Origin: Spirochaetia bacterium
GTDB lineage: Bacteria; Spirochaetota; Spirochaetia; DSM-16054; Sediminispirochaetaceae
NCBI GenBank assembly: GCA_034520965.1
Contig: JAXHMY010000001.1
Location: 992,001 to 1,056,000, forward strand
Direction: 5' to 3'
Length of the DNA: 64,000 bases
In this document: positions 1 through 64,000 of the stretch, piece by piece
Numbering within the stretch: the first letter of the stretch is position 1
Layout of the letters: the number at the start of each line of letters is the position of its first letter
Notes under the pieces: model-generated
Databases searched by the model: none
Told to the model about the DNA's origin: nothing
Seen by the model: only the letters and a program-made list of their open reading frames with translations
Program-made: the position numbers and the translations under genes

Positions 1-312
1 GCCGTCGCCCCATTCGATACGCAGGTGAGGCAGACTGCGAAACATTCCATAGGCCATCCAGGTCAAAATAAGAGCCCCGCCGAAGGACACAAGCACAAAA
101 AACATGTCCCGCTGCAGCAGCGGGGCAACCCCGGCGATCAGGGCCGCCACCAAGACCCCTTCCAGCAGCGCATGGCCGCTCATAATCAGCGGGCCTGCAA
201 CTGGGCCGCGCTTTACGCTTTCACTTATCGTGGCGGTTAGCAGGGGTCCCGGCATCATTGCGCCGGAGAGGGCTATTACAAAGGAGGTTACAAACAGTGA
301 TATAAAGGTCAT
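1..312 (-). CDS. LysE-family translocator (3' end runs off the window)
   Basis: Not in the ORF track. Manual translation from ATG 312 gives MTFISLFVTSFVIALSGAMMPGPLLTATISESVKRGPVAGPLIMSGHALLE..., with the LysE-type N-terminal PGP motif; AGGAGGAG RBS upstream. Confidence 0.85.
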   Translation of the reverse strand, partial: MTFISLFVTSFVIALSGAMMPGPLLTATISESVKRGPVAGPLIMSGHALLEGVLVAALIAGVAPLLQRDMFFVLVSFGGALILTWMAYGMFRSLPHLRIEWGDG

Positions 313-325
313 TCGCACTCCTCCT

Positions 326-646
326 CTACAATAAGAGTGCCAGTGCGCTTAGCACGGCTACCGAACTCAAAACCACTACTATCAGAGGCGCTCCTGTGAA
401 GGCAATCCCGATAGCAACTACACCGCCGGCCAGTCCGTACCACAGCTGGTCATGAATCCCCAGAATCCCCGGAAAAATCAGGGCACCCAGAGCTGCATAG
501 GGAAGATTACGAAGCATCCGTGCGAGGAATGGAGGAATTTTCTCCGCGTCCAGCACCACCAGAGGCAGCATTCTCGGAATATAAGTAACCAGGGTCATAC
601 CGAGTATCATTATCCACACCGTGCTGTTCATTGTTTCAAAATTCAT
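326..646 (-). CDS. azlD: AzlD-family branched-chain amino acid exporter, small subunit
   Basis: Hydrophobic 106 aa with ILGMxxVTYIPRMLP motif; overlaps the azlC stop. Confidence 0.88.
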   Translation of the reverse strand: MNFETMNSTVWIMILGMTLVTYIPRMLPLVVLDAEKIPPFLARMLRNLPYAALGALIFPGILGIHDQLWYGLAGGVVAIGIAFTGAPLIVVVLSSVAVLSALALLL

Positions 647-1389
647 TTTTCCTCCTCCTGCTCCGACTTTTCACATGTGTTCCCAAATGTTTGAAGGAGC
701 TCCATCAGCAGGACCGCTCCAATGGTCGCCCCGATAATTGCCCAGCCGACCGGCAAAAACAGAACCAGCAGGCTGTTCAACAGTCCGGCGGCCAGCGCCA
801 GGAACAGAGCCTTGCGGTACTTTTTCACTGAAGGGATCAGCAGGCCGATAAACATGGCATACAGGGCTATACTCATTCCCTGCTGAAAGGACGCCGGCAG
901 GGCAGACCCGGCCGCATAGCCTATTCCGGAATTGATAACCCAGCTGGAGTAGGCCATTAGGCTTAATCCGTAAAGGTAGTGTGAGCCCACCGCACCTTCC
1001 CGGGTCGAGGCAACCGCAAACACCTCGTCGGTGATTCCGAAGGCGTAGACCAGCTTCCGCAGTTTTGACTCCGGCACTGCCTTTTCATTAATCGACATAC
1101 TCATCAGCATGTGCCGAATATTCACAATAAAGGTAGAGAATATTATCTCTACCGTGCCCGTGCCCAGGGCCAGTAAGCCCAATGCCATAAACTGCGAGGC
1201 CCCGGCAAATACAAGCAAGCTCATACCAACCGTATGCAGCAGGCTGATGCCGGTATTCTTAGCCAGCAGACCAAAGGCTAGAGCAATGGGCATATACCCG
1301 ATTGCGATAGTAAGTCCGGCCTGGACTCCCTGCAGAAAACCGGGCAGCTGCGTCTGTCCGGAGAGTTTTTCCTGTGCTCTCAACTTCAT
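643..1389 (-). CDS. azlC: AzlC-family branched-chain amino acid exporter permease
   Basis: Motifs IAIGYMPIALAFG, SLLVFAGASQF, NIRHMLMS, ITDEVFA. Start placed at ATG 1389 (uncertain). Confidence 0.92.
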   Translation of the reverse strand: MKLRAQEKLSGQTQLPGFLQGVQAGLTIAIGYMPIALAFGLLAKNTGISLLHTVGMSLLVFAGASQFMALGLLALGTGTVEIIFSTFIVNIRHMLMSMSINEKAVPESKLRKLVYAFGITDEVFAVASTREGAVGSHYLYGLSLMAYSSWVINSGIGYAAGSALPASFQQGMSIALYAMFIGLLIPSVKKYRKALFLALAAGLLNSLLVLFLPVGWAIIGATIGAVLLMELLQTFGNTCEKSEQEEEK

Positions 1390-1449
1390 AGCTGCTCCTA
1401 ATATGGGCAATGATACCAGTACTTAAGAGGGCTGAATAGAGGATCTGAC

Positions 1450-2394
1450 TTATATAGTAAAAAGAGTGTCGATAAAGAGGGAGGCCGAGAGGAGGTCGGC
1501 GCTTCCCCCCGGGCTGATATTGCGGAACACACACTCGCTGTTCAACTGCTGTATGAAGGTACGTCCTGCAGAGGAATACGCACCGCCCAGTGAAAGGGCC
1601 CGGCGGGCGGACTCCTGCACATACAATAGGCCCGGCATGCCGCCGCGAGCGGCCACGTTGGTATCTTCCACTACCGTCATTAAATACAGCAGAGCCTGCA
1701 CTCCAGCCTGATCGAGGGACCCTGTGCCTCGCCGTACCGATTCAAGTACCGGGAGGCCGTACAGCAGCAGCGAAGGATAACCCTGCTCGGCTTCGCCCCG
1801 GATTCCCGTCATACCGCAGGATTTATAGAGGCGCTCGCCGGAGGTTTCTTTTATACCGGCTGTTTCGGCAGCCCCTGCGCCGGGCGGGCAGCTGCCGGCG
1901 GACAACTCCCGTTCAACAATTCCCTGCACCATCTCCGCTGCACACTGCAGCAGTTGATATGCAGAAAAGGTATCGGTACGCTCTTTCCCGCAAAGATAGC
2001 CCAGGGCGGTACTCAGGAGGCCGAAGGTAAAGATGGCTCCTTTATGAGTATTTACCCCACAGGTCGCCGCGTACATGGCAGCCTCCGCCCGCACGCCTAT
2101 GAGGCGGGCCTGTTCAAATGCCTCGCGGGGCGCAGCCACCTTCCTCCGGGATGCAGCAAAACCACACTCGAACATTCTGCCGAAATAGGGCGAGACCGCC
2201 TCGGCACTGCGGTAAAACGTACTCAAATCCATATCGCCGTGGGACCCGCTGCCGAATCTGTCCACCAAACCGGGTTTAGGAGCAATCCAAGCTTCTGTCT
2301 TTAACGCCTCGGCAGCTTTCTTGCTCAACGCTTCGGCTTCAACACAGGAGGGTGAAGGAGTGGTTAGGGTTTTAGGAAGTACCGGCATCTGCAC
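1450..2394 (-). CDS. citG: Triphosphoribosyl-dephospho-CoA synthase
   Basis: PKPGLVD, GSHxDM, GVNTHKGAIF, DTN, ISPGGSADLL motifs; last gene of the cit operon. Confidence 0.95.
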   Translation of the reverse strand: MQMPVLPKTLTTPSPSCVEAEALSKKAAEALKTEAWIAPKPGLVDRFGSGSHGDMDLSTFYRSAEAVSPYFGRMFECGFAASRRKVAAPREAFEQARLIGVRAEAAMYAATCGVNTHKGAIFTFGLLSTALGYLCGKERTDTFSAYQLLQCAAEMVQGIVERELSAGSCPPGAGAAETAGIKETSGERLYKSCGMTGIRGEAEQGYPSLLLYGLPVLESVRRGTGSLDQAGVQALLYLMTVVEDTNVAARGGMPGLLYVQESARRALSLGGAYSSAGRTFIQQLNSECVFRNISPGGSADLLSASLFIDTLFTI

Positions 2395-2959
2395 TGCTCC
2401 GGTTTTGTGAAAAATAGCGGTTTATAAGGGAAAAAAGGTAGCTCTGCAGATCTTCTGCAGTATGTCTTCCGAGGCGTGCGCACACCCGGGCCGGTTCATC
2501 ACAGAGAAAGCAACGCCGCTGGGGAAGCTGCAACTCAGCCCTCCCCACCGCAGAGCCGTCGCCCCGGTACACATCAAAGTCGAATATCCGGCCCAGGGGA
2601 TGCTGCTTTTCTATTTGGATACAAAGCCGCTTTAACCGGAGCGCTATAGTTTCTGAGTCATTTTTAATTTCTGAAATCGCGGCGGATCCGGGGCCAATCA
2701 GAAAAAGTGCCTCTCGTCCGCAGGCGTCATGGCGAATCTCTCTCCTTTTCACCTGAAGTCCTGCAGCGGAGCTGCGGCGGAGGAACTCCTGCTCCCCGGC
2801 TAAATGGGCTTTCTCATAGGGGGGTGCATTTTTCTCAGCTCCGGGAATGTTCATACTAAGCAGTACCGCCGGCAGCCCGTATTCCTGTTGCAGCTGCTCG
2901 CGGCGCCTCACCCGAGCTTCCCGGCAGGCGAGGATGGCCCCCATACGCCCCTTATCCAC
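2372..2959 (-). CDS. citX: Apo-citrate lyase phosphoribosyl-dephospho-CoA transferase
   Basis: REAR, MNIPGxxK, IEKQHPLGRIFDFDV, RRCFLC...C.R.GRH motifs. Confidence 0.93.
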   Translation of the reverse strand: MDKGRMGAILACREARVRRREQLQQEYGLPAVLLSMNIPGAEKNAPPYEKAHLAGEQEFLRRSSAAGLQVKRREIRHDACGREALFLIGPGSAAISEIKNDSETIALRLKRLCIQIEKQHPLGRIFDFDVYRGDGSAVGRAELQLPQRRCFLCDEPARVCARLGRHTAEDLQSYLFSLINRYFSQNRSSADAGTS

Positions 2960-2970
2960 GTGCTTGCACC

Positions 2971-4510
2971 CTAGTCTTTTACCTGATAGACCACATCGAT
3001 GATAGTCCCGTCCCGGTATTCCACGACGCCCACAATTTTATCTTCAAACTGTACCGGTTCCGGGACCCCGGTTACCTTCTCGGCCTTCTGCTTCAGCTGC
3101 TCTATGCTGTAGAGGGGAAGGTGCTTGGTTTTAAGCCGGTCGTAGATGTCCCGGCGCTTGGGATTCACCGCCACGCCGTGGTCGGTTACCAGCACATCTA
3201 CTGTCTCGCCGGGTGTAATGATGGTATCGACGCTTTCCACAACTGTGGCGGTGCGGCCGCGGATCAGAGGTGCAACGACAATCGAGATGCCCGATCCGAT
3301 AGCCGTATCCGAATGTCCTCCAGAAGCCCCCCGGATTACCCCGTCCGAGCCGGTTAACACATTCACATTAAAGTTGGTGTCAATTTCCATAGCACTTAAA
3401 ACCACCACGTTGATTTTGTTGGTGGCACAACCCTTGTTATGGGGGTTAGCGTAGTAGGAGGCGTCGATCTCGGTGTGGTAGCGGTTCTCTGCGATCGACC
3501 GAATCGCTTCCTGGTCGAAACTCTGCACGTCCAGAATGCGCTTTATCAATCCCTCTTCGTGGAGTGTGACTATATTCCCCGTGACCCCGCCCAGGGCAAA
3601 GCTGGCGGTAAAGTTTTTCCGCAGCATCACATCCCGCAGGAACTGGGTAACCGCCAGGGAGATACTGCCCGAACCGGTTTGGATGGAAAAGCCATCTTCC
3701 ATGTAGCCGGAGTGTTCGATTACATGCGAGGCGTACTGGGCAATTAGAATGTCCCGGGGATTGCGGGTCATCCGCAGCGCCCCGGCACTGATTCCCTGGG
3801 GGTCGCCAATTTGATCCACCGGCACTATTAAATCTACATGATCCTGGTGAATACTAAAGGGTGTATTGGGGTACTCGACCAGATTGTCGGTAATCAGCAC
3901 CACCTTGGCAGCATGCACCGCATCCACCTTCGCATATCCCAACGAACCGCAGGCCGAGGGGCCGGTGTAGCCGTTGGCGTTTCCGTATACATCGCAGGAG
4001 GGAACCGCCAGAAAGGCCACATCAATCTGCAGCTCTCCGGCCTCGATCATCCGTGCCCGTCCGCCGTGGGAGTGGAACAGGACCGGTGTGTCCAGCACCC
4101 CGTGGGAGACCGCCTCGGCCAGCTCTCCGCGAATGCCGCTGCATATCAGCCGCCGTACCACCCCTTTTTCAATGTGCTTAATGAGGGGGGTATGGGCCCC
4201 GGTGAGGGAGCTTGAGGCGATGGTCAGGTCCTTTAATCCCAGGTTTGCTATTACATCCATTACCATATTCAGTACCATATCACCGTTGCGCAGGTGATGG
4301 TGGAAGGAGATGGTCATACCGTCCTGCAGCCCGCTTTTCAGCACCGCCTGTTCAATGCTGTCGACAATCTTGTTTAAGCGGGGAAGGTCTTCGGGAACCC
4401 TTTTGCTTACGTACCAGAGGAGTGTTTTTAAATGCCCCTTCAAAGGGCCGGACCTCCGGCACACCTTTGATACGGGCAGGAATTTCCCTGCCGGCGGCGT
4501 TGTTAGCCAT
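2971..4510 (-). CDS. citF: Citrate lyase alpha subunit / citrate CoA-transferase (frameshift near 4375-4410)
   Basis: SGLQDGMTISFHHHLRNGD, SHGGRAR, GASGGHSDTA. The typical N-terminus MANNAAGREIP...RPFEGAF starts at ATG 4510 in a different frame from the body. Confidence 0.93.
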
Positions 4511-5408
4511 TAATCTCCTCCTCTTCAATCTCATCCAGATAAATTCCTGAAGCCTGCGCTAGGTCGAGGGTATGCCGGGCGCGATCCACCACCGGCTTAT
4601 CTATCATTTTGCCGTTCACCGCTACCACTCCGCTGCCTTCCTGCTCCGCCCGTTCAATTGCACGGATAATGCGCCGGGCAGTTTTAATTTCGACCACCGA
4701 GGGCATATAAATGCTGTGTACAATTCCCACCTGCCTGGGGTTGATTACCGATTTTCCGTCAAAGCCCATATTCTTAATTAGCTCGACCTCTTCCCTAAAA
4801 CCCTCATCATCGGAGACATCGGCAAACACCGTATCTACCGCGTGAAGCCCCGCCGCACGGGCGGCTAACAGAATCTCCTGCCGGGCAGTAAACAGTTCGG
4901 TTCCCGGTTTGCTGCGGCTGGTGTGCATATTGGTGACAAAATCTTCAGCCCCAAAGGCAATACCTACCAGCCGTTCACTGGAGGTGGCAATGCGGTAGGC
5001 ATTTACCACACCCCGGGCGCTTTCAATGGCCGCAAACAGTTTAATTGAGCCGATCTCCACTCCCGCCTGCCCCTCAACCTCGGTCAGCCGCTGGTCAATC
5101 TTCTGAATATCTTCGGGCTTCTCGGTTTTGGGCAGGCGGATTATATCCGGCCGTGCCCGTACCATCGCCTCGACATCATCCCGGCCAAAGGGCGTGTCCA
5201 GCCCGTTGATCCGCACCACCGTTTCGGTAGTTTCATAGTCGATACAGCGCAGGGCATGGAATATAAGCAGACGGGCGGAATCCTTCTCCCTTACCGACAC
5301 CGAGTCCTCTAAATCGAACATCACCGAATCGGAGCGGTAGATATGTGCATCCTTTACCATATTCGGATTATTCCCCGGAACGTACAACATCGTTCTACGC
5401 AGTTTCAT
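4503..5408 (-). CDS. citE: Citrate lyase beta subunit (citryl-ACP lyase)
   Basis: LRRTMLYVPGN, FDLEDSV, GAEDF, MGFDGKSVINPRQ, GKMIDKP. Confidence 0.96.
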   Translation of the reverse strand: MKLRRTMLYVPGNNPNMVKDAHIYRSDSVMFDLEDSVSVREKDSARLLIFHALRCIDYETTETVVRINGLDTPFGRDDVEAMVRARPDIIRLPKTEKPEDIQKIDQRLTEVEGQAGVEIGSIKLFAAIESARGVVNAYRIATSSERLVGIAFGAEDFVTNMHTSRSKPGTELFTARQEILLAARAAGLHAVDTVFADVSDDEGFREEVELIKNMGFDGKSVINPRQVGIVHSIYMPSVVEIKTARRIIRAIERAEQEGSGVVAVNGKMIDKPVVDRARHTLDLAQASGIYLDEIEEEEING

Positions 5409-5702
5409 CTACAGCGCCTCCCAGTGGTAGGTCTGCACCCCGGCGCCCCGATACAGGGCCGTTTCGAGGCGTGCCCGGATTACACAATCCAGGGCACTGC
5501 GGTCGTCCACATCCACTAGGGCGGAGCTCACCTGCATCTCATCCAGTATATCCCTCACTAATTGCTCGATATGTTTGCCGAAGCGCTTTTCCACAATACT
5601 TTTTAGCTTTATCTCGATTTTGTTCTCCGGATGAGTTTTTACACTTATGAGTACATCGCTCGATTCCAGGGTACCGGCCTTGCCGGTGCGGATTAACTCC
5701 AT
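5409..5702 (-). CDS. citD: Citrate lyase acyl carrier protein (gamma subunit)
   Basis: AGTLESSD prosthetic-group serine motif; DxxALDCVIRARLETA. Confidence 0.96.
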   Translation of the reverse strand: MELIRTGKAGTLESSDVLISVKTHPENKIEIKLKSIVEKRFGKHIEQLVRDILDEMQVSSALVDVDDRSALDCVIRARLETALYRGAGVQTYHWEAL

Positions 5703-5715
5703 GCTGCTTCTCCTC

Positions 5716-6783
5716 TTAATGACGCCGATTCTCCCGGCGTATGCGCTCCACGACAGGGCCGGCCTCCGGACTATTCAGGTACTTCCAAGTAGGCCGTGGA
5801 ACCAACGATTCTACCTCTTTCAACCGGTTCTCACGTATAAGCTCGCGCACCTTCGAGGCACTTACCGCAGCCCCGGCATACTCAAGCCGGGGAATCTCCT
5901 CCACCTCGATTCCATAGCGCGGCAGTATCAACCGCATCTGACGGTTATAGGCGGCGGTTACCGGGCAGTAGGGCTCTTCCCCCACCATCCGTCGGTCAAT
6001 ATTCAGGGCGGGGGCTATTCTCTCGCCAAAAATCTGCAGATCCAGACGAGCATGGGCACTGGTAACCGCCTCGCTGTCACGTAAAAAATAGGAGGGAAAG
6101 GTTGCCCCGGAGATCATATACGGCCCGCCGTGATGAACCAGCACATTTTCAAACTCCCGGGTGCCCTGCCATACCAGTTGAAACCGCACCTCCTCTGGAA
6201 ACAGGGAACGCTCGGCGGAAACCACAAACAGATGCACCTTCTGCCCCGTTTCCGCTGCCCGCCGGGAGGCCTGCTCCACCAGATACCGGTGGCCCAGGGT
6301 AAAGGGGTTACAGTTCATCACCAGTGCGGTAGAAGTCCCTGCGGATGCCCGCGAAGCCAGCGTCTTTAACCAGCTCTCCACCTGGCCGTCGGGTTTCTCC
6401 AGCAGAACCACGTCCGTCTGCTCACCGGCGGAGGTCTCCGCTACGACTCCGAAACCGAGGCTCTGGAAGACAGCGCGGTTTTTGGCTTTGGTAAATACAA
6501 AGAGGTGTTCAATTCCCTTATGGTAGGCTTCAAGCTCCAGCTCGCCGACAATTGTATTGGTGACGGCTTCGCCCTGATAGTCTTGATCCACCGCAATGCA
6601 CTTGAGTACTCCCCCGGCCAGAGAACCGGTACCCACTATAACTCCATTGCTTTTCACCACTAGGGTATGCTCGACATCCGTATCGTAGGAAAGCTGCTGA
6701 GAGGCTAAAAACTCAGCTACCGGCTTACGTTCAGAAGCGAGGTCCGGCTGGATAGAACTGATCTCAAGGTCGTAGGTACTCAT
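5716..6783 (-). CDS. citC: [Citrate (pro-3S)-lyase] ligase
   Basis: N-terminal GNAT-like region, VMNCNPFTLGHRYLVE, ISxATFPSYF, RMVGEEPYC, VSASKVR. Confidence 0.96.
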   Translation of the reverse strand: MSTYDLEISSIQPDLASERKPVAEFLASQQLSYDTDVEHTLVVKSNGVIVGTGSLAGGVLKCIAVDQDYQGEAVTNTIVGELELEAYHKGIEHLFVFTKAKNRAVFQSLGFGVVAETSAGEQTDVVLLEKPDGQVESWLKTLASRASAGTSTALVMNCNPFTLGHRYLVEQASRRAAETGQKVHLFVVSAERSLFPEEVRFQLVWQGTREFENVLVHHGGPYMISGATFPSYFLRDSEAVTSAHARLDLQIFGERIAPALNIDRRMVGEEPYCPVTAAYNRQMRLILPRYGIEVEEIPRLEYAGAAVSASKVRELIRENRLKEVESLVPRPTWKYLNSPEAGPVVERIRRENRRH

Positions 6784-6804
6784 AACTTTTTTCTATACTA
6801 TCAC

Positions 6805-6945
6805 CAGCAATTCTAAATTTGGAAGTCTTCCGACTTCCAAATTTAGAATTTGCTTCATTTTCTTAGCAAAAATTGGTAGATCAATACAGTTGGAGGCATT
6901 CTCAGCTTGGATAGTGCATTGCACTATCCAAACTGAGAATTGCTG
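6805..6945. mobile_element. MITE/REPIN-like double-hairpin element, copy 1 (141 bp)
   Basis: Ends CAGCAATTCT...AGAATTGCTG; exact 9-bp direct repeat TACTATCAC at 6796-6804 and 6946-6954; two internal palindromes (GGAAGTC/GACTTCC core and GGATAGTG/CACTATCC core). Confidence 0.9.
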
Positions 6946-6970
6946 TACTATCACAGTCTGCGATTTTGAA

Positions 6971-7020
6971 CAAAAAAAATCCGCGTCCCCAATGCCTATT
7001 AGGCAAGGGTGGGCGGATTC
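6971..7020 (-). terminator. Probable intrinsic terminator of proS
   Basis: Minus strand AATCCGC...TGCCT-AAT-AGGCA...GCGGATT stem followed by a T run, about 35 bp after the proS stop. Confidence 0.7.
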
Positions 7021-7053
7021 TGTGGTTCACACGACCGAAGGGGAAGCCGGCGG

Positions 7054-8482
7054 TTAATACGCTTTTGAGAAGATGGCCCGGTACTGGGCCGGTTCACCGC
7101 AGCGCACACATTTTTTTCCGCTTACCCCATCCTGGTCAAAGGGCAGCACCCGGATGGTGGCCTTGGTATCGTTTTTTACAGCCGCTTCACACTCCACCGA
7201 GCCGCACCAGTGGGTATCGACAAAGCCGTTGCCCTCTTTGTACAGCGCCTTGAACTCATCGTAGTTCTGCAGCTGATGGGTGTTCTCTGCGCGCAGCTCA
7301 AGGGCACGCTGATACAAATCCTTCTGAATCTGTTCCAGCAGCTCTCCCACCCGCTCAGAAGCAGCTTCAATGGCAACCGACTCTTTTTCTCCGGTGTCCC
7401 GACGCACCAGCATGGCTTTGCCGTTTTCCATATCCCGGGGGCCTATCTCTATCCGTACCGGGACACCCCGCATTTCCCACTCGGCAAACTTCCAGCCCGG
7501 GGAATTGGCCTCGTCGTCATCCAAGACTACCTTGTAGCGCCCCTTCATCTGCTGATACAGCTTGTCGGCGTACTCCAGTACCTCGGTTTTGTTTTTGTTT
7601 TTGAAAATCGGTATGAGCACCGCCTCGGTGGGTGCCAGTCGCGGCGGCACCACCAGCCCGCGGTCATCGGAATGGGTCATAATCAGGGCCCCGACCAGCC
7701 GGGTGGAAACGCCCCACGAGCTAGCCCAGACATGGTCGAGCTTTCCCTCTTTGGTCTGAAAGGTTACATCGAAGGCTTTGGCAAAATTCTGGCCCAGGAA
7801 GTGGGAGGTACCCGCCTGCAGGGCACGGCGGTCCTGCATCATCGCTTCGATGGAATAGGTATTTACGGCGCCGGCAAATTTCTCGGTCTCCGTTTTACGG
7901 CCGGTTAACACCGGTACGGCCATATACTCTTCTACAAAACTGCGGTACACCTCCAGCATTTTGAGGGTTTCCTCCTCCGCCTCTTCCTTTGTCTCATGAG
8001 CGGTATGTCCCTCCTGCCAAAGGAACTCACTGGTGCGCAGAAACAGGCGGGTGCGCTTTTCCCAGCGCAGTACATTGGCCCACTGGTTTATCAGCAGGGG
8101 CAGATCGCGGTACGACTGTATCCACTTCTTGTACATGCTCCAGATGATGGTCTCGGAGGTGGGACGGATAACCAGAGGCTCTTCAAGCTCGTCTCCGCCG
8201 GCATGGGTTACCACCGCCAGCTCCGGAGAGAAGCCCTCGACGTGTTCGGCCTCTTTATGGATAAAACTTTCGGGTATCAACAGGGGAAAATAAGCGTTGC
8301 TGTGACCGGTTTCCTTAAACATAGTATCGAGTTGGCTCTGAATGGCTTCCCACAGGGCGTAACCGCGGGGCCGGATCACCATACAGCCCTTTACTGGGGA
8401 GTAGTCGGCCAGTTTTGCCTGGACTACAATATCAACATACCATTTGGAATAGTCTTCGCTGCGGGGTAATTTTTTCCGCCAT
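7054..8482 (-). CDS. proS: Prolyl-tRNA synthetase, archaeal/eukaryote-like type (frameshift at codon 7-8)
   Basis: [41 protein letters not shown]-terminal ..KAY. The frame extends upstream as [27 protein letters not shown], but the start MAEKITP at 8482 is out of frame. Confidence 0.96.
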
Positions 8483-8535
8483 ACATACCTCTAGTATTGA
8501 ATCTTATTATTTCTTGGAGAACAAATTGCCTGGGT

Positions 8536-8564
8536 ATTGTACTAAGGAGCGGCGGGATGGTCAA
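8536..8564 (-). promoter_or_regulatory. sigma70 promoter of proS
   Basis: TTGACC-17 nt-TACAAT on the minus strand. Confidence 0.7.
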
Positions 8565-8588
8565 TGCAGGCGGCGGACTACTTTACCA

Positions 8589-8711
8589 CAGGAATTTGAA
8601 TTTTGGAAGTCTTTTGACTTCCAAAATTAGAATAACCTCAAACCCTTTAAGATAAATTACTTATTCTAAAGAAGATGTGAGCATTCTAAATTTGAAAATT
8701 TAGAATCGCCT
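8589..8711. mobile_element. Degenerate copy of the double-hairpin MITE
   Basis: CAGGAATT..TTTTGGAAGTC-TTTT-GACTTCCAAAA hairpin, related spacer, collapsed second hairpin ATTCTAAATTT-G-AAAATTTAGAATCGC; flanks ACTTTACCA / ACTTCACAA match 7 of 9. Confidence 0.75.
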
Positions 8712-9405
8712 ACTTCACAAGAGTGGTGGTTTCAACCATGTAACGGATATTTTTACCCTGTTCCGACCAGAGTTCTTTCTCCATCACCACTACCAATCCG
8801 CTTTCAGCCGGAGAGAAAAAGACTTCCTGCATGCGATAGGAGATTACACCGTCACGGCGGTAATCCGGAAGGCCGAGGGTATAGGTACGGGTAGAACCGC
8901 CCTTGCTGGTTACTGCAAGGTTTATATGAAAAGAGGCGCTTACATCGCGGTCCGAGCCGAAATTCTGCTGTACCAGGGTAAGTACGTATGAGTTTCCCCT
9001 ATAAAAGTCTCGGAATTCGATTCTCTTTTTAGGCTTGTCACCGTCAACATGTACATATACCAGGCGGCCGGTTTTCAGATGATCAACTGAATACTCTGAA
9101 ACCTGCGGTTCAACCTGGTGCAGCAGATTAAAGAGGGCCCCAAAACCGTCCTGCCCCGGTTGTACCTCGTCGGTAAAAACCTTTTTTGTCACTCCGTCGG
9201 GAACAAAGGCGTTCTTATGAACATTCACCGTATAAATTTCTGCATAGGGGCGTTCTTCACCATCTATAACCCCGTATTGGCCGAACATAAACACCGAGGA
9301 GTCTTCAGAAAACCCCAGATTCACAAAGGTCGCCACATCGCCGGCGGCCAGGGGTACTAAAACTGATAAAATCAAAGCTCCAATCAGAATCACTCGTTTT
9401 TGCAT
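8710..9405 (-). CDS. Predicted secreted protein, DUF2259-like (spirochaete type)
   Basis: Signal peptide followed by GDVATFVNLGFSxD..FMFGQYG; C-terminal IRYMVET. Confidence 0.75.
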   Translation of the reverse strand: MQKRVILIGALILSVLVPLAAGDVATFVNLGFSEDSSVFMFGQYGVIDGEERPYAEIYTVNVHKNAFVPDGVTKKVFTDEVQPGQDGFGALFNLLHQVEPQVSEYSVDHLKTGRLVYVHVDGDKPKKRIEFRDFYRGNSYVLTLVQQNFGSDRDVSASFHINLAVTSKGGSTRTYTLGLPDYRRDGVISYRMQEVFFSPAESGLVVVMEKELWSEQGKNIRYMVETTTLVK

Positions 9406-9498
9406 TTGTCCGTCCTCCTCTTTGTATATCGTACAAAAAGCCCGACGACTGTAGATGTTTATATTGATTTTTACGCACAGGATTCGTACAGTGGGGTC

Positions 9499-10305
9499 AT
9501 GACCCGTAAGGTACGAAAACGTTTTTTAATTGGGGCTACCGCCTCAGCACAGTTAGTAGTTATTGTGCATATAGCAGTTATACTTATTCTGTTTCTATTT
9601 TCCCGAGGTCTCGAGACTCTGGACAAGCAGCAGCTTACTGTTCATGAGGGAAATACAGAACTGTTAATAGCTATTCTGGCACTACAGGCAGCCGCCGCGG
9701 CGGGAGCCCAGTTGGGCTTGTACCTTTTTTTCCGTAAAACTCCCTCGCCGGAGGTGTTCTTTTTTCAATTTGCCCTATTGGGCTTCGCCTTCTCTAGCCT
9801 CAGGGTACTGGCCATCCCTATGTCGTACTACCTCACTTCTCTTTTCTCATTTATGCCGCTCACCAAGTTTGTGTTTTTCGGCCGTCTTTTCGCAGTGATG
9901 TGCCTTTTCCTTTCGGGATTATTCTCTACCGGGCTCACCTTCCAGAAACAGGGCTCGTATTTGGCAGGGGCTTTTCTTATTTCGGCGGTAATTTCAATCA
10001 GCCTGCCTGTAGACTGCACAAGCTTCTCCCTGCCCCTAATCTGTAATATTGGTAACGCCATTGATTTTTCACTTGTTATTTATGTGCTGGCTGTTTTCTC
10101 TGTACTTAATTATATATATGCCGCAGGCTTGCACTCTAGCCGTGAATACAGCTTTAACGCCGTCGCAGTTCTGACTGTGATTACCGGAATGCAGTTGGTG
10201 TACTATTTTGCCCATTCCATGATTGGTGTGGTGGGTTTAGTGCTGGTTATTTTCGGAACCTTTATTTTTGCCCACCGTACTCACACCATTTACTTGTGGT
10301 TCTAA
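9499..10305 (+). CDS. Hypothetical polytopic membrane protein
   Basis: Multiple hydrophobic segments. Start moved to ATG 9499, which lies 6 nt after TTGATT-17-TACAGT. Confidence 0.75.
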   Translation: MTRKVRKRFLIGATASAQLVVIVHIAVILILFLFSRGLETLDKQQLTVHEGNTELLIAILALQAAAAAGAQLGLYLFFRKTPSPEVFFFQFALLGFAFSSLRVLAIPMSYYLTSLFSFMPLTKFVFFGRLFAVMCLFLSGLFSTGLTFQKQGSYLAGAFLISAVISISLPVDCTSFSLPLICNIGNAIDFSLVIYVLAVFSVLNYIYAAGLHSSREYSFNAVAVLTVITGMQLVYYFAHSMIGVVGLVLVIFGTFIFAHRTHTIYLWF

Positions 10306-10913
10306 ATCATAAACATATAACTTAGTAAGCCAACCCCTACCGGCAGTATTATATTGTCTAAATCTTTTGACGGAATCATTTCCAGCAGAGTCGCTGCAAA
10401 TGCAACCGTCAACGCAGTGGAGAGAGTCGGCAGCGGGCCGAGGGCCAGCAAGAACACTACCAAGAAACAGGCAAGGCTTCCGGCCACAGTTTTACCACCG
10501 CTCAGGGGAATACGAACGCGCCCGATGCTTTTGCCGATTAAACTGGAAAGGCCGTCTCCAAAAGCCAAGGCATAAATTGCCAGGCTGGCCGCCGGTTCGG
10601 GATACAACATCAGTGCCAGCATGGCACCCATGGCCAAAGTAATCGGCCCAAAAACGAGTCCGTTCATATCTCTGCTGCGGGAGGCGCTCATTGTGATAAA
10701 CGACACCACCCCTATTTGTCGCCCCTCAAGCCGCTCCAGCTCCGCCCAGGTATAGAAAAGCACCCCGCTTCCCAGCATGAGTAAAGTTATCTGAAGGTTC
10801 AACGCGGCTAAGGGAGGTACCAATGCGATCAGCATATGGATCGATTTTCTGATTACTTCCGTTGTTAATTCCTGCTGCCGGCTTGTACTAACTGTGTTTA
10901 ATATTGAGCTCAT
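10302..10913 (-). CDS. Dolichol/phytol kinase-like or cytidylyltransferase-family membrane protein
   Basis: EVIRKSIH, LAFGDGLSSLIGKSIG, GKTVAGS, LDNIILP motifs. Confidence 0.85.
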   Translation of the reverse strand: MSSILNTVSTSRQQELTTEVIRKSIHMLIALVPPLAALNLQITLLMLGSGVLFYTWAELERLEGRQIGVVSFITMSASRSRDMNGLVFGPITLAMGAMLALMLYPEPAASLAIYALAFGDGLSSLIGKSIGRVRIPLSGGKTVAGSLACFLVVFLLALGPLPTLSTALTVAFAATLLEMIPSKDLDNIILPVGVGLLSYMFMI

Positions 10914-10962
10914 ATATATCCTGTATTTCTTGATTATTTCGTATCTGCATTACTCTTAAACA

Positions 10963-10978
10963 TGCAAGATGCATGCCA
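10963..10978 (-). promoter_or_regulatory. sigma54 (-24/-12) promoter
   Basis: Minus strand TGGCATGCATCTTGCA matches TGGCAC-N5-TTGCW with exact GG/GC spacing, ~50 bp upstream of the 10913 start, with AT-rich DNA further upstream. Confidence 0.75.
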
Positions 10979-11242
10979 AACATCGAAACTAATGGTTTTT
11001 GTTAATATACTGTTTGGGTGTAGTAATTTAAGTGCAGCTAAGAATAATAGGTATTTTAGGGTAGAAGCAAAAGTGCAGTTTTTTATACAGTTTTATTCAC
11101 AAATTACTACTCTTTCAGGTGGAAATTACAAATGCTGCAGGATTTGCTGAACCTAGAACTCTTTAAAATAGATGGACTCTGTCTACAATATACATCCCGA
11201 GGCCGAATAAATCAACAGGACCTCAGGGATTTCAGTAATTAG

Positions 11243-11632
11243 TCACTCCAGTGATTGAATGTCCGTTTCCGGGAAGTCGCTGCCCTTGTAGAGGAGAGGC
11301 TCTTCCTTCGCAGTTGCGAGGGCGTACGAAAAACAATCCCCATAGTTGAGACCCGCCGCATGTCGACCTTTACCGAAGCGTCGGTATGCATCGAGCGCAA
11401 TTTCCGCCTGCTCCAAGTCCACCTGATCTATCTGAATTTCCGCACGACTCACAAAGAGTATAAGTTGATGTGTACCAGTACTTCCAAAACGAGATTCCAA
11501 TACAATTCCAGCCTCAACATACGTTGCGGCGGACATTCTACGTATCGGAGCGTCCACAATAAAACGGATGAATGTGTCACGTTCGGGCTCGTTTTGCAAA
11601 ACCGCAAGAACAGCTGAGGTATCTATGACCAT
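11243..11632 (-). CDS. vapC: VapC PIN-domain toxin
   Basis: MVIDTSAVLAVL, GKGRHAAGLNYGDCFSYALA, LLYKGSDF. Confidence 0.95.
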   Translation of the reverse strand: MVIDTSAVLAVLQNEPERDTFIRFIVDAPIRRMSAATYVEAGIVLESRFGSTGTHQLILFVSRAEIQIDQVDLEQAEIALDAYRRFGKGRHAAGLNYGDCFSYALATAKEEPLLYKGSDFPETDIQSLE

Positions 11633-11891
11633 TACTCTGCGATCCCCCTCTCATCGTAGCCGAGAATTTCATCTGCACTGCGTTTGTCGTGGACCGGAAG
11701 GGCTGCGGTGAATTTGGCGATATCCTGCAGTTCTTTAAAAGAGCGTTCCGATTACGCAATTTCCGTGTTTTTCTGCGCTCGACCGCATCCTGGAGGGCAG
11801 CTGTAACGGCATTGGTAATCGAAGTATTGGTGAGCTCGGCAAGTTCCTTTGCCAGCGCATGCGTCCGTTCATTTTTAATATTCAACGGCAC
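11632..11891 (-). CDS. vapB: VapB antitoxin (1-nt frameshift near 11734)
   Basis: LNIKNERTHALAKELA...AVTAAL. Restoring one A gives ELQDIAK...RSADEILGYDERGIAE*, whose stop overlaps the vapC ATG (TAATG). Confidence 0.88.
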
Positions 11892-12023
11892 ACTTTTTCT
11901 CCATCAGAGGCTCCTCCATTAAATTTCCTCCATTAAAGCAATTTTTCTTCCTTCTTTAATATACCATAAAAATGGGGCTCTGTGAAGAAACAATTCAGTG
12001 AAATCTACATTTGGAATTGCTGC

Positions 12024-12908
12024 CTACCCAGCTTTGCACACCAGCATAATGTCGCCGACTTCACTGCCGCTGTGGCGGGCTATTACTTTGCACTTGGTCT
12101 TAAAGAGAAAATACAGCCCGCGATCGACCTCCGACAGGGTCTCATAGTTGCCCTGGCCCTTGCTTATCACCACATCCGCCGAATCAAAGAGTCTCGTAAA
12201 TTCAGCGCTGCACATCGACAGGATAGTCCCGGGGGCCTCACTTCCGCTGGAAATCACCGGAACCAGTTCGGTAAGCCCGATCGCCTCGGCATCTTCCAGG
12301 GTGGCGTCGTTGATAATCGGTGCATGGCGCACGGCCACGCTCATTTTGAGCTGGGGGAAGTCCGCACGCAGCTGCTCAATCAGGAGCATGTCAAAGACAA
12401 TTTCGCCGGCATTATCGGCTATGAACAGCAGGGTATCTGCCCCGGCCAGATCCGCCTTCAGGGCCGGCAGGGCAAAGTTCTCGGGGGCCTCGGCGCCTAT
12501 TCTCGACTCCTCGTCGGCCACCAGCTGCTGCATGGTGTGGGTGATGTCTAAATCGGTGGAGACCCCCAGGTCGATACTGTTACCGGCAATCGCAAACTCG
12601 ACGGCGGTGCGCAGGGGCTGGGCGCTGCGGGCAATCAGGCGCCGTACCTCCGGGGCGGCCTCCAGGGCCATACGGTTGCTCTGCTGCTTTTCCCCCGCAA
12701 AGGGGTCCGACTCACCAGTTATTTCACGAATCATGCGGTTGATCTGCAGAGACATCTGCGGAGGGCTCGCATCCGATGGAAAACCGGGCAGCATTTCCGC
12801 CACCCGGTTCAACACCTCCCGCTGTTGGGACTCATCCAGACCGTTACGCCGGGCAATACCCAAGCCGTGGTCCATGAAACAGGAAAAGCAGTCTAAAAAG
12901 GTACGCAT
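12024..12908 (-). CDS. ARMT1-like / DUF89 damage-control phosphatase
   Basis: DCFSC, DPF..EK..SN, AIAGNSID, ADNAGEIVFD, PIINDAT, ISKGQGNYE. Confidence 0.93.
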   Translation of the reverse strand: MRTFLDCFSCFMDHGLGIARRNGLDESQQREVLNRVAEMLPGFPSDASPPQMSLQINRMIREITGESDPFAGEKQQSNRMALEAAPEVRRLIARSAQPLRTAVEFAIAGNSIDLGVSTDLDITHTMQQLVADEESRIGAEAPENFALPALKADLAGADTLLFIADNAGEIVFDMLLIEQLRADFPQLKMSVAVRHAPIINDATLEDAEAIGLTELVPVISSGSEAPGTILSMCSAEFTRLFDSADVVISKGQGNYETLSEVDRGLYFLFKTKCKVIARHSGSEVGDIMLVCKAG

Positions 12909-12920
12909 AATATCCGCCGC

Positions 12921-13763
12921 CTATTCCGCGGCGGGAATACCGTTCTTTTCGATATTCTTCAGGGTGTTATCGACAATTGCCTGAAGTGCGGTGGATGAGG
13001 CACTCTGGGGCTTATCGGTAATATAGTGAGTACCCTTGTCCTCGGCCTCCATTAGGGCCTGGTCCAGGGGAATCGCGCCTAAGAAGGGAACCTCCATCTC
13101 CTCTGCCGCCCGCTTGCCCCCGTCTTTCCCAAAGAGGGGGATCTCCTTGCCGCAGTGGGGACACAGCAGCCCGCTCATGTTCTCCACCACGCCCAGCACG
13201 GGTACCTTAAGCTGCTTGGAAAAGTTGACGCTCTTGCGCGAATCGAGTATGGCCACCTGCTGCGGGGTGGTGACGATAATGCTTCCATCGAGTTCCGGTA
13301 TAAGCTGGGCAACCGTCAGGGGCTCGTCGCCGGTTCCGGGGGGAGAGTCTATTACCAGGTAATCCAGGCTGCCCCAGTTTACATCGGCCAGAAACTGCTT
13401 GATCACCCCGATCTTCAGGGGGCCGCGCCAGATTACAGGGGTATCCGGGCCGTGGCCGGCCATCGACAGGCTGACTACCTTGAGGTTTTTATTCACCTCG
13501 AAGGGCTCAATTCCCTCATCGGAGGACAACAGCTGTGCGTTGTCGGCACCCAGCATTTTAGCCACATTGGGGCCGTGCAGGTCGGTATCCATCAAGCCGA
13601 CCTTAAAGCCCTTATCCGCCAGGCTTAAGGCTATATTTACAGAGACGGTGGTTTTACCGACTCCACCCTTTCCGCTCAGTACCAGGATTTTATGGGTAAT
13701 TCCGGCCATCCGCTCTTTTAAGCGGGCATCCTGGGCCTCTCTCTCTTCCTTCTGATCCGCCAT
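12921..13763 (-). CDS. mrp: Mrp/NBP35 Fe-S carrier ATPase
   Basis: SGKGGVGKT, VIWRGP, DYLVIDSPPGTGD, VVENMS..CPHC. Confidence 0.94.
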   Translation of the reverse strand: MADQKEEREAQDARLKERMAGITHKILVLSGKGGVGKTTVSVNIALSLADKGFKVGLMDTDLHGPNVAKMLGADNAQLLSSDEGIEPFEVNKNLKVVSLSMAGHGPDTPVIWRGPLKIGVIKQFLADVNWGSLDYLVIDSPPGTGDEPLTVAQLIPELDGSIIVTTPQQVAILDSRKSVNFSKQLKVPVLGVVENMSGLLCPHCGKEIPLFGKDGGKRAAEEMEVPFLGAIPLDQALMEAEDKGTHYITDKPQSASSTALQAIVDNTLKNIEKNGIPAAE

Positions 13764-13784
13764 TTCTCGTTCCTTCCTTTGGAC

Positions 13785-14647
13785 TTACACTTCCGTTATT
13801 TTTTCCCACACGCTCTTCAGCCGATCGGAAATATCATCATCAAAACTACATGCGTAGGGTTTTAAATCCGCCACCGAATCAACTATCCGTTTGTCGTAGG
13901 GAACATCTCCAAGATACCGAATTTTTTTCTCTTCGGCAAATGTGCGCAGCTCTTCGGCCACCTGCGGGTTAATCGTACTCTTATTGATCACCATTCCCAC
14001 GGGAATTCCGAAATGCATGGCCACATCGATCACCCGTTTTACATCGTGCACCCCGGCGGTGGTCGGTTCGGTCACCAGTACCACCATATCCACACCGGTC
14101 ATGGCAGACATCACCGCGCAGCCGGTCCCCGGAGGACCGTCAATCACGACCCAGTCGCTTCCCTGCTGCTCACCGGTACTGCGGGCATTCGAACGAACCA
14201 GCTGCACCAGCTTTCCGGAGTTTCCTCGCCGGCGAAGAGCTGGGCGTGAACCATCGGCCCGAATTTGGTGTCCGACTCAAACCACCGGCCGGCATCGCTG
14301 GTGCGAAAACTGAAGGCTTCGGTGGGACATACCAGCCCGCAGACCCCGCAGCCCTCGCAGGCCACCGAATCTACCACTGCCACTCCGTCCTTCATGCTCA
14401 GGGCGTCGAAGCGGCAGTGCTCTACGCAGATACCGCAGCCGGTGCAGGCGCTCTGGTTCAGCTCGGCCACCCGGCCGCCCTTGAACTCGTGGGTCTCTTT
14501 GACCTCCGGGGCCAGCAGCAGATGCAGGTTGGCCGCATCTACATCGCAGTCGGCAAAGACCGCATTCTGCGCCAGGCAGGCCAGGGAGGCGGAGACAAAG
14601 GTTTTACCGGTGCCCCCCTTTCCGCTGAGAATCACTATCTGTTTCAT
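13785..14647 (-). CDS. MinD/ParA-type P-loop ATPase with 2x[4Fe-4S] insert (1-nt frameshift near 14221)
   Basis: SGKGGTGKT, DCDVDAANL, two CxxCxxC..CP/CR motifs. Restoring one A gives GEENSGKLV and joins the two track ORFs (DGPPGTGC, VTEPT). Confidence 0.9.
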
Positions 14648-15543
14648 GGTTTTTGGCCCTCCTCGGCTACAAGTGCCTCGATCCGGCTGTACATCTCCTG
14701 AAAGTGGCGGCGGAAGTCCGGGTCGGCGGCTACAATACTCTCGCCGCGGGCGTAAAATTCGGCGATCTCCCGGCTGTAGGGAATCCGCATCAGCACCGGC
14801 AGGTTCTTCTTGCGGCAGAACTCCTCCACATCGCTGCGGCCGATGTCGGCCCGGTTTATTACCACCCCCATGGGCATATCCAGATCGCTGAGCACCTGTA
14901 CCGCCAGCTCAAGGTCGTGCAGGCCGAAGGGGGTGTTTTCCGTGACCAGGAGGCTGAAATCCGAATCCTTTACCGCCGTCACCATGGGGCAGGTGGTTCC
15001 CGGGGGCGAGTCGATTATTACCGGGGGGCCCCCCGAAGCTTCTGTGCCCCCCGGGCCCTCCGAAGCAGATCCGCCGATCTGCCGCTTTACCGCACGGATC
15101 AGGGGCGGGGCCAGCACCTCGCCGCTGTTCAGGTCGCCGTACAGCAGGTCTACCCCCGGCACCCGGGCCGAGACCAGTTTTCCGATGGGCCACGGCACCT
15201 CGGTGATTGCATCCTCGGGGCAGACAATTTTGCAGCCCCCGCAGCCGTGACACAAATTGTCAAACACCAGCAGCTTGTCTTTCAGACGGGCCAGGGCGTT
15301 GTATTCGCAAAAGGAGCTGCACAAGCCGCAGGCCGTGCATTTGTCATCGTCGATCCGGGGCACGAGAATCGAAAAATCCTCGCTGCTCCGTGACTCCGGC
15401 CCGAGCTGCAGAAACAGGTGGCTGTTTGGCTCCTCTACATCACAGTCGAGCAGCTGCACCTGCTGCTCCAGGGCCAGGGCCAGTCCCACAGCTACTGTGG
15501 TCTTGCCGGTGCCCCCCTTTCCGCTTGCGACCGAAATAGTCAT
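14644..15543 (-). CDS. MinD/ParA-type P-loop ATPase with 2x[4Fe-4S] insert
   Basis: ASGKGGTGKTT, DCDVEEPN, CTACGLC..C, CHGCGGC..VCP, DSPPGTTCP, TPFGLHDL. Confidence 0.92.
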   Translation of the reverse strand: MTISVASGKGGTGKTTVAVGLALALEQQVQLLDCDVEEPNSHLFLQLGPESRSSEDFSILVPRIDDDKCTACGLCSSFCEYNALARLKDKLLVFDNLCHGCGGCKIVCPEDAITEVPWPIGKLVSARVPGVDLLYGDLNSGEVLAPPLIRAVKRQIGGSASEGPGGTEASGGPPVIIDSPPGTTCPMVTAVKDSDFSLLVTENTPFGLHDLELAVQVLSDLDMPMGVVINRADIGRSDVEEFCRKKNLPVLMRIPYSREIAEFYARGESIVAADPDFRRHFQEMYSRIEALVAEEGQKP

Positions 15544-15555
15544 ACCCGGCCGGCC

Positions 15556-15915
15556 TTACGCGTGTCGGGCGGGACCGGTGGGTCCGCCGGTTTTCTCGAA
15601 TTCCCCAGCCAAAAAGGCCTGTACCGCCGACTCGACCGTGCCCTCGGCATTGGGATACACCTCGATACCCGCGGCGTTCAAGGTTTTGAAGGCGTTGGGC
15701 CCTACCTGCCCGGTCAGCACCGCCCCTACCTCTTGCTCGGCCATGTACTGGCTGGTCTGTACGCCAACCCCGCCGACTCCCGCAGCAAACTCGTTTGGCT
15801 CGAAACGGTAGTCACCGCTCTCGGTATCGTAAAAACAAAAATGGGCGCAGCGGCCGAATCGCGGATCGACATTCGAAGCGCGGTCCTCACCCTGGGAAGT
15901 TATACATATTTTCAT
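15556..15915 (-). CDS. NifB/NifX-family (orange-protein-like) cofactor-binding protein
   Basis: VDPRFGRC, GGVGVQ, VLTGQVGPNAF. Confidence 0.9.
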   Translation of the reverse strand: MKICITSQGEDRASNVDPRFGRCAHFCFYDTESGDYRFEPNEFAAGVGGVGVQTSQYMAEQEVGAVLTGQVGPNAFKTLNAAGIEVYPNAEGTVESAVQAFLAGEFEKTGGPTGPARHA

Positions 15916-16010
15916 GAAGGTCTCCTCGGTATTTGGTATTTTAAAAATGCAATCATAGTAGCGCGCTGGCCCCGACGGAAGCTCCAGCGGGGCTGCGCGA
16001 GAAACTCAGG

Positions 16011-16415
16011 CTAATGTCCGCCGCAGTCACCGTGGCCGTGCTGGTACCCGTGCTCACCGCCGTGACTGCCGTCGCCATGGCCTTCGCCGTGGGCGCAGAG
16101 GCTCTCGCCCCCCTCAAGGGTGCCGGCCAGGCAGGAGTTCAGTACCTCGTCCACAGTGCCGGTTACCCCGACTATCTGCTCGATATCCATCTGCTGAAAC
16201 AGCTGCTGAGCCCGCTGGCCCATTCCGCCGGCAATAATTACGTTCACCCCGTGATCATGAAGCAGGCGCGGGATGCGCCCCGGCTCATGGCCGGGGTTTT
16301 CAAGTTCGCTTCGCTGCTCGACGCTTCCGTCAACCAGATCAATCAAAGTATAAAGGGGGCAGCGCCCGAAGTGCGCTGCCACATGGCCGGCTTCTGTTGC
16401 AATTGCAATACGCAT
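16011..16415 (-). CDS. NifB/NifX-family protein with His/Gly-rich C-terminal tail
   Basis: VAAHFGRC, NPGHEPG, IIAGGMGQRA; tail HGEGHGDGSHGGEHGYQHGHGDCGGH. Start placed at ATG 16415. Confidence 0.9.
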   Translation of the reverse strand: MRIAIATEAGHVAAHFGRCPLYTLIDLVDGSVEQRSELENPGHEPGRIPRLLHDHGVNVIIAGGMGQRAQQLFQQMDIEQIVGVTGTVDEVLNSCLAGTLEGGESLCAHGEGHGDGSHGGEHGYQHGHGDCGGH

Positions 16416-16416
16416 A

Positions 16417-16776
16417 CTACTCTCCCTGCTTCTCGGTGTGAATGGCTTCCATTTCACGCTTCAAGAACTCCATACGCTCCTCGAGGGCGGCCATCTCATC
16501 TTCTAATAGGGCCTTGCGGTTTTCCGGGGCACGGGGTGCCTCCGGCCGGTTCCAGGCCATGCCTCGGCCACCCATTCCGCCGGCAAAGCCGCCGCCGTAG
16601 CCTCTGGCCATTCCGCGGCCGAAACCGCCGTGGGCGCGTCCGCCGCCCCAGGCCATTCCCCGACCGGGTCCCGGTGCGCTTGCATATCCGGGTGCCTCGT
16701 TTCCTGCGCAATATCCGAATGCGCGTCCTGTCATTGGTCCCATTCCGTTGGGTCCTGTTCTATCTCCTCGTGGCAT
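16417..16776 (-). CDS. DUF5320-family Gly/Arg-rich protein
   Basis: MPRGDRTGPNGMGPMTGRAFGYCAG N-terminus, GRG-rich middle, C-terminal coiled coil. Confidence 0.88.
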   Translation of the reverse strand: MPRGDRTGPNGMGPMTGRAFGYCAGNEAPGYASAPGPGRGMAWGGGRAHGGFGRGMARGYGGGFAGGMGGRGMAWNRPEAPRAPENRKALLEDEMAALEERMEFLKREMEAIHTEKQGE

Positions 16777-16805
16777 AATTATACCTCCTTGGGATTTTAT
16801 CCCAG

Positions 16806-17378
16806 CTAATGTGTTGTAGTTTGATTACACTCACGGCATACGCCGTAGAGCTGCAGTACATTCTGCTGCACCGTAAAGCCTTGGTCGGCCTTTACCAGCT
16901 CTTCAAGCTGGTCCAGCAGTTTGTGCTGCTCCTGGGGAATTTCGTTTACGGGAAAGCTTCGCCGGCAGTTACTGCAAATGAGTACCTCCCGCCGACGGCG
17001 CTCGTCCTGCTCGGCCAGCTTATAGCGGGCCTTGCCTTCGCCGGTATCTATCCGGTGGACCATCCCTATTTCAGCCAGCAGCTGCAGGGTGCGGTACACG
17101 GTTGCCAGGCCGATCCCCGGATGACGCTGGTGCACCTGCAGATACACATCGTCGGCACTCAGGTACTCATCGGACTGTTCCAGAATCTCCAGGATAATCT
17201 GCCGCGGTACGGTCAGACGGAGTCCGCGTCCTCTGAAAGGACCTCCCCCGCCATGGCCGCCCCGACAGCCCGGGCCAAAGCCCCCGCCGCGACCTCTGCC
17301 CCGGCCTCCTGGGCCTCCGCGGCCCGGTCCAAAACCGCCGCCGTCACCGGGTACGCTGTTTTCATCTTCTATTCCCAT
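16806..17378 (-). CDS. Fur-family transcriptional regulator (atypical)
   Basis: RLTxPRQIILE, IGLATVYRTLQLL, two CxxC motifs; Gly/Arg-rich N-terminal extension. Start placed at ATG 17378 after AAGGA. Confidence 0.88.
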   Translation of the reverse strand: MGIEDENSVPGDGGGFGPGRGGPGGRGRGRGGGFGPGCRGGHGGGGPFRGRGLRLTVPRQIILEILEQSDEYLSADDVYLQVHQRHPGIGLATVYRTLQLLAEIGMVHRIDTGEGKARYKLAEQDERRRREVLICSNCRRSFPVNEIPQEQHKLLDQLEELVKADQGFTVQQNVLQLYGVCRECNQTTTH

Positions 17379-17394
17379 GCAGCTCATTCCTTTT

Positions 17395-17443
17395 TGATAA
17401 TCATTCTCATTAACAATATACACCCACTCAGCCAAACCGTCAA
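17395..17443 (-). promoter_or_regulatory. sigma70 promoter with downstream Fur box
   Basis: TTGACG(17443-17438)-17 nt-TATATT(17420-17415). TGATAAT-C-ATTCTCA at 17395-17409 differs by 1 nt from the 7-1-7 Fur box TGATAAT-N-ATTATCA. Confidence 0.8.
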
Positions 17444-17520
17444 GGGCTAATAAAAAGAAACAAAGAGCAAAAGCGAGGCGAACTTCCCATACCCTTTAAA
17501 AGCGGATATACTCGGTGGCC

Positions 17521-18780
17521 ATGAGCGTACCCATTATTGTAAAAATTCTCGTTTCGCTGGCGCTGATCCTGGTGGGAAATAAGCTGTTTCACAACCTTTC
17601 GGCGGCGGTGGCTCTAGGAACCTTGGTGCTGGCGGTATGGTCGGGCCACGGCCCCGCCGAAATTGCCGGGATTGCCGCCGACCGCTTTTTAAGCCTGGAT
17701 AACGGACTGCTGCTTTTGGTGGTGATTCTGGTGATCTGGCTCTCGAGCCAGATGGACAGTACCGGTATTATGCGGGATTTGGTGGGCAGCCTGCGCGCCT
17801 TTCTCTCGCCCCGCAGTTCAATGGCGGTACTGCCGGCGGTGATCGGCCTGCTGCCGATGCCCGGGGGAGCCCTGTTCTCCGCGCCCCTGGTAGACGACTG
17901 CGATGAGAAGGAGGAGGTTCCGGCGCTGCTGAAATCGCAGATCAACTACTGGTTCCGCCACGTGTGGGAGCTGACCTGGCCCCTGTATCCGGGGGTTATT
18001 CTGGCCACCGACATTGCGGGGCTGCAGGTGTGGCATGTGTTTCTGGTGGGAATTCCGATGATGGCTACCTCGATTGGGGCGGGCTACTTTTTTATTCTGC
18101 GCAAAGCCCGCATCGGCGCCGGCCACACCACCCCCTCGCAGCACCGCTTTCTGCACCTGATGCTGCCGATTTTTACGGTAATCGGAGTCTACATTTTTAT
18201 CATGATCTTCTTTCCCGCGGTGTCGGAGGTGAGTAACTATCTGCCGATGCTGATAGGCATTGCCGCCGCGATTCTGGCGGTGCAGTTTAAACGGCCCCTG
18301 GGATGGGCCGAATGGAGGGGTATTTTTTTCAGCCGCCGGGCCCTGAATATGGGCATCATCGTGGCGCTTATTCGCATTTACGGGGCCTTTATCGAGACCC
18401 GTCTGCCCGGCGGGACCATGCTGATGGAGCAGATGCGAATGGAACTGAATACCCTGGGCATTCCCCTGATACTGCTGCTAATGCTGATGCCCTTTATCAG
18501 CGGCATGACCACCGGTATTTCGGTGGGTTTTGTCGGGGCCAGTTTGCCGATTGCTTTTTCGCTGCTGAGCCCGGATGCGGGGCTGGCCGAGCGGCTGGGC
18601 ACGCTGATGCTTACCTACCCCTTCGGCTTTATCGGGGTGATGCTCTCGCCGGTGCACGTCTGTTTTATCGTCACCAGCGAGCACTTCAAAACCAGCCTGG
18701 TAAAGAGTATGGGCCGGCTGCTGGCACCCTCGGCGGTGGTACTGGCCGTCTCCTTTGCAATCGGACTGCTGCTGTTGTAA
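17521..18780 (+). CDS. DUF401-family membrane protein (putative transporter)
   Basis: PAVIGLLPMPGGALFSAPLV, INYWFRHVWE..WPLYPG, LSPVHVCF. Confidence 0.85.
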   Translation: MSVPIIVKILVSLALILVGNKLFHNLSAAVALGTLVLAVWSGHGPAEIAGIAADRFLSLDNGLLLLVVILVIWLSSQMDSTGIMRDLVGSLRAFLSPRSSMAVLPAVIGLLPMPGGALFSAPLVDDCDEKEEVPALLKSQINYWFRHVWELTWPLYPGVILATDIAGLQVWHVFLVGIPMMATSIGAGYFFILRKARIGAGHTTPSQHRFLHLMLPIFTVIGVYIFIMIFFPAVSEVSNYLPMLIGIAAAILAVQFKRPLGWAEWRGIFFSRRALNMGIIVALIRIYGAFIETRLPGGTMLMEQMRMELNTLGIPLILLLMLMPFISGMTTGISVGFVGASLPIAFSLLSPDAGLAERLGTLMLTYPFGFIGVMLSPVHVCFIVTSEHFKTSLVKSMGRLLAPSAVVLAVSFAIGLLLL

Positions 18781-18808
18781 ATTGTTAGAGTAAAGAGGGA
18801 GGGGGAAT

Positions 18809-19237
18809 ATGCACAACAAAAAACCGAACGGCGACGCCAACGACACCGAGATGATTCAGGACCTAAAGGAGAAGCGGGAGGATATCCTAAGAGAGATTCA
18901 GGAGTACAACCAGGAGCGGGAGCAGATAAAATCGATGCTGGGCAGTGTGGGTGGAGAGAGGTACTCGAAAACCGACAAGATTATCAATATTTTCTTTGTG
19001 CTGCTGATCATCGGGTTTATCATTCTGGAAATAACCACCGACTTTCTCCCGCCCTACATTTCTCTGGAAATAGGGGTGCTGCTGGTCTCGATTAAGATTA
19101 TCTGGATGATCCACTCGCAGCACAAGTTCAACCACTTTCAGTTCTGGATTCTCAACTCTTTGGAGTTTCGGATGAACAATATGTATTCGCGAATCAAGAA
19201 GATTGAACGGATGCTTAGCTCGCAGGACGAGAAATAG
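18809..19237 (+). CDS. Hypothetical protein (coiled coil plus 2 TM helices)
   Basis: GGAGG RBS; clean ORF with two hydrophobic segments and NHFQFWILNSLEFR. Confidence 0.8.
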   Translation: MHNKKPNGDANDTEMIQDLKEKREDILREIQEYNQEREQIKSMLGSVGGERYSKTDKIINIFFVLLIIGFIILEITTDFLPPYISLEIGVLLVSIKIIWMIHSQHKFNHFQFWILNSLEFRMNNMYSRIKKIERMLSSQDEK

Positions 19238-19260
19238 CCGACTGCAACTAAATGCAGCCG

Positions 19261-19402
19261 CAGCAATTCTCATTTTGGATAGTGTAATTACACTATCCAA
19301 AATGAGAATGCCTCCAAAAGTTAAGATATATAAAAATTTGCAAAGAATTTGATGCGAATTCTCAATTTGGAAGTCAGAAGACTTCCAAATTGAGAATCGC
19401 TG
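19261..19402. mobile_element. MITE/REPIN-like double-hairpin element, copy 2 (142 bp, opposite orientation to copy 1)
   Basis: Ends CAGCAATTCT...AGAATCGCTG; exact 9-bp direct repeat ATGCAGCCG at 19252-19260 and 19403-19411; perfect 44-bp palindrome at 19266-19309 plus a hairpin with 18-bp arms. Confidence 0.92.
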
Positions 19403-19481
19403 ATGCAGCCGGCTCTGTAAGATGCCGAGGGGGCGGAAAGCCTGCCCGTGGGCGGGCCGCTGCCCCTGAACACTTGGGCGC

Positions 19482-20192
19482 TTATTCCTCTTGCACGACC
19501 GGGTTGCGGAGTGTCCCTATTTTTTCAATTTCAATTTCCACCACATCCCCATGATGAATCCTCCCAACCCCTTTGGGGGTGCCCGTGGCGATGAGGTCGC
19601 CGGGCTGCAGGGTGAAATGGCGGGAGACAAAGGCGATGATCTGTGGCACGGGAAAGATCATTTGGTCGGTGTTGGCGTCCTGGACGGTCTCGCCGTTGAG
19701 GCGGCAGGAGATGTCGAGTTTCTGGACGTCGCCGATGTCCTGCTGGAGTACCACCTGGGGGCCGACGGGGCCGAAGGTGTCGAGGGATTTGCCGCGGAAC
19801 CAGCCCGATTTGTCTGTGGTTTGAAAGTTGCGCTGGCTGACGTCGTTCATGCAGGTGTAGCCGTAGATGTGGTCGAAGGCTTCGGCTTCGGGGACGTTTT
19901 TGCAGGTGTCCTTGATGATGATGCACAGCTCCGCCTCGTAGTCGTTGCGCAGGTCCTCGAAGTTGTAGTCCTTTAGGTAGGCGGGGATGACGATAGGCTC
20001 GCCGGGACCGATGAGCACGTTGGGGGTTTTGGGAAAGAGCACCGGCTCGGTGGGCCGCTCCAGGGCCAGGTTCTTGGTGTTCAAAAACACGCTCTCCTTG
20101 ACATGCTCGTCGTAATTCAGACCCAGGGCGATTATCTTGCTGGGATTAACTGTATATTTTTCTTTACTCCCGGAAATGGGCAGTTCAATCAT
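19482..20192 (-). CDS. Fumarylacetoacetate hydrolase family protein
   Basis: KIIALGLNY, DYEAEL, MNDVSQR, GKSLDTFGPVGP, TLQPGDLIATGTPKGV. Confidence 0.93.
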   Translation of the reverse strand: MIELPISGSKEKYTVNPSKIIALGLNYDEHVKESVFLNTKNLALERPTEPVLFPKTPNVLIGPGEPIVIPAYLKDYNFEDLRNDYEAELCIIIKDTCKNVPEAEAFDHIYGYTCMNDVSQRNFQTTDKSGWFRGKSLDTFGPVGPQVVLQQDIGDVQKLDISCRLNGETVQDANTDQMIFPVPQIIAFVSRHFTLQPGDLIATGTPKGVGRIHHGDVVEIEIEKIGTLRNPVVQEE

Positions 20193-20347
20193 GTGATTCT
20201 CCTTTGTGTAGTGTCCGTTGTGTATTCTCAGTGCCGGCGGGCTGCAAGCCCGGCCGCCTGCCCCTGAGTATAAAGGGTTTTGAAGGGTGAAGACAAGAGA
20301 TGCTTACAGCTTCCGTTGTGCCTTCCGTTGTGCCTTGCCTGCCGTTT

Positions 20348-21673
20348 TTACCCCAGTTCGAGCCGGCGGGCGCGGTACACGAGGTAGGCAATTTCAAAAA
20401 ACTGGGACAGGGTGAAGGCCAGGGCGGCAATGACAACCCCGGGCAGCCCCACTATTTTCGGCAGCAGAATCACCATGGCTGTGAGGGTGGCGGTGTTCAG
20501 AAAGACCGCCCGGGCGATGTACTTGGTTTTTCCCGAATAGATAAGCAGCCCCCGGTACCAGGACAGAAAGGCCCCCAGCACCGGCACCAGGGTGACGATA
20601 AGGGCGGGAACGTAGGTTAAGCTCAGCAGATCCGCCTCGAGGCCGGCCACGTGCTTGAACCACAGCCGGCCGGTGGGGGCAAAGACAAACAGAAAAAACA
20701 GCAGCCCCGTGCCCAGGGACAGGCGCCGGGCAAAACGGCGCAGCGGGGCCACATGGCCGGCCTCTTTCAGCAGGGCCACCGCCACCTCCTGAAAAGAGAG
20801 GGCCAGCGAGCGGAACAGAAACATCACGCTCAGTACCACCGGCCAGACGGCCAGGGACTCCAGGGGAAAGGCGGCCCGGGCGATGCCGTAGTTGAGTATG
20901 GGCCGGGCTAAGAAGGTAATGACGCTGGTCAGCAGCAGGGGGTAGTAGAAGGTCAGCAGGTAGTACCAGGAAAAGCGCTTCTCCGGCGCCTCATCCTCCA
21001 GGCTCCGCAGTACCGGCCGGGCGAACATGTAGGCGGCGCTCATGCCGGCGGTAACCCCGGCAATTAGGGCCACCGCTCCCAGGTTGGCCCCGGCAAGGTC
21101 GGTGAAGGCGTGGCCGAGGAACAGGGTACTCATGGTTACGGCCAGGCGGATAAACATGGTGTAGCTGATCTCTTTGGTCCGTCCGTAACGGATAAGAATT
21201 CCCTGGTACAGCCTTCGGTAGCCGATGGTGCCGGCCCAGGGAATCATGATCAAAAACGAGCTTTGGGCCAGGCCGATAATCTCCTCGGGAATTCCCAGCA
21301 CCCGCCGCAGCAGTAGGGTGTACAGGGGGGTGAGGGCCAGAATCAGGTGGACGGCGGTGAGGCCTGCGGCCATAAAGTGCATAAAGCGCAGCAGTTTGCG
21401 GTAGTTGGTTTTTCCGTCGGTAAGGGCGGTGGCGGCGGAGAGCATCTGAATGATGGGGCTTTCGATAATCAGCGATATCGAGAGGGTTATTCCGTAGGCG
21501 GCCAGGTTTAGTTTGGCATTGGCCAGGCGGGCGATTACGGCATTGATGCCCGGCTGCTCGATGGCCATAAAAACCCACATGGCCGCCAGGGGCACCCACA
21601 GAAAGAAAATGCGCTTTTGATTTAATTCAGTCGGTATCTGCGAAACCGACCCGGTATGAGTATTTTGATCCAT
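20348..21673 (-). CDS. MATE/MOP-superfamily-like membrane transporter
   Basis: About 12 TM segments in two internally similar halves (FFLWVPLA / LTFYYPLL). Confidence 0.7.
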   Translation of the reverse strand: MDQNTHTGSVSQIPTELNQKRIFFLWVPLAAMWVFMAIEQPGINAVIARLANAKLNLAAYGITLSISLIIESPIIQMLSAATALTDGKTNYRKLLRFMHFMAAGLTAVHLILALTPLYTLLLRRVLGIPEEIIGLAQSSFLIMIPWAGTIGYRRLYQGILIRYGRTKEISYTMFIRLAVTMSTLFLGHAFTDLAGANLGAVALIAGVTAGMSAAYMFARPVLRSLEDEAPEKRFSWYYLLTFYYPLLLTSVITFLARPILNYGIARAAFPLESLAVWPVVLSVMFLFRSLALSFQEVAVALLKEAGHVAPLRRFARRLSLGTGLLFFLFVFAPTGRLWFKHVAGLEADLLSLTYVPALIVTLVPVLGAFLSWYRGLLIYSGKTKYIARAVFLNTATLTAMVILLPKIVGLPGVVIAALAFTLSQFFEIAYLVYRARRLELG

Positions 21674-21775
21674 TTGATCTCCGCTATATTAGTTCTGATA
21701 ATTTAGGGGACATCAAAAAAATACAACAAAAATGACGGTGTGCCCAGTTGTAAAGCCGAAAAATTGACAATTCCT

Positions 21776-21901
21776 TCAGATTCTTTCGAAGTAGCGCTTC
21801 AGTTCCCACTCGCCTACCACCTTTGCATACTCTCCGGCTTCAAGCCGGGCCTGATGCACGTAATGCTCGACTACCTGCTCGCCGAAGATATGGCGGGCGG
21901 T
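21776..21901 (-). pseudogene. 3' remnant of a glutamine synthetase-family (GlnA4/PuuA-like) gene
   Basis: Manual translation TARHIFGEQVVEHYVHQARLEAGEYAKVVGEWELKRYFERI* resembles the GS-family C-terminus; an in-frame TAG lies just upstream with no start codon. Confidence 0.75.
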
Positions 21902-21986
21902 ATATGTCCTTTCACAATACTACAAAAGTTATTATAATGCTGTATCAGCAATTCGCAAGCCAATACATCATCTCCGGAGAAAAAAT

Positions 21987-22253
21987 ATGTCTATAAAAGA
22001 CTGGCAAAACCAAAAGTATAACGAGGCCTTTACCGATGCACTGCACCAAATTCAGCATCTGCGCGAGATTGATCCGACCTTTACTATAGATTCCCTGAAA
22101 CAGCTGTTAGAGACTGCGTATGTGCATGAGGGCAACAACATGACCGGCCGCGGTGCGGTAGGCGATGTTGAGCACGAGGCCCGAATTGCCGCCTACCAGC
22201 AGATTTTGACCAAGTGGGAAACTGAGCAGGAGCCCGGCTCACACAGCGGTTAG
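21987..22253 (+). CDS. Hypothetical protein (88 aa)
   Basis: GGAG RBS; protein-like composition; fills the gap between neighbours. Confidence 0.7.
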   Translation: MSIKDWQNQKYNEAFTDALHQIQHLREIDPTFTIDSLKQLLETAYVHEGNNMTGRGAVGDVEHEARIAAYQQILTKWETEQEPGSHSG

Positions 22254-23374
22254 ACGAGTTGCAGCTGGGCCAGCCAGTCCGACAAGCGGCGAATCTGGAT
22301 ACCCTTGGGATAGGTTTTTTCTCTGGTGATGTTTTTTACCAGTTGTAGTTTCACAGCCTCCGGAAACAAGTCTCCGAAGTGTTCCAGAGGCTTATGGAGC
22401 GAAGAATCACCGGTTTTTACTTCAATCAGATAGCGAACATCGTCCTCGATCACCACCGCGAAGTCGACCTCTTTGCCTTCCTTTGTGCGCAGGAAATGCA
22501 GTGCCGTTGAATAGCCCTGGGTATCTTCTATTCTGTGCAGCTCTTTCAGCAGCGCACAGGCAACTATATTCTCGATTTGCGCTCCTTCTCCGGATGAAAC
22601 CTGGGCGGTATCGAAAAAGTAGTATTTAGGTTCTTTGCGTAGAGATCGACTGATTCTGTGTGAATACGGGCGAACCGGAAAGAGGACATAGAGTGTCTCG
22701 AGATGTTGAATCCACTGTTTTACTGTTTTCGGATCCCGGCTGATATCGCGGGCCAAAGAGGAATACGATACAGTGCTTCCGACTCTGCGCCGCAGGAGTT
22801 CGATAAGGGTTTCGATCGACATTATATCCGTAACAGACTCGAGGTCCAGCAGATCCTGGCGTAAAATGGTATCGGTATGACTCCGTTTCCAGCGCCGGTA
22901 GAAAGTATCATCGTTCTGCAGGAAAGGTTCGGGAAAACCACCAACCCGGAGCATTCTTTCCAGCGCGTCCTCCGGGGCAATGATGGAGCTGACCTCTTTG
23001 AGGTCGAAAGGGTGCAGGCGATATAAAAAGTGCCTCCCGGCTAGTGAATCGCCGGCTTTACCGGCGGTACTAAGATTTGCGCTCCCCGTAACCAAGTAGC
23101 GAGGAGGAATCCCTTCTACATCATACACACCTTTTATCCAGCTCTTCCATTTGGGCATTTTGTGAATCTCATCAAAAATAACAAGATCTTTCTTCCTATC
23201 CCATGACATCTCCAATAAATCGGCCCTGTGTTCGGGATAATCATAGTTAAAATACTCATACTCCTCGGTAACCATTTTTGACAGGGTGGTTTTACCACTC
23301 TGTCTGGGGCCGGAGAGTAAAATGATTTTCTGTTCAAGGTCCTGCCGGATATTCGGTAATAAGCTTCGCTTCAT
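22250..23374 (-). CDS. AAA_14 ATPase with C-terminal DUF4143 (restriction-endonuclease-like) domain
   Basis: GPRQSGKTT, FDEIHK, VTGS, DSLAGR, GGFPE, PKYYFFDT, EVDF..IEVK. Confidence 0.9.
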   Translation of the reverse strand: MKRSLLPNIRQDLEQKIILLSGPRQSGKTTLSKMVTEEYEYFNYDYPEHRADLLEMSWDRKKDLVIFDEIHKMPKWKSWIKGVYDVEGIPPRYLVTGSANLSTAGKAGDSLAGRHFLYRLHPFDLKEVSSIIAPEDALERMLRVGGFPEPFLQNDDTFYRRWKRSHTDTILRQDLLDLESVTDIMSIETLIELLRRRVGSTVSYSSLARDISRDPKTVKQWIQHLETLYVLFPVRPYSHRISRSLRKEPKYYFFDTAQVSSGEGAQIENIVACALLKELHRIEDTQGYSTALHFLRTKEGKEVDFAVVIEDDVRYLIEVKTGDSSLHKPLEHFGDLFPEAVKLQLVKNITREKTYPKGIQIRRLSDWLAQLQLV

Positions 23375-23380
23375 ACGACC

Positions 23381-23443
23381 ATTTTAGCGTATATTCCCGA
23401 ATAGTCAAGACTTTTTTGATTTATACTCCCGAATAGTCAAGAC
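23381..23443 (-). promoter_or_regulatory. Leaderless-type promoter inside a 22-bp direct repeat
   Basis: TATA(T/C)TCCCGAATAGTCAAGAC at 23390-23411 and 23422-23443; minus strand TTGACT-16-TAAAAT-6 nt-ATG. Confidence 0.65.
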
Positions 23444-24864
23444 AACTTCTGTACATACGCCTCTATATCGAACTTGCGCTTGAGTCCGTTGGCGTTCATG
23501 TAGCGGGTTTTGCCGAAGACCGGCCGCTCCGACCAGGCGCGGTCGTGCAGGCCGAAACACCAGCCTACCCCGGCATAGCCGTTGGCATCCCGGCCGTCCA
23601 AGAAATATTTGTTGTTGAGGTAGAGTGCCCGCTCGTAGGCCTTTCGCGGTGTGGGCGACCACTCCAAAATCTTCTTTCCCCAATACATACGCATGTAGCC
23701 GTGCATTTTCCCGTAAACCCGCATTTCGGTCTGGGCGGCGTTCCAGTAGGGGTCGTGGGTTTCAGCGGCCTCTAGCTGGGGCAGGCTGTAGAGGTAATCC
23801 CGGCGGTCCACCTCATGCTCGGCGAGGGTGGTCTGGGCCCAGTTCGGCAGGCAGTTGTAGTTGTCGTAGTCCTGGTTGTAAAAGACAAAGTTCATTGCCA
23901 GCTCGCGGCGGACTATTAGCTCCTCCAGAAAGGCGGCCGCCCCCTCGCCAAGGGCGGGAGACTTGCTGCCTGTTTCGCCACCTTTTCCGGTGTCTGTCGC
24001 ACCCTCCGCGCCGGCGGCAGCCCGTACCTGCAGGGCAATATACAGGGGCGATATCTGGCCAAAGTGGAGGTAGGGGCTTAGGTGGGACAGGTAGTTGCGG
24101 GAGGGGTCGTTGCGCAGTTCGTGAAACTGATCTATTTTGCCGGCCAAGAACTCTTCCAGCCGCCGCAGGGCGGCGGTGGTGCCCCCTTCTATCCACTCGA
24201 CCGGCCCCACCGTCTGATCCGTTTTAAGGTCCCCTTCAAGGCTGCGTAAGTCGCGGTCCTGAGAAACAAACTTACATTTAAAAGAAGAAGCATCCAAATC
24301 AATACCCAGACTCGGCCGATCTAAGGGGGTTTCCGGCAGGTCTATCAAAAATCGTTCCAGCAGGGCGTGTAGTTTGGGGCGCAGAATGCCGGCGGTATAG
24401 GCCTGCTTGGGGTAGGCGGCTTCAACCGGAACAAGCACATCCGACTCGACCTGCAGGCAGGGACAGTCTACCCGGCGGGAGATATCCGCCCGCCACTGAC
24501 GCTGAAGACGCAGATAACCGCGATCGCAGACCAACAGCGCCGCCTGACGGGCAACTTCCGGCACACAGGTAAGCGGCTCGCCCCGCAGGAGCAGCAGCCG
24601 AATACCACGTTTAGCCAGCCTCGTGCGGGTATCCTCCAGCCCCTCCAGCAAAAACCGATAGTGCCGCAGATTGGCCTCGGGATAGCTGTCGGTGAGTACA
24701 TACAGCACCAGCAGTGGAAGTTTCAGAGAGTTTGCCTTCTCCACGGCCAGCTCCAGGGCATGGTTGTAGTGGGCCCGGGCGCTCTGCTGCATCCAGTACA
24801 GTACGTAGGACCCGGTGTGTGAGGGGGCGTTGTTGAGGTTTTGTATGCGTTCAGCTTGTATCAT
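23437..24864 (-). CDS. phrB: Class II CPD DNA photolyase
   Basis: VLYWMQ, SHLSPYLHFGQIS, FLEELIVRRELA, THDPYWNAAQ, GKMHGYMRMYWGKKILEW, DGRDANG. Confidence 0.95.
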   Translation of the reverse strand: MIQAERIQNLNNAPSHTGSYVLYWMQQSARAHYNHALELAVEKANSLKLPLLVLYVLTDSYPEANLRHYRFLLEGLEDTRTRLAKRGIRLLLLRGEPLTCVPEVARQAALLVCDRGYLRLQRQWRADISRRVDCPCLQVESDVLVPVEAAYPKQAYTAGILRPKLHALLERFLIDLPETPLDRPSLGIDLDASSFKCKFVSQDRDLRSLEGDLKTDQTVGPVEWIEGGTTAALRRLEEFLAGKIDQFHELRNDPSRNYLSHLSPYLHFGQISPLYIALQVRAAAGAEGATDTGKGGETGSKSPALGEGAAAFLEELIVRRELAMNFVFYNQDYDNYNCLPNWAQTTLAEHEVDRRDYLYSLPQLEAAETHDPYWNAAQTEMRVYGKMHGYMRMYWGKKILEWSPTPRKAYERALYLNNKYFLDGRDANGYAGVGWCFGLHDRAWSERPVFGKTRYMNANGLKRKFDIEAYVQKLS

Positions 24865-24910
24865 TTTTTCACCTTTTATCATTGATTCATCACAATTTTA
24901 TGACTATTAA

Positions 24911-24970
24911 GAAAATAGCCGTATCCGGCTATTTTCGTCGTTTCGGTTGCCGCTACGCGGCATGCGAAAC
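24911..24970. repeat. Hairpin plus REP-like repeat (second family), copy 1
   Basis: GAAAATAGCCG-TATC-CGGCTATTTTC hairpin, then GTTTCGGTTGCCGCTACGCGGCATGCGAAAC (24940-24970), which recurs at 37015-37045. Confidence 0.7.
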
Positions 24971-25047
24971 TAATTTATCCAAAATATTTTTTTTGTCGAC
25001 TTATATATTGGACGTTGCCGAAAAAATTTGTAATACTGTAAATAGTA

Positions 25048-25224
25048 ATGAGTAGTGAAATGGAATACAAGCAGGTGGTGGCTGAGGGTGTTGAAACAAA
25101 AGCACAGGTCGAGTATCTTAAAGCCGTAGGATGTGATTACATCCAGGGTTATTACTACAGCAAGCCTTTTCCGCTCACAGAACTGATTACACGCATAGAT
25201 TCGAACTACCTACTGCTCAACTAA
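25048..25224 (+). pseudogene. 58-aa ORF matching only the C-terminal end of an EAL domain
   Basis: Below the ORF-track cutoff. MSSEMEYKQVVAEGVETKAQVEYLKAVGCDYIQGYYYSKPFP... contains the EAL C-terminal VVAEGVET and QGYYxSKP motifs. Confidence 0.8.
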
Positions 25225-25259
25225 ACCCGGAAAGACCAAAAAATATAGGGATTGATAGT

Positions 25260-26754
25260 ATGTCGATTGATTTACAAGAGAAAACAGAAAAACTCATACG
25301 GATATTTAGCGAGTGGCTTGGCGGGGAGAACGCCTTTTCCACCAAGCCCGTTCGCTGCACCATCAACGGGATCACCCCGGCCACCTATTTTATCTCTGTG
25401 CTCAAAGTACACGACCAAGAGTATTTTGTGCAGGAGATCTTCTCGTCGGAGGTGCGGGGGCAAATTGTGTATCGCTCATGGACCTTCCGCAAGGAGTCGC
25501 ACTGGTTTGTAGCTGCCCTGGAACACTTCAGCAAGGCAGTGGCTTACAATGTTATTCGTCCGCAGATGGACGATTTTGAGCGCAGGCTGGAAATTTTGAT
25601 GACCCTGCGCTCACGCAGCGGCCCGTACTTTGTCGAAACCGCAGCCTCAGCCCCCTCGCATCTTTCAATCGAGATTCCCAACGACAGCGAACTGCAGCGT
25701 ACGGGCCTTTTTTCCCGTTTCACCCGCTCCTTTGCCCGACACTCAGTTGCATATACTGCAGTGGCCATGGCATCAGGATTCCTTCTGCTTATCGGAGTAC
25801 ATATTCTACGGGTTGAGAGCTTGGAACGAACAATGAGCACCTCCCTGCGTGAGTACAGCTCGCAGATGGACCATCAGGTGCAGAATTTTATCTCCAGCAC
25901 CGAGGATGAGATTCACTCGCTTATTAATAACCTGGACGAGAACCGTAAGGACTTCAATTTCGACCGTCAAAACTCCTATGTGACGGTAAAACGTATGGCC
26001 GAGGAGCTTGCCGGCTATCTTCCGGCCCGTAAAAAAGCCTATAACCTGATTGCCGAAAACATTAAACAAGCCACTACCTACAGCGAGGTGTTTTACGAAA
26101 TGAGCCGGCTACCCACCGAGGAGTATCAGGCCCGCATATTTCTGGCCACCAACCGCCAGGCGGTAATCCCTCTTTCGAATTTCAAGACTGCCTTTGAAGG
26201 GATGCTCCACCCGGTAAAAATTGATGACGAGAAAAACGACGGCCGGGGGTTTCGCATAACCGACGGGTATATACGCAGCCGGGAAGACCCGGTAGGCACC
26301 GGGGGTGTTACCCCCCACTTTGCCGTCGATATTATCAATGTCAGTAATATCTCGTATGTGAACCAGGCCGGAGAAATTATTCGCGAGGGTAAACCGGCGG
26401 GCGATGTGGTGGCCGCATTTGAGGGAACCGTAGTGGACGTTGGGCTTTAATAACCGCTACGGCTGGTTCGTAGAGGTCGAGCACCCAATGACCGAGGCTG
26501 TACAGAGCAGGTTTTCGGATGCCCAAAAATGGAGCACCTATTACGCCCACCTCGACGAGCAGCCACAATTAGAGCCGGGGGACAGGCTTGAAGCAAACGA
26601 GTTTGTCGGGCCAATCGGCGATTCAGGCAAGTCTACAGGACCCCACCTGCACTTTGAAGTGCGCGTATACCGTCCGGGAGGCCGCTACAATAAGAACCTG
26701 CAGAACTACGATAAAATAAACCCCTATCCGGAAGAACTAACTTTAAGACAGTAA
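25260..26754 (+). CDS. Membrane-anchored M23-family metallopeptidase (1-nt frameshift near 26443)
   Basis: TM segment plus coiled coil, HFAVD (HxxxD) in the first ORF; YAHL and STGPHLHFEVR in the second. Removing one G (GTTGGGCTTT) fuses them. Confidence 0.85.
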
Positions 26755-26790
26755 GCCTCCGGAGTAGATGAGCGGCTGAAGGACCGGGTT

Positions 26791-27909
26791 TCAGCTAACC
26801 CGGTTCAGGCTGTAGTCGAGCAGATCGATGAGTATCTGCCGGTAGGCTTCCGACACCTGCTCCATTCCATCGATGAGCTCCCGGGCTTCTGCGGAATAAC
26901 GACGGCACACATCCAGCACCCATTCACGAATTCCATGCCGATCAACCAGACTGCGTACGTATTCCACCTCTTCAGCGCTAAGGTCGGGTTTACCGAACAG
27001 TGTATCCAGCCGCTGTTTTTCCTGAGAGTCGGCCCGCTCCATAAGAGCTACATGAAAAAGGGTTTTTTTTCCTTCGCTGATATCAGAGCCGATGGGCTTT
27101 CCAAGCTGCGCTTCCTCTCCGAACAAGCCCAGCTCATCATCCTTTAACTGAAACACAATTCCCAGCAGCTCACCTATCCGCTCCAGATCATCAAGCTGCT
27201 CCTGCCCTGCGCCGGCCAGATGCCCTCCGCATAGCAGGGGTAAAGAAAAAGTATAGCGGCCGGTCTTGTAACGGTACAGGTCGAATACTTCCTTTTCAGT
27301 TATTGGCGCTTTTGTCTGCCCCCAGTATACATCCAGCATTTGCGCCACCCCGACATAGGAGAGCTCGCGGCTGCAGATTTCGGATATCCGCATATTACCG
27401 GTTGCCCGAGAGACTTCCGACAAAATTTCAAAAGCAAGAAAAAAGGCGATGTCCCCCACGCAGATACCCATGGATTCCCCTGTGTGGTAGGCCTCAGAAA
27501 ATTGCTTTTCCTGGGCAAGGGACACATACTGCGCATACACTGATTTGTCGCCGCGCCGTCTTTCATCACGGTCCATGATATCGTCATGAATAAGAAAGGC
27601 CGATTGAAACAGCTCCATTACCCCGCCTACGGCGCTTACCGACCGTGGAGGTACTAAAAACTCGGAGCTCGGGGCGGTTTTTTCAGTGGCGGTGCTCTCG
27701 GCTGAGGTGCCCTCAGCTGCGGTGAGAAAATAGGCCAAGGCCACCAGCCCGCCCCGCAGCATTTTTCCCTTTCCGGCAAAATCCTGAATTTTGAAGCCGC
27801 TCTCACCGCCCATAGGATGGACCCGGTTCAGATCGGCGCTTTTTGCTGCGAGAAACTCGCTTAGATAATGATTAATAATCTGTTTTTGTTGTGCGAAAAA
27901 CTCTTTCAT
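26791..27909 (-). CDS. crtE: Polyprenyl (geranylgeranyl) diphosphate synthase
   Basis: GKMLR, LIHDDIMDRDERRRG, YKTGRYT, FQLKDDELG, SDISEGKKT; last gene of the carotenoid operon; GGAGG RBS. Confidence 0.88.
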   Translation of the reverse strand: MKEFFAQQKQIINHYLSEFLAAKSADLNRVHPMGGESGFKIQDFAGKGKMLRGGLVALAYFLTAAEGTSAESTATEKTAPSSEFLVPPRSVSAVGGVMELFQSAFLIHDDIMDRDERRRGDKSVYAQYVSLAQEKQFSEAYHTGESMGICVGDIAFFLAFEILSEVSRATGNMRISEICSRELSYVGVAQMLDVYWGQTKAPITEKEVFDLYRYKTGRYTFSLPLLCGGHLAGAGQEQLDDLERIGELLGIVFQLKDDELGLFGEEAQLGKPIGSDISEGKKTLFHVALMERADSQEKQRLDTLFGKPDLSAEEVEYVRSLVDRHGIREWVLDVCRRYSAEARELIDGMEQVSEAYRQILIDLLDYSLNRVS

Positions 27910-27922
27910 GCTTCCTCCAGAT

Positions 27923-28603
27923 TTATACAACCAGCAGCTGTAATCCTATAAAAAAAATAAATTGTATGCCCACGTACCACTCCGGTAAGCGTGTTTTGGC
28001 GGTAAGACCAAGTTTACGGTAGACCCAACCGGCCGCCGCCGCAATCAAGAACCATGCCGCATAGTTCTGCAGAGGAATCTGGCCCCCCTCCCACTGCCAA
28101 TAATCAAGTCCAATTGCAACCGGCTCCAGGGCATAATCATAGATTACACATACAGCACCGACTATCAGGGCAGACAACAGCGGCGAGGCTGTGAGACCTT
28201 CGCTTAGCCGGGCAGCTCCCAGAACCACAATTACCCAGTTAAAACCGATTACCAGGGGTACCTCGGCAAGCTGCAGGCCAAGCACCTGTCCGTACTGATA
28301 GGCTCCGAAAACTTTACCGGTCTGTACACCAATAATCTCCAGGCTTAAGGTGACCCCATAGGTGATGAGCGCCCACAGCCACACCCCCTTTCGCCCCTCC
28401 CTTGCCAGAGGAAACAGCGCCAGTACCCCGAATACCAGCAGCACTAGAGGGGTAAGCTGCAGCATATACGGAAGGGTAGCCGGAACTGCGTGCAAAATTA
28501 GGCCGACTAAATAAAAATCGGCAATAATCAATAGAAGAAGCTGATCCCTGGGAAGTTCTTTTAATTTTGCGACTATTTTTGCGACTATAGATGACACCGC
28601 CAC
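27923..28603 (-). CDS. cruF: CruF-family carotenoid 1,2-hydratase (DUF422)
   Basis: EIIGVQTGKVFGAYQYG, VPLVIGFNW, D..LEPVA...YWQW, IPLQNY. Start placed at GTG 28603 after AAGGAG. Confidence 0.88.
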   Translation of the reverse strand: MAVSSIVAKIVAKLKELPRDQLLLLIIADFYLVGLILHAVPATLPYMLQLTPLVLLVFGVLALFPLAREGRKGVWLWALITYGVTLSLEIIGVQTGKVFGAYQYGQVLGLQLAEVPLVIGFNWVIVVLGAARLSEGLTASPLLSALIVGAVCVIYDYALEPVAIGLDYWQWEGGQIPLQNYAAWFLIAAAAGWVYRKLGLTAKTRLPEWYVGIQFIFFIGLQLLVV

Positions 28604-28623
28604 ACTCTTACTCCTTTTTCTGA

Positions 28624-30108
28624 TTACATTTTTTTCCTGATTACATCTGCAGCAATTTTCCCGGACAATACTGCTAATGGCATACCACCTCCGGGGTGCA
28701 CACTGCCGCCGCAGAAATAGAGACCCCTGCAACGGCGGCTGCGGGCCGGGTGGCGTAAGAAGGCGGCGGTTTTGGTGTTCGAACTGATGCCGTAAAGGCT
28801 GCCGTAGTAGCTGCCCGTCTCTTCTTCAATTTGCGCCGGAGTCAGCACCTCCTCTACCGCAATATCATCGGCCACCGAGCGGCCGAGGGCCTGCTCAAGC
28901 CGAACCAAGACCCGCTCCCGGGTTCGGGCTGTTTCACTTTCCCAGTCCTGCCCGTTGTTGCGGGGAGCATTCACCAGCACGAACCAGTTTTCGCCCCCCG
29001 CCGGTGCATCCCCCGGGGCCAGCTTACTGGTGATGTTCACATACACCGTAGGGTCATCCGGACAGCGCAGCTCAGAAAAAAGGGACTTAAACTCCGCCGG
29101 ATAATCCCGGGAAAAGAAAATATTGTTCACCGTCAGTTCGGGGTAGCTGCTCTTCATTCCCCAGAAAAATACCAAGCCGCTCGAAGAGGCTTCCAGCTGC
29201 CGGTAACGCCGCGCGTAGGGCGCCTCCGGATCCTGCAGCAGCACTTCATAGGTTCGGCGGGCATCAATATTGCTCAGGACTATGTCCGCCGGCAGCTCGC
29301 CGGCGGCTGTAACCACCCCGGTGGCGCGTCCATTCTGCACACTGATACTCTCTATCGGCTGCTCAAAATGAAACTCAACCCCCAGCTCCTCCGCCAGTGC
29401 CCGCATCGCCCGGGGCAGGGCGTAAATACCGGTTTTAGAGGCATAGGCCCCCATATTATACTCGACATGAGGAATTATGTTGAGGGTGGCCGGAACCTGA
29501 TACGGATCGGACCCGTTATAGGTGGCGTAGCGGTTAAAGAACTGCTGCATCCGCGGGTCATGGAAAAAACTGCGGATCGCCGTATCCATCGACCGGCGGG
29601 CATCCAGCTTTCCCCGACTGAGAAGCCCCTTCCAGACCTTTGGACTAAGATAGGTACCCACCTCGTGAAGGCTGTGCATTAGAAACAGTTCGGCGGTTTT
29701 CTTATATATTCCACGGCTGTATTTTAAGAAGCGCCCCACACTCTCGGCGGAATCATCAGTTTTAGCGGCAACCTCACGGGCAAAGTCCTCGGGGTTGCCG
29801 CGGGAGGCCAACTCGGTCCCGTCGGGGAAAAAATAGGAACATACCGTATCGAGCTGTTCAAACTGCACGTAATCCTCCAGCCGCCGGCCGACAGACTCAA
29901 AGAGTTCTGCAAATACCTCCCGCATAGTGATCAATGATGGACCACGGTCAAAGCGGTACCCCCCAAGCTCCAGCGAACCGGCCTTGCCTCCGGCATAGGA
30001 CTGCTGCTCGTACACATCTACCTTCCAGCCCTGGGCAGCCAGCCGGATAGCGGCGGATAAGCCGCCGAAGCCGGCCCCGATAATTGCAATTCTCTTACCC
30101 TTTCTCAT
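28624..30108 (-). CDS. Phytoene desaturase-family oxidoreductase, probably CrtD-type 1-hydroxycarotenoid 3,4-desaturase
   Basis: GAGFGGL FAD motif, FDRGPSLITM, FNRYATYNGSDPY..LNIIPHVE (CrtD-like from recall), GGSVHPGGGMP; adjacent to cruF. Confidence 0.8.
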   Translation of the reverse strand: MRKGKRIAIIGAGFGGLSAAIRLAAQGWKVDVYEQQSYAGGKAGSLELGGYRFDRGPSLITMREVFAELFESVGRRLEDYVQFEQLDTVCSYFFPDGTELASRGNPEDFAREVAAKTDDSAESVGRFLKYSRGIYKKTAELFLMHSLHEVGTYLSPKVWKGLLSRGKLDARRSMDTAIRSFFHDPRMQQFFNRYATYNGSDPYQVPATLNIIPHVEYNMGAYASKTGIYALPRAMRALAEELGVEFHFEQPIESISVQNGRATGVVTAAGELPADIVLSNIDARRTYEVLLQDPEAPYARRYRQLEASSSGLVFFWGMKSSYPELTVNNIFFSRDYPAEFKSLFSELRCPDDPTVYVNITSKLAPGDAPAGGENWFVLVNAPRNNGQDWESETARTRERVLVRLEQALGRSVADDIAVEEVLTPAQIEEETGSYYGSLYGISSNTKTAAFLRHPARSRRCRGLYFCGGSVHPGGGMPLAVLSGKIAADVIRKKM

Positions 30109-30121
30109 ACTAAATCCCTTG

Positions 30122-31051
30122 TTATTTCCCTTGCGGAAGGGCAGCCCTGCCGGCCCGCCCCGCGGTAATCGGTGCGGCTACACTGTTATACAAAGCCTGC
30201 AGGATAATGCGCAGTTTCCGAGGTTTCACCTGTCCCTCGTATACCACCATAGGGTTGCGCTCAATCTGCTTGGCAGTCCAGATGTACATATCGGCGGCGG
30301 TTTTTATGGGCAGCAGATAGCGGTAGGGGATGAACCGGTAGCCCCTTTCAGCCTCCCGCTGCCAGCCCATATACAAGCCGATTTGTGCGCTATGGAACCT
30401 GCGGAATTCCGCAATATGCTGCTTTACATAGTCATACTCAAGACTGGTAAGAGCCGTATCGGTGAGGGGCAGGTATCTTCTGCCAAGCCCATTATCCTCT
30501 TTAATATCCCGGATAAAATTGATGTACTGCATAGCCCTCCCCAGCATCCTGGCGGCGTGCTGTGCCTCAGGGGGAAGCTGTAATATTTTTGACATATACA
30601 AACCGATTACCTCGGCCGAGCCGTAGATATATTCCAGGCTCTCCTGGAGGCTGTTGTACTCTTTTTTAAATAGGTCCTTTTCCATAGAACCGAGAAAGGC
30701 CTCGGTCCAGGCCGGGTCGAAGCCCCTCCGCCGATGCAGCTCTACAAAGCGGTCAATAATCGGATCGCCTGTGGGGCCGCCGCTAGGGCCGCCCGACTGC
30801 TCTGCCTGCACCGGCTCCGGCGCGGACGCCGGAGCCTCCGTCTGCGCAAGGGCCCGCCGATAGGAGTCGCAGAAGCGGTAAAACCCGTCATGGTCCTGGG
30901 GCAGCTCATCCACAAAGTTGTCCGCCCTGCGCACAAAGGCGTACAGATAAAAGACATCCCGCCGTACCTCCGCCGGAAAAAACCGGCTGCTGTTAAAATA
31001 GGTTTTGCTGCCGGATTTAAATGTCTGATAGTGTACTTCTTCGATTTTCAT
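30122..31051 (-). CDS. crtB: Phytoene synthase
   Basis: SKTYFNSSRFF, LYAFVRRADNFVD, YIYGSAEVIG, LGRAMQYINFIRDIKED..LGRRYLP. Confidence 0.93.
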   Translation of the reverse strand: MKIEEVHYQTFKSGSKTYFNSSRFFPAEVRRDVFYLYAFVRRADNFVDELPQDHDGFYRFCDSYRRALAQTEAPASAPEPVQAEQSGGPSGGPTGDPIIDRFVELHRRRGFDPAWTEAFLGSMEKDLFKKEYNSLQESLEYIYGSAEVIGLYMSKILQLPPEAQHAARMLGRAMQYINFIRDIKEDNGLGRRYLPLTDTALTSLEYDYVKQHIAEFRRFHSAQIGLYMGWQREAERGYRFIPYRYLLPIKTAADMYIWTAKQIERNPMVVYEGQVKPRKLRIILQALYNSVAAPITAGRAGRAALPQGK

Positions 31052-31057
31052 AATCCG

Positions 31058-31085
31058 ATCATATACATTCTGATTTATTTGTCAA
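31058..31085 (-). promoter_or_regulatory. Leaderless-type sigma70 promoter of the crtB operon
   Basis: TTGACA-16-TATGAT-6 nt-ATG; no SD sequence. Confidence 0.7.
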
Positions 31086-31124
31086 TTTACCGGCGAGCCG
31101 GTATTTTCTGGATGGTCGTGCTTT

Positions 31125-31496
31125 CTACAGAATCGAAATATTATATTTTGGAATTATAGTATCCTTTGTAATTAGTGTAAGGCCTTCTACCTGCGCTTGT
31201 GCGATTAACAATCGGTCGAAAGGATCACGATGGATATCAGGAAGTGCTCCTACTTGATATGCATGGTCATGAGTGATGGGTAGTTGAATGAATGGTTCCT
31301 GATACGCTTTTTCATACCAGTTCTTAGGAATTGATAGTTTTCCCAGGCCGGTTTTTATTGTGATTTCCCATATAACCACTGCACTAAGGTAAACATCATT
31401 ATGCGGATGTGCGATTTCTACTCTCAAATGCTCATCCAAAAGATCCGAATCATCCATCCACCACAAGAAAGCGTGGGTATCTAAAAGCAGTCTCAT
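31125..31496 (-). CDS. vapC: VapC/PIN-domain toxin
   Basis: LLLDTHAFLW, SAVVIWEITIK, HRDPFDRLLIAQA. Confidence 0.94.
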   Translation of the reverse strand: MRLLLDTHAFLWWMDDSDLLDEHLRVEIAHPHNDVYLSAVVIWEITIKTGLGKLSIPKNWYEKAYQEPFIQLPITHDHAYQVGALPDIHRDPFDRLLIAQAQVEGLTLITKDTIIPKYNISIL

Positions 31497-31742
31497 TTAC
31501 GAACTCTTTTCTTCGATACCGAACTCAGAAGCAAAATCGGCAGGCAATTCATCAAAATCCTCATGGATATTAATCTGTCCCTTTAGACTGCCGGGGACAC
31601 GAGGTTCGCGGTCTTGTCTATAAGGGATAATCTTGGCAATGGGTTTTCCCGCCCGTCCTAGAATGATCTCTTCTCCCTCCACTACTCGCTGTAAGAGTGA
31701 TGATAGATGAGCTTTTGCCTCAGTTATAGTTCGCACTTCCAT
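31497..31742 (-). CDS. Phd/YefM-family antitoxin
   Basis: TITEAKAHLSSLL..V..GEEIIL.RAGKPIAKI; directly upstream of the toxin. Promoter TTGACT(31818-31813)-17-TAGTAT(31795-31790). Confidence 0.93.
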   Translation of the reverse strand: MEVRTITEAKAHLSSLLQRVVEGEEIILGRAGKPIAKIIPYRQDREPRVPGSLKGQINIHEDFDELPADFASEFGIEEKSS

Positions 31743-31820
31743 GTAACCTCCATATTGCAGAACAGACTAGACCAGGTCAGACCATATTAATACTATGCAA
31801 AAAAATCGCTGTAGTCAAGA

Positions 31821-31947
31821 CGCGGCCTCCAAACGTTGAGTTATCTAAAAATTTGCAAAAAAATTGATGCGAATTCTACATTTGGAAGACTTTTGACTTC
31901 CAAATGTAGAATCGCTGTAGTCAAGACAGCTATTCTCAGAATTGCTG
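31821..31947. mobile_element. Internally deleted MITE copy plus adjacent collapsed mini-copy
   Basis: Spacer and hairpin ATTCTACATTTGGAAG...CTTCCAAATGTAGAATCGCTG ending at 31917, flanked by TAGTCAAGA (31812-31820 and 31918-31926), followed by CAGCTATTCT-C-AGAATTGCTG (31927-31947). Confidence 0.82.
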
Positions 31948-32412
31948 CAGTATTCTCTGCAGGCGCGGGCGGTTGAATCGCTGGGCCAGCAGGCAGGGAA
32001 GGTTGATTGCCAGCCCAAAGGGAATCATCCACACCGCCACCTGGGGCGGGTTCCATATGAAAAACAGGGGAATCAGCGCGATAATCACCCAATGCACCAG
32101 CTCGGCCCGGCAGGTCTCCAGAATAAAGCGTTTCAGATACAGCTCATCCACCCCATGGATACTCACCCGTTTCTTGTGAAAACCATCCGGGAAGATACCT
32201 GCTCCGTCGGGCAGCAGCTCTTTCCAGCGTTTTATTCCAAGGGACATATACACCCGGCCTCCCCGCTCCCACGGACGGGACCGATACAAAAAGCCATTCT
32301 CCCGAAACAGCCGCAGGGGCAGCTTCTGAATGACCGCTCCGGGTATAAATATCGCTAAAAACCAGGCAATGGAATTTAGCACAATAATCCACAGCAGTTC
32401 ATTTCCTATCAT
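31936..32412 (-). CDS. CrtO-like glycosyl-carotenoid acyltransferase
   Basis: WERGGRVY..LGIKRWKELLPDGA, FILETCRAELVHW, NLPC..QRFNRPRL. Confidence 0.85.
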   Translation of the reverse strand: MIGNELLWIIVLNSIAWFLAIFIPGAVIQKLPLRLFRENGFLYRSRPWERGGRVYMSLGIKRWKELLPDGAGIFPDGFHKKRVSIHGVDELYLKRFILETCRAELVHWVIIALIPLFFIWNPPQVAVWMIPFGLAINLPCLLAQRFNRPRLQRILQQF

Positions 32413-33611
32413 TTTTGTGCCTTTCGTTTCTTTACTTTTTTTTTAGCCCGCTCAATCTTAATGCTGCGGCCCTTCCAGGAGACACTGCCGAACAAGCGGG
32501 TTCTGATAATCGAATATACAAACACTCCCACAAAAAACAGAAACTCCAGCGGAAACAGCAGCGCCGAGAGCAGGGAGAAGCTGCCCACCCGCCGCAGCTG
32601 CACCCACACCTGGGCGGTATACAGCCCGTAGACCGCCACCACAAGCACTGCCGACCACCAAGTCCCGGCGGTCGACAACGCTCCAAGGGCAGTGGAAGCC
32701 CCGCCTACGGCTAAAGCCCACACGGCAAGGCTTACATTACTGATGCCGGTAAACCAGATCACCAATAGCAGGATACTGCGCAGCTTCGACAGGGAGGCAC
32801 CCATGGCCATGTTCTTGGTCCAGCCCTCCACCAGGCTGGCCGGGCCGCCGGGATACATACGAAAGGAAATTACCCCCCGCCCGCCAAAGCAGTGCACCCC
32901 CAGCCCCCGGCGCCGGTACAGCCCGCACAAAGCCAGGTCGTCCACCACCTGCCCGCGAACCGCCCCATGGCCGCCCACCGCCTCGTAGTCCCGCCGGTCG
33001 GTCAAAATGCAGGGGCCGAAGCAGCCGTCGGCCAGCCCCGGCTTACTCCAAAAGTCAAAAGCCCCGGAGCCGACCATTACTATCAAATTAAAAAAACCGC
33101 TCAGCTGCTCATACAGCTTGTGTACCCGATGATACGGCTGCACCGACAACATGCCCCCCCGCTCCAGCTGCTCGGAGGCCAGCTGCTCCAGGGCATCCGG
33201 CGCCTCCAGTCGGGTATCGGCATCGAGAAACAGAATCCGCCGTCCCCGCGCCTGCACAACCCCGCAACGGCAACTCCAGTTCTTTCCCGTCCAGCCCTCC
33301 GGCCGCTGCTCCGCCGCAACCACCCGCACCCCCGCCGCCGCATAGCCCCGGGCAATCTCGGCCGTGGCGTCAGTAGACTGGTCGTCCACCACTATAACTT
33401 CCCCCGGCCGGCTCCACTGCCCCACTATCGACTCCAGCAGTACCCCGATATTTCCTGCCTCGTTCCGCGCGGGTATCACAATCGACACATCCTCCGCCCC
33501 CCGGCCGCCCCGGTTCACCGGTGGAATTCGCCACAACAGCAGAAAGCCGGCTATCCAATAGACAATTGCCGACCAAGAAAATAACTGCTGCAATGATGCG
33601 AAATATTCCAT
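32409..33611 (-). CDS. GT2 glycosyltransferase, CrtQ/CruC-like carotenoid glucosyltransferase
   Basis: SIVIPARNE, VVDDQSTD, PEGWTGKNW, FLDADT, VVDDLAL, FRMYPGG, GWTKN; C-terminal WKGR. Confidence 0.88.
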   Translation of the reverse strand: MEYFASLQQLFSWSAIVYWIAGFLLLWRIPPVNRGGRGAEDVSIVIPARNEAGNIGVLLESIVGQWSRPGEVIVVDDQSTDATAEIARGYAAAGVRVVAAEQRPEGWTGKNWSCRCGVVQARGRRILFLDADTRLEAPDALEQLASEQLERGGMLSVQPYHRVHKLYEQLSGFFNLIVMVGSGAFDFWSKPGLADGCFGPCILTDRRDYEAVGGHGAVRGQVVDDLALCGLYRRRGLGVHCFGGRGVISFRMYPGGPASLVEGWTKNMAMGASLSKLRSILLLVIWFTGISNVSLAVWALAVGGASTALGALSTAGTWWSAVLVVAVYGLYTAQVWVQLRRVGSFSLLSALLFPLEFLFFVGVFVYSIIRTRLFGSVSWKGRSIKIERAKKKVKKRKAQK

Positions 33612-33642
33612 AATTATTTATACTATGCCATGGGAGACCTAT

Positions 33643-34350
33643 ATGCAAAAGATATCACTGTTTTTCATTTTTCTTTTTATGCAAATGCTCTTAATGAGCC
33701 CTGTGCTGTTTTCCCAAAGCAGCCCGGGCATCCCGCAAGTAAACCATCGATACTGCCTTACTTATCTGTTGGCTCCGGATGAGCAGCCCCTGGAGCGGGA
33801 GATAGAACGCCTCGAGGCGGCCATCGAAAAAGTCTCCCCGGAGCTTGCGCCGGAAGAGCTCGACCACCTTAGATACGCCGCCGGGGTCCTGCACAGCTAC
33901 CGCTACATCCGGCTGGAAGAAAAGCAGGACGCCTACCGAGCTGTTGAGCTGTTAGAGGCGACGGAGGAACGCTTTGCCCGGCGGAACCTGTTTACGGTGC
34001 ATCTGGGAATGGCCCACGCCTTCGTGGCCAGTATAAGAACCATCTTTGGGGTATCCAACCTCAAAACCATGGAAGAGCAGCTGCAGTCGATCCCGGAGAA
34101 CCACTCGGACTGGCTGATTCGCTTCCTGCGCGGAACCACCTCGCTGCAGGTCGGCCGGGCCCTCCCCGGAGTCTTCACCATCAAAGATATCAAGGAGAAG
34201 GCCGTACAGGTCGGCAGTGAGGATCTGCGCTATGTCCTGGAGGTCTACCGGCAGGAAGGGGTTCCCGGTTTCGATCCGGAGAGCTACGACTTCAGCCGCA
34301 TGCCGGTTCCCCGGCCAATAGCCGAGAAAGCCCGCAGCGTACTGAATTAG
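33643..34350 (+). CDS. Hypothetical exported protein
   Basis: Signal-peptide-like N-terminus after a GGAG RBS; helical composition. Confidence 0.75.
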   Translation: MQKISLFFIFLFMQMLLMSPVLFSQSSPGIPQVNHRYCLTYLLAPDEQPLEREIERLEAAIEKVSPELAPEELDHLRYAAGVLHSYRYIRLEEKQDAYRAVELLEATEERFARRNLFTVHLGMAHAFVASIRTIFGVSNLKTMEEQLQSIPENHSDWLIRFLRGTTSLQVGRALPGVFTIKDIKEKAVQVGSEDLRYVLEVYRQEGVPGFDPESYDFSRMPVPRPIAEKARSVLN

Positions 34351-34357
34351 GCAACTG

Positions 34358-36013
34358 TTACTTCCACTCCAGCACGCTGGAGTCATAGTCCTCGGGGGGC
34401 TGATACCCAAGCAGTTCAATGCAGGTAGCGGCCAGCGATGAAATTCCCAGTCCGCTGCGCAGGGTTTTTGTGTACTCCCCCTTGTACTGTGGATCGTACA
34501 CAATACAGGGAACCGGGTTCAGGGAGTGGCTGGTTTTAGCCTCGGGCTTGCCGTTGGCCTTTATCTTGATATTTCCGCTTTTGTCACGGGCATACATGTC
34601 GTCGGAGTTGCCGTGGTCGGCACTCACCACCATCACGCCCCCCGCCTTTTCTACCGCGGTTTTAATGCGGGCCAGGGAAAGGTCCAGGGCCGACATAGCA
34701 CAGAGCACCGCCTCGTAAATACCGGTATGTCCAACCATATCGCCATTGGGGTAGTTAAACTTTATAAACTCATATTCCCCGCTGTTGATAGCCTCAATCA
34801 CCTTATCGGTCACTTCGGCCGCTTTCATCCAGGGACGCTGTTCAAAGGGCACATTATCCGACTTCACCTCTTCGTAGATCTCCAGTTCGTCACTAAACTT
34901 GCCGGAGCGGTTGCCGTTGAAAAAGTAGGTTACATGGCCAAACTTCTGTGTCTCGCTTACCGAATACTGCCTTACCCCACTGTTCACCAGGTACTCGGCC
35001 ATGGTCCGCTCGATGGAAGGGGGCGGCACCAAAAACTGCTTCGGGATATGCAGGTCCCCGTCATACTCCATAATTCCGGCGTACTCCACCTTCGGCATGC
35101 GCTTACGGTCAAACCTGTCGAACTCATCCCCCGCCTCAAAGGCTTGGGTAATTTCCAGGGCCCGGTCGCCGCGAAAGTTAAACAGAATAAAACTGTCCCC
35201 GTCTTCGACGGTTCCTACCGGCTTGCCGTCTTCTCCGGCAATTACAAAGGGGGGCAGGTCCTGGTCAATCGCTTCAGTCTCCTTGCGCAGGGTTTCAATC
35301 GCCTCGTGGGTACTGGAAAAACTGCGCCCCTCTCCCAGCACATGGGTCTCCCAGCCCCGCTTAACCATATCCCAGTTGGCGTTGTAACGGTCCATAGTTA
35401 TCTGCATCCGTCCGCCTCCGGAGGCGATCCGGGCATCGAAGGAATCGTCGGAAACCTCCTGCAGGAACTCCTCAAAGGGGTCGAAATACTCAAGCGCCGA
35501 GGTCTCACCCACATCCCTGCCGTCCAACAGGCCGTGGATCCGTACCCGGGCCACTCCCTCCTGTTTGGTCCGGCTCACAAGGGCCTTCAGATGATCAAGA
35601 TTGGAGTGCACATTCCCGTCCGACATCAGACCCAGAAAATGCATTGTCCCCTTCGCCTCTTTTACCTTGGCTACCAGCTTTTTCCACACTTCGCCGTCGA
35701 AAATTGACCCGTCCTTAATAGCCTGGTTTACCCGTTTGGCTCCCTGGGCGTAGACACGACCGCAGCCGATGGCATTATGACCGACCTCGCTATTGCCCAT
35801 ATCACCGTCGTCGGGCAGGCCCACTGCGGTTCCATGGGCCTTCAGACTGGTGGTTGGCCAGTTTTCTTTCAGCTCATCGAGGGTCTCTGTGCGGGCCTCG
35901 GCAGCCCCGTCGCCCTCTTTATATTTCCCAATTCCAACACCATCCATAATCGCCAGCACAACCGGCCCGCGACGGGCTGTAAAGTTTGTCTTCTTTTTTA
36001 GTGGTTCTTTCAT
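34358..36013 (-). CDS. gpmI: 2,3-bisphosphoglycerate-independent phosphoglycerate mutase
   Basis: IMDGVG, MGNSEVGHN, SDGNVHS, DGRD, NFRGDR, ETQKFGHVTYFFNG, DMVGHTG, ADHGN. Confidence 0.97.
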   Translation of the reverse strand: MKEPLKKKTNFTARRGPVVLAIMDGVGIGKYKEGDGAAEARTETLDELKENWPTTSLKAHGTAVGLPDDGDMGNSEVGHNAIGCGRVYAQGAKRVNQAIKDGSIFDGEVWKKLVAKVKEAKGTMHFLGLMSDGNVHSNLDHLKALVSRTKQEGVARVRIHGLLDGRDVGETSALEYFDPFEEFLQEVSDDSFDARIASGGGRMQITMDRYNANWDMVKRGWETHVLGEGRSFSSTHEAIETLRKETEAIDQDLPPFVIAGEDGKPVGTVEDGDSFILFNFRGDRALEITQAFEAGDEFDRFDRKRMPKVEYAGIMEYDGDLHIPKQFLVPPPSIERTMAEYLVNSGVRQYSVSETQKFGHVTYFFNGNRSGKFSDELEIYEEVKSDNVPFEQRPWMKAAEVTDKVIEAINSGEYEFIKFNYPNGDMVGHTGIYEAVLCAMSALDLSLARIKTAVEKAGGVMVVSADHGNSDDMYARDKSGNIKIKANGKPEAKTSHSLNPVPCIVYDPQYKGEYTKTLRSGLGISSLAATCIELLGYQPPEDYDSSVLEWK

Positions 36014-36025
36014 ACTCTTCTCCTC

Positions 36026-36955
36026 TTATTTCAGGTAATCCTGTGAAAGTCCGAACCGCTCACGCTGCTCCTCGTTTCCGACAGGTTCAACATGCACATG
36101 TACATCATACACATTTTTTACATCCGAATGAATCCTATGCTGGACATCCATAGCAATCCGGTGGCCATCGGCCACACTGAGTCCTCCGTCAACTTCAATA
36201 TCCATATCGATCACATAACGGGTATTCATCTTCCTGATACGCATTTTGTGGGGGTTCTCTACCCCCTCCACCGCCAGGGCGGCGCGGCATACCTCCCGGT
36301 ACACATCACGATCATCCAACCCGTCCATCAGCTCCACATTGGTCTGCATGAAAATACCGTAGGCCACCCACATAATCCACAGCCCCACCGCTAAGCCCAG
36401 AAGGGTATCTACAATAGGCATGTGCAGCCTGATTGTAAAAAAAATCCCCAGCAGCGCAGCGCCGGAAATAAACACATCCATCTTCATGTTTTTCGCATCT
36501 GCAATCAGCATCGAGCTCTGCGCCTTCTTGCCGGCCCGCCCCTTCACCAGGGCCAGAATAATCTTGCCGACAATTGCTCCCAGGGCAACGAACATGGTAA
36601 GCGGAGAGGGGACAGTCCGGGGCTGCCCCGAAAGGAGATGCTGCACGGTAGAAAGGACCAGCTGGGCGCCCGCAAAAAAGATAATAAATGAAAGCAGTTT
36701 TGTTGCAATCGTTTCGGCCCGGCCGTGTCCGTAGGGGTGCTCCTCGTCCGGGGGGCGGTCGATTATTCTGCCGGTCAACAGAGTAACCAGGGAGGTAACT
36801 ACATCGCTTACCGTATCGATACCGGCACCAATCAAAACCAGCGAGTTGCCCCACAGTCCAACGCTAATTTTGAAGACGGCCATAATTCCATTGCCGATAA
36901 TACCAATCCACGATGCCCGGGCAATTATTTTAGAACGTGAGGTTTCTGCTTTCAT
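36026..36955 (-). CDS. Cation diffusion facilitator (FieF-like) transporter
   Basis: PPDEEHPYGHGRAE, MLIADA...D, C-terminal dimerisation domain ending VHVHVEP. Confidence 0.92.
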   Translation of the reverse strand: MKAETSRSKIIARASWIGIIGNGIMAVFKISVGLWGNSLVLIGAGIDTVSDVVTSLVTLLTGRIIDRPPDEEHPYGHGRAETIATKLLSFIIFFAGAQLVLSTVQHLLSGQPRTVPSPLTMFVALGAIVGKIILALVKGRAGKKAQSSMLIADAKNMKMDVFISGAALLGIFFTIRLHMPIVDTLLGLAVGLWIMWVAYGIFMQTNVELMDGLDDRDVYREVCRAALAVEGVENPHKMRIRKMNTRYVIDMDIEVDGGLSVADGHRIAMDVQHRIHSDVKNVYDVHVHVEPVGNEEQRERFGLSQDYLK

Positions 36956-37014
36956 ACCTGTAAATGTACTGATTCACACCGTTTTTGGGAACCAAAACTA
37001 GCGGATATTAAGCA

Positions 37015-37045
37015 GTTTCGGTTGCCGCGAAGGGGCATGCGAAAT
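37015..37045. repeat. REP-like repeat (second family), copy 2
   Basis: GTTTCGGTTGCCGCGAAGGGGCATGCGAAAT, near-identical to 24940-24970, abutting the stop codon of the GGDEF-EAL gene. Confidence 0.7.
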
Positions 37046-39375
37046 TAACTCAGTTTTTTTATAATCAAATCAAGGGGAACTGCTTTACTGAAATGATATC
37101 CCTGCAGGGTAGAGCACTTTACATTGCGAAAGTAATCCCACTGCTGCCTGGTTTCAATCCCCTCTACCACCACATCTAAATCGAGGCTTTCGGCCAAGTT
37201 GGTAATGGTTCCCACAATTTTCTGATTATGAAGTTCGTTAATTTTAGCCACAAAGGAGATATCCACCTTCAAGCTATCCGCGGGCAACTTGGAAAGGTAG
37301 CTTAAAGAAGAGTATCCGGTGCCAAAATCATCGATTACCACACTCAAACCGGGACGCATCTCCTTCAGTTTTATAAGCTTGCCTATCGTCTCATCAGGAC
37401 TGCTCATTAAACTAAACTCGGTTATTTCAAGCTTGACCATGTGCGGGGGAATACCGCTTCGGTCTAATATCTTTACAACAGTCGAGACAAAAGTCTTTTC
37501 ACTCAGCTGAACCGGGGAAACATTGATAGACACATACAAACCTTTTCCATAAGTAACTTCCAGTTGCGCCATATCACTGCAGGCCCGCTCAAGCACCCAA
37601 TTTCCCAGGGGTACTATCAGTCCCTTTTCTTCGGCCACCGGAATAAAGCTTGAGGGGGGAATCTCGCCAAGCTCTGCATCAGTCCAGCGCAGCAGGGCCT
37701 CAACCCCCTTCAACTTCCCATCCAGATCCACCAGAGGCTGGTAATGAAGCTGAAACAGGCTGTTGTTCAGCGCATTCTTGATCCCCTGCTCAATTTTCAA
37801 CTGCATCGTAGCTTTTGACACTAATGAATCGTAGTACACGGTATAGCGGTTTTTACCTGAGTTCTTGGATTCATACATAGCCAGGTCGGCATTCTGAATA
37901 AGGGTTTGAGTATCTTTTCCATGGGCAGGAAAAAGGGCAATCCCAATGCTCACTCCGATGGTTACCATCGACGTCTCTGCTTTTGAGTCTTCCGTATGCA
38001 AATAGTAGGGGCTGCGGATGACAGAAAGAATTTTTTGGGCAACCACCACCGCATCCTTTTTCGCCTCAATTTGCGGCAGCATAATAACAAACTCATCACC
38101 GCCAAAGCGGTAGATCGAATCGCTCTCACGAAGGCAGCCCCGCAGACGTCCGGCGGTATTCAGCAGCAGCTCATCACCCACCTTATGGCCCAGGGAGTCG
38201 TTAATCTGCTTAAAGCCGTCGAGATCCAGAAACATCAGCGCCCCGTTCAGCATAGGATATTTTTCCAACTGATCCAGAACTTCCTGCATATCATGGTTGA
38301 ACAGTTCGCGATTACCCAAATTAGTCAGGCGGTCATGGTAGGCCAGTTTTCGCAACTGGCGTTCAATATTTTTACGCTGGGTGATATCACGAATAATACA
38401 GGTTAGGGTCCGCCCCTGAAAATCCGATGAATTGCCGAAGGACATCTCCATAGGTGACACTCCGCGGCTTTTATGCGTGCCCAGAACTTCGATACTGCGC
38501 TTCAGCCCTAGGGTACTCCGGTGCTCATCATCAACAATGAAGTACTTCTTAAACTCATCTTCATGGCGCTTAAAAATTTCAGGGGGAAACAGCATTCGAA
38601 AGTTCTGGCCCAGGAGCTCCTCTTTGGTATATCCGAAGGTACGTGTCACCGCACTGTTGGCAAACACAATCTGAAATTTCTCATTAATTCGGATAATCGC
38701 CTCGTTCACCGTTTCGGTAAGCACACTGTAATGCTTCTCCAGACGCTGCAGACGTTCAACAAGCCCCTGCTGATAGGTGATATCCCGCATCACCGCAGCT
38801 AGGGCTACTTCACCATCGCACCAGTAGGCATGGAACATAGATTCACAGGAGTGCAGGTCACCAAAGCCGTTTCGGCAACGCATCACCAGTGGGGAATCCT
38901 TGGTTTTTAGGGCTCCCCTGGTGAGGCTGTGTATACTATCTTCAAGCTTTTTCCGTACAACCTGCTGATACTCGGGAACCACAATGGACATCAGCTCCTT
39001 TGCCTGCAGCTCTTGCAGAGAAAAACCAAATTGATCCGCCCAGGCGGTGTTAATCCACTTAAACTCCCCTTGAGAGGACAATACCGCTACCGACTCCTCC
39101 GATTCATCTAGAGAGGAATAAAAATCCCGATGGCTATCGGAGTTTGAGATAAAAACGTAGCCGTGCTCTTTAAAAATGCGAGACAGCTTCTCTGAAATGA
39201 GATTCCGGGCTTGAAGAGGCTGTGCAGTGTAGAGGGCCTCGTCGGGAACTGTGTCTGTGTCAGGGTCAGTGTCGGTACCGGTAATAAGCCACCGCTCACC
39301 CTTCTGAAGTGATTTATAACGCCGAGTATCAAAATCGGCAGCTTTAAGCGAGTAATCCCGTTTGTCTTGTTTCAT
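37045..39375 (-). CDS. PAS-PAS-GGDEF-EAL diguanylate cyclase/phosphodiesterase
   Basis: Two PAS regions, LAYHDRLTNLGNR, RESD I-site, GGDEF, EALLRW, DDFGTGYSSL. Start moved to ATG 39375 after TGtTATAAT. Confidence 0.94.
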   Translation of the reverse strand: MKQDKRDYSLKAADFDTRRYKSLQKGERWLITGTDTDPDTDTVPDEALYTAQPLQARNLISEKLSRIFKEHGYVFISNSDSHRDFYSSLDESEESVAVLSSQGEFKWINTAWADQFGFSLQELQAKELMSIVVPEYQQVVRKKLEDSIHSLTRGALKTKDSPLVMRCRNGFGDLHSCESMFHAYWCDGEVALAAVMRDITYQQGLVERLQRLEKHYSVLTETVNEAIIRINEKFQIVFANSAVTRTFGYTKEELLGQNFRMLFPPEIFKRHEDEFKKYFIVDDEHRSTLGLKRSIEVLGTHKSRGVSPMEMSFGNSSDFQGRTLTCIIRDITQRKNIERQLRKLAYHDRLTNLGNRELFNHDMQEVLDQLEKYPMLNGALMFLDLDGFKQINDSLGHKVGDELLLNTAGRLRGCLRESDSIYRFGGDEFVIMLPQIEAKKDAVVVAQKILSVIRSPYYLHTEDSKAETSMVTIGVSIGIALFPAHGKDTQTLIQNADLAMYESKNSGKNRYTVYYDSLVSKATMQLKIEQGIKNALNNSLFQLHYQPLVDLDGKLKGVEALLRWTDAELGEIPPSSFIPVAEEKGLIVPLGNWVLERACSDMAQLEVTYGKGLYVSINVSPVQLSEKTFVSTVVKILDRSGIPPHMVKLEITEFSLMSSPDETIGKLIKLKEMRPGLSVVIDDFGTGYSSLSYLSKLPADSLKVDISFVAKINELHNQKIVGTITNLAESLDLDVVVEGIETRQQWDYFRNVKCSTLQGYHFSKAVPLDLIIKKLS

Positions 39376-39434
39376 TCCATCCGCATTATAACATACTTTT
39401 TTCGTCAAAAAAAAACACCTGTTTTTTAACCCGT

Positions 39435-41222
39435 TTAGGAGATTACTGCAGTCTGCTGCTCCAGCCACCGGCGCTCTTCAGCCTTCAGCTCGGGAGACAG
39501 AAGCGTATACACTTTGTGGTGATAGTCATTTACCCACTGCAGCTGTTCCGGGCTCAACATTGTCGGTTCGATTAATCGGGGCTCAAGGGGACACAGAGTC
39601 AAGGTTTCAAAACCGTAAAAGCGTCCGAAGGGAGTTTCAAACTGCTCGCCCGTGAGTATGAGGTTCTCAATCCGAATACCATAGGCATTCTCGCGGTACA
39701 GCCCAGGCTCATTAGAGTTGAACATTCCGGGTTTCAAAACTGCATCAATCAGCCGTGAACTGATACTCTGGGGCCCTTCGTGCACATTCAGAAAACAGCC
39801 CACCCCATGTCCGGTCCCGTGGGTATAGTTCAGCCCCCGGCTCCACATTGAGTACTTGGCAAGAGTTTCAAGCTGAACTCCACGGGTGCCCTGCGGAAAG
39901 CGCGCCATAGCCAAATTGATATGGCTCTTCAGCACATTGGTATAATCCTCCCGCTGCTGCGCCGTTGCTTCACCCAGGCACACAGTGCGGGTGATGTCGG
40001 TAGTCCCATCCAGATAGTGTGCCCCGGAGTCAATTAACAGCAGCCCATCCCCGTCCAGCTCGTAGGCCGTACTTTCATTTGCGCTGTAATGAATTACCGC
40101 TCCATGATCACGGAAACCGACAATCGGATGAAAACTCTCTCCCATAAACCCGGGCTGCCGGCTGCGGAACTGGGGTAAGGCCTCTCCCACGGACACCTCA
40201 TTCAGGCGGCCCCTCTCCCAACTGTGCATCAGCCAGTATAAAAACTGCACCATGGCAACGCCGTCTTTTACCATCGCATTCCGAATACCCTCTATTTCAA
40301 CAGAACTCTTCACCGCCTTCATTTCGGTGGTGATATCGTTTTTCTCTACCGGCCGGGCATACCATCGCACCTGCTCGGCCAGGGCATAACTGACAGTGGA
40401 AGGATCGTACAGCACCCGCTCGTCGGGGCGAACCGTACTCTGTATGAGCTCCTCCACCTTTTTATACGGGGCAATCTTAACACCCTCTTCCTCAAGCAGA
40501 GAGGTCAGCTCCTCGGAGAGCTTGCCCCGGTCAACACAGAGATGCACCCCTCCCTTCCCGATCAGGGCGTAACTTAAAAAGAGGGGGTTGTACTTAATAT
40601 CATCCCCCCGCAGGTTAAACAGCCAGGCAATATCGGATAATGAGGAGAGCAGCTGGTAATCCGCTTTTAACTCCTGGAGATGCTGTTGGAGCTGCTCTAT
40701 TTTCTCCTGTCGCGACCGGCCGGCGTAACGCAGATCGTGCTGATATATATCTTCCTCCGGCAGCCCCGGACGCCCATCCCATATTCGGTCGAGCAGGTCC
40801 TCCGAAGCGTGGAGTTCCAGCCCGTAGACCCCCAGCTGCTGCTGGAAACTGCGGTACAGCTGGGCCGAAATAGTCCAGCCGTCGGCCCCGACTACCGCCT
40901 CCCGGGGCAGTTCCTGTCCCAGCCACTCACAGATTCCCGGAACATCCGCCTCTCCCTGCCGAAACAGTGCTATTCCACTGCCGTCAAGCTCCCCGGCAGC
41001 CTGCACATAGTAGCGCGAATCGGTCCACAACCCGGCCTTCTCGCGGGTACACACAAAGGTTCCCGCAGAACCGGAAAAGCCGCTTATCCATGCCCTATCG
41101 CGCCAGCGCTCGGCTACATATTCGCTCATATGTGGATCTGTGCCGAAGATGAGATACGCCTCAATCTGTCCTGCAGCCATCTCCTTCCGCAGGGCGGCCA
41201 GTCGTTCCGGTATCGAACTCAT
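39435..41222 (-). CDS. Xaa-Pro aminopeptidase (M24B)
   Basis: DPHMSEY, SGFSGSAG, DSGAHYLDGTTDITRT, HGTGHGVG..LNVHEGP, NEPGLY, GIRIEN. Start ATG 41222 with GGAGG. Confidence 0.94.
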   Translation of the reverse strand: MSSIPERLAALRKEMAAGQIEAYLIFGTDPHMSEYVAERWRDRAWISGFSGSAGTFVCTREKAGLWTDSRYYVQAAGELDGSGIALFRQGEADVPGICEWLGQELPREAVVGADGWTISAQLYRSFQQQLGVYGLELHASEDLLDRIWDGRPGLPEEDIYQHDLRYAGRSRQEKIEQLQQHLQELKADYQLLSSLSDIAWLFNLRGDDIKYNPLFLSYALIGKGGVHLCVDRGKLSEELTSLLEEEGVKIAPYKKVEELIQSTVRPDERVLYDPSTVSYALAEQVRWYARPVEKNDITTEMKAVKSSVEIEGIRNAMVKDGVAMVQFLYWLMHSWERGRLNEVSVGEALPQFRSRQPGFMGESFHPIVGFRDHGAVIHYSANESTAYELDGDGLLLIDSGAHYLDGTTDITRTVCLGEATAQQREDYTNVLKSHINLAMARFPQGTRGVQLETLAKYSMWSRGLNYTHGTGHGVGCFLNVHEGPQSISSRLIDAVLKPGMFNSNEPGLYRENAYGIRIENLILTGEQFETPFGRFYGFETLTLCPLEPRLIEPTMLSPEQLQWVNDYHHKVYTLLSPELKAEERRWLEQQTAVIS

Positions 41223-41737
41223 GTATTTCCTCCATAGTGTGTGTCTACCAGCTGCAGCACCCGTGCCACAATCGGGCAGATGGCGGCATTCTTCAAGGTT
41301 TTCGAAAACAGCTGATACACATTTTTTTGGTCGGTATGCGGATATTCCCGGCACGCCTTCGGTCGATCCTCGTATACCCCACAATAATTATCATTCCCCA
41401 AAAAGGGGCAGGGCATACTTTTGAACACCCAGTCAGAATCCTCATCCTTCCGCAGATAGCGCCGGGTAAACTCGGAAGCCCTCATCCGAAGCACAGGGGC
41501 CAAACGGTCAATATCGCGTTCCAGCACCCGCGGTCCTGTGGTCACACAGCAGTTTGCACAGCGCAGGCAGTCTATCTCTTCAAAGGCTCGGGCATGGGCC
41601 TCCTGAAACACCACGTCTAAATCGCGGGGCGGCCTCTTTTTCAGCCTGGCCAGGCGTTTTTTATACCGTTTCAGGTTTCCCGTAACCGCTGCCGACAGTT
41701 CCCGGTAGCGGGGGTCCATCCGTCCTCCATCCAACAT
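41219..41737 (-). CDS. YkgJ-family cysteine-cluster protein
   Basis: CLRCANCC, PCPFL...C.VYEDRPKACREYPH, C-terminal CP. Start is 41737 or 41719. Confidence 0.88.
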   Translation of the reverse strand: MLDGGRMDPRYRELSAAVTGNLKRYKKRLARLKKRPPRDLDVVFQEAHARAFEEIDCLRCANCCVTTGPRVLERDIDRLAPVLRMRASEFTRRYLRKDEDSDWVFKSMPCPFLGNDNYCGVYEDRPKACREYPHTDQKNVYQLFSKTLKNAAICPIVARVLQLVDTHYGGNT

Positions 41738-41780
41738 ACATCCACTATAGCCTATTCTGCAGGGCCGCAAAAGCCCTCGT

Positions 41781-42602
41781 TTACAAGCGGTGGCGCTCCA
41801 TCCAATGAACCGCAAAATCGACACACAGGCGCTGACGAAACAGGCGGGCGGTTCCCGCACCTACCTTCCCTTTGACTATGTCGTGGGAGTGCTTTTTTTC
41901 AAACCCATGACCGATCGTTTCGAAATCCTCCGAGTTAATATTTATATCCTTGAACCATTTCCAGCGCCGGTGGCCCTCCACCATGATCGGAGCCCCGGTA
42001 TCTACTTCCTTTTTTTTCGGAAAAGCGGCCCGGTACTCCGCCAGATGAAAGGAGGTATTGCTCTGGTAACCGGCCCCCAACAGCAGCACGTATCCGTCAC
42101 GGCTGTAGAGCCTGCCGAGGGGCGAGGTATCGCCCAAAGCAAAATCCGGCGGATGCTCACATAGCAGCTCCTGGGCCCCCTCGCCCCAGGCGGAAAAGGA
42201 GAGCTGCGGGTGGGCACTGCGCAGAACCCCCGGATATGTCCTGAACAGCTCCGCCACCAGCCCGATACCGCGGGTCGGAGTCAGTTCCGGGTCATACGCA
42301 GGCATTGAAGCTCGAATAGTCTCCCACCACCCCTTCGGCACCGGCGGGTTCTGCCAGCCCGCCGGATCGGAGACATCCCCGGAGTGGGCCGGCATCATCA
42401 GGGTTCCCCACGGGCGGATCACTGCTTGCAGTGCCTCGATAAGAGCACGGGCACCGCCGCACACCCAGCCAAGGGAGGAAAGGGAGGAGTGCACCAGCAA
42501 GGTACTCCCCGGTTCAATTCCAAGCTCCATGAAATCGGCCTCCAAACCGGCCTGGGTAACCGGTCTGTCACCGGTACGGTCTATCAACTCTTTTTCGCCC
42601 AT
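41781..42602 (-). CDS. AAC(3)/YokD-family N-acetyltransferase
   Basis: LLVHSSLSSLGWVCGG, GTLMMP, RSAHPQLSF, NTSFHLAE. Start ATG 42602. Confidence 0.9.
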   Translation of the reverse strand: MGEKELIDRTGDRPVTQAGLEADFMELGIEPGSTLLVHSSLSSLGWVCGGARALIEALQAVIRPWGTLMMPAHSGDVSDPAGWQNPPVPKGWWETIRASMPAYDPELTPTRGIGLVAELFRTYPGVLRSAHPQLSFSAWGEGAQELLCEHPPDFALGDTSPLGRLYSRDGYVLLLGAGYQSNTSFHLAEYRAAFPKKKEVDTGAPIMVEGHRRWKWFKDININSEDFETIGHGFEKKHSHDIVKGKVGAGTARLFRQRLCVDFAVHWMERHRL

Positions 42603-42692
42603 AGTTAAAGCATAACACATTTCAAATTGCTGTGCCGGCAATTATTCCTGTACTCACTTGCCTAAGCGGCTAAAGATAACTAATTTAGTAAT

Positions 42693-42953
42693 ATGTTACG
42701 TAGAGTATTAGCACAAATTATGGGCGGGGGCGCCATACAATATAAGGAGATATCTAAAACTTTAGATATACCGGAAGGAATGGTTCATCAAATGGTCTGG
42801 GAGCTACAGCGCCTGGGGTACCTCCAGAAAACGATGGACGACTGCGGCGAGTTCACATGTTCCGGCTGTTCCATGGGCTGCGGAGAGAAAACGCCCCTCC
42901 AGCATGCCCTCACCCTCACCGAAAAGGGTCAGCGCTTTCTACAAAACGCTTAA
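42693..42953 (+). CDS. FeoC-like winged-helix protein with Cys cluster
   Basis: wHTH pattern ending L.RLGYL, then CxxxxCxxCxxxC; next to the feo genes; TTGCCT-17-TAATTT-6 nt-ATG. Confidence 0.75.
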   Translation: MLRRVLAQIMGGGAIQYKEISKTLDIPEGMVHQMVWELQRLGYLQKTMDDCGEFTCSGCSMGCGEKTPLQHALTLTEKGQRFLQNA

Positions 42954-43037
42954 AGCCTACGCACAGCACGATGCACGATTAAACTCAGTACGCTAAGCAA
43001 GCCGGGATCTCTGTCTCCGAGGGCGGATAGAGGCTTA

Positions 43038-43274
43038 TCACTCGTTGAGCGGGCTGACCCGCACTTTGCCGGCTAATCCGGTACCCACCACCAGCCTTGA
43101 CCCATGGTGCTCTATTATCAGCGGCCCATTTCCGTCATTTTGAGTTACAGTGAGGTGCTCTCCCGGAATAATTCCAAGATCCATAAGTTTTGAACGGGCC
43201 ATCCGTCCTCCGCTGATAGCCACTACACGAAGTGCGGATCCGCGGTGCATTTGATCGAGTGTGTATATATCCAT
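43038..43274 (-). CDS. feoA: FeoA-family protein
   Basis: KLMDLGIIPG, GPLII, RLVVG.GLA.KV.V. Confidence 0.88.
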   Translation of the reverse strand: MDIYTLDQMHRGSALRVVAISGGRMARSKLMDLGIIPGEHLTVTQNDGNGPLIIEHHGSRLVVGTGLAGKVRVSPLNE

Positions 43275-43359
43275 TTAACACGCTAATAGTGGCAGTAATA
43301 TGAAGCTGATGTCAATGTGGAAACCGGAGATTCGGATTAAGCCTTCTTGTTAAACCTTC

Positions 43360-43417
43360 TTGACAAATTAGAAGCATCTATTTAAATTATATTAGGCTAC
43401 CGTTAGGTAGTATCTGA
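43360..43417 (+). promoter_or_regulatory. feoAB promoter with candidate metal-repressor operators
   Basis: TTGACA(43360)-17-TAAATT; imperfect dyad TAGAAGCATCTA in the spacer and TTAGG half-sites downstream. Confidence 0.6.
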
Positions 43418-43439
43418 TACCGACATCGGAGGCGTATGA

Positions 43440-43772
43440 ATGTTGCACACAGCCAGTCATCAGCATTCAAACTTGTCTTTCTTTCCCGGCTATGATACTT
43501 TTCATACCAAGGACAACAACATTATGAATACCCCCTTAAGTCTCTGCCGCGAAGGCGACCGGGTAACAATAAAAAAACTCACGGGCCATGGCGGCTTTAA
43601 AAAACGGCTGCTTGATCTCGGTTTTCGTAAAGGCAAAGAACTTACTGTGGTCCGTTACGCTCCTCTGCGTGACCCGATGGAGGTAAATTTATCCGGCAGC
43701 CATATTTCACTGCGAGTGGAAGAGGCCGATCATATCGAAGTTACCCCCACATCTGCATCACATGGCGAATAA
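43440..43772 (+). CDS. feoA: FeoA-family protein
   Basis: KRLLDLGFRKG, VRYAPLRDPM, ISLRVEEA; GGAGG 7 nt before ATG 43440 (alternative start 43524). Confidence 0.9.
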   Translation: MLHTASHQHSNLSFFPGYDTFHTKDNNIMNTPLSLCREGDRVTIKKLTGHGGFKKRLLDLGFRKGKELTVVRYAPLRDPMEVNLSGSHISLRVEEADHIEVTPTSASHGE

Positions 43773-45939
43773 CCAAGTACCCCTCACCGACTCATATACC
43801 TTCGCCCTCACCGGGAATCCCAACTGCGGCAAAACCTCCATCTTTAACGAGATTACCGGTGCAAACCAGAAAGTCGGCAATTGGGGCGGGGTAACGGTAG
43901 ATGTAAAAACCGGGAGTATTCGAAGAACAGGGGCAAAACTCTACTTCACCGATATCCCCGGAACCTACTCCCTAAGTGCCTATACTATGGAAGAAATAGT
44001 GGCCCGTGATTACATTATAAACGGAAATACGGATGTAATTATCGATGTGCTCGATTCCACTAACCTGGAGCGAAACCTCTATCTGGCGGTACAGCTGATC
44101 GAGCTGGGCAAGCCGCTGGTGCTGGCCTTTAATATGTACGATGAGCTCACCCGATCCGGCACCCGGGTCGACACTGAACAACTGAGCCATCTGCTGGGCG
44201 CCCCCATCTGCTTTACCGTCGGACGCACCGGCAAGGGGATCGATACTCTGCTGGATACCGCAGTTCAAGTAGCAAAAGACAGCTATCCCAAGAAGCACAC
44301 GGTGAACGTCCAGTATGGTCCGGAACTTGAAGCAGCCATTGAGAAACTGAGTTCACTACTTGAGCAAATCGACTTTGACCGGCGGGGTATTGAGATGCGC
44401 TGGTATGCCCTTAAGCTGTTAGAAGGGGATGAGGTTATTACCAAGCAGGTACAGGAGCTCTCCGGCAGCGAGGCAGTACTTGCAGAGCAGCAAGTACAAA
44501 TGGAGCGGATTGAAGCACTCTACCACGAAGATGCAGCCACCCTTATTAGCGAAAAGCGCTACGGCTTTATACTCGGGGCAATGGGAGAAACGGTAAAGCG
44601 GGCTCCGGTAGACCGAATCGGTTTGTCCGAGAAAATTGACGGCATCATGACCAACCGCTTTCTGGCCTACCCTATATTTGCCGCCTTTATGTGGCTGCTG
44701 TTTCAGGCCACCTTTACCCTGGGAGCTTACCCAATGGAGTGGTTTGAGTCCGGTGTCGGCTGGCTTTCAGAGACTCTCCAGGCAGCCATGAACCCTTCCA
44801 TGTTCCGCAGCTTACTGGTCGACGGCATAATAGGCGGGGTCGGCGGAGTTCTGGTATTTTTGCCGAATATTTTAATACTCTTCTTCGGTATCTCCATTCT
44901 TGAGGATACCGGATATATGGCGCGAATTGCATTTATCATGGATAAAATGATGCACCGGATCGGGCTGCACGGGAAAAGTTTTATTCCTTTGATCATGGGA
45001 ATTGGCTGTAACGTACCGGCCATTATGGCCGCCCGCACCCTGGAGTCTAACCGCGACCGAATATTGACAATATTAATCGCACCGCTGATTAGCTGCAGCG
45101 CCCGCTTGCCGGTGTACATTCTGTTTGCGGGCACCTTTTTCCCCCGGAACGCCGGCAATATAATTTTCATACTCTACTTTTTCAGCTTTTTCTTTGCTTT
45201 CTTCATGGGCTTCCTGTTCAAGAAAAACCTGTTTAAAGGTGAAGAGTTTCCCTTTGTAATGGAACTGCCCCCCTACCGTGTACCGACCCTCAAAAGCGCC
45301 CTGATTCACATGTGGGAGAAGGGTAAACATTATCTGCAGAAAATGGGGGGAGTGGTGCTGATCTTCTCAATTGTAATCTGGTTCTTAAGCAACTTTCCGG
45401 TACAAACAGAAGTAGCCCAGCAGTACGACCGGCAGATCGACGACCTCGAAACCCGTATAGAACAGACTTATAGCGAAAGCTCGGTAGAGCGGTTGAGCTA
45501 TGAGCTTGAAGAACTTCGGACCGAGAAACACCGGGAAATTATGAAAAACACCTATATCGGCAAATCCGGCAGGCTGATAGAGCCGGTCCTCCGGCCGCTG
45601 GGATTCGACTGGCGAATGGGTGTAAGCCTGATAACCGGTTTTATTGCGAAAGAGGTGGTGGTAAGCACCCTGGGGGTGCTGTTTACGGTAGGCGGCGAGG
45701 CCGATGAAGAGTCGCAGATGCTGCAAAACGCCCTGCGCCGGGCCTATACCCCACTGACAGGCCTGGCCTTCCTGTTCTTTGTGATGCTGTACACCCCTTG
45801 CATTGTGGCCTTGGTCACCTTGATACGGGAAGTACAGTCCTGGAAGTGGTCGCTGTTCTCGTTAGGCTATCAAATTGCACTGGCCTGGATGATTGCCTTC
45901 CTGGTGCGTTGGGGTGGAATTACACTGGGCTTTTCCTAG
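43762..45939 (+). CDS. feoB: Ferrous iron transporter B
   Basis: GNPNCGKT, VGNWGGVTVD, DIPGTYSL, LERNLYL, LEDTGYMAR, SCSARLPVY, LYTPC. Confidence 0.97.
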   Translation: MANNQVPLTDSYTFALTGNPNCGKTSIFNEITGANQKVGNWGGVTVDVKTGSIRRTGAKLYFTDIPGTYSLSAYTMEEIVARDYIINGNTDVIIDVLDSTNLERNLYLAVQLIELGKPLVLAFNMYDELTRSGTRVDTEQLSHLLGAPICFTVGRTGKGIDTLLDTAVQVAKDSYPKKHTVNVQYGPELEAAIEKLSSLLEQIDFDRRGIEMRWYALKLLEGDEVITKQVQELSGSEAVLAEQQVQMERIEALYHEDAATLISEKRYGFILGAMGETVKRAPVDRIGLSEKIDGIMTNRFLAYPIFAAFMWLLFQATFTLGAYPMEWFESGVGWLSETLQAAMNPSMFRSLLVDGIIGGVGGVLVFLPNILILFFGISILEDTGYMARIAFIMDKMMHRIGLHGKSFIPLIMGIGCNVPAIMAARTLESNRDRILTILIAPLISCSARLPVYILFAGTFFPRNAGNIIFILYFFSFFFAFFMGFLFKKNLFKGEEFPFVMELPPYRVPTLKSALIHMWEKGKHYLQKMGGVVLIFSIVIWFLSNFPVQTEVAQQYDRQIDDLETRIEQTYSESSVERLSYELEELRTEKHREIMKNTYIGKSGRLIEPVLRPLGFDWRMGVSLITGFIAKEVVVSTLGVLFTVGGEADEESQMLQNALRRAYTPLTGLAFLFFVMLYTPCIVALVTLIREVQSWKWSLFSLGYQIALAWMIAFLVRWGGITLGFS

Positions 45940-45975
45940 AGCCCGGATTCCAGTTCGCATATCCAGTTTGCAGCT

Positions 45976-46959
45976 TTAGAGCACAGATTGCAGGTCGCGG
46001 ATCATTGCAATGTCCCGCATACGAATTATAGCCTTGTTCTGTATCTGACGAACCCGCTCCCTAGTAATACCCAGTATCTTGCCGATTTCTTCAAGAGTGA
46101 GAGGGCTGTATCCGGACAACCCGAAGCGTAGGGTAATAATCTTCCGCTCTCGCTCGCTTAACTCGTCCATGGAGCGGTCCAGTATATCCTGCAGGTTCAG
46201 ATAGAACATGCTGTCAAAGGGCTCTTCATAATCCTCGCTAAAGACCAAGTCCGAGAGGGTTGTCACGTTTTCATCATCCACCGTCACGTCCAATGAGGCA
46301 GTCTCGCCGGAATATATCATTATATTCTCGACATGTTCGGAGGTTGTATCCATGTATTCGGCAATTTCTTCATAGTTCGGCTCCCGCCCATATTCCTGGG
46401 TAAGGTGCTTCGCAACTGAGAAGGTCTTGCGGATTATATTCAATACATGAATCGGAATACGGATAGTGCGTCCCTTATCGGCGATCGATTTAATAACCGC
46501 CTGTTGAATCCACCAGGTACCATAGGTGGAAAACTTACATTTACGAGTGTAGTCAAACCGCTCGACAGCCTCAATCAGACCAATATTTCCCTCATCTATC
46601 AAATCCAGCAAGCTCAAGCCGCGGTGCTGATATTTCTTGGCAATTGAGACTACCAGGCGCAAATTCGAGGTGATCATCCGGTTACGGTAATACTCAAGTG
46701 CCCCTTCAAGCTCCTTTTTGGCTGCCAGGTACTCCGGTCGCTGGACCTGTCCTGTGTGGTACTCCTCGTCCAGCTCGTTCAATCCGTTCTTATAGGTCTG
46801 GATATACTCACCTATCTCAAGCTCTTCACTCTTAGAGAGAAGCGGATAGGAGGCGATCTGCTTTAGATAGAGGGACAGTGGATCCATTTCGTATCCAGTA
46901 TCAGCGCTTGAATATAAATCGACATCTGCCGAGTTTTCTGTGTAGAGTTCATCTACCAT
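45976..46959 (-). CDS. sigma70-family factor without region 1.1 (RpoS-like)
   Basis: YLKQI..YPLL, NLRLVVSIAKKY, DLIDEGNIGL, FSTYGTWWIQQA, TLEEIG...TRERVRQI. Confidence 0.9.
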   Translation of the reverse strand: MVDELYTENSADVDLYSSADTGYEMDPLSLYLKQIASYPLLSKSEELEIGEYIQTYKNGLNELDEEYHTGQVQRPEYLAAKKELEGALEYYRNRMITSNLRLVVSIAKKYQHRGLSLLDLIDEGNIGLIEAVERFDYTRKCKFSTYGTWWIQQAVIKSIADKGRTIRIPIHVLNIIRKTFSVAKHLTQEYGREPNYEEIAEYMDTTSEHVENIMIYSGETASLDVTVDDENVTTLSDLVFSEDYEEPFDSMFYLNLQDILDRSMDELSERERKIITLRFGLSGYSPLTLEEIGKILGITRERVRQIQNKAIIRMRDIAMIRDLQSVL

Positions 46960-47057
46960 AATTTTCCCCTTACCGGAACTATTTTGCAGGTTAACTATGC
47001 AACGGGTTTTTGTATATCACAATAAGGTTGTTTTGAGTCTTCCTATAGGGGAATCCC

Positions 47058-49064
47058 CTATATAGAACGTTCAAGGACCAGGAGGTTCATATCTACCTTC
47101 TCTTCGGCCGTAACCTCAACTCCGTTCACCCTGCAGGTGTGTATATGGGAGGGGACTTTCAGGTATATTGTTCCCGGGTTGCGGGTATCGGGATGGATTG
47201 AGTAGGAAATCCCTTCCCGGGTAACCTGAAAACCGACCACTTCTGAACCGGGCAGCAGCTGCCCGGTTGAACCGGCTACCGCATAGGCGTCGCTGCCGAC
47301 ATGCAGAAAACAGCGGGAGGAGTGGGGAGGGAGCATTATACTGTCGCCGTTCGTAAAGCCCTCGAGGGATGAATAGTAGAGCCCCGGTGCCGGCGACTGC
47401 TCTACCGCATGGTTTTCCAGGTTATGGAACAGCACATACTCACGCTCTTCAAGCTGAAAACGGGCCATATGGCAATTGGCCTGCTGGAGCACCAGAGGTC
47501 TGAGGGGAAACTGCGACAGATACAGCTGCAGCTCCTCACGGCTGTACTCCATGGGATTATCACTGGTGAATTGAAGTCCGCCATACACCCGGTTCACCAA
47601 AAATAGTGTGTACTGCTCTTCGCGGCTCAGTTTATGCCGCTCCGTCCGCAGGATAGAGACATCAGGGTCGCTTACAAAAGCCCGCCCATTCAGTCTGCGA
47701 CGGCCGATAGTACTTACCAGAGAGTTTACCGTAGAGACCCGTTCCCGATATCCCACCAGCTTTAGTCGGTGGTCCTCCCAGGTCGGAGCTACGTCGGCCC
47801 CGATCCGGCAATAGTCCATTCGCCCTGCAGCCGGAGCCAAAGGAACCCCGCAGCCAAGGGTCGCCGCATCTGCGCTTAAGCGGTGGAGCAGTTTCATGGC
47901 ATCATCCATGATCATACCGCGGCTGCGCCCGGAATGGGGCACCCGAGCCGCCGCGTAGAGAAAATCTAGCTTCAGAAAGCGAAAACCCCATACATCGATT
48001 ACCCGGTGAAAAACCTCCTGCAGATACTCCCGCACTGCAGGCAGGTATATATCGAGGGCATAAAAACGTCCCCTCCATTGAAAGGGGTTGTAGCCAAGCA
48101 GGAGAGGCCCGGCGTTTTCATCCTGCACACACCATTCGGGATGGTTCTGAAAGGTATGAGAATATTCTTCCACAATGAAGGGGGCCAGCCACAATCCGGG
48201 AGTAAATCCGGCAGAGGAGATCTCTGTGGCCAAGTCCTGCATCCGGCCGTCAAAACTGTTGTCAGTCTCCAGCCAATCGCCGATTGCCCTTTCCCAGCCG
48301 TCGTCAATTTGAAACACCTGGATCGGAATGTCCAGGTGCCGAAAGGCACGCAGGTTTTCGCGTACAATATCCGCAGTAATTGCCGCATAATGCTGATACC
48401 AGCTGGTCCAGCCGCCGACAAAGGGAGCGGTACTACGAAGATTCATTGCCTTAAAATAAGTATCAAATACCTCAGCTTCATCTCCGTGAGTTATGAACAG
48501 CTGCAGTAGCGGTGCCGACTTGTTCAGCTGCAGGCCCTCACATTCACGCTCAATCCGCAGCACCGAGCGCTCTCGATACCAATAAAAGCGGGTATAGCCC
48601 AGCCTCTCCGACAGACTGCCTATAAACAGCAGTTCTTCCGCATTGGAAAAATAGAAATGGGAGTAGCCATGAACATGCCCGGGACTATATTCTGTAAAAC
48701 TATAGTCACCGTATTTATCAAGGTGATATTTATTGATCCAGGGAATAAAGATGCGCCGCAGCCCCCTCATTCCCTCGTCGCATTTCCACTCCCGGCTCTC
48801 CGTCCAGCTTTGAAACCCATTCATGTACACGCGATCTACCTGGTCGTGGGGAATCCAGCGTTCGATGAAAAAACTCTGCAATGTTACAGCCCTACGGGGT
48901 TCTCCCCTCAAGCTGAGAACCGAAAAATTGTCTCCTTCAGACCACTCCTTACGCACCCGGATGTCAGTATTCTCGTCCACCCCGTCTTCATGTATAGCTA
49001 ACTCTTTTAACGCTCCGCTCTCGCTAAGCTGATAGACAAGCCGCCCTTTCCACCCCTTTCGCAT
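47058..49064 (-). CDS. GH36-type alpha-galactosidase
   Basis: NGFQSW, GWTSWY, QIDDGW, GLWLAPF, FLKLDFLY, CRIGADV, DPD. Confidence 0.88.
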   Translation of the reverse strand: MRKGWKGRLVYQLSESGALKELAIHEDGVDENTDIRVRKEWSEGDNFSVLSLRGEPRRAVTLQSFFIERWIPHDQVDRVYMNGFQSWTESREWKCDEGMRGLRRIFIPWINKYHLDKYGDYSFTEYSPGHVHGYSHFYFSNAEELLFIGSLSERLGYTRFYWYRERSVLRIERECEGLQLNKSAPLLQLFITHGDEAEVFDTYFKAMNLRSTAPFVGGWTSWYQHYAAITADIVRENLRAFRHLDIPIQVFQIDDGWERAIGDWLETDNSFDGRMQDLATEISSAGFTPGLWLAPFIVEEYSHTFQNHPEWCVQDENAGPLLLGYNPFQWRGRFYALDIYLPAVREYLQEVFHRVIDVWGFRFLKLDFLYAAARVPHSGRSRGMIMDDAMKLLHRLSADAATLGCGVPLAPAAGRMDYCRIGADVAPTWEDHRLKLVGYRERVSTVNSLVSTIGRRRLNGRAFVSDPDVSILRTERHKLSREEQYTLFLVNRVYGGLQFTSDNPMEYSREELQLYLSQFPLRPLVLQQANCHMARFQLEEREYVLFHNLENHAVEQSPAPGLYYSSLEGFTNGDSIMLPPHSSRCFLHVGSDAYAVAGSTGQLLPGSEVVGFQVTREGISYSIHPDTRNPGTIYLKVPSHIHTCRVNGVEVTAEEKVDMNLLVLERSI

Positions 49065-49067
49065 ACT

Positions 49068-49451
49068 CTATCTCTGCTCCACTATTCCTGCGAGGGAAGT
49101 AAACCTGTCTTCAATTATCTGCAGCTGCTCTTCACACAAGCCCACGTGCTTCTCCGCGGCCGCTTTCTCTAATTTCACGGCCGGCTCAGCCAGGCCGTAA
49201 ATTCTCAAATTCGTGGCGGTACCCTTAAGCCGATGGGCGTAGGCAACCAGATTCTTCCAATCCTGCTGTGCCAGGCAGCCCTTTAAGGGCTCCACATAAT
49301 GGGCCCTATCCTGCAAAAACTGCTGCACCAGTTCCAGGATGGTATTCTTGTCGATCAAAAGCGCATCCCGGGCCGCATCGAGGTCCAACCACTCACAGTT
49401 GTCGACTGGAGCATCGGAGGTAACATCAAATTTTTTGTTTTCCATCCTCAT
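49068..49451 (-). CDS. Stand-alone Hpt-domain protein
   Basis: AHRLKGTATNL phosphoacceptor His motif. Confidence 0.88.
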   Translation of the reverse strand: MRMENKKFDVTSDAPVDNCEWLDLDAARDALLIDKNTILELVQQFLQDRAHYVEPLKGCLAQQDWKNLVAYAHRLKGTATNLRIYGLAEPAVKLEKAAAEKHVGLCEEQLQIIEDRFTSLAGIVEQR

Positions 49452-49589
49452 ACCTTTTTTGAATATGTACTATTCTCTTAATATATCCTATTGAATCCCA
49501 GAAATCACTGTCAAGGAAAGCACTCCTCAAGGCCCTTGAGCGTTAACTTTATTATACTAAAAATCAGTAATGGAGAAGCACAGAAGACC

Positions 49590-50537
49590 TTAGTCGCGTG
49601 CCCGGTGGCGACGTTTTTGAACCCACATAAGCAATGCTCCGCCGAGGATCATCAAAAAGTTGAGAATTTGACCGGTAGTAAAATTCCATGGAGAAAGAAA
49701 CAAAGCCTGCGGATATGCCTCTGCAGCCAGCTGGATAGGGTAGCCAATGCCTATATCCGGTTCCCGGAAATACTCAATAATAAAACGCACAAATCCATAC
49801 CCGATTATGTAAATCCCTAGAAGTTGTCCGTTATATTTTTTGCGTAAACGAAAAATAAACCAGAGCAGCACCCACAGTACAATCCCCTCAAAAAAGGCCT
49901 CATACAACTGCGACGGATGGCGGGGCAGCTGAACCATCTGGCCGGACTCGTAGGAGATGCCCACCTGGTCGGCTACCCTGCGGACCCATTCGTTACGGGT
50001 AGAAAAGGCGGGGGCCTGGGGAAAAATCATCCCTATAGGGCTGGTGGTAACCCGGCCCCACAACTCGCCGTTGATAAAATTACCAAGCCGGCCGAAGGTG
50101 TAACCCAGCGGAATACCGGCTACTGCCAAATCGGTAATCCGCAGAAAGTTGAACTTTTTTATCCGGCAGTACGTGTATCCGCCGATGACCGCACCAATTA
50201 AACCGCCATGATAACTCATCCCCTGCAAACCCACCAAGTTCATCTGTTCATCAAAGGGCCAGAAAACCATCCACGGCTTTTGCAGATAGTATCCGGTTGG
50301 ATCGTACACTATAGTGGCAAAAACCCGAGCCCCTAACAGCAAGCCCAGGATAGTCCAGAAAAAGAGGTTCATTGTATCATCATCGCTTATCTCCAGGGTA
50401 TCCCGCTTCACTTGATAACGGAACAATGCATAAGTGATGCCGAATGCAACCAGATACATCACCCCGTACCAGTGAAAGGGCAGCCCCGGAATAATTACCG
50501 GGCTAATCCATTCGGGGTATTGTATATATGCGGGCAT
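49590..50537 (-). CDS. lgt: Prolipoprotein diacylglyceryl transferase
   Basis: WYGVMY, GMSYHGG, GRLGNFINGELWGR, RHPSQLYEA, RFIIEYFREPD. Confidence 0.97.
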   Translation of the reverse strand: MPAYIQYPEWISPVIIPGLPFHWYGVMYLVAFGITYALFRYQVKRDTLEISDDDTMNLFFWTILGLLLGARVFATIVYDPTGYYLQKPWMVFWPFDEQMNLVGLQGMSYHGGLIGAVIGGYTYCRIKKFNFLRITDLAVAGIPLGYTFGRLGNFINGELWGRVTTSPIGMIFPQAPAFSTRNEWVRRVADQVGISYESGQMVQLPRHPSQLYEAFFEGIVLWVLLWFIFRLRKKYNGQLLGIYIIGYGFVRFIIEYFREPDIGIGYPIQLAAEAYPQALFLSPWNFTTGQILNFLMILGGALLMWVQKRRHRARD

Positions 50538-50553
50538 ATCTCACTCCTTTTTC

Positions 50554-53500
50554 TCATTCGCTGCAACTACCTAGGCGTCCGTCTTTCTGATTAAACTCGA
50601 TGCTGATATTTTTTTCAGGCTTTAAGGCTTCATAAAAGCGGCCGTGGCTTTCGATTACCACCCCGGGATACAGGGTACCGCGAATTACTATCTTTGAACT
50701 GAAATGCTCCTCGTAGCGCTCCCGCAGGGTAAACAGACGCATGCTTCGCTTTTCTATCATTTTCAGACTCTTCAGCTTCTCCTGACGTATCTTCTCCAGC
50801 TGTCTGCGCTGCCCCTGCTCCTCATGCCGCTTCATCTCCATGTCCAGGGAGGTGACCCTCTGCTTCAGATTCTCTATCTCTTTTTCGTGCTGTTCGATTT
50901 GATCGGCCACCAGGTAATCCTGCCCAAAGGAGATAACCGTGTGAGTTTCCTTATCGTTTCCTATATTCTGAACCTCAAGCCCGTGTTTCGAGAAGGTCTT
51001 TCCACCGATCAAGCTGCCCTTCTCGGTCGTCAGACGCAAGACTCCATTACATTTCACCTGACAGCGCAAACAATTGTTGCGCAGCCGAATGTCGCCTACC
51101 GACAGAAGAGTTCCCTCCTCTACAAACATCGCCTCAATATCTTGCTTTGCCCGGATAACCGCCTTATTGCCGCCGATAATTCCCTGGGCAACCTTGATTG
51201 AATTGCCCGCAGACAGCAAGGCCCCCTCCACAGTTCCGGCAACCAGAATATCGCCGCCGGCCATCACAAAAAAACCACGCTGCACGTTGCCGGCAATCTC
51301 TACCGTGCCGGGAAACTTTATATTTCCGCAGTGCATATCCACATTCCCTTTTACCCGATGATGGACATGCACCCCAATGCTTTTTCCGTCATATTCCAAT
51401 TCGCCGCTTTTTTCAGCATACAGCAGTACAGTACCGTCGTCTTTTTCTTCACGGCGGATATTGTCGCCCACTTGAATTTCAACTCCCTCCCTGCCCTTGG
51501 CCTGAACCTCCTCACCACACACATTCCAACCGGCCTGCATACCTGCTCCGGCCGGCGGAACCTCTGCGATCAACTGGTTTTCCTCTACCGCAGTAATATC
51601 GTCATGCGACCGAAAATCGGCCTGCCCGGTTTTATCAATTTTTACCTGCTCACCACTGGCAAGCTGTACATGGAATTTTATTTTACCGGTATTCTTACTT
51701 TCGACCGGAGGGTTCCCCTCGGCAATTTCTCGGTTCTCTACCCCTTGCCCCTGTTTTGCCTCCAGAATCGCATCGCTGAGAGCAGAGCTGTCGATGCCCT
51801 TCACCACCTTGTGTTCCTCCAGCTTCTCGCTGACCCTGTTGATCGTCAGGGGAGGGGCAAAACCGCGGGCCTCTTCTAAAGAGATGAAGGCGGCCATCTT
51901 GTCCGGAGCAAGCTCCACCTCTATTTTCGCCTCGCGGTAGGGGCGAACTCGAAGCATCACACTCTGTTCACCGTCAACTACGTCAAGAATACCGGTTTCC
52001 TGGGCTACCAGCTGATCATCCTTCAGCAGCACATTTTCCTGCAGCGACATGGGAGGGTCATTCCCCGGAAGTCCGGGCAAAACCTTGCCGTAAATATCGA
52101 CCCCCTCCTCACCGGTATCGGTAGAGGTGATCTCCGCCACGATATTGCCGTTCTTTACATAGGCCATCCGTGAGACCACCGTCAGGGGGTAGTCGCTCAA
52201 ACTCGGAATAAGCTCCGCTGCGGAGCCGGCAGCCTCATCTGAAGGCTCCGCGGCAGGGTCGGGAGCAGCCTCGGCAGCGAGCTCATTCAGAAGGCTCGTC
52301 AGAATGCTCGTTAGAATGCTCATTAGAAGGCTCGGCCGTTTCCTGCAGCAGGGTATCCTGCTGCCGGGTCTCACGCTCATCATCACTCATAAAGCGGCAG
52401 CTGAACTCCAGACTGCGGTCAGAGCCTCGGGTCGGGGCTTGCCCCTCGACCAGCACATACTCTTCCAGCTTCAGTTGACGGCTGCGATAAAAAGAGACGA
52501 GATCCTCTTTAATTTTATCAAAGTCCATCCCCTTAAAGCCGCTTTTTTTTATGGCAGCTCCAATTTCCTTCAGCACCAGAGGCTTCCCATGTCCGCTGCC
52601 CTTCTCTGCGGACAAGAAGCCCTTTAGATGGTCCGAACTTGCCTCCACCTTGAACCAGCCGTCCCGGTCTTTCGTGATAGGTACATCCTTGAGGGGCTTC
52701 TGCCGCTGAACAGACACTGTTATCATTTGAGTGATCTTTTGGGCCGAAACCAACTCCTCATCACTGAACTGTTTCTGTTTTGCCGCCGCCACTATCTGCT
52801 CGGCCTTCGGCGGCCGGGCGTCTTTCTTCCCCGGAGAGAACTGCAGCAGACAGGTGGCCTGATCCTTAGAGACGGTCATTTCCCATTTGTGATGCTGAAA
52901 TGGCAAGACCTCTACCCAATTTTTTCCACGCCGTACAAACCCGGAATGGCTTGCATACAAAGCTTCGGCAGTTTCCTTTACCCCCCGTCCGGGGTACACT
53001 TTATCAGTGGATGTCTCCGGGATAGGAAGGGGTTTTCCGTAGACCGAGCGGCCAAGAACTCCCTCGCCCTCATTGTGGATTTCAGCAATAAGCGCCTCGG
53101 CCTCTGCCCAACCGGTTTCAATTACCTGGTGATCCACCTGGACCGGCTCTTCCGTCACACGGGTTTCCCACTTTTTCACGGTCTCCTGCTTCGGCTTACC
53201 AAAGGGAAGGTTGCTTTTTTTCTGTACCTGTTTTTCTACCTGAACCCGCTCATGCTTTTTTGTAGTAATATGCGGTTCAGAGGCCTTCTGGAGAATCCAG
53301 TCAGCATCCTGCTGCAGCTCTTCGGGCACCGGCTGCAGCTTCCAAATGTATTCTGGAGACGCGGGGGGCCGGGGTGGAGTACCTTGGGCTATAACCTGAG
53401 TGACTGTCTCCTCACTCGCATGGTCAAACTGCTCAACAGCGGAAGCGAGGGCCTCTTCGTTGACCCCTTCCACAATCCCCTTTTCTTCAAGCAGCTTCTT

Positions 53501-53608
53501 TATCTTCGGAAGGTTCCACACTTTTCCATGGGAATCCGCCTTGAAGACAATGGTCGCGGTGAGGTGAGCTTGATCAACTGTAATTTTAAGGCGGCCTTTT
53601 GTTTCCAT
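50554..53608 (-). CDS. FapA / DUF342 protein with multiple repeated modules (1-nt frameshift near 52285)
   Basis: Repeated DUF342 N-terminal modules and C-terminal VKGNVDMHCGNIKFPG...LYPGV. The two track ORFs fuse if one base is removed from GAATGAG at the end of a 12-bp tandem repeat. Confidence 0.85.
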
Positions 53609-53613
53609 AGCAT

Positions 53614-54771
53614 CTACACTTTAAATCCCTGCTTGAATCCCTGCTCCGCGGCCTTCATCAACCTGCTTTTCAGGAGCTGGTTCTCCTTTTTCAACGCACC
53701 GACCTCGTACTGCTGAGCACGAATAGTATCAATAAGATCTCCGCGGGTAAGGGCCCCGCTGTGCAGTAAGTTCTCAAGATCCTGAACCTTGGCATCAAAG
53801 TCAACTTCCGCTTCCATCTCCGCAGTTTCATAGGACTGCTCGAGGTTATTAAAATTCAACAAGCCCGACTGTTCCTCTTCTTTATGCTGAATTATTTTGT
53901 CGGCCATACGGTACACCGCCTGGCTTAGTACCGAGGCCGGCTTATACGCGACTATCGGAAGCCGGGAGCTCAAGGCGATCTCCTGGAGATGATCGTAATA
54001 AATGACCCCCAAATGCTCCATATCGATTCCCAGATATTCACGGCAGGAACGGCGAATCTTTTCCGCCTTCCTGGCATCCTTCGGATCTTCAAGCATGTTC
54101 ATCACCAGCATCGGTCGAAAACTGCGCATGGTTTCTTGAAACTGCTCGTAGCTCTGCGGATCTTCCCGTGAGATCTTCTCCAGCAAGCGAGGGATATAGA
54201 CACGCTGCAGCTGATTGCCTTCCTTACGGAAGCTGTCCAGATACGCAGCGGCTGCAGAGCCTTTTTTGAAGGAGTTTCCCATAACCCGGAACACCGTGTT
54301 TTTCAGAAAAAGATAGGCGTTTAGCGTGGCGGTAAGGGTTGGAGTGGTTACCAGCATGCCCCGGGAAGAGGTAAGAAAGAAATCAAGGGTGTTGAAGTTG
54401 GTTCCGGCCCCCAGGTCAGCTATCAGGTAATCGGCATCGACACCATACAGACGGCGGATCAGTTTGGCCTTTTGGCCGCTCTTCAGATTTGCCATGCCGG
54501 GTATCTCAGCATCTCCCGGGATAAAACGCAGGTTCTCATACTCAGTGGGCAGGATTATATCATCGAATTTGAGCTTGGAATCCAGCAGGAAGGTTCCGAT
54601 CCCGGTACGCACCCCGCTCTGCCCCAGAGTTAGATGCAGATTACTGGCTCCCAGATCAAGGTCGGCGAGAACAACCTGCTTTCCGTAACTTGCCAATGCA
54701 ACCGCCAGATTAGTAGCTACCAGGGTCTTTCCCACCCCTCCCTTGCCGCTGGCGATTGGTATTATCTGCAT
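53614..54771 (-). CDS. MinD/FlhG-like P-loop ATPase with C-terminal coiled coil
   Basis: ASGKGGVGKT, DLDLGASNL, DLGAGT..NTLDFF, NAYLFLK. Confidence 0.9.
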   Translation of the reverse strand: MQIIPIASGKGGVGKTLVATNLAVALASYGKQVVLADLDLGASNLHLTLGQSGVRTGIGTFLLDSKLKFDDIILPTEYENLRFIPGDAEIPGMANLKSGQKAKLIRRLYGVDADYLIADLGAGTNFNTLDFFLTSSRGMLVTTPTLTATLNAYLFLKNTVFRVMGNSFKKGSAAAAYLDSFRKEGNQLQRVYIPRLLEKISREDPQSYEQFQETMRSFRPMLVMNMLEDPKDARKAEKIRRSCREYLGIDMEHLGVIYYDHLQEIALSSRLPIVAYKPASVLSQAVYRMADKIIQHKEEEQSGLLNFNNLEQSYETAEMEAEVDFDAKVQDLENLLHSGALTRGDLIDTIRAQQYEVGALKKENQLLKSRLMKAAEQGFKQGFKV

Positions 54772-54774
54772 CTA

Positions 54775-55275
54775 CTACTCCTCGAAATTGTTTTCTACTT
54801 CAGTAATATCTACCGGCACAGTTTTAGATCTAGTGATTTTAGATCTAGGGAAAAGCGGTTTATATTTGACCAAACCTACCGCCGTAATCAAATCAACTAC
54901 AGTTATCAGTACTAACAAGGGCATCAGATTCGCAAAAAGTGCAGCCACGCCCCCCATTCTCACCGAAGAGCTGAGATAGTTAAGTAGAACCGGGATGATA
55001 CCCAGCTCATACAGCAGAAACAGGAGCCCAGCTGCCACTTGCAACAGCTTGGCCACCCCCACCACCCGGGCTACCACCCAGAAGCGCTGGGGCCGAACAG
55101 CCGGGAGAGCGGTGCCTATCAGAAAGGCAAAAGAGTATGACAACAGCCAAAAGAAAAAGAACCGGTACTCCATGGACTGTAGTGGGTTTAGATACATATG
55201 CAGAAGCTGTACCAGTAACACATACCTGGCAACCTCCCATATAAATGCTATTGAGGGAATAATACGGTGTCTCAT
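54775..55275 (-). CDS. Hypothetical membrane protein
   Basis: Four hydrophobic segments; promoter TTGACC-17-TACACT 9 nt upstream of the ATG; first gene of the MinD-FapA-lgt run. Confidence 0.75.
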   Translation of the reverse strand: MRHRIIPSIAFIWEVARYVLLVQLLHMYLNPLQSMEYRFFFFWLLSYSFAFLIGTALPAVRPQRFWVVARVVGVAKLLQVAAGLLFLLYELGIIPVLLNYLSSSVRMGGVAALFANLMPLLVLITVVDLITAVGLVKYKPLFPRSKITRSKTVPVDITEVENNFEE

Positions 55276-55323
55276 CTACAGCAAAGTGTACGCAGAGTAA
55301 AGACACAGGTCAATAGTGGTTAA

Positions 55324-56592
55324 TGGTTCAAACCATGGGGGATGCAATTTTTCACACGCCCCGTGCGAGTAAGGGCGATTACATCCACACATATTTGGGC
55401 CAGTACATCCCGTCGAACTTATCCAGGGTTCCGGTCATCCGAGCCCACACCATCAGTTGCGACCAGTTGAGCTTTACATGGGTGTAGAACTTGCGCATGG
55501 TAAAGATACCCCGCAGCCCTCTCGCGATTTTACCCCGAGGCACCCCGGCCACCTCGGCATGGGAGAAGTTCTGAAGAAATGGATCTCCGATGCGAAAAGG
55601 CTTAAAATAATTCTGATACAGCTGGTAGACGGCCATGCGCTCAAGACAGTTATTCACATTCTGAGAGAAACGCACCGTCTCGCGCACATGATTTGCATTA
55701 TCCTTCCTGAATTGCCTGTCCAGATAGTTGACAGAAAAAAGTGGATTGTCAATGGTGCGTTCGAGCTGTGAAGAGATTCTCACATGCTCAAACCTCCCCT
55801 CACTTTTTAGGCTCTGCAGCACATCCGAGCCCATGACCAATCTTTGATACTCTAACTTCTCATCGCTGTAGAGGCAGGTAAACCACCGCTTCTGCGCGTA
55901 TTGTTCGACCAGATCGACAATCTGCAGGAAAGACTGACTGATGGATATCCTCTTGCGGATGTAGTGCCTCTCCCGCTGGTCACGCTCGTCCTTCTGCAGC
56001 TCGGTCATCTTTCCCTTGCGCCGCAAATGGGCATAGTCGAAGGTGATAAAGAACTGTGAACGCTTGCCGGCCAGGATGTGAATGTTATTCGGCTGGTACT
56101 GATCGCTGACAAAGCTCTCGAACCCGTCGGTGACCAGATCCTCACAGGGAACATAGTCCTGCAGGACATCGGCCTGCAGCGCAATGGCCTGACGGGCGAG
56201 ACGGCCTAAGCGGTTGATGATCGCCTGGTGGCTGACCTCCATTATACGGGCGGTTTTACGCACTCCTCCGCAGTTGGTCATATGATCGAAAATCACCTGA
56301 TAGTCGAGCTTTCTCTTTACATAATAATCCAGGCGAAAGGTTTGCTCACTGAAACCTCCTCCGCAGCCGAGGCATTTGAAGCGGGTGACCGTCCCATGGG
56401 CCAGGGTCTCGTAGCTGCCATTGATGTGGTACCAGCGCCCATGGTCTGGGGGCTTTGTGTGATATTCACATTCGGGATGGGGACAAAATGGGGGGATAAG
56501 CATTGGCAGGCCTCCTCTAAAATAAAGTGTGGGTACACTCTAATAGAGAGGCTAAGTCGCCTCCCTGCTTCAATTCCCCATGGTTTGAACCA
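55324..56592. mobile_element. Insertion sequence (IS1-like), 1269 bp
   Basis: Perfect 17-bp terminal inverted repeats TGGTTCAAACCATGGGG (55324-55340 and 56576-56592), flanked on both sides by TTAA; one transposase-like ORF fills the element. Confidence 0.9.
55379..56503 (-). CDS. IS1-like transposase (Zn finger, HTH, RNase H-fold catalytic domain)
   Basis: CPxxxC...RFKCLGC, HTH (VRKTARIMEVSHQAI), LVTDGFE, LYSDEK, and VNYLDRQFR...RETVRFS aligning by eye with the IS1 ERxNxxxR...RKxxxFSK region. Confidence 0.8.
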   Translation of the reverse strand: MLIPPFCPHPECEYHTKPPDHGRWYHINGSYETLAHGTVTRFKCLGCGGGFSEQTFRLDYYVKRKLDYQVIFDHMTNCGGVRKTARIMEVSHQAIINRLGRLARQAIALQADVLQDYVPCEDLVTDGFESFVSDQYQPNNIHILAGKRSQFFITFDYAHLRRKGKMTELQKDERDQRERHYIRKRISISQSFLQIVDLVEQYAQKRWFTCLYSDEKLEYQRLVMGSDVLQSLKSEGRFEHVRISSQLERTIDNPLFSVNYLDRQFRKDNANHVRETVRFSQNVNNCLERMAVYQLYQNYFKPFRIGDPFLQNFSHAEVAGVPRGKIARGLRGIFTMRKFYTHVKLNWSQLMVWARMTGTLDKFDGMYWPKYVWM

Positions 56593-56649
56593 TTAATTAA
56601 CTTGACAAATGAGGCGAAACCTAGAAAATAAAGAATTAGAGAGGTTCAA

Positions 56650-58188
56650 ATGAAAAACGGCGACAAACTCACCTGGATAGGGACAGCATGTGCGGTATTT
56701 GTATTCGGGCTGGTGGTAGCCTTCACCCCCCGAGTAGAAGCCGAACAGTCCGATCAGGCTACGCAGCAGTATATTGACCGCATTCAATACGCATTTAATT
56801 TTATTCTGCAGAATTATGTTGAAGAAATTCCCCCCGAGCAGCTTTATGAGGGGGCAATGGAGGGGCTGTTTGAAAGTCTGGACGACCCCTACTCTTATTA
56901 TCTGACCGCAAGTGATATGGAGGACCTCACCGACACTACCACCGGTAAATTCGGCGGGGTGGGTCTGTATATCAGCAAGCCTGCTGAGGCCGAAAGTGAC
57001 CCACAGGCTGATAACGGAAGGGATGCCTTCATCAAGGTGGTTGCTCCAATTGAGGATACCCCTGCCTACCGGGCGGGCATCCACGCCGGGGACTACATCA
57101 CAAAAATCGAGGACGAGTCTACCAAGAAACTCACCGTAGACGATGTGGTCGACCGCTTGAGGGGTGAACCCGGCAGTACCGTTACCGTGACCATCCTGCG
57201 GGGCAAGGACATTACCTTCGATGTGGATATCACCCGCGCCATCATAGAGATTCCTACAGTCAAACATTCCATGATCCATGATACTATCGGATACATCCGT
57301 ATTATTCAGTTTACCCCTTATACCGACGACCGTGTCCAAGAGGCGCTGCGCGAGTTTAAGCAGCAGAATTACTCAAAACTTATCATAGATGTGCGTCAGA
57401 ATCCCGGCGGCCTGCTAACCTCGGTTACCGACACCGTCGATCTGATTCAATCGGAGGGAACCATTGTAAGTACCCGTTCCCGGATAGCCCAGGAAAACGA
57501 AGTGTTCAACGCAGATCCTGCTCGCGAGGTAGCCCCCGATATACCCATCGTGGTGCTGATAGACCAGGGGTCCGCTTCTGCCTCGGAAATTTTGGCCGGA
57601 GCGCTGAAAGATACCGGACGGGGGGTGCTGATAGGTCAAACCAGTTTTGGAAAAGGGTCGGTACAGAAAATCATTCCCTTTGGTCGCAGCGGTTTCAAAC
57701 TGACTATCTCCCGCTATTATACCCCCAGCGGGGTGAATATCGACAAGGTGGGGATCGACCCGGACGTTGAGGTCAAGGAACCGGAGCTTACCGAAGAGGA
57801 CAACGACGATCTGAAACAGATTTTCGAGAAACGGCTGCTTTCCAAGTTTGTTGATGAGAACCCGGAAGCCTCGGAAAGCGAAAAAGAGGCCTTTGTGGAG
57901 CGGCTGCGAAGTGAATACAATATAAAAATAGAAGAGCGGGTACTGCGCAGGCTGCTGCGAAACGAGTTTCAGCGGCGTATGGATTTTCCGCCGGTGTACG
58001 ACCTCGAATACGACCAGCCCCTGCAGAAAGCCGTAGAGATGCTGGAAGAGGGCAGTATCTCTGAGATGATAGACGAGGCCCGAAAAAACGCTCCCGCCGG
58101 CGGCTCAGCTGCCGAGGGGGCGATCAACTTCGATCTGTTCGATTTTCCCGCAACAGGAACAGAGAGAAAGGAGAAGCCTAAGCCATGA
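56650..58188 (+). CDS. ctpA: Carboxyl-terminal processing protease (S41A)
   Basis: LDDPYS, GKFGGVG PDZ, DVRQNPGG, SASASEILAGAL, SFGKGSVQ, YYTPSG. Confidence 0.95.
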   Translation: MKNGDKLTWIGTACAVFVFGLVVAFTPRVEAEQSDQATQQYIDRIQYAFNFILQNYVEEIPPEQLYEGAMEGLFESLDDPYSYYLTASDMEDLTDTTTGKFGGVGLYISKPAEAESDPQADNGRDAFIKVVAPIEDTPAYRAGIHAGDYITKIEDESTKKLTVDDVVDRLRGEPGSTVTVTILRGKDITFDVDITRAIIEIPTVKHSMIHDTIGYIRIIQFTPYTDDRVQEALREFKQQNYSKLIIDVRQNPGGLLTSVTDTVDLIQSEGTIVSTRSRIAQENEVFNADPAREVAPDIPIVVLIDQGSASASEILAGALKDTGRGVLIGQTSFGKGSVQKIIPFGRSGFKLTISRYYTPSGVNIDKVGIDPDVEVKEPELTEEDNDDLKQIFEKRLLSKFVDENPEASESEKEAFVERLRSEYNIKIEERVLRRLLRNEFQRRMDFPPVYDLEYDQPLQKAVEMLEEGSISEMIDEARKNAPAGGSAAEGAINFDLFDFPATGTERKEKPKP

Positions 58189-58583
58189 CCCACACTACCC
58201 TCACGATACGAACCGGAGCTCATACCGAGCTTAACGACATCAGCTCTCAGGTGGCCAAGGCGGTACGCGACAGCGGAGTTCAAGAGGGCCGCTGCAGCGT
58301 GTACATACCGCACACCACCTGTGGGGTAACCATCAATGAAAACGCCGACCCCTCGGTAAAAAAGGACATTCTAAAAGAGCTGAATAAGGTTATCCCTCTG
58401 GATGACGGGTATTCCCACATGGAGGGCAATTCCGCCGCTCACATCAAATCTTCGCTAATGGGCTTTAGTGTCACTATTCCGGTCAGTGGTGGACGGATGA
58501 TGCTGGGCACCTGGCAGGGGGTCTACCTCTGCGAGTTCGACGGCCCCCGCAGCCGCAAGGCCATTGTTTCGGTTGGCGATTAG
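58185..58583 (+). CDS. yjbQ: YjbQ / UPF0047 family protein
   Basis: PHTTCGVTINENADP, HMEGNSAAHIK, LGTWQGVYLCEFDGPR. Confidence 0.93.
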   Translation: MTHTTLTIRTGAHTELNDISSQVAKAVRDSGVQEGRCSVYIPHTTCGVTINENADPSVKKDILKELNKVIPLDDGYSHMEGNSAAHIKSSLMGFSVTIPVSGGRMMLGTWQGVYLCEFDGPRSRKAIVSVGD

Positions 58584-58591
58584 GCATAAAG

Positions 58592-59485
58592 GTGCGCCGT
58601 TATCTGCTGCCCCCGGAAGCTGCCGTTGACGACCCGCCTTCCAGGCTTGTTCTGGAGGGGGAGGAGTTCCACTACCTTGCCCATGTGCTGCGCTATGGAA
58701 CCGGCAGCCGTTTTGAGGCAATCGACCGCAGGGGACGTCGATATCAGGCAGAAATAACCGCATGCATGCCCCGCTCGCTGGAACTTGAACTGGAACTCCA
58801 GCCAGGGCTCACATCGGAGCCGGAAGTGGAACCCGAACCGGCTGCAACCCCGGCCCCGGGGCCGGGAGTGGGGCTCACATCGGAGCCGGGTGGAGTGAGG
58901 CTGCAGCCGGGGTTCCAGCCCACCTACTATCTGTACCAGGCACTGCTGAAGGGTAAAAAGATGGATGCTGTTATTCGGCAGGCGGCGGCGGCCGGAGTTG
59001 AACACATTATCCCCTTGGAAACAGAGCGGACCGTGGCCAAGCTGGAGCAGGGGCGGGAACAGAAAAAATATGCCCGCTGGGAGGCTCTGGTGAAAGAGGC
59101 GGTACAGCAGAGCGGCAGCAAGGTCATTCCCCAAATTCATCCAACCGCGCCGCTGCGGGATGTGAAAAAAAAGTGCCCAGCTACAACTTTAAGACTCATT
59201 TTTCATGAGGTACCCCTTGAAAAGGCTTCACTTCACAGGTATCTTTCCAGTTGCCCGCAACAGGTAGCACTTTTTATAGGTCCGGAGGGGGGCTTTTCGC
59301 CGGATGAGCTTGCGCTGCTGCACAGTTACGACTGCCGACCGGTGCATCTGCCCACCAATGTACTCCGGGCTGAGACTGCCGCCATTTATGCGATCGGGGC
59401 TATTCAAACAATTGTAGGGGAGAGGGAGCAGTGGAAACACGTACCCCAATTTCCGGAAACGACGGACACAGCCGCATCTCAGTAA
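58592..59485 (+). CDS. rsmE: 16S rRNA m3U1498 methyltransferase
   Basis: HYLAHVLR, EAVQQSG, IGPEGGFS, VLRAETA; contains a Pro/Glu-rich insertion. Confidence 0.93.
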   Translation: MRRYLLPPEAAVDDPPSRLVLEGEEFHYLAHVLRYGTGSRFEAIDRRGRRYQAEITACMPRSLELELELQPGLTSEPEVEPEPAATPAPGPGVGLTSEPGGVRLQPGFQPTYYLYQALLKGKKMDAVIRQAAAAGVEHIIPLETERTVAKLEQGREQKKYARWEALVKEAVQQSGSKVIPQIHPTAPLRDVKKKCPATTLRLIFHEVPLEKASLHRYLSSCPQQVALFIGPEGGFSPDELALLHSYDCRPVHLPTNVLRAETAAIYAIGAIQTIVGEREQWKHVPQFPETTDTAASQ

Positions 59486-60198
59486 TCGGTGTACCCGTCG
59501 ATGTACTTCCGGAAAAGGATATTGAAGAGACAGTACGAAACTATCTCGATGAGCAGGGAAAGCATCAAATTGTGTTCCTGACTCTATGGGATTTACTCCG
59601 AGCCCGCGGGAACAGCGACTTTGCCAGCACGGTGCGTGAGGCCGGATTAGTTATTCCAACTTCAAAAAGCATTCAAAAGGCAGCCCGTTTTCTGAAAACA
59701 AGGGAGCCGGTTCGTTATATGCCTTTTGCATTTGTAATCCGCCTGCTGGGGGTACTGGAAAAGCACGGAAAAAGTGTGTATCTGGTTGGGCTTCGACCCG
59801 AGGCCCTGCACATCGCATCGGGGAACCTGCGGGACAGCTTTCCCGGCCTGCAGATAGTAGGGCGCTATGCCGGTTATTTCTCGGATGAGCGGGAGGAGGA
59901 TGTAGTGACGGCCATCAAAAAGGCCGGTCCTTCCCTGGTGCTGGCCGGCCCCGGTGTGAAAAATGGAAGGTTATGGTTCCGTAAGCACCGAAAAGAGATG
60001 CCGGTTGGCCTGTCTCTATGGTGCGGTGAGTGTTTTGACATTTTCAGCGGCAAACGGGAAAAACCGGCGGAAAAGAGCTGGAACCGCGGAACCTATTGGG
60101 TGCGGGATCTCATCCGACGGCCATGGACTATTTTACGGGTATTCTATTACAGTTATTTCCTACTGCTGCTGTTGTTTTATCGGATAAAAAGCTCCTGA
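59431..60198 (+). CDS. WecB/TagA/CpsF-family glycosyltransferase (divergent)
   Basis: IGVPVD, SVYLVG, FPGLQIVGRYAGYF, FDIFSG, ..RPW. Confidence 0.85.
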   Translation: METRTPISGNDGHSRISVIGVPVDVLPEKDIEETVRNYLDEQGKHQIVFLTLWDLLRARGNSDFASTVREAGLVIPTSKSIQKAARFLKTREPVRYMPFAFVIRLLGVLEKHGKSVYLVGLRPEALHIASGNLRDSFPGLQIVGRYAGYFSDEREEDVVTAIKKAGPSLVLAGPGVKNGRLWFRKHRKEMPVGLSLWCGECFDIFSGKREKPAEKSWNRGTYWVRDLIRRPWTILRVFYYSYFLLLLLFYRIKSS

Positions 60199-60214
60199 GG
60201 GGCCCCTTCAGCAT

Positions 60215-60260
60215 TGAGAGCCTGAGAGCCTGAGAGCCTGCGGGCCTGAGGGCTGAGGCT
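60215..60260. repeat. 8-bp tandem repeat (TGAGAGCC), 3 exact plus 3 degenerate units
   Basis: Read directly between two convergent genes. Confidence 0.8.
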
Positions 60261-60272
60261 CTACGGCGGGGA

Positions 60273-60722
60273 TTACAGTTCGTACAATTTTAAATATTCA
60301 TACAGTTCTTTGAAGCGGTCTTCCATCGACCCGGCCACCGCACGCCCAATTGCCCGGCGCAGGCCCGGCAGCAGCAGAAACAGTCCCAGCACATCGCCGA
60401 CAAAGCCGGGAGTAATTAGCAGGACCGCAGCTACCAGCAATCCGGCCATTTCAAAAAACTCGATCCCCGGATAGTAGCCGTCTTTGATCCGTCCGTGCAT
60501 AGTATCAAGCACAGCCCGGATTATCCAAAAAGTGAATAACAGCCCAAGAAGGCCGGTTGCAGTAACCAGCACCAACAGCACATACTTTGGCACAAGCTCC
60601 ACCAACTGCAGCAGCACATACATATCCGCTATCGGTATGAGTGAGAGCAGCAGGATTATATAGAGCAGCCGTAAAATAAAGCCACTGTCTAAAAAGCGCA
60701 TTAATGAACGAATTTCTAACAT
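60273..60722 (-). CDS. fxsA: FxsA-family membrane protein
   Basis: IPIADMY, TGLLG, LLITPGFVGDVLG. Start is 60722 or 60701. Confidence 0.85.
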   Translation of the reverse strand: MLEIRSLMRFLDSGFILRLLYIILLLSLIPIADMYVLLQLVELVPKYVLLVLVTATGLLGLLFTFWIIRAVLDTMHGRIKDGYYPGIEFFEMAGLLVAAVLLITPGFVGDVLGLFLLLPGLRRAIGRAVAGSMEDRFKELYEYLKLYEL

Positions 60723-60769
60723 ACCTATAAAAATATCACAGAGATTACGCAGACACAAGTATGCCTCCC

Positions 60770-60806
60770 GGATAGTGCAATGCACTATTCAAACTGAGGA
60801 GTGCTG
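60770..60806. mobile_element. Truncated fragment of the double-hairpin MITE
   Basis: GGATAGTGCAATGCACTATTCAAACTGAGGAGTGCTG matches the last 37 bp of copy 1 (6909-6945) with few mismatches. Confidence 0.78.
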
Positions 60807-60917
60807 TCCCGGGTATTACTACCGGCGAGAATTTTCGCCGACAAACTCTCCAAATGAATATTCACCTTGCAGATTATATCTCCTACTATAGGAATATATA
60901 AAAAAAAGGGAAAGCGA

Positions 60918-62066
60918 GTGTCCAAAATTTTGTATGTTGATGCTCATGCCCCGAGCCATGAGTTGCTGCGAAATACCTTTCCATACCTCACTATTTATTC
61001 TGCCTATTCAATTAGTGAGGGTCTTACTACAATCGGCAGCATAAAACCCGACCTTATTCTTACCGAAATCGATTTTCCCGGCGAGAAGGGGTTCTCACTG
61101 TTAGAGCAGCTGGTCCAGCACTCCCCGCGGCGGCCGGTGGTGGTTTTAAGTACGCTGGACTCCACCCCAAATGTGGTGCGGGCCCTGCATATTGGAGCAG
61201 AACACTTTTTCTCCAAACCCTTCGTTCCTGGACAGCTGTGCCGGCATGTTCACGAGCTGCTGGCTCTGATGTATCCTCTGCAGCAGCAGATACCGAAGGA
61301 GGAAAACGGGAACGATATCTCCAGCCCTCTGGATGCGCTTACGGGCTGTTCCGAGGCCCTGTTTCAGCTTAAACACTCGCTGCGTCTGTTTGCTGCGGCG
61401 GATGCGCCGGTTTTGATCACCGGTGAAAGCGGGAGCGGGAAAGAGCTGGTTGCCCAGACCCTGCATAAACTCTCTCCCCGCTGTAATGGCCCTTATAAAA
61501 CGGTGCATTGCGGGGCAATTCCTATGAGCCTGCTGGAAGCAGAGCTCTACGGTTGCGAGCCGGGTGCCTTCACCGGGTCGATCCGGCGGCCGGGCCATTT
61601 CGAGCAGGCCCATCAGGGAAGTCTGTTTCTCGATGAAATTGCCGAGATGTCCCCCGCCGGACAGATGAAACTGCTGCGTATTATTGAAGCGCAGCAGGTG
61701 ACCAGAATCGGAGGAAGGCGCCCCATTCCTATCAGTGTAAGGATTATATGTGCAACGAATCGGGATATAACCGAGCTTGTATCGCAGGGGAGCTTCCGGG
61801 CCGATCTTTATTTCAGGATTCACACGCTGCCGATCAACCTGCCGCCGCTAAGAGCCAGAAAAGAGGATATTGCCCCCCTGTCGCTGCAATTTTTACGACA
61901 GCAGCAGAGCTGCCTGGAAAACCCTATTTCCTACTCCGCCTTGATAAAACTCACCCAATACGACTGGCCGGGAAATGTAAGGGAGTTGCGGAACACCCTG
62001 CAGTTAGCCATGGTCCTGTCCCGGGGAGAAGTAATTCAGGCAGAACACATTCGAGTGGCTTATTAA
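60918..62066 (+). CDS. Atypical sigma54-dependent activator (receiver plus AAA+, no C-terminal HTH)
   Basis: Receiver-like N-terminus, GESGSGKE, ELYG..PGAFTGS, LFLDEI, RIICATN, FRADLYFR, WPGNVREL; ends about 25 aa later. Confidence 0.88.
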   Translation: MSKILYVDAHAPSHELLRNTFPYLTIYSAYSISEGLTTIGSIKPDLILTEIDFPGEKGFSLLEQLVQHSPRRPVVVLSTLDSTPNVVRALHIGAEHFFSKPFVPGQLCRHVHELLALMYPLQQQIPKEENGNDISSPLDALTGCSEALFQLKHSLRLFAAADAPVLITGESGSGKELVAQTLHKLSPRCNGPYKTVHCGAIPMSLLEAELYGCEPGAFTGSIRRPGHFEQAHQGSLFLDEIAEMSPAGQMKLLRIIEAQQVTRIGGRRPIPISVRIICATNRDITELVSQGSFRADLYFRIHTLPINLPPLRARKEDIAPLSLQFLRQQQSCLENPISYSALIKLTQYDWPGNVRELRNTLQLAMVLSRGEVIQAEHIRVAY

Positions 62067-62097
62067 GCTTATTATTAAGCTTATTATTAAGCTTATT
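62058..62097. repeat. 12-bp tandem repeat (AAGCTTATTATT) at a convergent gene junction
   Basis: GCTTATTAAGCTTATTATTAAGCTTATTATTAAGCTTATT spans both stop codons. Confidence 0.8.
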
Positions 62098-62623
62098 GAA
62101 TAACCCTTACTTCAACTGCCTGGAGGACAGGAAAACGGTTGCCCTGCTGGTCCTGGCCATAGCCAAGGTAGCGGCCTATCAGCAGCACATGGGAGTGCAG
62201 GGGGATCTCGTTGGCTGAGGTCTCACGGCTGCGGGGTTTGGGTACTGTTCCATAAAACTTCGGCCCCCGCAGCTGGGCATAGCAGCGGTACAGCTGCAGC
62301 TCTTCGCCATCTACCCACTCTCCGGAAGATAGTTCCAGAATGCCCAGATAATCCTGTTCATCCTCATTCACCAGCTGGCGGGAGGAGACAATTCCATTGA
62401 TCATAAGGTACCGGTCTTTGGGGATTGCCTCTGTATCACCGGCCACCACTTGTGCTGCCAGGCGATCCAAGGTTAAATCGAAGGCCACTACCTCTTCAAA
62501 CATGGGCAGCACCGGCGGCGCCTGTTCAGACTGCTCCTGTGCCGTCAAGACCGCCGGCACACACGAGAGAAAAACCGTCAACATAATACCCATAAAACTT
62601 GAAAATACGATATCGGACCGCAT
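62093..62623 (-). CDS. Hypothetical exported protein (possible OB-fold)
   Basis: Signal-like N-terminus; GAGG RBS and TTGACC-17-TACAAT promoter upstream. Confidence 0.75.
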   Translation of the reverse strand: MRSDIVFSSFMGIMLTVFLSCVPAVLTAQEQSEQAPPVLPMFEEVVAFDLTLDRLAAQVVAGDTEAIPKDRYLMINGIVSSRQLVNEDEQDYLGILELSSGEWVDGEELQLYRCYAQLRGPKFYGTVPKPRSRETSANEIPLHSHVLLIGRYLGYGQDQQGNRFPVLQAVEVRVIQ

Positions 62624-62914
62624 AAAGTACCTCTTTTCACATCAGCAATCATACTGATTGTATGGCTTTATCATGGAGCGGTCAAGTTTAGGAGAAATCT
62701 ATTTGATTTTTTACGAATTAATGTCGATATCTCTAGAGTAAATGTAGTGGAAAAGTGGAACACTGCAGCGGGTAATCAGACTAACTTATTTATACGGAGT
62801 AAAAATAAAGAGCGGAGAACTGACCACTTTTTCAGGAGAAAGGTTTGACAAAATATGATTACCTGAATAAGATTGTAGTGACCGTGAGAAAGTATCGTAC
62901 GATAGAGAGGTTTC

Positions 62915-63466
62915 ATGAATAACAACGATATAGTAGAAGGCTTTGACGATGAAAAAGACGATAGCCTTAAAATACGTCTTGAAAAAATCGATAAAGTTGA
63001 AGGCTGCCTCGTATTGTATCTGACCGGATACATCGATACCTATAACTCAAATTTCTTTCAGAAGAGAGTCAGTAAAGCTGTCGAGAACGGATTCTCCCGG
63101 CTTATCTTTAACTGTGCGGGGCTCAACTACGTGTCCAGTACAGGAATCGGCTCGTTTACGGCATTCCTGAAGGCTGTAAAACCGCGGGGCGGAGACATCG
63201 TTCTTCTGGACATTCAGCCAAAAGTGTACGAAGTATTCCAGCTGCTGGGGTTCTCTCAATTCTTTAACATAAAAGATAACCTGCAAGAAGCTATAGAGTT
63301 CTTCAACTCCGCCGGAAAAACCGGTTCGACAGATGTCTTTCCTAAAATATTCAAATGCCCTATCTGTTCAAAAAAGCTGAAGGCTACGAAACCCGGGCGT
63401 TTCCGCTGCAGCGAATGCAAAACCATTTTAGCGATCGACAATTCCGGACAGGTCTTTCTAGGTTAG
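62915..63466 (+). CDS. STAS-domain anti-sigma factor antagonist with C-terminal Zn ribbon
   Basis: LTGYIDTYN, LNYVSSTGIG, VFQLLGF, then CPIC...CSEC; promoter TTGACA-17-TAAGAT. Confidence 0.9.
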   Translation: MNNNDIVEGFDDEKDDSLKIRLEKIDKVEGCLVLYLTGYIDTYNSNFFQKRVSKAVENGFSRLIFNCAGLNYVSSTGIGSFTAFLKAVKPRGGDIVLLDIQPKVYEVFQLLGFSQFFNIKDNLQEAIEFFNSAGKTGSTDVFPKIFKCPICSKKLKATKPGRFRCSECKTILAIDNSGQVFLG

Positions 63467-63502
63467 CATTCGTACCCATTTCAGTAAGGGGAGAGTGCAT
63501 TT

Positions 63503-63880
63503 ATGAACAAAATTGAAGGCTACCTCATCAATCTCGGTTTGACCTACGCAGAAATTAGTGAAAATACCTGGATGCTCAACGATCCGCAAAGCGGGCTTGA
63601 ACAAGTGGTGATAGCGGTAAATGAACCACTGGTCATTGTGCGGGTGAAGGTAATGAACGTTCCCCAGACTAATCGTGAAGCGTTTTTCCTTAAACTCCTG
63701 CAGCTAAACGGTTCAGATCTCATCCATGGGGCCTATGCAGTAGTTGAAAACGACGTTATTTTAATAGATACATTAAACTACGAAACTATGGATTTAGAAG
63801 ACTTCCAGGCTACTCTTGATGCAATGAGTCTTGCTCTCACCGAGCATTACTCGCTGCTCTCCAGCTTCCGAACACCATAG
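63503..63880 (+). CDS. CesT/YbjN-like (type III chaperone fold) protein
   Basis: Small acidic protein with KLLQLNGSDLIHGAYAV motif, directly upstream of pspA. Confidence 0.75.
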   Translation: MNKIEGYLINLGLTYAEISENTWMLNDPQSGLEQVVIAVNEPLVIVRVKVMNVPQTNREAFFLKLLQLNGSDLIHGAYAVVENDVILIDTLNYETMDLEDFQATLDAMSLALTEHYSLLSSFRTP

Positions 63881-63900
63881 TAGTATACAGAGGAATAAGC

Positions 63901-64000
63901 ATGGGATTTTTTGAAAGATTCAGGCGCATGATAAAAAGCAACCTCAACCAGATGATCAGTCGGGCGGAGGATCCGGAAAAAATGCTGAATCAGCTGATCA
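63901..64000 (+). CDS. pspA: PspA/IM30 family protein (5' end only)
   Basis: Manual translation MGFFERFRRMIKSNLNQMISRAEDPEKMLNQLI; GAGGA RBS. Confidence 0.9.
   Translation, partial: MGFFERFRRMIKSNLNQMISRAEDPEKMLNQLI

Follow-up and report, generated by a model that had tools for sequence, protein, structure and literature searches.

A geneless, double-hairpin MITE with ISNCY-like ends in a Sediminispirochaetaceae genome

Copies in the window and across the genome

Two complete copies of a short repeat lie in the window, the 64,000-nucleotide stretch of a Spirochaetia bacterium genome that was analysed here, copy 1 being flanked by proS and a citrate lyase ligase gene, and copy 2 by convergent genes (Table 1). 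Their distinct, exact 9-bp target duplications, reported in the first-pass annotation from sequence reading, were confirmed, and the four damaged copies and the possible remnant that it listed are all present. Folding gives two long hairpins for copies 1 and 2 alike (z from -10.9 to -12.6; equalled by none of 200 shuffles), every hairpin consisting of the terminal repeat and a local inverted copy of it with a broken tip. The layout first proposed, two palindromes built from a repeated half-site, stands, while its spacer of about 45 bp is refined to 48 bp. The stems of copy 1 contain one mismatch, at 6906. The deletion in the 123-bp copy recurs identically at C1:372185-372307, and this copy is missing from contigs of sequencing runs X9 and X18.

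Table 1. Copies of the element, their parts and their target duplications in the window
Feature	Position	Strand	Remarks
Left target duplication, copy 1	6796..6804		TACTATCAC; site present once in G002:C70
Copy 1, complete, subfamily A	6805..6945	+	141 bp, flanked by TACTATCAC
Copy 1, hairpin 1 arms	6810-6827/6832-6849		
Copy 1, spacer	6850-6897		
Copy 1, hairpin 2 arms	6898-6918/6920-6940		
Right target duplication, copy 1	6946..6954		
123-bp copy, subfamily C	8589..8711	+	hairpin 2 core deleted, flanks decayed
One-end remnant	12001..12022	+	rarer subfamily, stems reading TTCTACATTTGGAAT
Left target duplication, copy 2	19252..19260		ATGCAGCCG
Copy 2, complete, subfamily B	19261..19402	-	142 bp, flanked by ATGCAGCCG
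Right target duplication, copy 2	19403..19411		
97-bp copy (31821-31917), subfamily B, with duplications	31812..31926	-	hairpin 2 lost; TAGTCAAGA at 31812-31820 and 31918-31926
21-bp collapsed piece	31927..31947		two element tips, in tandem directly after the 97-bp copy
Decayed remnant	60770..60806	+	hairpin 2 and right end, subfamily A type

A genome-wide BLAST search with 16 seed copies, extended to relatives and combined with a tabulation of target duplications as the first-pass annotation had proposed, placed the family at 86 loci of the source genome. Forty of these are full-length, with a CAG...CTG pair spaced 135-146 bp apart; 32 of the 40 carry exact 9-bp duplications, four have one mismatch, one has two mismatches and one has a 10-bp duplication, the script leaving the remaining two undecided. 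Among 53 full-length copies from seven relatives, 31 duplications are exact, nine have 1-2 mismatches and four are shifted by one base, while six copies are without a duplication and three have a cut flank. The first element base varies in the relatives, where one end reads GAG or TAG. Copies are dispersed as singletons, and among 51 of them overlap with a called gene never exceeds 30 bp (home-made gene calls).

Empty sites, which had also been proposed as a check, were found for both complete copies. The target site of copy 1 occurs singly in relative G002, and at copy 2 a run X9 contig lacks 151 bases, the element plus one duplication. X18 is an RNA run whose contigs serve for an empty site only, not for transcription. 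The element is a 141-142-bp non-coding MITE, being short and multicopy, with terminal inverted repeats, target duplications and empty orthologous sites, and it is a mobile element of an ordinary kind whose build is unusual. The earlier suggestion of a non-autonomous mobile family with DDE-type duplications is supported by these exact 9-bp duplications and empty sites.

Shared ends and a candidate partner transposase

The outer 19 bases of the element equal the terminal repeat of a widespread clan of insertion sequences annotated as ISNCY. The same end motif was found on elements of 1.4-1.9 kb whose encoded protein matches the RefSeq 'ISNCY family transposase'; these are the longer, transposase-enclosing elements with shared ends that the first reading had hoped to see. 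Paired ends occur at 13 of the 22 transposase loci checked, eight of the 13 with exact 9-bp duplications and one with a 10-bp duplication, and the end closest to that of the MITE lies in G016 (L151, with an open 440-aa frame). Judged by sequence, the ends of the MITE are common to autonomous ISNCY-annotated insertion sequences.

D130, D219 and E343 are invariant across 79 homologues of the transposase and form a predicted DDE triad, and the top structural match of the transposase model (pLDDT 89.5), which has an RNase H-like transposase fold, is Tn5 transposase (E 4e-9). A sequence search of the PDB returned nothing below E 0.35. The IS4 family proper was rejected as its family because the NCBIfam IS4 cut-offs are not reached, the best score being 19 bits against a cut-off of 152 (member 1), with weak matches in 37 of the 79 members. 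The MITE is likely moved in trans by the predicted Tn5-like DDE transposase of this clan, and its outer repeat is likely under selection as the putative transposase site.

The source genome itself harbours an ISNCY-type element with a 9-bp duplication at C1:856108-857804, 136 kb before the window. The genome's single transposase match lies in this element, in agreement with the initial statement that the mobiliser lies outside the window. The element's transposase shows 44% identity over 325 aa with WP_234711115.1 of Nostoc punctiforme and is interrupted before the catalytic Glu by an in-frame stop, which may be genuine or an assembly error; the element's ends best match a rare subfamily of the MITE and resemble subfamilies A, B and C less closely. 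Because its first base has changed, the element escaped a scan for long stretches with CAG...CTG ends and shared 9-mers, and came to light through a protein search. In relatives G002, G005, G006, G007 and G008 (68-94% complete), which have many copies, the queries used retrieved no transposase.

Other elements were rejected as mobiliser on their ends, namely a 1.28-kb multicopy family (one copy at window 55319-56600), a 1.29-kb CTGTCCC-ended family, IS21-like and IS66-like elements, two DDE_Tnp_1 elements, and IS110 elements together with a group II intron. Family names for the first group of these multicopy elements were read by eye from translations.

Paired stem changes and their explanation

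The paired, stem-preserving changes described in the first-pass annotation are real. Against nulls whose comparisons overstate significance owing to kinship among the copies, 28 nearest-neighbour pairs contain 10 paired events (expected 0.31 under the null, 0.97 when hotspots are allowed for), and inverted-loop pairs number 16 (null mean 4.1, maximum 11 in 5000). A reversed-loop control gave no pairs, and a complement-only control gave seven, five of which are also true inversions. Copy 2 and the copy at C1:103548, for instance, differ solely by one paired A-T/T-A change. Stem repair is partial, because the 27 single stem changes exceed the 10 paired events. Stem and loop counts are biased toward perfection, 14 of 203 parsed hairpins (more than two mismatches) having been dropped beforehand; on this basis an arm mismatches its own partner at 0.2 of 14 positions and the arm of another copy at 1.5-2.2. 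Half-sites inside one hairpin differ at 0.11-0.15 of 12 bases, the two element ends at 1.9, and complete inner tips amount to 0/104 and 1/104.

Conservation of the stems as RNA, in the form of terminators or mRNA-stabilising hairpins with the paired changes as compensatory substitutions, would suit the very stable folds on both strands and the variety of base pairs seen at stem positions 10, 11, 13, 15, 17 and 18, and base-pair compensation has a precedent in the bcr1 element of Bacillus, according to the portion of PMC3184786 available. This reading is nevertheless improbable. On the reference strand, stem mismatches (G-T 11, A-C 16, other 12) do not favour G-U, a wobble intermediate is lacking for the many swaps that are transversions, and the loops invert. 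By the home-made gene calls, divergent genes flank 23 of 51 copies, where 24% would be expected by length (P = 7e-4), and convergent genes only five, with orientation at 13 versus 10; no bias to convergent or 3' positions was detected. The suggested Rfam comparison yielded no family at the gathering score in the window. The loop inversions, the missing G-U bias and the unmatched element ends therefore indicate template switching in DNA, whose signs include multi-base compensation and loop inversion in the part of PMC8794818 consulted. Template switching in the course of DNA replication, rather than an RNA function, is the likely reason why the hairpins stay perfect. The initial alternative of selected structure or arm-to-arm conversion is accordingly narrowed, conversion standing as the source of the paired changes and selection on RNA structure being disfavoured.

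Still further from probability is the combination of REP/REPIN and DDE systems that was first proposed, or a pure REP/REPIN-type element mobilised by an HUH (RAYT) enzyme. The paired palindromes are of REPIN-like size, and the genome has one Y1_Tnp (RAYT-like) gene; that gene, however, shows no inverted repeats in 2.2 kb and has no MITE copy nearby. Every half-site is instead an insertion sequence terminal repeat, the 9-bp duplications match those of ISNCY elements, and the copies are dispersed singletons with empty sites. REP elements with RAYT are, in the text of PMC3733652 at hand, small intergenic palindromes like the MITE, serve as targets of an IS110-family element and are defined by GTAG/CGTC tags; an alignment of 51 MITE copies has neither tag at the palindrome foot. 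The absent repeats at the Y1_Tnp gene, the absent tags and the target duplications contradict a REP/REPIN-RAYT identity, and the hybrid is unsupported, the hairpins deriving from an insertion sequence repeat and the RAYT-like gene being unlinked.

A selected role of the hairpins in transposition, as extra transposase sites or through cruciform extrusion at each jump of the ISNCY-ended MITE, is the least improbable of these alternatives, although unlikely. It would account for a length fixed at 141-142 bp over subfamilies with differing spacers and eight genomes, and for hairpins that persist though deletions are common; 7-bp palindromes also start at base 6 at both ends of a Nostoc punctiforme element and at one end of L051. 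The ends of transposase-bearing elements, however, form no long hairpins, with 5-10 of 14 positions paired as against 13.4-13.5, and among 114 ends scanned an 18-21-bp inner arm distinct from the far end occurs only in L034, L083 and L123, all members of the MITE's own family; conversion by itself accounts for inner-arm conservation. It is slightly more doubtful again that the doubled ends are a working device, with the 142-mer outdoing its parent insertion sequence as a substrate and 50-bp hairpins with 9-bp duplications mobile. Such single hairpins would be well below the length that a Tn5-like enzyme is expected to loop, and functional inner half-sites or 50-bp forms would change the view of the smallest DDE transposase substrate. 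Mobility of the 50-54-bp forms is unsupported, as the forms are rare and include both kinds of chimera that deletion in place would produce.

The account that we consider very probable as a whole is that of an ISNCY-ended MITE, moved in trans by a Tn5-like transposase, whose hairpins are kept by template switching. At either end the transposase would bind the outermost 19 bases and cut with a stagger, which would yield the 9-bp duplication, as in Tn5. Each hairpin may have arisen as a local inverted copy of the terminal repeat, from base 6 inward, after which the nascent strand would switch template between arms, copying or erasing a mutation on both and sometimes flipping the loop, so that inner arms would appear conserved as copies of selected outer arms. 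The one-base indel at each inner tip would block cutting there, allowing the 142-mer to move as a unit, and the 21- to 123-bp forms may represent slippage deletions at the hairpins.

Relation to known systems

The MITE family is thereby tied to a Tn5-like transposase clan without a curated model above cut-off, a clan whose homologues exceed 5000 and which gives rise to MITEs in many phyla. The family also offers a clean natural case of strong base-pair covariation in a bacterial repeat alongside DNA-level signatures, which is a caution to scans for RNA structure and makes a convenient reporter of how often templates switch. In the literature search, no paper was found that joins template switching with palindromes in a bacterial MITE or insertion sequence, or that mentions two of six ISNCY subgroups by name, and the 12-base end motif gave unrelated matches only. 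A survey of 183,232 genomes mentions, in its accessible text, MITE-rich Sediminispirochaeta (PMC11602168), and its supplement may already list this element unnamed.

The ISMae2 subgroup, with CAG ends and 9-bp duplications, may be a fitting label for the clan. The RefSeq representatives of the ISNCY-annotated elements (WP_234711115.1, Nostoc punctiforme pNPUN02; WP_212661733.1, Acaryochloris) have terminal repeats starting CAGCAATT and 9-bp (once 10-bp) duplications, like the MITE, which differs in being geneless and in bearing at each end an 18-21-bp inverted copy that full elements lack. Cyanobacterial MITEs of 122-132 bp with the same end were also found (L052, L057, L065, L134), their interiors being unrelated to that of the spirochaete MITE.

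The Nezha MITE makes a 10-bp duplication. Compared by description only, from part of PMC3184786, Nezha (Anabaena and Nostoc; partner ISNpu3) resembles the present element in its 130-170 bp, stable folds, and empty and filled sites, and shares terminal repeats with an N. punctiforme insertion sequence. Chunjie of Geobacter uraniireducens, likewise compared by description from the portions of PMC3184786 and PMC10969869 available, agrees in its A+T richness, stable folds, 9-bp duplications and 21-bp terminal repeats, but has a length of 178-235 bp, against 141-142 bp here.

Tn5, with its 19-bp ends and 9-bp duplication, is similar to the element described here. The Tn5/IS50 transposase (PDB 4dm0, 1mus) is the best structural match to the clan's model, yet identity is 11-13% with a TM of about 0.5, and the clan's protein falls below every IS4-family NCBIfam cut-off. 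The hairpins, finally, resemble sites of template-switch mutation described in the consulted part of PMC8794818, a topic also of PMC5453318, in that paired changes arise at once, several bases are compensated together and loops invert; there the process acts in RNA genes and human DNA, whereas here it would act at the termini of a mobile repeat in a bacterium.

A mobile double-hairpin family

The two complete elements (window 6805-6945 and 19261-19402) with their 9-bp flanks, together with the five damaged traces, were all located where the first-pass annotation had placed them. On folding, each complete element forms two long hairpins (z near -11 to -12.6), and an Rfam scan of the window returned no family at threshold. 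The window spans C1:992001-1056000 in the host assembly of 3.35 Mb in 9 contigs. In that assembly, BLAST searches with 16 seed copies identified 86 MITE loci; an exact 9-bp target duplication is present in 32 of the 40 loci having a CAG...CTG pair at 135-146 bp, and 33 sites reveal a weak target preference for pyrimidine at position 4 and purine at position 6. When 51 near-full copies were aligned, they fell into subfamilies A, B, and C and a rarer fourth type, all sharing hairpin 1 and differing in the spacer and hairpin-2 core.

Among same-genus genomes, 7 of 9 carry the MITE, as do 2 of 7 others of its family and 1 of 24 from other families. Titled records containing the double hairpin or a 50-bp form, which may overlap the genomes already surveyed and were excluded from a separate count, are all from Spirochaetaceae or Sediminispirochaeta. 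The site of the copy at 6805 is empty in a compared genome, G002, where the target occurs singly; at the 19261 site, a contig of sequencing run X9 skips 151 bases, corresponding to the element plus one duplication; and the 8589 copy is absent from contigs of runs X9 and X18. A further run, X1, may represent the source sample and does not count as independent. The family passes all prokaryotic-MITE tests that could be run computationally, and it is real and mobile.

Recent-looking bursts of near-identical copies were observed in genomes G008 (loci L183-L195) and G005 (L217-L222), where one end starts with GAG or TAG rather than CAG; the 9-bp duplications are still exact, so this end tolerates a changed first base. 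Hairpin deletions yield 123-, 97-, 50-54-, and 21-bp forms, and the 50-54-bp forms retain either hairpin with mixed ends, as predicted by deletion between direct-repeat half-sites. One 123-bp deletion form occurs both at window 8589-8711 and at C1:372185-372307, and therefore either moved in that form or arose twice by the same slippage. Window 31804-31947 holds, in tandem, the remnant of an end, a copy of 97 bp, and a piece of 21 bp, with the same 9-mer separating each.

The probable ISNCY partner clan

The previously proposed link to REP elements and RAYT enzymes was not borne out, as the genome's one Y1-transposase gene has neither inverted repeats nor MITE copies nearby. The genome's multi-copy elements were also considered as mobiliser, and none bears MITE ends.

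A transposase of about 440-460 aa adjoins the end motif at three loci, and its plasmid relatives are annotated as 'ISNCY family transposase'. Among 8000 candidates, 5231 proteins are homologous at E <= 1e-30; Pfam and NCBIfam scans returned no model at cut-off. Residues D130, D219, and E343 are invariant across 79 homologues, and the predicted structure best matches the Tn5 transposase (E 4e-9, TM about 0.5). Paired ends lie 1.4-1.9 kb apart at 13 of the 22 transposase loci examined, with exact 9-bp duplications at eight (three from one genome), a 10-bp duplication at one, no duplication at three, and a cut at one. Given the shared ends, duplications, and homologous transposase loci, an ISNCY partner is well supported at the level of the clan, not of a single enzyme. 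The MITE belongs to this Tn5-like ISNCY clan, which may correspond to the ISMae2 subgroup. The accessible part of PMC11448079 mentions that subgroup by name alone.

The sole clan member in the genome is flanked by a 9-bp duplication, is worn at its ends, and has an apparent in-frame stop ahead of the catalytic Glu. Its ends best fit the rare fourth subfamily, while subfamilies A, B, and C fit an intact element of genome G016 better than this resident one. It lies within a cassette array, with cassette-site repeats directly after it. Of 251 genomes in the class, 22 contain a transposase match, and the queries used found none in five MITE-rich relatives, all incomplete assemblies. At L157:1392-2047 in genome G003, a 656-bp stretch with an end on each side, a subfamily C MITE end joins a broken ISNCY transposase having its own left end.

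A scan of genome_contigs found the exact 19-base end in at least 118 stretches across many phyla, some of them chance matches within genes. Among the 118 listed, 20 have a matching far end 50-320 bp off and a 9-bp duplication (at most one mismatch), and outside spirochaetes their interiors are unrelated to the studied MITE. Same-ended MITEs of Chloroflexota, Cyanobacteria, Poribacteria, and further groups (L031, L052, L057, L063, L131, L145, and others) contain unrelated palindromes as filling, several REP-like by eye.

Hairpin build and stem matching

Each hairpin consists of the terminal repeat and its inverted copy, starting at base 6 inward, with a one-base indel at the inner tip; none of 104 copies has a complete inner end at arm 2, and 1 of 104 has one at arm 3. 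Full IS ends are plain, with 5-10 of 14 pairs versus 13.4-13.5 in the MITE. A Nostoc element (both ends) and locus L051 (one end) also carry 7-bp palindromes starting at base 6. In a scan of 114 ends, only the studied family showed long inner arms. The doubled, self-repairing ends are an unusual feature of this MITE.

Of 208 hairpins in 104 pooled copies from 8 genomes, 203 were parsed and 189 with at most two mismatches retained, a filter that favours perfection. Per 14 positions, an arm has 0.2 mismatches against its own partner versus 1.5-2.2 against another copy's arm. Half-sites differ by 0.11-0.15 per 12 bases within a hairpin and by 1.9 between an element's two ends, which are identical in just 4 of 87 copies; the matching is therefore confined to the hairpin and does nothing for symmetry between the ends. 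Stem mismatches comprise 11 G-T, 16 A-C, and 12 others.

Loops are found in either orientation. The copies are related, and this kinship inflates both the loop test, in which 16 reverse-complement loop pairs were found versus 4.1 on average and at most 11 in 5000 null draws, and the stem test, in which 28 nearest-neighbour pairs contained 10 paired events and 27 single stem changes, with 0.31 paired events expected under independent mutation, or 0.97 with changes limited to hotspots. Loop controls gave no reversed-only and 7 complement-only pairs, 5 of them also inversions, and a strict rule counted 3 loop inversions in the 28 pairs. The copy at 19261 differs from that at C1:103548 solely by one A-T/T-A swap. 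As far as the accessible text of PMC8794818 goes, template switching is marked by multi-base compensation and inverted loops, and the MITE hairpins resemble it in both. According to our own gene calls (3307 genes), 51 copies are distributed as 23 divergent, 23 tandem, and 5 convergent, without strand bias, and this positioning agrees with template switching. A known DNA mechanism best accounts for the doubled, self-repairing ends.

Neighbouring features and known elements

An IS110-family element enters the MITE end 7 bases in, at the same base each time, in two copies of the studied genome and also in genome G036, with junctions confirmed; a third copy in the studied genome occupies a similar, non-MITE site. 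The 1.28-kb IS has inverted ends GGTTCAAACCATGG with TTAA-like tips, and its 374-aa protein has no Pfam match at 1e-3 and a weak IS1 match (29.6 bits versus a cut-off of 100). A second IS family (1.29 kb, 5 copies, ends CTGTCCCGAAGC) encodes a similar-looking protein. The PIN-domain genes likely represent VapBC-type toxin-antitoxin pairs, and no MITE copy adjoins the PF02522 gene.

Coordinates of transposable elements and genes accompanying the MITE
Feature	Location	Strand	Remark
Resident ISNCY element	C1:856108-857804 (= L149:11109-12805)		
IS110-family copies, studied genome	C2:70606-72241; C9:264427-266078; C3:264233-265738		
IS110-family element, further locus	L011:778-818 onward		
1.28-kb IS	window 55319-56600; ORF 55379-56503	minus	at least 10 copies in genome
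PIN-domain genes (two)	window 11243-11891; 31125-31496		one with Rv0623-like partner
Aminoglycoside 3-N-acetyltransferase family gene (PF02522)	window 41781-42641		environmental spirochaete

No published description of the double-hairpin build was found in the literature covered, outside which most subscription journals lie. PMC11602168, in its accessible part, reports numerous MITEs in Sediminispirochaeta, and its survey may already list this family. The GTAG and CGTC tags described for REP elements in the available portion of PMC3733652 are lacking from the MITE copies, unlike those elements. In its mode of working, the MITE resembles Nezha and Chunjie, IS-derived MITEs, as far as these are described in the review passages available (PMC3184786, PMC10969869).
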